From: Candidatus Saccharimonadota bacterium
GTDB lineage: Archaea > Micrarchaeota > Micrarchaeia > Micrarchaeales > Micrarchaeaceae
Assembly (NCBI RefSeq): GCF_002214165.1
Contig: NZ_CP019964.1
Location: 630,001 to 662,000, forward strand
Direction: 5' to 3'
DNA length: 32,000 nt
Shown here: positions 1-32,000 of the stretch, one piece after another
How the letters are laid out: each line of letters begins with the position of its first letter
How positions within the stretch are numbered: position 1 is the stretch's first letter
Notes under the pieces: model-generated
Databases searched by the model: none
What the model was told of the DNA's origin: nothing
What the model saw: only the letters and a program-made list of their open reading frames with translations
Program-made: the position numbers and the translations under genes

Positions 1-840
1 AAGAACGGTGGCAAGGTCGTTTGATGCTTTGTCGTTGAGGTCCGCGAAATTGCTATGGTCACTTATAAGCGAAGCGCCTTCCAGATTATTGTATCTCTCG
101 CCCGCTATCATTGATGCAAATTCGGCTGTAAGGAATCCAGCGGTCACATTTGAATCCATTCCATACATCCACGGGTTTATGTAAAGCTTGATATTTTCGA
201 TTGGAAATCCTTCATATATGGGATGGTGCTCCAGCCAGATTACATTTTCCGTGAACTCTTTTATTGCAGGTTCGCTTTCGGGAGTTGTGCCAAAATCAGT
301 AAGAAGTATAATGGGCTTTTCTATCGATTCAAAACTTTGCACATATGACCTGTCTATGTTGTAAATCCAAGGGCTGTAACCCACACCTTTGTTAGGGCTC
401 CATATGACATTTGGCCGTTTTATCCCAAATATGTTCCCTATCGCTCCAAATGCTTTATAGAGTGCGATTGCCCCTGAAGCTCCGTCCCCGTCCATATGGA
501 ATCTGACCGCCATTGGAGCCCCTGACAGCAAAGACCTTACAACCATATTGGAGGCTTCTTTAAGTGGCTTCTCCATCTTCTTTATATTCTTGTCATCCGG
601 ATTCATCCCATGTATTTGGCCCGACAGTGCAGATAACACTTCCTCGTAATATTCTTTTGTGGCTGCGCCTATCGTATCTATAGATCCGTCCTCCGGATCA
701 TAATTTAACTTGTCATAAAGCTTGTATCCCGATTTGGCCTTGAACATGAATATGCTATGGGAATTGATGGCTGTATAGTAGCAGTCATCATATCTTGGAT
801 TTGACTTTATTGATGTTATTATCACTTCTTCATTTGACAT
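1..840 (-). CDS. DHH-family phosphoesterase, RecJ/GAN-like (N-terminal 280 codons; C-terminus runs off the left edge)
   Basis: Own translation of the minus strand from ATG at 838-840 is open for 280 codons to position 1. It is absent from the ORF track because there is no stop in the window. Motif I-like HMDGDGASGAIAL, motif II-like LLTDFG, motif III position reads LEHHP. Confidence 0.6.
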   Translation of the reverse strand, partial: MSNEEVIITSIKSNPRYDDCYYTAINSHSIFMFKAKSGYKLYDKLNYDPEDGSIDTIGAATKEYYEEVLSALSGQIHGMNPDDKNIKKMEKPLKEASNMVVRSLLSGAPMAVRFHMDGDGASGAIALYKAFGAIGNIFGIKRPNVIWSPNKGVGYSPWIYNIDRSYVQSFESIEKPIILLTDFGTTPESEPAIKEFTENVIWLEHHPIYEGFPIENIKLYINPWMYGMDSNVTAGFLTAEFASMIAGERYNNLEGASLISDHSNFADLNDKASNDLATVL

Positions 841-875
841 AAGATCACTTAAAATTTGTTTATCTGCCTTCTTGT

Positions 876-1940
876 TCACTTGATTTCATTGCATTTTGAC
901 TTCAATGTAGCATTAGTTACATACCTGCAATAGCTATAGTTCTTTGTTTCATTCGCAAGGTTATAGTATTCCTCTGATATACATACGCTGTGCAGCAGGG
1001 ACGGCACATCGGCACAGGTCTCGTTTATCTCGGTTGAGTTTATCAAAGTGGGCGTTGTCACATTATAGCTGCACAAGTATGATAGCGAGCTTGGTATATC
1101 GCTGCACAGCGACCTGTTGTTCGTGAGCTCGAAAAGTGATACATAGCAGAGGCTCCTATCGTTTACGATATGGTTTTGGTCCAGATAAAGTGAATCCCCC
1201 TCAAGATTATAGTCCGCGCTTTTATTTAATGGTAGCATCTCAAGGAGATTTGACAAAGGAACCGATGTATTGTCCGGAAGGTAGCTGCAGTATTCCGGCA
1301 CGTTATCGTAGATTGCGGACTTGAAGTAATATTCATTATAGCATAGGGATTTGTTTGCATCCCCTAACAGGTAGCTGCAGTATTTGTCATCGGTCTGGTT
1401 TGATATTAGTTCAAGTTTGGAGGCACATTCGGATCTTAAGGTCGCATTGCTGTTTGAAAGGCATATGTTTGAATTTGAGGCATTTGTGAAAGAGTAAACG
1501 CAGTTCTGGTAAGCCGTTGAAGAGGTGTTTACAAGGCCGCAGTAAGAGATGTTCTTGGTTTTGTTAGCTATATTTAGGTAACATCCCTGAACACTTGAAT
1601 TTGGAAGGAGCCTGCATATAGAGGCGTTTGCTTCAGATGCTGCGAGGTTCTCAAGGCATTGGTCTTGGTTCAGAAGCTTGCTCTCACATCCTTTTACAGT
1701 ATTTGGATTTGCCCTTGATGCCAAGGATGAGAACAGCAAAGTTACTATTATAAGTAGGGCTAGCAGTATTATTATAATAAAGTATTTTTCTTTCTGCTTC
1801 AGCACGATTTTGACATTGTTCTTATTCCCATCTGCACTCGCATTCTTTTTTTTGGAATCTGTGTCTGGTGCATTTGCACCTGCCTTGGTCTTGCTGTTAT
1901 TGCTCCCCGAATTAGAAACTTTGTCCATATTTTTAATCAT
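876..1940 (-). CDS. membrane-anchored Cys-repeat, sequon-rich surface protein (hypothetical)
   Basis: 354-aa ORF. K/N-rich N-terminal tail, one TM helix (YFIIIILLALLIIVTLLF), then about 8 repeats of [YI]-C-x(9-12)-C spaced about 22-25 aa, with roughly 18 N-x-S/T sequons. Confidence 0.6.
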   Translation of the reverse strand: MIKNMDKVSNSGSNNSKTKAGANAPDTDSKKKNASADGNKNNVKIVLKQKEKYFIIIILLALLIIVTLLFSSLASRANPNTVKGCESKLLNQDQCLENLAASEANASICRLLPNSSVQGCYLNIANKTKNISYCGLVNTSSTAYQNCVYSFTNASNSNICLSNSNATLRSECASKLELISNQTDDKYCSYLLGDANKSLCYNEYYFKSAIYDNVPEYCSYLPDNTSVPLSNLLEMLPLNKSADYNLEGDSLYLDQNHIVNDRSLCYVSLFELTNNRSLCSDIPSSLSYLCSYNVTTPTLINSTEINETCADVPSLLHSVCISEEYYNLANETKNYSYCRYVTNATLKSKCNEIK

Positions 1941-1972
1941 CCTAAATCATTAAAAACAAAAGAAATGACTGT

Positions 1973-2728
1973 TCACGACAATCCTTGACTTTCTGGGGTG
2001 AGTATGTTTATTCCTGAACTGGTTATGCTGTAAGGGGCAAGGAACCAGCTGTGGTCGCTACCTCTCATCTTCACCACTTCAAGGGTAAGCTGCCTTTTAT
2101 CCTGCTCCCCTAACTCGTACATCATGATTATTCCGTCAAATGTGAAAAATTCGGGCTCAAACAGTATGCCTTTCCTTTCGCTTGATGAGACTTCAACAGT
2201 AAATATCGATGTTACTCCTAGAGACCTGAGCTTTGATATAAGGGATAGCAATGCTATCCTGTAGTTCGTGTTGTCCGGTATCATTAGATGCAGCAGGGAT
2301 ATTGAGTCAATAACAACAAACTTTGATTCATTTGCAATTATCATATCATCTATATCTGATACTATTGAGCTGAATGAGTAGCTCGATGAATCGGTCTTCT
2401 CAGTTATTTTCATTGCCACGGAGCTGCCTCCTATCTGGAGCATATGCTGTTCTTGAAGCTTTTCTATATCATCGAATTCTGTGAATACCTCCTTTGCATT
2501 CCTTATTATACTTTCAGGGGGTTCTTCAAAAGAGATAAAAGTTGAAGGGATTCCGGACTGGGCCATCTTATAAGCTACTTCAAAGCTCATCAGTGTTTTT
2601 CCTGCTCCTGGAACTCCTCCTATCATAATCTGGTTCTTAGACGGGATTCCTCCGTAAAGCATATAGTCCAACCCTTTTATCCCAGTCTTAAGTTTTATAA
2701 TTTTGTCTTTCATTTCACTCATCGCCAA
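1973..2728 (-). CDS. KaiC/RadA-like RecA-superfamily ATPase (single domain)
   Basis: 251-aa ORF. TGIKGLDYMLYGGIP, Walker A GGVPGAGKT and Walker B-like FVVIDSIS, typical of archaeal KaiC-like proteins. Confidence 0.8.
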   Translation of the reverse strand: MAMSEMKDKIIKLKTGIKGLDYMLYGGIPSKNQIMIGGVPGAGKTLMSFEVAYKMAQSGIPSTFISFEEPPESIIRNAKEVFTEFDDIEKLQEQHMLQIGGSSVAMKITEKTDSSSYSFSSIVSDIDDMIIANESKFVVIDSISLLHLMIPDNTNYRIALLSLISKLRSLGVTSIFTVEVSSSERKGILFEPEFFTFDGIIMMYELGEQDKRQLTLEVVKMRGSDHSWFLAPYSITSSGINILTPESQGLS

Positions 2729-2901
2729 TTAATCACAGCTAAAATTCTAAAGCCTGAATCACCATTTACTCTATTGCAATAAAATATATAAAAGCTTTAT
2801 CCAAAGAGATGGTTACCATCTTATGCTTTTGAATAATCGATGCTTTTGCTTTAAATGGCTTTTTGCCGCTTGCTACAAAATTATTTAACTTTTTACTTAC
2901 T

Positions 2902-3753
2902 ATGCTTAATGATTGGATGAAGAAGAAATTTCTATATGTTGGGATAGCCTTAATCCTGATATCGATCATAATATTTGGTTATATAATTCATGTGGTCAGC
3001 TCTATAAGTTCACCATCCGTACAGTCAAAGCTCGGAATAACGAATTATACTATAAGCAAGGGAGGGTTTGAAAGTTACAACTTTACATCCAATGGGAACA
3101 CCAGTGCGTTTATAGCTATAATGGAGGAGAAGGTGGATTTCCTTATATTCAATTCTTCCGGATACAATCTATGGATTGGCAATGCCACATTGGCAAACGC
3201 AAAGAACCTTGAAGGGAGAGGTACAATGCTGATAACGCTTAACTCGACCAATTTCACAATTCCTTTGCCAAGCAGTGAAAATGTCTATTACCTTTCAAAA
3301 AGCTTGAATGTGACGAACCTGAAAAAGGGCTTGCTTCCTATTGGTAATTACACTTCGGTCTTCTATAATGGCCCTGGCAGTTATTCTTCCAATTCCAGCA
3401 CAAATGTGGTGCTTACCTATCTGCCTTCATCAAAGCTCTCTTACCTAACAGGATTCTTTGGCAACTTCGCCATATTGGGGGTTGTTGCTATAATAGCATT
3501 CATAGCGGGTATAATACTGATAATATATAGCTTCTTCAGCAAGGAGAAAGTGCTAGGAAGTGCAGACATTCAAGGAAATGTAAAATCTAATGGAAAAGGC
3601 AAAGGACAGAATAGCCAAGAAGATAAATATATAGATGACCTATATAAGTATGTTGACAATGGGAATGCCAATAAAAAACCGAAATCTGCTAAGGCAGCCG
3701 CTTCAAAAAGGTCAAAGAAGAGCAGCAGGCCAAAGCAGCAGGAGGGCAGTTGA
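2902..3753 (+). CDS. bitopic membrane glycoprotein with Lys-rich cytoplasmic tail (hypothetical)
   Basis: ORF track 2863..3753 starts at TTG; in-frame ATGs lie at 2902 and 2917. N-terminal TM (FLYVGIALILISIIIFGYII), sequon-rich middle, C-terminal TM and a K/S-rich tail. Start uncertain. Confidence 0.55.
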   Translation: MLNDWMKKKFLYVGIALILISIIIFGYIIHVVSSISSPSVQSKLGITNYTISKGGFESYNFTSNGNTSAFIAIMEEKVDFLIFNSSGYNLWIGNATLANAKNLEGRGTMLITLNSTNFTIPLPSSENVYYLSKSLNVTNLKKGLLPIGNYTSVFYNGPGSYSSNSSTNVVLTYLPSSKLSYLTGFFGNFAILGVVAIIAFIAGIILIIYSFFSKEKVLGSADIQGNVKSNGKGKGQNSQEDKYIDDLYKYVDNGNANKKPKSAKAAASKRSKKSSRPKQQEGS

Positions 3754-3784
3754 TTAAGGTCGAAGAGGATAAAACGTTGATTTA

Positions 3785-4477
3785 ATGAATAGCTTGGAAG
3801 AGAAGATTGCCGGAGAAATAACCCTTTCGGACAGCCCCGGAAGCGTGATGAAGAAGTGGAGGGAGCTTTTCGGGATAACTCAGGTTGAGCTTTCAAAAGC
3901 CCTTAAGATCTCGACATCCACGATAAGCGATTATGAAAGCAATAGGAGGCTCAGCCCAGGGGTTGGCGTTATAAGGAGGTTTGTCGAGATGCTCCTTTAC
4001 ATAGACGAGAATAAAGGAGGTGAAGTCAGGAAAAGCCTTAATATGCTTAACAATGAGGGCGGCGAGAGCAATCTACCCTACTTGATACACGACTTTATCG
4101 CACCCGTGAACGGCATTGACTTTAACCGTATAATAGACGGCAAGATAGTGGCCAGCCAAAACTACCTTGACAATTTGAGGCTTTTTGGTTATACAAAGCT
4201 TGACAGCTTAAGGGTCATACTTGAGATGTCTCCATCAGACTACCCGAAGCTGTTCGGATCCACCAATGAGCGCATCTTCATATTCGAGAATGTTTCTACC
4301 GGAAGGTCTCCTATGGTAGTGATAAGGATAGCACCTATAAAGCCAAGGATAGTGCTTATACCCAGCCTGCAGAATGTGGACAAGCTTGCCATAAGGATAG
4401 CGCAGATAGAGAAGATACCTCTTATAACTACAAGATTGAGCATAAGCGAGATAGAGGAGAGGCTTAACAAACTATAG
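3785..4477 (+). CDS. XRE-family HTH transcriptional regulator with C-terminal domain (archaeal COG1395-like)
   Basis: 230-aa ORF. HTH segment WRELFGITQVELSKALKISTSTISDYESNRR. Confidence 0.7.
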   Translation: MNSLEEKIAGEITLSDSPGSVMKKWRELFGITQVELSKALKISTSTISDYESNRRLSPGVGVIRRFVEMLLYIDENKGGEVRKSLNMLNNEGGESNLPYLIHDFIAPVNGIDFNRIIDGKIVASQNYLDNLRLFGYTKLDSLRVILEMSPSDYPKLFGSTNERIFIFENVSTGRSPMVVIRIAPIKPRIVLIPSLQNVDKLAIRIAQIEKIPLITTRLSISEIEERLNKL

Positions 4478-4549
4478 TCAGTATGCATTTGCAGGTAGAT
4501 TGTGCAATCCATGAAACATGGATTGAGGTTTCGCACCTGCCTTTCCTTG

Positions 4550-5275
4550 TCATCCCCATACATCCGCTTTTACTTTCTTTGGATCAACGTTAAGCTCTGC
4601 CAGCGACTCCTTCATAGCTTTTACAAAATTTAGGGGACCGCATATGTAAACGGTCCTTTCGGTTACATCAGGGGCATACGATTTTATCCTATTGCTGTCG
4701 ATATGGCCTTTTTCTCCATCCCAATTGTCGCCTTCGGCAGGCCTTGTGACCGTTATAAATTTCTTTATCTTGAGCTCCTCGCTCAAGCTGTAAAGCTCAT
4801 CCTTAAGTATTATCTCTGAGGGGTATTTGACACTGTAGACCAGAATGGCATCGGTATCGTAATTATTCTTCTTTATGTCTCTCATCATTGAAAGGAAAGG
4901 CGCGAATCCTGTCCCGCCCGCTATGAAAAGGACCTTCTTGTCCTCTTCTGGTATGAACCTGAACTGCCCTGAAGGCCCGGATATTGTGAATTTATCGCCA
5001 ATCTTAGAATCCAAAAAGTGGCTGCGGTGCCCTCCATGCTCTTTTACTATAAAGAATTCCATTATCTCCGAATGGGGGTCCGAAGCTATTGAAAATGCTC
5101 TCCCTATATACTGCTTTCCCTCCGAATCGGTTCCGTATATCATCACGAACATCCCTGCATCAAACATCATCGGCTCTCCATCAACTGGCTTCAGCCTAAT
5201 TATCTGCACTTCGGGGGTGCCGCTAAAATTTTCAACAAGCTCGTAAGTCTTCCTTTCGATTTTGTATTGTTTCAT
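4550..5275 (-). CDS. FNR-family FAD/NAD(P)-binding oxidoreductase
   Basis: 241-aa ORF. FAD-binding RAFSIAS (RxYS type), NAD(P)-binding GGTGFAPF, C-terminal YICGP. Confidence 0.75.
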   Translation of the reverse strand: MKQYKIERKTYELVENFSGTPEVQIIRLKPVDGEPMMFDAGMFVMIYGTDSEGKQYIGRAFSIASDPHSEIMEFFIVKEHGGHRSHFLDSKIGDKFTISGPSGQFRFIPEEDKKVLFIAGGTGFAPFLSMMRDIKKNNYDTDAILVYSVKYPSEIILKDELYSLSEELKIKKFITVTRPAEGDNWDGEKGHIDSNRIKSYAPDVTERTVYICGPLNFVKAMKESLAELNVDPKKVKADVWG

Positions 5276-5525
5276 ATTGACTCCCTAAATTTATAATAAT
5301 TATAAGAATGGCTTTATTTTTGATGTATCTATTTCAAAGAATAATGCTTTAAATGGTGTGGAAGTTATTTTGTATTGCAGTGGCATACTTCCACAGCCGA
5401 AGCGTTTTTGGTTTTGGATTACTTTTGGTAAAATGGGCAATTCCTGCGCCCTGCCGCCAGGAGCTCAAGTAAACCAAAGATGTGCATTCTTGCAATCTTT
5501 GTAAACGTGTGCTGCTTGCCTACCA

Positions 5526-6866
5526 TCATACCAATGTAAGCATATACGGGTTTTCCAGCAGCCTCTTAAGCTCGTTCCCGAAATCCGCTGCTGCGGCTCC
5601 ATCGACAACCCTGTGGTCAAATGTCAATGTGAACTCCATCACCTTGCCTGGCACTACCGCACCGTTCTTCACAACTGGCGTGTCCTTTATTATACCGAAT
5701 GATAGTATGGCCACATCCGGTGGGTTTATTATGGGCATTCCCATGTATCCCCCGCCCAAGCTGCCTATGTTGGTTATCGTGAATGATGTGCCTTTCATAT
5801 CATTAAGCTGGATCGTTTTGCTGTAAAGCTTTTCCCTTAGGTCCGTAAGGTCCTTTGCTATCTGCAATATGCTTTTCTTGTCAGCATCCTTTATCACTAT
5901 TATCTTCAGTCCCTCATCGGTCTTTGCTCCCAGGCCTATATTGTAGTACTGCTTCAGCGTTACCTCTTTATTCTCCGGATCGTAGCTTGCATTGAAATAT
6001 GGATTGTCCTTAAGCGCCACTGTTGCTGCCTTTATCATGAATGGCAGGTATGTGAGCTTTATGCCGAAATCCTTCGTAAATCCCTCCTTGGTCCTTTCTA
6101 CTATATCCACCAGGTTTCCTGAATCTATAAGATCCATGTGTGATGCTACAGGTATTGAGCTTGATGCCTCCATATTCTTCGCTATAACTTTCCTCAAAAA
6201 TGAGAGAGGGACCTTTTTGGTCGGGCCATAGTTGTCCGCAGATTCGGCGTGCTGAATTTGGTTCGCCTGCGCTTGCTGGGCATTTCCAACTGCATTGCTC
6301 TCCTGCTTTGGCGCAGCGCTTTTACTCCCTGAAGCATAAGCCTTTACATCGGCTTCCAGGATCTTGCCATTAGGCCCTGTTCCCTTGACCTTGTAAATAT
6401 CGACATTCATATCTAGCGCGAGCCTTTTGACGGCAGGTGTTGCCATTATGCTCTTTTTCTGGTCATCTGTGTTTTGGGGAGTTGATGGAGAAGCTGCTGT
6501 GGCAGTGTTAGGTGCTGCGGGCATTTGGCTGGCAGGTGTTGCACTTGGCTTGTTCTTGCTTTCCGCATCGGCACGCGGACCTTCATTTTGTACGGATGCA
6601 CCGAACTTGTATGAAGAAACCTCATCCTTTGCGCCAACTACCGCCAATGCATCTCCGGGCTTTACCTGTGCGCCATTTGCAACTGCATATTTTATCATGC
6701 CTTCCAATGGGGTTGGTATGTTCACTACGGCCTTGTCCGTCTCTATCTCCATTATCGTTTCGTCCTCCTTTACATTATCCCCATCTGCATGGTTCAGCTT
6801 GACAACATTGCCTTCGGTTATGCCTTCTCCTATATCGACAAATTTTATAATTTCCATATCAAACAC
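5526..6866 (-). CDS. 2-oxoacid dehydrogenase complex E2, dihydrolipoamide acyltransferase
   Basis: 446-aa ORF. Lipoyl domain (IMEIETDKA), Ala/Pro/Gln-rich linkers, E3-binding-like domain (ATPAVKRLALDMNVDIYKVKGTGPNGKILEADV), catalytic DHRVVDGA. Confidence 0.9.
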   Translation of the reverse strand: MFDMEIIKFVDIGEGITEGNVVKLNHADGDNVKEDETIMEIETDKAVVNIPTPLEGMIKYAVANGAQVKPGDALAVVGAKDEVSSYKFGASVQNEGPRADAESKNKPSATPASQMPAAPNTATAASPSTPQNTDDQKKSIMATPAVKRLALDMNVDIYKVKGTGPNGKILEADVKAYASGSKSAAPKQESNAVGNAQQAQANQIQHAESADNYGPTKKVPLSFLRKVIAKNMEASSSIPVASHMDLIDSGNLVDIVERTKEGFTKDFGIKLTYLPFMIKAATVALKDNPYFNASYDPENKEVTLKQYYNIGLGAKTDEGLKIIVIKDADKKSILQIAKDLTDLREKLYSKTIQLNDMKGTSFTITNIGSLGGGYMGMPIINPPDVAILSFGIIKDTPVVKNGAVVPGKVMEFTLTFDHRVVDGAAAADFGNELKRLLENPYMLTLV

Positions 6867-6877
6867 ACTTTATTGTT

Positions 6878-7843
6878 TCAAGAATTCATCAGCTTCTTTA
6901 TGCTGTACAATATCCTATTCTTGTTAGGCACCCAATAATCCTCGTCCCCGGAGAAAGGATAAGGGAAGCTGAAACCTCCAAGCCTCATGACAGGCGATTT
7001 CAGATCATATAGGGATTTCTCGCCTATCCTTGCGGCGATTTCCGCACCCGCACCAAATGAAAGAGGGGCTTCGTGTAGAACAAGAGCCCTCCCTGTCTTC
7101 TTTACACTTGAGAGGATTGCTGATTCGTCCAATGGGTTTATTGTCCTGAGATCCAATATGTCAGCTGATATATTGTTTTCCTTCACTACCTCCTGTGCCG
7201 GCCTTACCATTGTTCCGTAGGTTATTATTGTAAGGTCATCCCCCTCATTAACCAGATTTGCCTTCCCTGCTGGCACTTCATACATCCCCTCAGGGACTTC
7301 CTGCTTGAAAAGCCTGTATAATTTTGTAGGCTCTAGGAATATCACAGGGTCGTCCATGTGTGAGGCCTTTATCAGCATACCTTTTGCATCATATGGATTC
7401 GATGGCTCCATCACAACCAAACCTCCTATGTGGGAGAACAATGCTTCAGGGCTCTCGGAATGATGCTCCAATGTCTTGACTCCTCCGCTGACGGGCATCC
7501 TTAATACCATAGGTATTTTTATGTTCCCTCTCGTCCTGCTTCTATATCTAGCCGCATGTGAGGCCAGCTGGTTGAATGCAAGATATGAGAATCCCGCAAA
7601 CTGTATCTCGGGGAATGGATGCATCCCCGATATGGCCATTCCTATGGAGGCCCCGACTATTGATGACTCTGCAAGCGGTGTGTCTATGACCCTGCCTGGG
7701 CCGTACTTTGCAAAAAGGCCATCAGTCACCCTGAATACCCCTCCATCCTTTCCTACATCCTCCCCCAATATTATTGCTTTTGAATTTTCCTCCAAACATA
7801 AATCTAGTGCATTATTAAGTGCAGTAACCATATTAGACATCAT
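6878..7843 (-). CDS. 2-oxoacid dehydrogenase E1 component, beta subunit
   Basis: 321-aa ORF with transketolase-like pyrimidine-binding and C-terminal domains (ILGEDVGKDGGVFRVT, DTPLAESSIVG). Starts 9 nt downstream of E1alpha. Confidence 0.9.
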   Translation of the reverse strand: MMSNMVTALNNALDLCLEENSKAIILGEDVGKDGGVFRVTDGLFAKYGPGRVIDTPLAESSIVGASIGMAISGMHPFPEIQFAGFSYLAFNQLASHAARYRSRTRGNIKIPMVLRMPVSGGVKTLEHHSESPEALFSHIGGLVVMEPSNPYDAKGMLIKASHMDDPVIFLEPTKLYRLFKQEVPEGMYEVPAGKANLVNEGDDLTIITYGTMVRPAQEVVKENNISADILDLRTINPLDESAILSSVKKTGRALVLHEAPLSFGAGAEIAARIGEKSLYDLKSPVMRLGGFSFPYPFSGDEDYWVPNKNRILYSIKKLMNS

Positions 7844-7852
7844 ATAACCACC

Positions 7853-8941
7853 TCACTGCCAAAAATTATTCTTCAACGCTTCATCCTCCTCCTCTTTTAG
7901 TGTTTCGGGCATGAAACTGTATACATTATCAAACATCGCCTTTGGATTCGCCTTTGCTTCGTTGACTTTCGCAGTCGCGTCATCTATAAGCGACTTGTTC
8001 TGGTTCTGCATATCCTCATCCATAGAATCATTCCAAAGTCTATTTGATACAAGATACTTCCTCAAGCGCAATATTGGATCCTTGGGCTTCCATCCATCGA
8101 CTTCGGATTCAGGCCTGTATTTGGTCGGGTCATCAGAAGTGGTGTGCATTCCCATCCTATATGTCAATGCTTCTATTACCATAGGCTTTCCGCCTTTTTT
8201 TACCGAATCCAAAGCATCCTTTGTGGCCTTGTATACTGCAATCACATCGTTTCCGTCAACCTGTATTGCATCGACTCCTGCTGCAACCGCCTTCTGCGCC
8301 AATGTCTTTGAAGCTGTCTGGCTTGACCGGGGGACTGAGATTGCCCACTCGTTGTTCTCTATTACAAACACGATTGGGAGGTTGAAGACGCCTGCGAAGT
8401 TCAAAGCTTCGTAGAAGTCGCCTTCAGATGTTGAGCCATCACCTCCGTATACTATTACGGCATTCTTGTACTTCTGGTACTTCATGCTGAACGCTATGCC
8501 AGCCGCTTGGGTATACTGGCTGCCTACAGCGATTGCCTCCGGAGTGAGCCGTTTCTGTAGGATAGAGGAATATGCTTCTTCGTAGCCCTTCACTGCAATG
8601 AAAAGGTTCTCCAAAGGCACACCTCTCATTATGAATGGAAGGTGGTTCCTGAATGTGGGGACTATAAAATCTGATGCGTCCGCGGCATATGCGCTGCCTG
8701 CCTGGACTGCTTCTTCGCCATTTAAGGGGGCAAATGTCGCTACCTTTCCAAGCCTCTGAAGGGTTAACAGCTTATTGCTTACAGCCCTTCCAAGACTCAT
8801 GAATTTATACAATTCTATTATCTTTTTTGGTTCTAGATCTTTTGGGAACAGGCTGTTGTCTATGTTGCCGTCTTCGTCCATGATCTGCATGTTTTTTATA
8901 TTTCCATTGAACACTTCCTTTATCATTAGTACCACACTCAC
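7853..8941 (-). CDS. 2-oxoacid dehydrogenase E1 component, alpha subunit (ThDP-dependent)
   Basis: 362-aa ORF. ThDP-binding motif YGGDGSTSEGDFYEALNFAGVFNLPIVFVIENNEWAIS. Confidence 0.9.
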   Translation of the reverse strand: MSVVLMIKEVFNGNIKNMQIMDEDGNIDNSLFPKDLEPKKIIELYKFMSLGRAVSNKLLTLQRLGKVATFAPLNGEEAVQAGSAYAADASDFIVPTFRNHLPFIMRGVPLENLFIAVKGYEEAYSSILQKRLTPEAIAVGSQYTQAAGIAFSMKYQKYKNAVIVYGGDGSTSEGDFYEALNFAGVFNLPIVFVIENNEWAISVPRSSQTASKTLAQKAVAAGVDAIQVDGNDVIAVYKATKDALDSVKKGGKPMVIEALTYRMGMHTTSDDPTKYRPESEVDGWKPKDPILRLRKYLVSNRLWNDSMDEDMQNQNKSLIDDATAKVNEAKANPKAMFDNVYSFMPETLKEEEDEALKNNFWQ

Positions 8942-9037
8942 ATTATTTTAATAGAAATTAAATATTAAGTTTGTTTGTATTCGTTGATTGGCTATCAATA
9001 ATTCGTCATTATCCTAACTTCATAAGGGAGAAGCCGG

Positions 9038-10189
9038 TCATGCCTTGGCATGCATCGGCTCCAAGTAAGTTGCCAAAGGATACTCCAAAAAATGCGTTAT
9101 CTCCTTGTTGTCCTTTACAATTGGCGAATCGCTGAACTTCTCCAAGTATGCCCAGTAAGGGGAGAATATGAAATTTGCATCTTCCAAGCTGAAATCCATC
9201 CTGTTGCCCTGGCACAGATCGTATAGCTTGTCGGCAAAAATCTCTGCGGTGTTCTTTCCCACGGGATTCCCAGATTCAAGCACCATCATTTTATCGTCGT
9301 ACAATGTCCATACTCCTTTGTACATAGATGTAAATTCAACGTCTGAATTGACATAATCAAGCCTAAGGGTGTAGCCATTGTTGAAAATGAAATCCACAAA
9401 CTTGTGCGCAAGCGCACTTTTTACCCCTTTTGCTATGTAAACATCTGCCTTGAAGCCCTCGGAAAAAAATCTTCCTCCCATGCTGACCACTTCGTGTAGT
9501 CCGGTAGGCAGAGATTCGTGGTATCCTTGGTTAACCGCATAACTCGTGCATGAATCTAGGCTTATTTTATCTGCAAGTGCCCCTTTCAGGTATATTTCAA
9601 AAGGGTGTATCCAATCAAGGAAAATTCCTCCATTGCCAAGGCCAAAAAGCCATGCAGCCCTTCTGCTATCCTCTTCATTCTCGTTTTCAAAGAATACACT
9701 CCTGCTGCTGATTACCTTGCCGTATTTGGTTGTATATTTTTCCAGCAGCAAGCTTAGGTTCAATGTTAGTATCTTGTACGCATAATGAAGATGCAAGTAG
9801 AACTTGCCTTCCAAATTGTTGGATTTTATATATTCAATTACGTGTTGGTAATCTTCTGCGTTTGTTGCTATGGCCTTCTCTACGGCTACCTTCTTGCCAT
9901 GAGAAAGTGCATCTATTATGTGTGCGGCATGAAACTCATTAGGGTCTGATACATATACAACATCTGCTCCTTCAAAGAAATCATCAGGCAATGGCGCATT
10001 GGGAGTCACTGAATAATACCTGCTTTCATCTATCCCCAAGCTTGAAAGGAATTCCTTCTTCTTCTCGTATCTGCTCAAGCCGGAGATTTTATAGAGTTCA
10101 ATCCCCTGCTTCTTCTGTAGAGATGGATAAAGGCGTGAAAACCAGTGCCCGTCGCCTATTGACGCGATTCTATATGCCATGCTTGTCAT
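9038..10189 (-). CDS. divergent glucose-6-phosphate dehydrogenase-like / Gfo-Idh-MocA-fold NAD(P) oxidoreductase
   Basis: 383-aa ORF. By-eye parallels to Zwf: IGDGHWFSRLYPSL vs GxxGDLAxRKLYPAL, VAVEKAIA vs EKPFG, FYLHLHYAYKILTLNL vs RIDHYLGKExVQNL, GGIFLDWIHP vs GALRDMxQNH. Its start overlaps the gnd stop (ATGA). Confidence 0.45.
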   Translation of the reverse strand: MTSMAYRIASIGDGHWFSRLYPSLQKKQGIELYKISGLSRYEKKKEFLSSLGIDESRYYSVTPNAPLPDDFFEGADVVYVSDPNEFHAAHIIDALSHGKKVAVEKAIATNAEDYQHVIEYIKSNNLEGKFYLHLHYAYKILTLNLSLLLEKYTTKYGKVISSRSVFFENENEEDSRRAAWLFGLGNGGIFLDWIHPFEIYLKGALADKISLDSCTSYAVNQGYHESLPTGLHEVVSMGGRFFSEGFKADVYIAKGVKSALAHKFVDFIFNNGYTLRLDYVNSDVEFTSMYKGVWTLYDDKMMVLESGNPVGKNTAEIFADKLYDLCQGNRMDFSLEDANFIFSPYWAYLEKFSDSPIVKDNKEITHFLEYPLATYLEPMHAKA

Positions 10190-11097
10190 GCCTTTTTGAA
10201 TCCGTGCTGTCCAAATTCATTTCTAAGGCCTGCAAGAACCCTCTTCCCCATCCGATAATCCTGGCGTGACTCGTACCTTTCGTACAGCGCATTGGTTATC
10301 GCATTGAATGGAACGGAGAACTCCGCTGCAGTCTGGACTGCCCATCTTCCTTCTCCTGTATCCTCTACAAACGGGGAGATCTCTTTGAGCTTCTCGTCTT
10401 TTGATAGCATATTCAAGGTCAAGTCCATAAGGTAGCCTCTTATTACCGATCCGTGTGTCCAAACCTCGGATATATCTTTGAGGTTCACCGAATCCTTGTA
10501 AGGTCCGCTGCTTATCAAATCAATCCCTTCCGCAATAGATTCCATCATTCCATATTCTATGGCATTGTGAACCATCTTTACAAAATGCCCTGACCCAGCT
10601 GGCCCAATGTATTTGTACCCATCTGGAACACTAACGTCCTTGAATAATCCTGCGAGTTTGTCAAAGGTATTCTTTTCCCCTCCGACCATTATTGACATCC
10701 CATTGCGCGCACCTGAAGGGCCTCCGCTGCATCCTGCATCTACATACTCTACCCCTTTTGACTTAAACATATTATATAGTTCCATAGAGTTCTTGTAGAA
10801 AGCATTAGAACCATCTACGACTATATCCCCCTCATGGAGTTCTGGGAGGATCTTCCTTGAGAATTCGTTTGTTATTTCGCCTGCTGGAAGCATAAGCCAT
10901 ACTATCCTGTTCCCCTTTACCATATTAAGCAATTTTATTGGGTCATCTGAAACCACTGCACCTTTAGCTTCAACCTCCTTCCTTGGCTCTTCAGACCTGT
11001 TGTATGCATATACTTTGTACCCTTTTGAAAGCATATTCAATACCGCATTCTTGCCCATCTTTCCCAAACCCAAAAACACTATCTCTTTATCTGACAT
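10186..11097 (-). CDS. gnd: 6-phosphogluconate dehydrogenase (decarboxylating), short ~300-aa form
   Basis: 303-aa ORF. Rossmann FLGLGKMGKNAV, signature GSGHFVKMVHNAIEYGMM, GEGRWAV. Confidence 0.85.
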   Translation of the reverse strand: MSDKEIVFLGLGKMGKNAVLNMLSKGYKVYAYNRSEEPRKEVEAKGAVVSDDPIKLLNMVKGNRIVWLMLPAGEITNEFSRKILPELHEGDIVVDGSNAFYKNSMELYNMFKSKGVEYVDAGCSGGPSGARNGMSIMVGGEKNTFDKLAGLFKDVSVPDGYKYIGPAGSGHFVKMVHNAIEYGMMESIAEGIDLISSGPYKDSVNLKDISEVWTHGSVIRGYLMDLTLNMLSKDEKLKEISPFVEDTGEGRWAVQTAAEFSVPFNAITNALYERYESRQDYRMGKRVLAGLRNEFGQHGFKKA

Positions 11098-11260
11098 ATT
11101 ATCTACCTAAACCAATGGCTTTTGAGACGCAGAAGAAGCCGGATTCTACTGCATCAACCAGTTTAAGCTGGGACCGCATAATAATTAATAACTTTTTGAT
11201 ATTTGGGTTTACTGTAATCTATTTTTGGCAGGCGGTCCTTAAAATTTAATGGAGAATGAC

Positions 11261-11274
11261 AAAATATTTATATG
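11261..11274 (+). promoter_or_regulatory. TATA-box-like element upstream of the GNAT/histone pair
   Basis: aaaatatttatatg lies about 35-48 nt upstream of ATG 11309, consistent with an archaeal TATA and a short or absent leader. Confidence 0.3.
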
Positions 11275-11308
11275 AACGCTTGGCATATTTGATTGAATCT
11301 TGGTAAAT

Positions 11309-11887
11309 ATGATATTGGAATCTGCTGGAAAGCACATTACTATGAAGCCACTTGAGTACAAAGACGCAATTGATATTAGCGTCTTGGGCAGCGACCTGGA
11401 GATTGCCAGGGTTACCGCGGAGCCGGGAAAGTTTCCATATCCCTATACAATACCAAATGCTGTTTCCTTCATAGCCTATTCAATAAACATGATGCAGTCC
11501 AAATCGGAATTGAACTTTGGGATCCACGACAGCAAGGGCGCATTGATGGGCGTGTTTGGGATATTTAACTTGAATTACTTCACAAGAAAATGTGAGATTG
11601 GATTCTGGTTGGGAAAGAAGTTCTGGAGGAAAGGATTTGGCTCTGAAGGAGTAATGATGCTGATAAAGTTTTCATTTGAAAACCTTGGGATGAACAAGGT
11701 CTATGCAAAGGCATTCTCTGACAATTTGAAAGGTTCAGGTCTGCTTGAAAAGCTTGGATTTGGGTTGGAAGGCGAGCTGAAGGACGAAATCAGATATGGT
11801 AAAAAGTATAAAAATGTTCTCATCTATAGTATCTTGCGCAAGGACTACTTAAAGATTTATAAAAATTACGAGATGAATATTTCTTAA
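11309..11887 (+). CDS. GNAT-family N-acetyltransferase (RimJ/RimL-like)
   Basis: ORF track 11300..11887 starts at TTG; first ATG at 11309. Acetyl-CoA motif region FWRKGFGSEGVMMLIKFSFENLGMNKVYAKAF. Confidence 0.8.
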   Translation: MILESAGKHITMKPLEYKDAIDISVLGSDLEIARVTAEPGKFPYPYTIPNAVSFIAYSINMMQSKSELNFGIHDSKGALMGVFGIFNLNYFTRKCEIGFWLGKKFWRKGFGSEGVMMLIKFSFENLGMNKVYAKAFSDNLKGSGLLEKLGFGLEGELKDEIRYGKKYKNVLIYSILRKDYLKIYKNYEMNIS

Positions 11888-12103
11888 ATGGGTGCTTTGG
11901 TGTATTTCAAAAAGGCTACTATCAAAAAATTATTTAAAGATGCTGGGGCTAGCAGGGTTAGCAATAAGGCACTTCTTTTATTCCAAGATATGATTGAAAA
12001 ACAGGCTTATAAGACTGCGGTTAAATCAGTCAACCTTTCAAAGCACGCAAAGAGGAAAACGGTTGAGGAATCTGATATAAAGCTTGCTGCCTCATCCGAT
12101 TGA
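11888..12103 (+). CDS. archaeal histone (HMf-type histone fold)
   Basis: 71 aa. IKKLFKDAGASRVSNKALLLFQDMIEKQAYKTAVKSVNLSKHAKRKTVEESDIKLA aligns by eye with HMfB (IGRIIKDAGAERVS ... ARHAGRKTIKAEDIELA). Its ATG directly abuts the GNAT stop (TAAATG). Confidence 0.85.
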   Translation: MGALVYFKKATIKKLFKDAGASRVSNKALLLFQDMIEKQAYKTAVKSVNLSKHAKRKTVEESDIKLAASSD

Positions 12104-12139
12104 TGTAAAGATAAGTTTAAAGATTTTTGTTTCCCTAAG

Positions 12140-12580
12140 TTGGTGATGATTATGGGCAACGCAGATTTCAAGAGTGTATTTGCCATGGTTCTTATTCTTG
12201 TCATAGCCTCGGCCAACATCGTAAACTCTTCTGTTGCTAATGAGCAGACAACAGTCCCACTTGTATACAGGGCTATAGTCGGCATAATACTAATAATCAT
12301 AATTATAGTGGCATTGTTGAAGTTCGTAAAGTACGCGATAACCGGCATATTGGTATTCGTGATACTTGTGATACTGCTTTCCACTGCATATTATTTCTTC
12401 AAAACTGGGGCATTCAGCATCTCATACAGCTTAAGGTTCCTTTCGGACATATACAACTTCTTTGTCCAAAATGGGATATCTCATTATGTCTCCAATACTA
12501 TTGTTAACCATACCGCAAATACCAGCACTGCTGTGCATAATTCAACGATTTCTAATTCTACTGCCAATTCGACCAAATGA
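12140..12580 (+). CDS. small multi-pass membrane protein (hypothetical)
   Basis: 146-aa ORF with an N-terminal hydrophobic segment, two further TM helices and a sequon-rich C-terminus. Confidence 0.5.
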   Translation: MVMIMGNADFKSVFAMVLILVIASANIVNSSVANEQTTVPLVYRAIVGIILIIIIIVALLKFVKYAITGILVFVILVILLSTAYYFFKTGAFSISYSLRFLSDIYNFFVQNGISHYVSNTIVNHTANTSTAVHNSTISNSTANSTK

Positions 12581-12585
12581 AGCCT

Positions 12586-12603
12586 AAAAATTTTTAATAC
12601 TTT
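12586..12603 (+). promoter_or_regulatory. TATA-box-like element upstream of RNase P RNA
   Basis: aaaaatttttaatacttt is centred about 25 nt upstream of the predicted RNA 5' end at 12620. Confidence 0.3.
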
Positions 12604-12619
12604 AAAAACAATCCATGAT

Positions 12620-12857
12620 GTGTGGCAAGTGGGCAGCTTACCGAAAGGAGGAAGCTCTCCCCATGCTAAGATGATCAAAATAAGCTTAAGGCTTGATTCG
12701 GAACAGAAACGGCACCTTGAATCCTGAGAATGCGATGACACTACGAGCTTGGAGGAGGGGATGAAACGGCCGATGTGACCATCGATGTGCATGCAAGGTT
12801 TTAAACCGCTTAGTCGAATGCTGCCAAAAACAGAAGGGAGGCTACAACTTGCCACAC
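12620..12857 (+). ncRNA. rnpB: RNase P RNA (archaeal, compact)
   Basis: 11-bp terminal helix GUGUGGCAAGU / ACUUGCCACAC. CR-I-like GGAGGAAGCUCUCCCC; CR-V-like ACAGAAGGGAGGCUAC; the two can form P4 (AGC[U]CUCCC with GGGAGGCU, a bulged U as in the consensus). S-domain-like GGGGAUGAAACGGCC. Locally GC-richer than the flanks. Confidence 0.75.
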
Positions 12858-12870
12858 TCTAATACTATAT

Positions 12871-12989
12871 TGGCGAGGGCGGGATTTGGACCCACGACCT
12901 CTAGATTTCTCGTCATCGCTATAAAAGCTCATCACTCATAATGCTATGCATATGAGTCTAGCGCTCTAACCAGGCTGAGCTACCTCGCC
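12871..12989 (-). tRNA. tRNA with CAU anticodon (elongator Met or Ile2) with 44-nt intron at 37/38
   Basis: Hand-folded cloverleaf: acceptor GGCGAGG/CCUCGCC + A, D arm GCUC-AGCCUGGUUA-GAGC, anticodon stem CUAGA/UCUAG with loop CU-CAU-A, T arm GUGGG-UCCAAAU-CCCGC. Intron 12907-12950 contains UAUGAG complementary to the CUCAUA loop. G1-C72 argues against an initiator. Confidence 0.85.
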
Positions 12990-13105
12990 ATCTTTTAAGG
13001 TTAATATGCAGAATAAACAAATAAGTTTAAGGCAGAATATAATATAAAACTTATCCTTTATACTGCACTTATTTATATCAATAATTATTTAAAATGACAG
13101 GGTGT

Positions 13106-13134
13106 AAACCAAATCGACATTGATAATTTGGTTT
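13106..13134. promoter_or_regulatory. 9-bp perfect inverted repeat (aaaccaaat N11 atttggttt), possible operator
   Basis: Read directly from the sequence. Sits in the 270-bp AT-rich spacer, about 130 nt upstream of the UbiD start. Confidence 0.3.
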
Positions 13135-13262
13135 TATAAGAATGCAAGATGCTATTACAAACTATAAAATTTCATATTTCTGTAGAGCTTTCTAGTTAAT
13201 AAAATAAATGGCTTGTTTAAAAAGATATTTAAACTGTCTTTCATAAATTTACTTGTGAGTAT

Positions 13263-14645
13263 ATGGTACCTGATCTTCGTGAATCTTTGAGTATACTAGA
13301 TAATAAAAAGGAAGTACTGCATGTTGACCAAAAAATAGATATCAACGATGTAGGCAAAGTATTGATGAAAGCTTATCATGATCCAAAGCAGCCTGTAATT
13401 GTTATGAACAATGTAGGGGATAGCAAAATGCCTGTAGTTGCAAACTTGTTCACTTCAAGAGAAAAAGCTGCAATATATTTTGGCACGACTGAGGATAAGC
13501 TTTTTGATAAATTAAACCATGGATTGGCAAACCCTATTAAGCCAAAAGTGATAGAAAATCCTGAATGCCAAGAAGAGGTAATAACAACTAATATAGATTT
13601 AGAAAAGCTCCCTATACCAAAATATAGCCCTGATGATGGAGGCAGATATATAACTCCTGGAATAACCATAAGCAAAGATCCTGAGACTGGTGCTTATGAT
13701 ATGGGCCATTACAGATATGAACTGCTTGGTGGAAACAAGCTCTCATTCCTTGCACAATCTTTCCACAGGTTTGGTATAAATATACAGAAGGCAAAGGCAA
13801 AAGGATTGAAATGTGAGGCAGCAATAATCCTTGGATATGAGCCAGCACTTGGTTTTGCAGCACAGGCAAAAAGCAGCAACCCTGATGATTACGAGGTTGC
13901 AGGAGGACTTTACGGAGAGCCTTTGCAGCTTGCAAAAGCAAAAACAATAGATCTTTTAGTTCCTGCAAGAGCTGAAATGGTTCTCGAACTTGAAATTGAT
14001 TACAATACCCTGGTAAACGAAGGACCCTTGGGTGAATATACTGGTTATTATACACCAGCAAGCCAAAAGCCTGTAGCTATAGTAAAGGCGATTACACAGA
14101 GAAAGAATCCTATGATGCAGGCATTGCTTACAGGAAAACCCTCACCAATTACAGAGAATCATGTATTGAAGCAGATACCTTTTGAAGCTGTTATGTTGGG
14201 AGATCTTAAATCAAAGTTCCCGACAGTTACAGATTTGACTATACCACCTTTTGGCGGTGTTCAGGCTGCTGTGATATTTTCAATGAAGCCACAATTTGCA
14301 GGGCAGGCTAAAGAAGCGATCCTCCATGTACTTGGCTCATTCGTTGCTCCCAAATATGCAATTGCTGTTGATCCCGATATTAACGTACACGACATGGATG
14401 ATGTAATGTGGGCACTTTCTTTCAGAGTAAAGGCGGATAGGGATATTTTCACTATACCCGATACACAAAGGGTGCCATTAGATCCTTCATCACATGAAGG
14501 GAGATCCGAGGCACAGACGGATACCAAGACTGCAGTGGGTGTAGATGCAACTATACCTGTAGGGATAAAGTATCCAGAAGTTGCAGATGTTCCTGGATGG
14601 AAGGATTTTGATGTTCCGGGACTTGACGTTGGAGAGGGAAAATAA
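13263..14645 (+). CDS. UbiD-family (prFMN-dependent) decarboxylase
   Basis: 460-aa ORF. GGRYITPGITISKDPETGAYDMGHYRYEL, LLVPARAEMVLELEI and the hallmark EGPLGEYTGYY. Confidence 0.9.
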   Translation: MVPDLRESLSILDNKKEVLHVDQKIDINDVGKVLMKAYHDPKQPVIVMNNVGDSKMPVVANLFTSREKAAIYFGTTEDKLFDKLNHGLANPIKPKVIENPECQEEVITTNIDLEKLPIPKYSPDDGGRYITPGITISKDPETGAYDMGHYRYELLGGNKLSFLAQSFHRFGINIQKAKAKGLKCEAAIILGYEPALGFAAQAKSSNPDDYEVAGGLYGEPLQLAKAKTIDLLVPARAEMVLELEIDYNTLVNEGPLGEYTGYYTPASQKPVAIVKAITQRKNPMMQALLTGKPSPITENHVLKQIPFEAVMLGDLKSKFPTVTDLTIPPFGGVQAAVIFSMKPQFAGQAKEAILHVLGSFVAPKYAIAVDPDINVHDMDDVMWALSFRVKADRDIFTIPDTQRVPLDPSSHEGRSEAQTDTKTAVGVDATIPVGIKYPEVADVPGWKDFDVPGLDVGEGK

Positions 14646-14663
14646 TATTAATTGGTTGATAAT

Positions 14664-16202
14664 ATGGGATCATTGATTATTGGAGCAGTAACGCTGATTA
14701 TACCTTTAGTGGCTTTGTTCATATCTTTCATGTTTGCAAAGCTTGATGCGTTGAAATCGGCATTTGTTGGATTTATAGTTGAACTTGCAATGGTAGTGCT
14801 TTTCTATCCATCTGCAAGGATTGTCGATGCATCAATATGGGGTACTTTTGAGACTTATTCCATATTCGGAGTTATATGGACAGGCATGATATTTGGTATC
14901 ATGTACCGTGAAACCGGCCTTTTAAGGAGACTTTTGGACGTATTGCACAGTGTTATACACAGCGGCTGGGGATTAGTTGCCGCTCTTGGGGGAGTAATAC
15001 AAGGTATATTAGGTGCATTCAACGGTTTTGCGGTGTACCCAATTGCAATACCTGGCATAAAGGAACTTGGATATGAACCATGGCGTTCCGCAACAGGTTA
15101 TCTTGTACTTGCATCATGGACAATACCATTGGTCAGCCTTTGGATAGCAGGTTCACTTGCAAGTGCCGCATCCCATATCCCTGTTCCAACAATGGCACCA
15201 TTTGTTGGAATGATAACAATACCGTTGATCTTCATCGCAGTGTTTGGAGGGATGAAGATACTTAATGAAAAATTCAATAAGGAAAACCTTACTATTGCAG
15301 CTTTGTACATTATAAGCGGCATTGTAAGCATTATAGTATTCGCGATACTTATACCAAGTGCATACTTGCTTACATTGATAGCTTCGGGATTTCTTACCTT
15401 GATACTATTCGTCCTGTATTCAAAGCATTTGAAGCAAGATTCAACAGATATACAGAAATTCAGCTTGTCTGGTATACTTAAACCATTCGGGCCGATAATA
15501 GTTGGGATAGTACTTATATTACTTTGGACATATCCACTTGCAGGTTTGGTTGCAAAGGCAAATTACGTGCTTAAACTATGGACTTATGCACCGGTTTCAA
15601 TTAACCTTCTTACGACACCTGCATTCTTCATATTCGTGGTTGCATTGAGCACTTATATGTTCAAGATAAAGCCTGATGAGAATAAGGGAAAGCAGAAGCC
15701 AGCAACTCCAGTAACAAAGCCACTTGGAGTCTGGAGTTCGTTGGTGAAGGGCAGCAGGATGTCAGGAAATTCGCTGCTTACGACATTTTTAGGTGCAACA
15801 TTTGCAGGTGTAGCAATAGCGAGTGGTCAAGTCGCTGCTATAACAAAACTTATGGCAGAAGCAGGAAGCTTGTTCTACCCTATAGTGCTTAATATTTTCT
15901 CTTGGGGAACTGGAATAGTGTTTGCAACAGGAACAGTTGCGGCATTCCTTATAAGTGCACCCCAGGTTGCGGTTGCTAGTGCACTTACATTGCCTGTAGG
16001 ATTATTGCTTGGAGTTGTGGTTATTATGACAATGGGTCCTGCAAATCCATTAAAACCTTCCTTGATAGCTTACACTGCAACATTGGCAGGGGCGCCTTCA
16101 AAGGACCAGTCGAAGATATTTAACAACGCATTGGTTTGGATGGCAATAGAGCTTGTGGTTGCACTTATCACAACATTTGTGATAACGTATTTGGTTATTT
16201 AA
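14664..16202 (+). CDS. LctP (L-lactate/glycolate permease) family transporter, copy 1
   Basis: ORF track 14652..16202 starts at TTG; ATG at 14664. Polytopic. Segments parallel E. coli LldP by eye ([31 protein letters not shown] vs [51 protein letters not shown] vs [20 protein letters not shown]). Confidence 0.75.
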   Translation: [512 protein letters not shown]

Positions 16203-16355
16203 TTTTTACTTTAGATTTTGTAAATTTTGAATATTAATTTAGTTTATTCTTCTGACTTTATGTATTTATTAGTAAATTTATATTTTAGGACCGGTTAAGA
16301 TTAAAAGAAAAACTGGGTATTTTGATAATGCCCGAGAGTTGATATCATAGTATCG

Positions 16356-17879
16356 TTGATTATTGGTGCGATAACCTTAATAGTTCCTTTATTGGCTTTG
16401 TTCATATCTTTCATGTTTGCAAAGCTTGATGGACTTAAATCGGCATTTGTTGGATTTATAGTTGAACTTGCAATGATTGTCTTGTTTTACCCATCTGCAA
16501 GGATTGTCGATGCATCAATATGGGGTACTTTTGAGACTTATTCCATATTCGGAGTTATATGGACAGGCATGATATTTGGTATCATGTACCGTGAAACCGG
16601 CCTTTTAAGGAGACTTTTGGACGTATTGCACAGTGTTATACACAGCGGCTGGGGTCTCGTAGCATCTCTCGTTGGCGTAATACAGGGCATACTTGGTGCA
16701 TTCAACGGTTTTGCAGTGTACCCAATTGCAATACCTGGCATAAAGGAACTTGGATATGAACCATGGCGTTCCGCAACAGGTTATCTTGTACTTGCATCAT
16801 GGACAATACCATTGGTCAGCCTTTGGATAGCAGGTTCACTTGCAAGTGCCGCATCCCATATCCCTGTTCCAACAATGGCACCATTTGTTGGAATGATAAC
16901 AATACCGTTGATCTTCATCGCAGTGTTTGGAGGGATGAAGATACTTAATATAAAATTTAATAGAGAAAATCTGACCGTTTCCGCCCTATATATTATAAGT
17001 GGCATAATAGGCATTGTAATATTTTCGATATTAATTCCAAGTGCATACTTGCTTACATTGATAGCTTCGGGATTTCTTACTCTGATACTATTCGTCCTGT
17101 ATTCAAAGCATTTGAAGCAAGATTCGACAGGATTGCCCAAGATTAATCTTTCAGGCACACTTAAACCATTCGGGCCGATAATAGTTGGGATAGTACTTAT
17201 ATTGCTTTGGACATATCCACTTGCAGGTTTGGTTGCAAAGGCAAATTACGTGCTCAAACTATGGACTTATGCACCGGTTTCAATTAACCTTCTTACGACA
17301 CCTGCATTCTTCATATTCGTGGTTGCATTGAGCACTTATATGTTCAAGATAAAGCCTGATGAGAATATAGATAGCAATAAGCCAGTAACAAAGCCACTTG
17401 GAGTCTGGAGTTCGTTGGTGAAGGGCAGCAGGATGTCAGGAACCGCCTTACTAACAACGCTTTTAGGCGCGTCATTTGCAGGTATGGCTATTATAAGCGG
17501 GCAGATTACTACAATAACTACATTAATGGTAAAGGCAGGAAGCTTGTTTTATCCTTTGTTGCTTAACGTTTTCGCATGGGGGACAGGGGTTGTGTTTGCA
17601 ACAGGGACGATTGCAGCATTCCTTATAAGTGCACCTCAGGTTGCGGTTGCTACTGCACTTACATTGCCTGTAGGATTATTGCTTGGGATTGTGGTAGTCA
17701 TGACTATGGGCCCAGCAGATCCTTTAAAGCCATCAGAGATAGTTTATGCGGCAACATTGGCAGGGGCGCCTTCAAAGGACCAGTCAAAGATATTCAATAC
17801 CGCTTTAGGCTGGATGGCAATAGAACTTGTAGTTACACTCATAGTAACCCTAGCTTTGGCTGTTTTAGTTATTAAGTAG
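16356..17879 (+). CDS. LctP family transporter, copy 2 (tandem paralog)
   Basis: 507-aa ORF starting at TTG, roughly 85-90% aa identity to copy 1 by eye. The codon homologous to the copy-1 ATG is ATA here. Confidence 0.75.
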   Translation: MIIGAITLIVPLLALFISFMFAKLDGLKSAFVGFIVELAMIVLFYPSARIVDASIWGTFETYSIFGVIWTGMIFGIMYRETGLLRRLLDVLHSVIHSGWGLVASLVGVIQGILGAFNGFAVYPIAIPGIKELGYEPWRSATGYLVLASWTIPLVSLWIAGSLASAASHIPVPTMAPFVGMITIPLIFIAVFGGMKILNIKFNRENLTVSALYIISGIIGIVIFSILIPSAYLLTLIASGFLTLILFVLYSKHLKQDSTGLPKINLSGTLKPFGPIIVGIVLILLWTYPLAGLVAKANYVLKLWTYAPVSINLLTTPAFFIFVVALSTYMFKIKPDENIDSNKPVTKPLGVWSSLVKGSRMSGTALLTTLLGASFAGMAIISGQITTITTLMVKAGSLFYPLLLNVFAWGTGVVFATGTIAAFLISAPQVAVATALTLPVGLLLGIVVVMTMGPADPLKPSEIVYAATLAGAPSKDQSKIFNTALGWMAIELVVTLIVTLALAVLVIK

Positions 17880-18005
17880 ATTTATTATTTGTTGTTCAAC
17901 CTGCCTGCAGCTTAATATAATGCCTTATTTTTATGGTTTAAGGTTCTTGCTTGGAAAAGTTTTAAGATATAAAAACCGAACAAAAACCTAACTCTTTCTT
18001 ATTTG

Positions 18006-18020
18006 TATTTAAATTATATT
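18006..18020 (+). promoter_or_regulatory. TATA-box-like element upstream of the ArsR-type gene
   Basis: tatttaaattatatt is centred about 34 nt upstream of ATG 18047. Confidence 0.3.
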
Positions 18021-18046
18021 TTCTCTAATTAGTTTAGGTGTTTTAA

Positions 18047-18727
18047 ATGTCCAAAACCATGGAAACAAAAGATAAAATTTTGAAAAGCCTAAAGGTAAAG
18101 AAAAGAACTATAACAGAACTTAGCGAAGAGCTAGGATTATCGAAATCTACGGTCAGCCAACATCTATATGAGTTGATTGATTCAGGATTGATAGAAGAAG
18201 AGCCAAATGACCATTTTAAGAAGCTTAAATACTTCAGATTAAGGAGCAAAGAAGGCGTCAATGAGACTGCAGGTATGCGCATAAGGCTAATAGGGGCAGC
18301 AGTATTGATAGTTGCAGTGGTGTCCATTTTTGCAATAGTGTTAAGTGGAGGATCCCAAAACAATGCCAATGATACAATTGTGAAACCTTCCCTTGCCTGC
18401 CCTATGCTCCCATACTATAGCACAGCAAATTACAGTGATGTGGGCAATATAGTGCTTAATAATGCTGAAGGAAATCAATGCTTCCTTACTTATGTCAACA
18501 CAAAATCTGATGTTATAGATGTAGGCAATGGGGTTCATTATAGCTCTTACGACGGGACACTTAGCGTTCCATCTGTCAATTATACATACAAAATGGGCCC
18601 GAAGCAGGTTCTTAATATAGAGAATGCTGCAGATGAGGGTAATTGCTGGGCGTATAAAACAATAGAGATGTTCAATATCACATATTCAGGAAATGCGACA
18701 AATTGCAAGAGTGAAATTATAAACTGA
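18047..18727 (+). CDS. membrane-anchored ArsR-family winged-HTH protein with extracytoplasmic domain
   Basis: 226-aa ORF. wHTH RTITELSEELGLSKSTVSQHLYELIDSGLI, one TM (LIGAAVLIVAVVSIFAIVL), then a ~125-aa domain with 4 Cys and several sequons. Confidence 0.7.
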   Translation: MSKTMETKDKILKSLKVKKRTITELSEELGLSKSTVSQHLYELIDSGLIEEEPNDHFKKLKYFRLRSKEGVNETAGMRIRLIGAAVLIVAVVSIFAIVLSGGSQNNANDTIVKPSLACPMLPYYSTANYSDVGNIVLNNAEGNQCFLTYVNTKSDVIDVGNGVHYSSYDGTLSVPSVNYTYKMGPKQVLNIENAADEGNCWAYKTIEMFNITYSGNATNCKSEIIN

Positions 18728-18735
18728 AACTGATG

Positions 18736-18757
18736 TTTTTGTTTTTTTTTTGTTTTT
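18736..18757 (+). terminator. oligo-T tract terminator
   Basis: tttttgttttttttttgttttt begins 9 nt after the stop at 18727. Archaeal termination typically uses oligo-T runs. Confidence 0.45.
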
Positions 18758-18895
18758 ATAATATTTTGGCTATTTTTTGTTAATCTTTTGTTTAATCTAG
18801 AAATTGTATTTGAGGTTATTGGATTTTGCTAATAGGTAGGGTCTTTACAAAAATAGCTTCTGTAGGATTTAGAAATATCTTAAGGTTCGCTAAAG

Positions 18896-18992
18896 TGCGA
18901 CCGTCGGGATTTGAACCCGAGTTTTTGGCTGTCTTTTGAACCTTCCTTTTTCAATGGAAGGCCAAAGTCCTACCAGGCTAGACTACGATCGC
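18896..18992 (-). tRNA. tRNA-Gly(UCC) with 24-nt intron at 37/38
   Basis: Hand-folded: acceptor GCGAUCG/CGGUCGC + A, D arm GUCU-AGCCUGGUA-GGAC, anticodon stem UUGGC/GCCAA with loop CU-UCC-A, T arm UCGGG-UUCAAAU-CCCGA. Intron 18931-18954 contains GGAAGG complementary to CCUUCC. Confidence 0.85.
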
Positions 18993-19221
18993 AAAATTCA
19001 GTTAAACTATCGAAACATTGCCAAGGATGTAATAATATTCTTAACTTATTCTATAAATACTTTTCGTTTTGGGCTGGTACTTATATAGTATCATAGACGT
19101 AGGTGTACAAATAAAAACCTATTAATATAAAAAGGGGTTCCCATACAAAAGTATTAATATTAGTATATTTAAATTTAATTGCTTGGAAAATATTTCAAGC
19201 GAAAAAAAGAAAGTGAATTGA

Positions 19222-19497
19222 ATGAATGACGAAGGAAATGGAAATGGCTCATATGAAGGCCATGGTGGTTTTGGAAGGAGAAATGATAGATTTTCTGGAA
19301 TGTCTTCGACACCAAAACCTGTAAAGGTAGGAGATGAAATTGACGTAAAGATAGAGGCAGTAGCATCCAAAGGTGACGGAATCGCCAAAAAGGATGGTTT
19401 TGTAATCTTTATAAAGGGTGCAAAAGAGGGAGAAGAGAAAAAGATAAGAATAACAGATGTAAAAGAAAGATTTGCAACTGGAGAAGTAATTTCCTGA
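19222..19497 (+). CDS. TRAM-domain protein (small RNA-binding/chaperone type) with Gly/Arg-rich N-terminus
   Basis: 91-aa ORF. VKVGDEIDVKIEAVASKGDGIAKKDGFVIFIKGAKEGEEKKIRITDVKERFATGEVI matches the TRAM beta-barrel pattern. Several T5 runs follow at 19519-19572. Confidence 0.75.
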   Translation: MNDEGNGNGSYEGHGGFGRRNDRFSGMSSTPKPVKVGDEIDVKIEAVASKGDGIAKKDGFVIFIKGAKEGEEKKIRITDVKERFATGEVIS

Positions 19498-19610
19498 TTA
19501 GAATCTAATTAAGTTTGTTTCAGCCTGTTTTTGTCAGGTTGGTTTGTTTTTGCAGGGTTTTTATATTTTATATAACCTGCTCTTTTTATCTGTCTGTTTA
19601 TAACTTTTTA

Positions 19611-19910
19611 TCACTTAGAATTTCTTATTTCATCGGCAGCTATTATCAAAGCGGCAGGTCCAACCCTCTCCATATTCTTGTCTTTGCTGATTTCTATCGC
19701 TTTTATTATATAATCTACAGCTTGTTCTGCTAGAAGTTCGCTCAATGCTATACCTGCTGATTTATCTACAGGTTTACGATAGGGCATGGTGCTATTCAAT
19801 ATCTTCTCGAAATCCACTTTTCTTAGTGCAGTCAATACCCTGCCCTTAATTTCATTCCTGATAGGGCTTTCTATATTCAATCCATATTCTTGCGTATCGT
19901 TCTTAACCAT
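19611..19910 (-). CDS. hypothetical small protein (possible histone-fold-like C-terminal half)
   Basis: 99-aa ORF with no competing frame. LSELLAEQAVDYIIKAIEISKDKNMERVGPAALIIAADEI loosely resembles alpha2-L2-alpha3 of a histone fold. Weak. Confidence 0.4.
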   Translation of the reverse strand: MVKNDTQEYGLNIESPIRNEIKGRVLTALRKVDFEKILNSTMPYRKPVDKSAGIALSELLAEQAVDYIIKAIEISKDKNMERVGPAALIIAADEIRNSK

Positions 19911-20086
19911 CTATCACACCATATCATAGATAATTTGCAATTTTTGTTTATTTAAGCGTTTTGCGGAACTTTCTAACAATATATTATAATTTTGGCAGTT
20001 TGCGGCAATATACCTATTAACTATTATTATACATTGAAATCTTTTACCATGCAATTAAAAGGAAAAGAGGCTGTTTGAGGAATCTT

Positions 20087-21187
20087 TCAGGATTGTCTAG
20101 ACAAATCCTGTACAATTTTATAATCATTTCCCCTCCAGCTTATTTTACTCATTGAACGTGCATACGCTAAATTGACAAGGTATATTATGTTTATGAACAA
20201 GAATATGAAAAGTGCATAAGCCTTATGCTTTGGTGCACGCATATAGGTCTTGATCTCCCCTATCGCAAAGGGGATAAGGAATATTAGGAACAAGTAACTT
20301 ACGGATATGGAAAGGATTATTGAAGAGAAAAAAAGCAACTCTTGGCCCGAATAGAGAATTACCCCGTATTTGAAATTTGATTTTGACCCAAGCATTGTCA
20401 AAGCAGTCTGCCTGTTTGACCATTCCATAAAGGAATTGAATTTGTCATCAGTATTAACGGTCAGCCCAACATCTCCTATGTATACTAATTTTCCCTTCGA
20501 TTTTGATTTTCTCGTTATGTAGATGTCATCAGATAGGGAATTGGAAAATTCGGACAGTGATTTGCTGTCCATCAATGAACTCCTAAATGCCAGTGATCCT
20601 CCCCACCCAAAAAGGGTAGTGTCGGATTCCATCATGCCGTTCCCAACAAAACTCCATACCATCTTTACTTTGGACCAAAATCCGCCCACTGGGTTGAAAT
20701 ATGGGTATGATGTTGTTGCTACAACATTACTTTCACTGAAGGGGGCAATCATTCGTTCCAGCCAATAATTTGTGAATTCCACGTCCGAATCCGCTATTGC
20801 ATACACACTGTATTCAGGATATTTTTTTATTGCAGTTGATATTGCTTTTACCTTTCCGCTTCCCTTTCCAATGTCACTATCAGATACAATTAGGTTAAGT
20901 CCAAGTTCTTTTATTATAGGGACCGAGGGATCGTTTAAATCATCCACTACACATATTACACTGTAATTTTTGTAGGTTTGGGATTTTAATGATGACAAGT
21001 TTTTCTTTAATGTTAAGTCAACACCCCTGCATGGCGATATAACTAGCACCTTTTCTTTTTGATTCCCTTTATAGATCACTTCAGGCTGTTTCTTCTTGGC
21101 ATATGGGTATATGGCGATTCCAAGCAGCCCTAAGAATACAAGAGACAAGAATGAGGTATAAGCAGTTAGCAGCCAATTTAAAGTCAT
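20087..21187 (-). CDS. membrane GT2-family glycosyltransferase (GT21/ceramide-glucosyltransferase-like architecture)
   Basis: 366-aa ORF. N-terminal TM, VLVISPCRG...VICVVDD, DxD IADSDVEF, GWGGSLAFR, C-terminal TMs. Confidence 0.75.
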   Translation of the reverse strand: MTLNWLLTAYTSFLSLVFLGLLGIAIYPYAKKKQPEVIYKGNQKEKVLVISPCRGVDLTLKKNLSSLKSQTYKNYSVICVVDDLNDPSVPIIKELGLNLIVSDSDIGKGSGKVKAISTAIKKYPEYSVYAIADSDVEFTNYWLERMIAPFSESNVVATTSYPYFNPVGGFWSKVKMVWSFVGNGMMESDTTLFGWGGSLAFRSSLMDSKSLSEFSNSLSDDIYITRKSKSKGKLVYIGDVGLTVNTDDKFNSFMEWSNRQTALTMLGSKSNFKYGVILYSGQELLFFSSIILSISVSYLFLIFLIPFAIGEIKTYMRAPKHKAYALFIFLFINIIYLVNLAYARSMSKISWRGNDYKIVQDLSRQS

Positions 21188-21191
21188 CAGT

Positions 21192-23729
21192 TCATCCCAG
21201 CGATTTTGATAAATCTATATTATTTTCTATCATTTCCATTGTCTTCTTAAAGTCTTTTTCAACATCTTGCCTTAGAGCCCCTTTTTTATTGAAAAACTTC
21301 AGTATATCCGATTTTGTCTTTGCATTGCTGACACCAGACAATTCAATGACAAAGTCACCAAGCATCAACGTGGATGGATCATATATCTCCTTGAGCCTGC
21401 CCCAGTTGTCTTTAAGCCAATCCCAATATATCTTTAGGTTACCCTTAATCAGGCCCGCCGATCTTACAAGGCGGTATGAGTCCTGCATCCTTATATTTCC
21501 AGATATTGAGTAGTTTAGCACATCTTTTACCATTTCTGGCTTCTCAAAGCTCCCCATTGCCGATACAATCAAGGGCTTCTCTGAAGAATCCGCATTTTTA
21601 TAGAGCTTTTCAAGTTCTTTGAATTCCCTTTCTCCTCCATTAATAGCGATGTTTATGTACATTGCTCCTCTTATATTGCCATCTATAGAGTCAAGTTTAT
21701 TCTCATTCATTTTGAATAATTTTAGCAATTCCGATGATGTCTTCTTATCTTTCAGCAGCACTAAATTCATCAGTGCAGAAGCCCTCAATTCTTTATTTTG
21801 CAGGGGCTCGCCTTTTTTCATATTTAATCCCACATCATTAATGGCCCTTTTTGATATTGAGGTCATTATTTTGCGCAATTCTTCAGACTTATTTTTGCCA
21901 TTTGCGGTAAGATAAATGCTGTATAGATTTGACAGGACGATTTTTGTAGAAGGATAATTGATAATTTCGATTGCCTGTTTGATTTGCTGAAGGTAATTAT
22001 CAATTGGGATGCTCCCTGACTTATATAGAAGGTAAAAATTAAGCAGCAATCCTGCCTTGCTCAGATCCGGCAAACGCTCTTTTTCTACGTAGGAAAGCGC
22101 AGATTTTGCGTATTCCTCTGGGTATTTTATTATATAAAATCCGGACTGGTTAGGATTAATTAGGAGATGCTTGAAATTGCCTTCTTTTACCCTTATGGAT
22201 TTATTTTCGAGTATAAGTTTTGATTCTTTGCCATCAATTAAGTATTTTATTGGTACCTTCCAAAGGCTTTGCTTAGCTTTTGGGGAACCTGATATCATAA
22301 AACGGCTTTGTGAAATCTCTATTGAACCTTTTGGCATTTTGACCTCAAGCAGCGGATACCCCTCCTGCTCTATCCAGTTCTTAAGTATTTTCCCTATCTC
22401 TGCCCCTTTTAGTTCAGGATCGCTTACAGAAGCTTCTTGTATTGAATCCCATAGATCTTCTTTTTTAGCATTTTTGTATTTGTATTTATTTAGATAAATG
22501 TTAAGTCCTTTGCTGAATACCTTGTCCCCAACAAAATCGTTGATCATGTTTAATAAAGCCCCTCCCTTGTTATAGCTTATGACATCGAATATTGAATCCG
22601 CCTCTCCTGACTCCTTGATCTGCGTGCTTATCGGATGAGTGTTCTTAAGCGCATCGCTGAGCAATGCACTGATGGTGCTGTCATAATAATCGTTTTCAAT
22701 TTTCCAGGATGGGTATATATTCTCCAGTGCCTTGTAGCTCATAAACGTGGCAAAGCTTTCGTTTAGCCATAAATCGTCCCACCATTTCATAGTGACAAGG
22801 TCCCCAAACCATTGGTGGGCAAGTTCGTGGGCTACTGTGTCTGCTACATTATGCTTTGTAGATTCCGGTGTGGTTTTCTCATTGGCAAGCAAGCTTGCTT
22901 CTCTGAATGTTATAGCTCCCCAGTTTTCCATTGCACCTGCCGCAAAGTCCGGTACTGCTATAAGATCAACTTTCTTTAGGGGATATTTAAACCCGAAATA
23001 TTTTTCATAGAAGCTTATTGATTTCCTTGCGCAATCGAGTGCAAATTTGCCATCTTTTGATTTTCCTTTTGTGGTTACAACCCGGAACTTTAGCCTTCCC
23101 GAATTTCCTTTCAGATATTCAAATTTGCCAACACCTAGGAAAACTAAATAGGTAGACATCTTAGGAGTAGTCTCAAAACTGACGATCTTCCTCTTCTTGG
23201 ACTTTATGTGCTTTATTGACTTTACTGGCATATTTGATATTGCATCATACCCTTCATCAACTTCCAGTGATATATCGAATCTCGATTTGAATATTGGCGC
23301 GTCAAAGCAGGGAAAAGCTGATCTTGCACTATTAGGCTCAAACTGTGAGGAAAGCATATATTCTTGTTTTCCATTAATGGAATATGAGCTCCGATAAAAT
23401 CCATACATCTTATCGTTGTTTAATCCCTCAAAATTTATCAGCAAGTCGCATTTGCCGGAAAATTTTTGATTAAACTTCAATTTTGCTATCTTAGAGTTTT
23501 CATTGTATAGGATTTTTGACGCTTTGACCTTTTTGCTGCCTGAGACTATCCAAGATGATTTTATCTTGATTTGGTAAGAATGTATAGATATTTCATCGGT
23601 GAGGGATTTTATTTCTATACTTATCTTTTCATTTCCTTCATATGCAAATTTATTAAAATCCGTTGACAAGCTTATTTTATATTTAATTGGCAATATATCT
23701 TTGCTTAATCCGTCATAGATAAATTCCAT
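21192..23729 (-). CDS. M1-family zinc aminopeptidase (tricorn-interacting factor F2/F3-like)
   Basis: 845-aa ORF. GAMENWG exopeptidase motif and HELAHQWFGDLVTMKWWDDLWLNESFA (HExxH-x18-E). Confidence 0.9.
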   Translation of the reverse strand: MEFIYDGLSKDILPIKYKISLSTDFNKFAYEGNEKISIEIKSLTDEISIHSYQIKIKSSWIVSGSKKVKASKILYNENSKIAKLKFNQKFSGKCDLLINFEGLNNDKMYGFYRSSYSINGKQEYMLSSQFEPNSARSAFPCFDAPIFKSRFDISLEVDEGYDAISNMPVKSIKHIKSKKRKIVSFETTPKMSTYLVFLGVGKFEYLKGNSGRLKFRVVTTKGKSKDGKFALDCARKSISFYEKYFGFKYPLKKVDLIAVPDFAAGAMENWGAITFREASLLANEKTTPESTKHNVADTVAHELAHQWFGDLVTMKWWDDLWLNESFATFMSYKALENIYPSWKIENDYYDSTISALLSDALKNTHPISTQIKESGEADSIFDVISYNKGGALLNMINDFVGDKVFSKGLNIYLNKYKYKNAKKEDLWDSIQEASVSDPELKGAEIGKILKNWIEQEGYPLLEVKMPKGSIEISQSRFMISGSPKAKQSLWKVPIKYLIDGKESKLILENKSIRVKEGNFKHLLINPNQSGFYIIKYPEEYAKSALSYVEKERLPDLSKAGLLLNFYLLYKSGSIPIDNYLQQIKQAIEIINYPSTKIVLSNLYSIYLTANGKNKSEELRKIMTSISKRAINDVGLNMKKGEPLQNKELRASALMNLVLLKDKKTSSELLKLFKMNENKLDSIDGNIRGAMYINIAINGGEREFKELEKLYKNADSSEKPLIVSAMGSFEKPEMVKDVLNYSISGNIRMQDSYRLVRSAGLIKGNLKIYWDWLKDNWGRLKEIYDPSTLMLGDFVIELSGVSNAKTKSDILKFFNKKGALRQDVEKDFKKTMEMIENNIDLSKSLG

Positions 23730-23887
23730 TAAAAAACACCTTAGTACTATTTAATCTTACGGCAAATAATTAAGCACTTGCGGGAATTATTTTGTATTTA
23801 TATACCTTTTCAACAAATTTATATCGTATCAGGGCATTTTTCACCAAAAATCATCTTGGGGCATTCCATAATTTAAAAGGCAAGGGC

Positions 23888-25189
23888 ATGGCTGGCAATA
23901 GCAATTATAAATCTAACATTTTTAAGAGCAAAAGCTCTAGCAATAAAGCAAAGATATTTGCAGGTGCCTCTGTAGGCCATTTCGCAAATGATGGAACACT
24001 TCTTGTATTCACGATGCTCATGGTTTATTATATCAAAATACCTCATGTCAGCGTTGCTGTTCTAGGATCCATAGCGGTTGCTTACCAGCTGCTTTCTGGA
24101 TATCTAAGTACAAGAGTAGGCAAATATGCGGATGCTAAAGGAGATTACAATAAGCTTATTTCCGTTGGCATATTGATTGAGGGGCTTGGGATCTTCCTGT
24201 TTGGCATTTCATTTATATTCGGTTATCTGCTCTATGTATATGCATTTGCCTTGTTGGCTGCATTGGTTCTGGGATTTGGGCAGGCATTTTACCATCCCCT
24301 TGGCGGTGCACTTTTATCCAACACATTTGGAAAAAGCTCGCCTAAATATATGGGTGCTAATGGAGCCTTCGGCAGCTTAGGTAGATCAATACTGCCTTCA
24401 TTAATAGCTTTTTCAATATTATTGTTTGGGAATACTGTGGGGCTTATTTCCATATCCGCATTTTACCTATTGCTTTCCATTATCATATTCGTATTGCTTG
24501 CTAATAAACGCAATAATAATGGTTCCAGTAGTATGAATAAAGTAAGGCTTTTGGACAGGTCTTCAAGTACTGATGACATCACCGTATCTCAAAAAGCCAT
24601 GGCAAGCCACAAGCCTTTCAGCTTCTATAAAAAATCTGTTTATAAGCTGACATTGGTAACGATTTTGAGATCTGCTTCAATCATGGCAACCCTGACTTTT
24701 ATTGGAGTTTATATAAAAATCATAGGAAAGCTGACCCCAACGGAAGTTGGAATCTTCCTCACCGTGACTTTCTTTTTTGCCGTCATAGGACAATATGTAT
24801 TTGGTGTAATAGTTACTAAAAAAGGAAACCGCAAAACGGTGGTTTATACCACGCTTATATCGGTTATTGCTTTCGGCTTTTTCCTGCTTCTTAGAGGCCC
24901 AGTTTATTCTTATATATTTTACTCTGTCTTCACCTTTGCTGCCCTGACTTCCTTCCCTGTATTTATGAGTTATTCTGCAAATATAGTTGAGAAAGAATAC
25001 AACGGATATTCAAATTCTGTTGTTTGGGGTATAGGAACTATAGTTGGAGGGGCTTTAGGTGTAGGATTAATAACAATATTGTTATATTTTGGGTTTAGTA
25101 TATTTATTGGGATGGTTGTTGCTGAGATAATTGGAATAATTTCGATAATCTCATTGCCAATACTGCCCAAAACGTTGAATATAAATTGA
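23888..25189 (+). CDS. MFS transporter
   Basis: ORF track 23792..25189 starts at a TTG that lies inside a TATA-like tatttatata; first ATG at 23888 (MAGNSNYK...). About 12 hydrophobic segments with a central hydrophilic loop. Start uncertain. Confidence 0.7.
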   Translation: MAGNSNYKSNIFKSKSSSNKAKIFAGASVGHFANDGTLLVFTMLMVYYIKIPHVSVAVLGSIAVAYQLLSGYLSTRVGKYADAKGDYNKLISVGILIEGLGIFLFGISFIFGYLLYVYAFALLAALVLGFGQAFYHPLGGALLSNTFGKSSPKYMGANGAFGSLGRSILPSLIAFSILLFGNTVGLISISAFYLLLSIIIFVLLANKRNNNGSSSMNKVRLLDRSSSTDDITVSQKAMASHKPFSFYKKSVYKLTLVTILRSASIMATLTFIGVYIKIIGKLTPTEVGIFLTVTFFFAVIGQYVFGVIVTKKGNRKTVVYTTLISVIAFGFFLLLRGPVYSYIFYSVFTFAALTSFPVFMSYSANIVEKEYNGYSNSVVWGIGTIVGGALGVGLITILLYFGFSIFIGMVVAEIIGIISIISLPILPKTLNIN

Positions 25190-25198
25190 AGTGAATTT

Positions 25199-26089
25199 AT
25201 GTCAGACATAAGCATAATTATACCGACTAAAGACGAATTGAATGTCAAGAATATATTGAAGGATATAGAGAAAAACTTCAAAAAAAATGAAATAGAAATT
25301 ATAATAGTGGATAAGAGCAAGCCTGAAATAAAGCGTAAAATTAAAGATTTGGGATTCCCAGTGATTGACCAAATATCAAATGGTTATGAGAATGCATTGG
25401 TTGAAGGTTTTAAAAGGGCAAAATCTCCTATACTTGCAACTATAGATGCTGATGGTACTTATTTAGTAAAAGATTTAAAATCGGTTATATTGGAATTGGA
25501 TAAGGGAGATTATGATTTTATTAGCGGGGATCGCAGCTCAGGATTAAGGAAAATGACGTTTTACATAAGTTTTGGCAACAAATTTCTTACAAAATGGTTT
25601 AACTTCCTATACCATAGAAAGATGCATGATGTTCTAAGTGGAGTATTCGCGATGAAAAGAGAGGTATTTGATAAAATAAAATATGACGATGCATTTAGGG
25701 CAGGCACCTTGTTTTTTGAGATTGAAGCTGTAAGAAGGGGTTACCGCATAAAAGATATTCCGATAAGCTATGCAGATAGGGTAAATACTAAATCAAGGAT
25801 AACAAAATCAAAACCCATATACGGATTCTTTATAGCATTTTATTCGATCAAATACGCTAGGGATTACAGACCTTTGGTTTTATTTGGGGCTATTGGAATT
25901 CTTTTAATTATAGCTGGAATAATAGTTGGGGCATTGGTAGTGCAGAATTACTTTGCGACTGGCGTTCTTATAGAGGTTGGCAGAGCACTTATATCGTTTA
26001 TGCTTATAGTGCTAGGATTTTTATCGATAATAACCGGCCTTATATTAGATATGTTATTGGAGATAGAAAAGATACTGCTTAAAAAATGA
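25199..26089 (+). CDS. GT2 polyprenyl/dolichyl-phosphate glycosyltransferase (Dpm1/GtrB/AglD-like)
   Basis: 296-aa ORF. ISIIIPTKDE, DADGTY (DxD), two C-terminal TM helices. Starts 9 nt after the MFS gene. Confidence 0.8.
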   Translation: MSDISIIIPTKDELNVKNILKDIEKNFKKNEIEIIIVDKSKPEIKRKIKDLGFPVIDQISNGYENALVEGFKRAKSPILATIDADGTYLVKDLKSVILELDKGDYDFISGDRSSGLRKMTFYISFGNKFLTKWFNFLYHRKMHDVLSGVFAMKREVFDKIKYDDAFRAGTLFFEIEAVRRGYRIKDIPISYADRVNTKSRITKSKPIYGFFIAFYSIKYARDYRPLVLFGAIGILLIIAGIIVGALVVQNYFATGVLIEVGRALISFMLIVLGFLSIITGLILDMLLEIEKILLKK

Positions 26090-26120
26090 TAATGCAGTTA
26101 CTTGCTTGTTTTGGTTCTTT

Positions 26121-27449
26121 TCACCTAAGGGATTTATCCTTGGTTTCTGGAGCAAACTTTAAGCTAATCAAAAATCCTATTAGTGCAAATATGGCAAAGC
26201 ACAATACCACAGTTTTTAACCCGTAAAGCGAATCTATAATAGGAAATGAGAATATTGCAACGATTGATCCCAATCTGGAGATAGATGTGGCAAAACCCAT
26301 AGCGGTCCCCCTTATCCTTGTAGGGAACAACTCAACTGGGTAGGCATAGGTCATTGGGCTTGGCCCTATATTGTCAAATAAGTGCACCATACCAAATGCA
26401 CCGAATGTCATCAGTAAACCTACAACCATGTATTCATTGACAAAGAAAAATATGATCAAGGTTATGAACGCTCCTAGAAACCCTATGAGAAGCAGGGGTT
26501 TCCTACCTAATCTTTCCACATAGTATATTGCTATCAAAAACCCGACTATAACTGGTATCGACTCTGCCATTCCTGTAAAAACTACATAAAGATCGGCATA
26601 GTGGGAAGCTATCTCTGTGGAAAATATCAATGGTGAATATGTCCATATTCCATAGCTTATAACATTGTAGGAAAACCATGCCACCGCAATGAAAACAGAA
26701 TATGCTAGGTATTTGCCTTTAAAAATATCGCTGAGCTTTGTTCCTCCTTTTTCCAATTTGGGCATCCGGCTTATTTTTAGTCCTGTGTCTTCTTTTATCT
26801 CTTCCTTCACGATTTTCTCTGCTTTCTTCCCATACCTGTATTCAACCCAGTACGGGCTTTCGGGTATCTTTTTCCTTGAGTATACTACTATCAATGGGAA
26901 TATTGCCCCTATCATATACATGAAACGCCACGCATTAATCCCTGTAAAAAGAACCAGTGGCACTGCTATTATCAAAAATAGTATCGACCCTATCGAAAAC
27001 GAAAATATATTTATTAGAAGATATCGGCCCCTTACCTTTTTTGGGGAAAATTCGGCTTGTATTGATGAACTGATAGGGTAGTCTGCTCCAATACCTATCC
27101 CAACAAGGAATTGGAATATAGAGAAAATAATGTAATTTGTCGATAATCCTGTCAAAAACAGGAATATTGAAACAATGATTAGGTCATAGATATAGATGTA
27201 TCTCCTTCCGTAAAGATCTGCTATCTTTCCGAATATCATACTCCCAAAGAAAACCCCAAAAATAGAAGATATTCCCATTATTGAAATTTGATAGCTTGAT
27301 AGGTTCATTACTTTAATCAAATATAAAAGAGCATATGAGAATACTGTTAGAGTATAACCATCCACCATAATCCCAATCGAAGAAAGGATGGTAATTTTCT
27401 TCAACATGGGCGTTTCTGGTAAATCCTCTATTGTATTGTAGACAGCCAT
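26121..27449 (-). CDS. MFS sugar-porter-type transporter
   Basis: 442-aa ORF. GKIADLYGRRYIY, PESPYW and PVELFPTRIRGTAMG are typical sugar-porter signatures. Confidence 0.8.
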   Translation of the reverse strand: MAVYNTIEDLPETPMLKKITILSSIGIMVDGYTLTVFSYALLYLIKVMNLSSYQISIMGISSIFGVFFGSMIFGKIADLYGRRYIYIYDLIIVSIFLFLTGLSTNYIIFSIFQFLVGIGIGADYPISSSIQAEFSPKKVRGRYLLINIFSFSIGSILFLIIAVPLVLFTGINAWRFMYMIGAIFPLIVVYSRKKIPESPYWVEYRYGKKAEKIVKEEIKEDTGLKISRMPKLEKGGTKLSDIFKGKYLAYSVFIAVAWFSYNVISYGIWTYSPLIFSTEIASHYADLYVVFTGMAESIPVIVGFLIAIYYVERLGRKPLLLIGFLGAFITLIIFFFVNEYMVVGLLMTFGAFGMVHLFDNIGPSPMTYAYPVELFPTRIRGTAMGFATSISRLGSIVAIFSFPIIDSLYGLKTVVLCFAIFALIGFLISLKFAPETKDKSLR

Positions 27450-27466
27450 TTAATATAGATGGCAGG

Positions 27467-27481
27467 TAAAAATATAAAAAT
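27467..27481 (-). promoter_or_regulatory. TATA-box-like element for the minus-strand MFS gene
   Basis: The minus strand reads atttttatattttta, centred about 25 nt upstream of ATG (27449). Suggests a leaderless transcript. Confidence 0.3.
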
Positions 27482-27557
27482 GGTGCAATTGGTGAAGCGA
27501 TTAAACTGTTTCCTCTAAGGGGACTAAAACATATAATTGTAGATAAGTATTTATTAT

Positions 27558-27591
27558 TATACTAAAGTAAACTATTGTAAACTTTAGTATA
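27558..27591. promoter_or_regulatory. 11-bp perfect inverted repeat with embedded 7-bp direct repeats, candidate operator of the downstream cluster
   Basis: tatactaaagt N12 actttagtata. Inside it, gtaaact occurs twice at 10-bp spacing (27567-27573, 27577-27583). It follows ttattattat (27551-27560) and ends 10 nt before the first ORF. Confidence 0.4.
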
Positions 27592-27600
27592 GGGATTATC

Positions 27601-27990
27601 TTGGGTTCGATTCATAATATTGGTATTATAAAAAGGGTTATAGGTTTGCTTAAAGTGTTAACGATTCCGTTCATCCTGCTTACTGTTCTTATTTCCACTT
27701 ATTCGAGTGCTTCTACCCTAAATAGCAGTACAATAGGGATTGTGTCCCAGTTAGGATACGTAAGGGGTTTGCTCTCCCAAATAGGCCCTCTATTGAGTGC
27801 AGTACTGTTTATATTGGCAGGTATATTCTATGCAGTGGGCCAGTTGATGACACCTGAGAAAAAAGCTTCATTCCATACCACTGCAATAAACCTAATAATA
27901 GGTGCAATAATTGTTGCAGTTTTAAGTTTTACCTCTACAACTTTGGCTACTGCCTCAACGCACTTCCTATCCAACTCTACATTAAAGTGA
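27601..27990 (+). CDS. small secreted two-helix membrane protein; VirB2/TrbC/CedA1-like pilin candidate
   Basis: 129-aa ORF (TTG start, uncertain). Signal-like VLTIPFILLTVLISTYSSAS, then two hydrophobic helices (LLSAVLFILAGIFYAVGQL; AINLIIGAIIVAVLSF) joined by the basic loop TPEKKASFH. Confidence 0.45.
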   Translation: MGSIHNIGIIKRVIGLLKVLTIPFILLTVLISTYSSASTLNSSTIGIVSQLGYVRGLLSQIGPLLSAVLFILAGIFYAVGQLMTPEKKASFHTTAINLIIGAIIVAVLSFTSTTLATASTHFLSNSTLK

Positions 27991-27996
27991 CTATTC

Positions 27997-29016
27997 ATGC
28001 TTGGGTATACTATAGACATTTATGCGTTAAGCATAATGATAGCGATAGGAGGGATATTGCTGGGCTTGGGCTATGCATTCAATGATCTTAACCTAAAGAG
28101 GTATGGGAAGAAGGAGCTGCTTGAATCTTTGGTAAACGGCATAATGATAGGGGCTCTTATATTGGCTTTTGGTCAAGGCGGTGTAATATACAATGCTATG
28201 GAATCAACAGTAACTTCGGTTTCGCCAGCTATTGGCTGTGGATCGATGTCCAATAACTATGCTATATGTTTTGCATATAACTTTCTTATAAATCCTGCTT
28301 ACATATCAATAGATGGAAGGTCCTATCCATCCCTTATAGATGATTCGCTTGGCCTTCTTGTGCCTCTATCAACAATTTATACAATATTAGGCATAATAGG
28401 TTCAATGAGCTTCAGCTTGGGTGTTGTATCTATAACACTTCATTCGGTTATGGCGCCTCTTTTGAGTGTAGGCAGGGACATTATAGAGATACTGACCTTT
28501 GCAAATATCTCAATATACATGCAAGCAGCATTACTGAAAGTAATAGGTTTGATATCCCTTTCTTTATTAATGCCTATTGGGATAGTTTTACGAAGCTTTT
28601 ATTTTACAAGGCGGTTAGGAGGATCAATAATAGCGCTTACCATAGGGTTGTTTGCGGTCCTGCCTATGATGTACCTATTAAATGCAGTGATAATATCAAA
28701 TTACTCAACTGCATCTGCAGGTAGCATGGCAACACAATCGTTGGCTACAGCAACGGCTTTTGAGGGATCTATATTCTCTGATATAATTGGGAATTCGGCG
28801 GCAGGTATTGGAATCGCGTCATTTTATAGTTCACTTTCAGGCTTTGCCAAAGAGATGAACCAGTTTTTTGAATCCATAGTTGATGCCTTGGCCATTTTGA
28901 TTATAGAAGTTGTCTTTCTTCCAGTACTGAGCATTATAATGACAATTATATCGACCAGGGAGCTTGCACGGATACTTGGCACTGAAATTTCATTTGGCAG
29001 ATTTGATGTATTTTAG
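27997..29016 (+). CDS. polytopic membrane protein; VirB6/CedA-like candidate
   Basis: 339-aa ORF, 6 nt after the previous gene, with at least 6 hydrophobic segments. No motif recognised; the call rests on topology and context only. Confidence 0.35.
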   Translation: MLGYTIDIYALSIMIAIGGILLGLGYAFNDLNLKRYGKKELLESLVNGIMIGALILAFGQGGVIYNAMESTVTSVSPAIGCGSMSNNYAICFAYNFLINPAYISIDGRSYPSLIDDSLGLLVPLSTIYTILGIIGSMSFSLGVVSITLHSVMAPLLSVGRDIIEILTFANISIYMQAALLKVIGLISLSLLMPIGIVLRSFYFTRRLGGSIIALTIGLFAVLPMMYLLNAVIISNYSTASAGSMATQSLATATAFEGSIFSDIIGNSAAGIGIASFYSSLSGFAKEMNQFFESIVDALAILIIEVVFLPVLSIIMTIISTRELARILGTEISFGRFDVF

Positions 29017-29770
29017 TGGTTTTATGAATTACGGCAGTTTAAATGAAAGCTTAATATATATTGTCCTGTTAGTCTTGAACTTCATATTGGTTTTGATTGC
29101 TGCTTTGGCCTTCAATCCAACACTTATAGCTTTGGCTCTAATCTTCCTTTTGCTTTCGTTTTTTATAATAAGGTTTTGGGACTATATAAATGCACTTATA
29201 ATAAACCATTCAAATTTCATAGAATTATTCGGTGGATATGAGCTGGATTTAGCCTCTTCAATAGCTGTTTCTTCATCCAATGGCATATATAATGCAGTTT
29301 CTTTAGGGTATTTCAAATTTGATGGAAGTGATGAATTTGACCAGGATAAGATAGAATCAATCATAAGATCAAATCCCGTCCCGTTTAGGTTTGTAATCAA
29401 TATTGAAAAAGTGAACCAAAAAAAGATCTTGGGCGACCTAAGAACAAAGAAGCACATCAAAGAGATAGAATTGGCCAACTTATCAAGGGAAAAGGATTTT
29501 GCAAAATCCAGCATTATAAGGCGTAAGATAGATGTTATCTCACAGGACATTGCGGATATCTCTTCCGGAACCTCTTTCAAGCTTGTGTACTATCTGATTG
29601 CCTACGGCAGTTCGGAGAACAAGTTCAGGGCTGAGACTATGGCAAGGGAGAACTTGGAAAAGATCTCGGCTAGTTTCAGCTCCGCGTTTAAATGCACCAT
29701 GGAGAATTTGCATGGAAGCGATCTTGTCAGCTTCTTAAAGTTTGAATCGATGATATCCCATGATTTATGA
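29006..29770 (+). CDS. TM-hairpin protein with soluble domain; VirB3-like hairpin plus VirB4 N-terminal-domain-like candidate
   Basis: ORF track 28964..29770 (TTG); in-frame ATGs at 29006 and 29024. Two adjacent TMs (LIYIVLLVLNFILVLIAALAF; LIALALIFLLLSFFIIRFW) then ~170 soluble aa. Overlaps both neighbours by 11 nt. Confidence 0.4.
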   Translation: MYFSGFMNYGSLNESLIYIVLLVLNFILVLIAALAFNPTLIALALIFLLLSFFIIRFWDYINALIINHSNFIELFGGYELDLASSIAVSSSNGIYNAVSLGYFKFDGSDEFDQDKIESIIRSNPVPFRFVINIEKVNQKKILGDLRTKKHIKEIELANLSREKDFAKSSIIRRKIDVISQDIADISSGTSFKLVYYLIAYGSSENKFRAETMARENLEKISASFSSAFKCTMENLHGSDLVSFLKFESMISHDL

Positions 29771-31115
29771 TAAATTTTATAATATCTCCAATTCGGTTTT
29801 GCTTGCGAAGCAGATAAAGATATCTGCAATGTCAGAATCTAAATTGTGCGAATTGCCCGGCAGTGATGGATTTTACGTAGGCAAAAGCTCAATATATAAT
29901 TTGCCCTTTTTCATAAACTTTGACAAGCTTATGAACAAGCACATTATTTCACTTGGTATGACGGGCTCGGGAAAGACAAATCTGCTCAAGAACCTGATAC
30001 TTAAGATCTTTGTTTATGAAACAAGCCCATCAATAACTATATTTGACTGGTCCGGCGAATACTCAGATATAACAAATTATACTGTTGGAATAAGGCATGA
30101 TCTTAAAAGCCTTGGAATTAACCTTCTTGATCTTTATGGGACCGATCTATTCAAGCCCCTGGTCATTAATGCATTGGAGAACTTTTGCGGGCTTTCAAGC
30201 AATGACTGCAACGAGATTTATGATAAAATATCAAATGGATTGGGCAAAGGTAAACGGGATTTCAATGAAGGCATTTCAGGATTTTTTAGAAGAATCCGTA
30301 AACCAGGAGTTGGGAAGAAGGTTTTGGCCCTGGATCACTATAAACTATTTAACCAACACCCTGGCATTGACTTGAACGGTATTTTGGATAAATTCCTGTG
30401 CTTTGACTTATCGAGCTTGGATGAATTTGGGAAATCCAATTTTTCAAAGCTGCTTCTGCTCCTTTTAAAGCTTGAGATTTATAGGAAAGGGATAAGCACT
30501 GGAAAGACTAATTATTTGGTATTTGATGAAGCATGGAAGTATATTAAGGATGATTCAATATTGAATGGCCTTTTCAGGGAAGGGCGAAAGTATGGAGTAA
30601 GCCTGCTCATAGCTACCCAAATGGCTTCTGATGTATCGAATGAACTCCTATCAAATGCTGCTTCTGTCTTCATATTCAGGCTGCATAAGGAGGACTATAA
30701 AGTTCTGGGCAATTACGGAATTGATTCAAATAGGTTTAGCGGGATAACAGAGAATTTGGGAAGGGGGAGCTGCTTAGTCAGCCAGATATTGAAGGGAGGG
30801 ACTTTTTCACAGGCTGTTATAAGTGATGTGAAACATTTCAATCTTTCTGATTACTTGTTGGTTTCAGGTGATAATATGAATTATATATCCAGAATCAGAT
30901 TCAAAAATGCAGTCGAAAAGTACTGCACGAATTCAGGGAGCATCCTACGTTTTATGGAGGAGAATAGTAAATTGGATTTATCTAAATTAATAGAGAAGCT
31001 GATTTCTGATGGCAATGACCGGGTTGTGATTGTCACATTGCTGCGCTCTGTCGGTATTGACGATTTTGTTATAGCCTCGGGGTTCGACAATCTAAGATCC
31101 GTCTATTTTGAGTGA
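29760..31115 (+). CDS. VirB4/TrbE/CedB-type (HerA-FtsK superfamily) P-loop ATPase
   Basis: 451-aa ORF. Walker A LGMTGSGKTN, Walker B NYLVFDEAWKY, REGRKYGVSLLIATQ. The DEAW and RK-G...ATQ pattern is typical of VirB4/TraC-type ATPases. Alternative start ATG 29829. Confidence 0.75.
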   Translation: MIYDKFYNISNSVLLAKQIKISAMSESKLCELPGSDGFYVGKSSIYNLPFFINFDKLMNKHIISLGMTGSGKTNLLKNLILKIFVYETSPSITIFDWSGEYSDITNYTVGIRHDLKSLGINLLDLYGTDLFKPLVINALENFCGLSSNDCNEIYDKISNGLGKGKRDFNEGISGFFRRIRKPGVGKKVLALDHYKLFNQHPGIDLNGILDKFLCFDLSSLDEFGKSNFSKLLLLLLKLEIYRKGISTGKTNYLVFDEAWKYIKDDSILNGLFREGRKYGVSLLIATQMASDVSNELLSNAASVFIFRLHKEDYKVLGNYGIDSNRFSGITENLGRGSCLVSQILKGGTFSQAVISDVKHFNLSDYLLVSGDNMNYISRIRFKNAVEKYCTNSGSILRFMEENSKLDLSKLIEKLISDGNDRVVIVTLLRSVGIDDFVIASGFDNLRSVYFE

Positions 31116-31750
31116 TTTATATGCAATTTTCTTCATCGTTTATGGCAAAAGGTAAGCTGCTTACGGACTTTCATTCTTTATCCGAAGATATAAGCTACCT
31201 GCATCTATTCAAGATAAATAGTTATGGCACTTCACTTGACTATTCCATAGATATGAAAGGAGAGAAACTATCTCTTGTATTCTCTACGAACATGATATCG
31301 TATAGCTTTTATTACGACACTCTTTCAGATAACTATTACTTACTAAACTTTTCAAGGTTCATAAGGCTAATAAATTACTTGAAGAGGCATTACAGGATAG
31401 ACTTTGAATCTGTCTATCCATACCTCTCAAATTCTATTAGCATAAAGCTTGACGAGGCAAAATTGGGCTATTTCAAGAGCGAACAAAAGGTAAAAGGCAA
31501 CATTCTGGAATATTTGGATAACCTGTCTGAATCAAACTTTAACCTTAGCGAGAAATTGATACAAATCAACAGATACAATAAGGATATTTTAAGCGAGCTT
31601 TCGATTTATAAAAAATTTTCTCAAACTGTTGCCTCCAATCTCAGAAAGGCCAATTTTGAGAATGATAGCTTGGAGGAGGCGGCCAGCAGGTCATTTGGAA
31701 TTGATATTAAATTGGCCCATGCAGTATTGAAATCGCTTGGTTACCTGTGA
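31112..31750 (+). CDS. hypothetical soluble protein in the cluster
   Basis: 212-aa ORF overlapping the ATPase stop by 4 nt (GTGA); alternative ATG 31121. No recognisable motif. Confidence 0.5.
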   Translation: MIYMQFSSSFMAKGKLLTDFHSLSEDISYLHLFKINSYGTSLDYSIDMKGEKLSLVFSTNMISYSFYYDTLSDNYYLLNFSRFIRLINYLKRHYRIDFESVYPYLSNSISIKLDEAKLGYFKSEQKVKGNILEYLDNLSESNFNLSEKLIQINRYNKDILSELSIYKKFSQTVASNLRKANFENDSLEEAASRSFGIDIKLAHAVLKSLGYL

Positions 31751-31755
31751 TATAT

Positions 31756-32000
31756 ATGGACACCCGCCTGTTGCTTATAATATTTTTCTTGCTTCTTGCC
31801 ACCTTAGTGCTTACAATGCATTATCTGACATATCTTCATATAAGCTATCTTATAGCAGGGCTTTTGGTGCTTGTCGGATCAGTGATACTTTCCAACCTTG
31901 GGAATGATGTGAATAGCTACAAGTATGATATATTTTATAGGGATAAGAGGACATTTAGGTTAACGGATCAATTTTTGGAGCGTGTTGGCATTTATAGGGA
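31756..32000 (+). CDS. membrane protein, N-terminal fragment (continues past the right edge)
   Basis: Own translation from ATG 31756: MDTRLLLIIFFLLLATLVLTMHYLTYLHISYLIAGLLVLVGSVILSNLGNDVNSYKYDIFYRDKRTFRLTDQFLERVGIYR, open to the window end. Two TM helices then a soluble part. Confidence 0.45.
   Translation, partial: MDTRLLLIIFFLLLATLVLTMHYLTYLHISYLIAGLLVLVGSVILSNLGNDVNSYKYDIFYRDKRTFRLTDQFLERVGIYR

Follow-up and report, generated by a model that had tools for sequence, protein, structure and literature searches.

A locus at the 3' end of the analysed window, a 32,000-nucleotide stretch of DNA, probably encodes a chromosomally fixed, relaxase-free apparatus of Micrarchaeota that is derived from a type IV secretion (T4SS) or conjugation system and resembles the archaeal Ced and Ted systems. 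Such a T4SS/Ced/Ted-like transfer cluster had been proposed in a preliminary description of this DNA, and the proposal is supported, with three of its four component assignments, made from topology alone, surviving independent tests. The literature searched contains no description of the Micrarchaeota cluster.

The six tightly packed plus-strand genes reported previously (p1 to p6) are all present, and so is every junction described, namely a 6-nt gap, two successive 11-nt overlaps, a 4-nt overlap and a 5-nt gap (Table 1). Two boundaries required correction. Position 27558, given as the cluster start, has no start codon; a stop codon occupies 27568-27570, and the first in-frame start is a TTG. 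At the other end the cluster does not finish at the window edge, as p6 runs past it and the operon continues through p9 on the parent contig (L001). The complete operon comprises nine co-directional genes whose neighbours overlap or are separated by at most 6 nt; p1 to p6 form its first two thirds, and the remainder extends approximately 3.7 kb beyond the window. A convergent NreA gene and then housekeeping genes lie 3' of p9, and a high-GC 2-oxoacid dehydrogenase operon with a laterally acquired appearance is located 19 kb upstream of the cluster. The start of p3 is an internal ATG of the open reading frame at 28964-29770, while p5 comprises 212 aa when read from its GTG and 202 aa from the ATG at 31142 that gene callers select. 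Hydropathy agrees with the topologies proposed earlier: a leader and two helices in p1, a polytopic p2, a transmembrane (TM) hairpin in p3 and two TM helices in p6. The arrangement is not due to chance, as the same gene order is found in relatives with ATPase identities of only 31-42%.

Table 1. Features of the operon in the window and, from p6 onwards, on the parent contig (L001 numbering).
Feature	Position	Strand	Basis
AT-rich intergenic leader 5' of p1; putative operon promoter	27450..27600	+	inferred from letters alone
TATA-like run tttattattata in leader before p1	about 27550-27561	+	sequence reading
p1, VirB2/TrbC-like T4SS pilin precursor, 129 aa, TTG start	27601..27990	+	profile matches
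p2, polytopic membrane protein, 339 aa, VirB6/CedA/TedA position	27997..29016	+	topology, position
p3, TM hairpin and VirB4-N-like soluble domain, 254 aa	29006..29770	+	AF2 and Foldseek
p4, VirB4/CedB-like P-loop ATPase domain, 451 aa	29760..31115	+	Pfam, NCBIfam, hhalign
p5, soluble coiled-coil protein, probable C-terminal winged helix, 202-212 aa	31112..31750	+	Pfam, synteny
p6, 5' part, two N-terminal TM helices and soluble domain	31756..32000	+	translation, hydropathy
p6, full gene, 224 aa	L001 11997-12671	+	parent contig
p7, 64 aa, 2 TM	L001 12668-12862	+	parent contig
p8, 97 aa, TM	L001 12853-13146	+	parent contig
p9, 766 aa, second P-loop ATPase	L001 13140-15440	+	parent contig

By homology at the family level, p1 is a VirB2/TrbC-like pilin. 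Hydropathy and alignment place a charged and hydrophobic leader at its N-terminus, ending around SSAS and followed by two hydrophobic helices that are linked by a basic loop (PEKKA). The window protein scores 21.9 bits against Pfam T4SS_pilin, below the gathering score of 26.6; within its family, T4SS_pilin is matched by 14 of 15 members (best 4.4e-6) and TrbC/VirB2 by nine of 15 (best 1.7e-7), in keeping with the VirB2-like role first assigned to it. The R388 pilin TrwL is the top PDB match of the family profile (E 0.004) and aligns with it in hhalign at 76% probability (E 2.2e-5). Three tandem pilins occur at two related loci (L015 and L034).

Only in position and topology does p2 correspond to VirB6, CedA and TedA, which makes it a candidate channel subunit. 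It contains approximately seven hydrophobic helices, with two invariant cysteines in the first outside loop, and belongs to a family of 98 clusters annotated as 'multipass membrane protein' or not at all. Its AF2 model (pLDDT 78) and sequence gave no match to VirB6, TrbL or CedA in Foldseek, PDB, Pfam or NCBIfam, and profile searches detected no similarity to PrgH or TrwI; the VirB6/CedA identity suggested earlier is thus not borne out. The N-terminal hairpin of p2 aligns with the pilin family (hhalign E 1.8e-4, 48% probability), mirroring the pilin-like relation seen in CedA/CedA1 and VirB6/VirB2 (Beltran et al. 2023, PMC9905601). Related loci L024 and L030 carry five to six tandem p2 paralogs, and the pilin profile matches a p2 paralog at L024.

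Judged from profiles and a structure model, p3 and p4 look like a split VirB3/VirB4. Hydropathy divides p3 into an N-terminal TM hairpin and a soluble domain of roughly 190 aa, and the protein has neither a Pfam match nor an ATPase domain. When its AF2 model (pLDDT 91, pTM 0.73) was searched against the PDB with Foldseek, R388 TrwK/VirB4 occupied ranks 1-10 and 12-15 (14 of the 15 best matches). The best E value was 8.9e-4, at a probability of 1.00, and the TrwK/VirB4 matches covered 153-168 aligned columns; the resemblance is structural only, with a TM-score of 0.35-0.39 on the full query. The matched region is deduced to be the VirB4 N-terminal domain because p3 lacks a P-loop domain, the aligned TrwK residues not being given. 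Homologues of p3 form 106 clusters at 50% identity among 1.84 billion proteins. The soluble protein p4 carries the motifs GMTGSGKT, LVFDEAW and GRKYGVSLLIATQ (Walker A at residues 66-73, Walker B at 253-259) and a C-terminal extra domain of roughly 80 aa. Its profile is collinear over about 280 columns with the ATPase domains of PrgJ (431-745; 95% probability, E 2e-8) and TrwK (412-721; 64% probability) in hhalign, and this alignment to the VirB4 C-domain, combined with the VirB4 fold of p3, gives the pair its split VirB3/VirB4 character, as the initial VirB3-B4 assignment had anticipated. A p3-p4 complex is suggested by the 11-nt gene overlap and the near-invariant adjacency, p3 being the immediate upstream neighbour of the ATPase gene at 20 of 21 testable loci. 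Wu et al. (2025, PMC11868833) report that the N-domains of CedB and CedD, too, resemble portions of the VirB4 N-domain, which provides an archaeal precedent for a partitioned VirB4.

The Ced-like nature proposed for the ATPase is upheld by curated families: p4 is nearest to NCBIfam CedD (1e-17) and CedB (7e-17), with Pfam matches to DUF87 (1.5e-12) and AAA_10 (4.8e-9). All 22 members of its family match CedB, a CD1110 VirB4-like model and CedD, with best scores of 1e-32, 4e-27 and 2e-26, respectively. The ATPase matches of p4 amount to 61-64 bits, against curated family cut-offs of 600-700. The second ATPase, p9 (GLPGTGKT, LLVVEEAE), is divergent from p4, yet the two align at 96% probability by profile alignment, and CedD is the best NCBIfam family for five of six p9 orthologs. 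The preliminary statement that no VirD4-type gene is visible requires a qualification, in that this second ATPase sits just beyond the window, although it shows no detectable VirD4 similarity.

At all 24 testable loci p5 follows p4, and it completes a p3-p4-p5 core triad that recurs across Micrarchaeota and is absent from the 17 loci whose ATPases are more distant; p1, p2 and p9 are linked to it in only about half of loci. Pfam matches in the p5 family are to coiled-coil and winged-helix families (EAP30 in 7 of 21; TrmB, IclR and Rrf2 in 4 of 21 each), so that a C-terminal winged-helix domain is probable, the window p5 itself having no significant Pfam match. For p5, p6, p7 and p8, Pfam, NCBIfam and profile searches returned no T4SS match. 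All family members with an archaeal source name are labelled Micrarchaeota, a Micrarchaeota subgroup or 'Marsarchaeota'. Two members bear bacterial source labels that look like mis-binning.

The Ced system of Sulfolobales (CedA, CedA1, CedA2, CedB, CedD/CedE) is likewise chromosomal, relaxase-free and T4SS-derived. Shared features include a VirB2-like pilin, a polytopic protein with a pilin-like N-terminus, small accessory proteins with 2 TM, a pair of paralogous ATPases of the HerA/VirB4 type, and a VirB4 N-domain function spread over separate polypeptides; the best curated families are CedB and CedD for p4 and CedD for p9. However, the scores reach about one tenth of what the equivalog cut-offs demand, which means that the proteins are not orthologs; the VirB4-N-like domain resides here on the separate membrane-anchored p3 rather than on the ATPases; and the host lineage is DPANN instead of Thermoproteota. 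A single operon holds all genes here, in contrast to Sulfolobus, where cedA is not linked to cedB. Furthermore, the p1 leader looks cleavable, whereas CedA1 reportedly stays unprocessed (PMC9905601). Compared by description, the Ted system of Thermoproteales (TedA, TedB, TedC) also features a signal-sequence pilin, a CedA-like polytopic protein and a VirB4-like ATPase, with genes clustered on the chromosome and extra ATPases alongside (PMC9905601); its ParA/MinD, Rad50 and HerA neighbours are absent here, and the p3/p4 split and p5 partner are not described for it. In MPF_FATA (pCF10 PrgH-PrgI-PrgJ), the order of polytopic VirB6-like protein, small VirB3-like hairpin and VirB4 is the same, in addition to the PrgJ alignment, but p2 is dissimilar to PrgH or TrwI. 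With the Patescibacteria T4SS the present system shares a chromosomal location, the lack of a relaxase, VirB2-like pilins (in tandem at some related loci) and an ultra-small obligate episymbiont as host (PMC12102498). As differences from this group of systems, VirD4, a VirB1 hydrolase, a VirB8-like protein and a relaxase are not detected at the present locus, VirB4 occupies two genes and the envelope is archaeal.

In the proposed mechanism, p1 would be exported, its leader cleaved and the product polymerised into a VirB2-type pilus, while p2 and the small membrane proteins p6-p8 may, from position and topology, make the channel or assembly platform. The VirB3-like hairpin of p3 would tether the motor to the membrane and its VirB4-N-like fold would dock p4, which may act as a hexamer like VirB4, CedB and HerA and, with p9 and p5, would drive a nucleic-acid substrate through the channel. 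By analogy with Ced and Ted, DNA uptake or cell-cell exchange, host archaeon included, is the most likely cargo and direction.

A different job for the same T4SS-derived apparatus, as a conduit for host proteins, nucleotides, RNA or metabolites or for effector delivery, is possible but rather unlikely; it would parallel the T4SS essential for epibiotic growth of Patescibacteria instead of a Ced-like DNA importer. Such a role would accord with conservation of the cluster throughout a phylum whose members are obligate symbionts with reduced genomes, with the tandem pilins or p2 paralogs of related loci, and with the relaxase-free, chromosomal Patescibacteria T4SS and its tandem VirB2-like pilins (PMC12102498, PMC12857230). 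Host-symbiont tubes seen by cryo-ET could also be read in this way, but the study assigned them to the host, not the symbiont (PMC11329633). Moreover, the curated families closest to the ATPase are DNA importers, two FtsK/HerA-superfamily ATPases and a winged-helix-type p5 domain fit a nucleic-acid substrate, and candidate effector genes are not evident in the operon.

It is improbable that the locus is no T4SS relative but a lineage-specific membrane complex around HerA-type ATPases (such as a novel secretion, adhesion-filament or envelope-biogenesis system), its pilin and VirB4-N likeness being convergent or too weak. The best PDB matches of the p4 family profile are HerA chains (4.5e-23 to 2e-19; VirB4 4AG5, 4e-12), every T4SS-type match is sub-threshold, p2 and p5-p8 have none, and the broad 'HerA helicase' arCOG00280, to which p4 and p9 presumably map, is common to the 15 DPANN genomes that were compared. 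The earlier VirB4/CedB placement of p4 agrees with the curated families, but by sequence profile bacterial VirB4 is no closer to the p4 core than HerA is, as has also been reported for CedB/CedD (PMC11868833). HerA models, however, match p4 in two short separate stretches, while CedB, VirB4_CagE and 4AG5 each match in one collinear stretch, and the approximately 35 residues before the DUF87 match are too few to accommodate an N-terminal domain of the HerA type ahead of Walker A. Although p4 shares the RecA-type core of the FtsK-HerA superfamily with HerA-NurA and defence HerA systems, no NurA, Mre11, Rad50, Sir2 or DUF4297 partner is present at the locus, and p4 sits among membrane proteins and a pilin. 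Pilin profile, p3 fold and p4 collinearity constitute three independent lines that point to T4SS parts, arranged in the canonical order of pilin, polytopic protein and VirB3/4, and the unbroken run of VirB4 chains at the top of the p3 fold search is unlikely by chance.

The cluster is chromosomal and vertically inherited, a reading that follows from its flanks, gene content and base composition. The same flanks (M1 peptidase and MFS on one side; NreA, PepQ, Kae1 and Bud32 on the other) recur in relatives whose ATPases are 76% and 42% identical, and another clade carries the cluster between different housekeeping genes. No integrase or relaxase occurs in the cluster or flanks, which extends the earlier observation beyond the window on the parent contig; genes for an integrase, replication or partition are absent within 10 kb on either side, as are flanking tRNAs; and GC content equals that of the surrounding genes. 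The conserved flanks and missing mobility genes favour a chromosomal machine, which the preliminary description had rated as plausible as an integrated conjugative element. That the cluster is the transfer module of such an element or of a plasmid remnant is very improbable and largely refuted by the insertion context shared with only 42% identical orthologs, the housekeeping flanks, GC content and phylum-wide presence, even though relaxases and pilins cannot be recognised in archaeal conjugative plasmids either (PMC9905601, PMC12857230), the Mia14 paper speculated on conjugative elements in genomic islands (PMC5498576) and the 2-oxoacid dehydrogenase operon lies upstream.

In Mia14, most biosynthesis is missing and genes have been exchanged with the host (PMC5498576), and cryo-ET of another Micrarchaeota co-culture revealed intercellular tubes and a docking barrel (PMC11329633); both provide a biological fit with a transfer machine. 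Candidatus Mancarchaeum acidiphilum (DPANN, Micrarchaeota), a tiny symbiotic archaeon, probably carries a stripped-down relative of the bacterial conjugation machine in its core chromosome, and the cluster is a concrete candidate for the exchange of DNA or other cargo between such symbionts and other cells.

The evidence on the operon of nine genes designated p1-p9 fits a domesticated type IV secretion system (T4SS) derivative of the Ced/Ted kind, without a relaxase, that has become fixed in the Micrarchaeota chromosome. The preliminary description had covered six of these genes, reading them as a minimal VirB2/B6/B3-B4, Ced/Ted-like transfer apparatus at 27558-32000. Its junction sizes and quoted Walker motifs are reproduced exactly by the ORF list for 25-32 kb (a 6-nt gap after p1, successive overlaps of 11, 11, and 4 nt, and a 5-nt gap before p6), and its membrane topologies agree with a hydropathy scan. 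Both boundaries had to be moved: there is no start codon at 27558, the first in-frame start after the stop being the TTG at 27601, and the operon runs on past the window on the parent contig L001 (window position = L001 position + 19759). The p4 sequence is found unchanged on this 116-kb JGI metagenome contig and on a 130-kb NCBI MAG contig (L002). The p2 protein shares 100% identity with a protein annotated as 'multipass membrane protein' in Candidatus Mancarchaeum acidiphilum, so that the window belongs to Mia14 or to a strain nearly identical to it.

Genes of the operon, with positions in the window
Gene	Position	Strand	Product
p1	27601-27990	+	129 aa
p2	27997-29016	+	339 aa
p3	29006-29770	+	254 aa
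p4	29760-31115	+	451 aa
p5	31112-31750	+	212 aa; 202 aa if the ATG at 31142 is used
p6	from 31756, cut by window end	+	full length 224 aa on L001; two TM helices and a soluble domain
p7	beyond window, on L001	+	64 aa
p8	beyond window, on L001	+	97 aa
p9	beyond window, on L001	+	766 aa, soluble, second P-loop ATPase

The p1 product is a putative pilin. From the N- to the C-terminus, its family alignment displays a charged/hydrophobic leader, an amphipathic helix with an invariant Pro at its end, and two hydrophobic helices separated by a basic loop (consensus of the first helix, LFIxAGxxYAxGQ); at the sequence level this is the VirB2/TrbC layout. Pfam assigns T4SS_pilin (PF18895) to 14 of 15 family members and TrbC/VirB2 (PF04956) to nine of the 15; the p1 protein of the window alone reaches 21.9 bits for T4SS_pilin, under the gathering score of 26.6. 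The R388 pilin TrwL is the top PDB match of the family profile (E 0.004), and hhalign aligns p1 with it at 76% probability (E 2e-5; 50 aligned columns, of which 34% are identical). These results uphold the earlier VirB2-like assignment, with leader processing and polymerization as predicted properties. In two relatives, three tandem pilin genes are located 5' of p3-p4 (L015, 6220-7512; L034, 224-1279), resembling the multi-pilin cluster that is also present in the Patescibacteria T4SS locus (PMC12857230).

The p3 and p4 genes, which share one of the 11-nt overlaps and are neighbors in nearly all loci, would together reconstitute a VirB3-VirB4 unit split into its N-terminal and C-terminal domains. 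An AlphaFold2 model of p3 built from 88 homologs (pLDDT 91) begins with a TM hairpin and continues into an alpha/beta domain that is interrupted by a coiled-coil insertion. When this model was compared with the PDB by Foldseek, TrwK/VirB4 of the R388 T4SS occupied ranks 1-10 and 12-15 (E 8.9e-4 to 9e-2, probability 0.92-1.00). At the sequence level, only coiled-coil noise or insignificant matches came from Pfam (25 members), from profile searching of the PDB, and from hhalign comparisons with TrwK and the pCF10 proteins PrgJ and PrgI. The modeled p3 thus resembles, in fold only, a VirB4 N-terminal domain joined to a membrane hairpin, and no likeness of this hairpin to VirB3 or PrgI was demonstrated (hhalign against PrgI insignificant). 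Foldseek output gives no target coordinates, and the assignment to the N-terminal domain is a deduction from the lack of a nucleotide-binding domain in p3.

The ATPase p4 carries the Pfam domains DUF87 and AAA_10. Its best curated NCBIfam families are CedB (61 bits, cut-off 700) and CedD (64 bits, cut-off 600), alongside VirB4_CagE (37 bits, cut-off 643) and CD1110 (41 bits, cut-off 325); across 22 family members, the top models are CedB (1e-32), the monoderm VirB4-like CD1110 (4e-27), and CedD (2e-26), with HerA models ranking lower. The hhalign matches of the p4 profile to PrgJ 431-745 (95% probability, E 2e-8, 281 columns) and TrwK 412-721 (64% probability) are collinear and correspond to the VirB4 C-terminal domains, beginning at the N-domain end, while VirD4/TrwB is matched around Walker B only. 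Sequence comparison therefore makes homology to VirB4 C-domains clear, with the curated cut-offs widely missed and HerA scoring higher against the PDB; p4 and p9 are likewise related to CedB/CedD at a level short of orthology. Together with the p3 fold, the collinearity with PrgJ and TrwK supports the VirB3-B4 unit originally proposed.

The C-terminal ~80 aa of p4 (window 30870-31115) form an extra domain, which is a mobile accessory module, since it constitutes its own 102-108-aa ORF directly 3' of the ATPase in some relatives (L023, 6967-7293; L024, 10318-10626; L030, 11451-11759) and is absent from many family members of ~370 aa.

A relationship of p4 to HerA requires separate consideration. 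Against PDB sequences, the p4 profile scores HerA at 4.5e-23 to 2e-19, and the sole VirB4 C-domain found, 4AG5, at 4e-12. By sequence profile, CedB and CedD lead among the curated families, and HerA leads in the PDB ranking. The matches of CedB, VirB4_CagE, and 4AG5 each cover one collinear stretch, and those of HerA models two short pieces. The sequence argues against a HerA-NurA repair helicase, because the DUF87 match begins at residue 40 and Walker A lies at 66-73, leaving no space for a HerA-type N-domain, and because neither NurA, Mre11, nor Rad50 occurs in the operon or its flanks. A HerA-based system unrelated to T4SS, which the PDB scores might suggest, is unlikely because three lines of evidence converge. 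The broad 'HerA helicase' arCOG00280 is recorded in all 15 DPANN genomes compared in the paper on the Mancarchaeum strain Mia14 (PMC5498576).

The polytopic protein p2 belongs to a large, well-conserved family (98 clusters), in which the first loop on the outside contains a pair of invariant Cys. Its position, size, and topology fit a VirB6/TrbL-type protein, and its N-terminal hairpin is pilin-like. The VirB6/CedA identity initially given to p2 found no support by sequence or fold: VirB6, TrbL, PrgH, and CedA were matched in neither the PDB profile search, Foldseek against the PDB, Pfam and NCBIfam (50 members), nor hhalign against TrwI and PrgH; the best Foldseek match of its AlphaFold2 model (pLDDT 78) is TTYH (E 0.17). 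The hairpin aligns with the pilin family in hhalign (E 1.8e-4, 48% probability), and in a p2 paralog of locus L024 it is precisely this segment that the jackhmmer profile of the pilin hits (i-E 1.5e-18, a value inflated by absorption of the sequence during iteration). Such likeness parallels the pilin-like N-terminal relations of CedA to CedA1 and of VirB6 to VirB2 reported by Beltran et al. (PMC9905601). Two loci, L024 (248-7082 and 7123-8806) and L030 (589-6758 and 6814-8495), harbor five or six tandem p2 paralogs and two tandem p3 paralogs with a single ATPase 3' of them. One tandem p2 paralog in loci of this type bears a long Ser/Asn-rich N-terminal extension, and the paralog array recalls the VirB6 expansion of Rickettsiales.

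The remaining genes are less readily classified. The soluble p5 family (21 members) yields matches to the winged-helix families EAP30 (7/21), TrmB, IclR, and Rrf2 (4/21 each) and to coiled-coil families, and p6, p7, and p8 yield none. In another clade, the p6 slot is occupied by an unrelated 271-275-aa protein (L006, 10643-11470; L007, 11759-12577) in which a signal-like N-terminus, a probably extracellular beta-rich segment, and a later TM helix can be discerned by eye; the slot is variable and possibly surface-facing. The ATPase core of p9 aligns with p4 at 96% probability, and CedD is the best curated family in five of six p9 orthologs, the p9 of this operon scoring 30 bits. Its N-terminal region of ~290 residues has no assigned match. 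The candidacy of p9 as a VirD4 protein or as the carrier of a VirB4 N-domain was rejected, for it has no similarity to VirD4/PcfC and nothing past the Walker B region against PcfC, p3, or PrgJ. The earlier statement that no VirD4-type gene is visible needs the amendment that a second P-loop ATPase, not detectably VirD4-like, lies just past the window. None of the nine proteins has a PilB/FlaI-, PilC/FlaJ-, or prepilin-type Pfam match, and a type IV pilus or archaellum was rejected on this Pfam result.

The operon is conserved across Micrarchaeota. All nine genes and the same flanks are syntenic in two Micrarchaeota MAGs whose ATPases share 76% and 42% identity with p4. In a more distant clade (31% ATPase identity), the operon lies between GatD/GatE and AhpC/RtcB and keeps the order pilin, polytopic protein, p3, ATPase, p5, and, further on, the second ATPase. 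From 56 loci collected and jackhmmer searches run with each protein, linkage was counted on 27 distinct loci whose ATPase is of the family type. In these, p3 is directly 5' of the ATPase in 20 of 21 testable loci and p5 directly 3' in all 24, and linkage extends to p2 (11/18), p1 (10/18), and p9 (6/14). As an internal control, 17 more distant ATPases adjoin no partner of the p1, p2, p3, p5, or p9 type. Searched exhaustively, a set of 1.84 billion representative proteins yielded 106 p3 clusters, compared with two proteins in a word-indexed search. The archaeal source labels of named p2, p3, and p4 family members are Micrarchaeota, Micrarchaeia, Micrarchaeales, Micrarchaeaceae, Anstonellaceae, and 'Marsarchaeota', and the 'Marsarchaeota'-labeled locus L007 has flanks in common with the Micrarchaeaceae MAG locus L006. 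Labels naming bacteria occur twice ('Acidoferrales' and 'Omnitrophica') and look like mis-binning, and the public taxonomic labels of some carriers, including that of ATPase P0051 ('Candidatus Acidoferrales bacterium'), look wrong.

The surroundings of the operon are those of an ordinary chromosomal region. A sugar transporter, a GT2 glycosyltransferase, an MFS transporter, and an M1 peptidase are encoded upstream, and on L001 p9 is followed by a convergent NreA gene, on the strand opposite the operon and adjoining it in one clade only, and then by PepQ, Kae1, and Bud32. The GC content of the operon (0.35-0.39) equals that of its neighborhood, and the insertion context is unchanged in relatives with 42% identity. 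The reported absence of a relaxase and an integrase extends downstream of the window: no integrase, relaxase, VirD4-type coupling protein, or replication module occurs within 10 kb on either side, and no tRNA flanks the operon. The operon lacks the hallmarks of a self-transmissible conjugative element, and an integrated plasmid or ICE is essentially excluded because the flanks are conserved and integrase, relaxase, and flanking tRNA are absent.

Several features elsewhere in the window deserve mention. A 2-oxoacid dehydrogenase operon on the minus strand (5526-8941; E2, 5526-6866; E1 beta, 6878-7843; E1 alpha, 7853-8941) has a GC content of 0.43-0.47, versus 0.33-0.39 elsewhere, and looks like a laterally acquired island, because the Mia14 paper places such genes among genomic islands common to Mia14 and Thermoplasmatales (PMC5498576). 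The plus strand encodes a short RNase P RNA of archaeal type (12621-12856), separated by 14 nt from a tRNA of 119 nt in the opposite orientation (12871-12989), and a second tRNA of 97 nt is found at 18896-18992; both tRNAs exceed standard length, presumably bear introns, and were detected by Rfam and not by ARAGORN. The RNase P RNA and the two tRNAs are consistent with the window being archaeal. Two neighboring plus-strand ORFs (14652-16202, 516 aa; 16356-17879, 507 aa) without a Pfam match at E<=0.001 are flanked by a UbiD-family decarboxylase and an ArsR-type regulator. Near the window start, a stand-alone KaiC-type ATPase (1973-2728, minus strand; Pfam KaiC 2e-47) adjoins ORFs without a Pfam match and has an HTH_3 regulator gene close by (3785-4477).

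In the proposed mechanism, p1 would assemble into a VirB2-type pilus, p2 and p6-p8 would make up a membrane platform presumably containing the channel, and p3 and p4 would associate as a membrane-anchored split VirB3/4 motor, assisted by p5 and p9 as accessory cytoplasmic factors, so that a nucleic-acid substrate is moved. The favored cargo is DNA, transferred by uptake or exchange; this reading is preferred on two grounds: DNA import is the function of the nearest characterized relatives, and the operon encodes a winged-helix protein along with two ATPases of the FtsK/HerA type. A serious alternative is that cargo of another kind passes between host and symbiont through the apparatus, as has been proposed for the T4SS that is essential to Patescibacteria (PMC12102498, PMC12857230). 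Mia14 is a cultured DPANN episymbiont, assigned to Micrarchaeota, of the Thermoplasmatales archaeon Cuniculiplasma; the paper describing it lists type IV pili, Sec, and Tat and speculates on DNA exchange, with no machine named (PMC5498576). A cryo-ET study of another Micrarchaeota co-culture describes nanotubes that connect cells and, in the envelope of the symbiont, a 21-nm barrel, naming the molecules of neither (PMC11329633). Ted was compared through its description in the Ced/Ted paper (PMC9905601), and neither that paper nor a 2025 T4SS nomenclature review mentions DPANN. No published description of the operon was found in the searchable full-text literature; one may still be published elsewhere.

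The split VirB3/4 is rated a notable architectural difference. A bolder and rather doubtful extension is that the operon is the machine by which Micrarchaeota, and perhaps other DPANN, exchange DNA or other macromolecules with their hosts, that it is the archaeal counterpart of the essential Patescibacteria T4SS, and that it contributes the symbiont-side pilus or docking complex that cryo-ET has shown for the pairs ARMAN/Thermoplasmatales and ARM-1/Metallosphaera. On this reading its architecture, with VirB4 divided between an N-domain protein anchored in the membrane and an ATPase of its own, would define a new T4SS class.

The DPANN archaea form a large radiation of ultra-small symbionts, most of them uncultured. 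The locus bears on the route by which DNA, nucleotides, and further molecules reach them from the host; microscopy has shown symbiont-host tubes and pili to which no genes are assigned, and the Mia14 paper speculates on 'membrane proteins' and type IV pili (PMC5498576, PMC11329633). Nine candidate genes derived from a DNA-transfer machine, which occur throughout the phylum and in an organism that has been cultured, make this question testable. Domesticated T4SS-like systems would thereby extend from Thermoproteota, with Ced and Ted, to DPANN, and the split VirB3/4 bears on the kinship of VirB4, CedB/CedD, and HerA. The parallel with the T4SS needed for epibiotic growth of Patescibacteria suggests that ultra-small symbionts of both prokaryotic domains have convergently put conjugation machinery to use.
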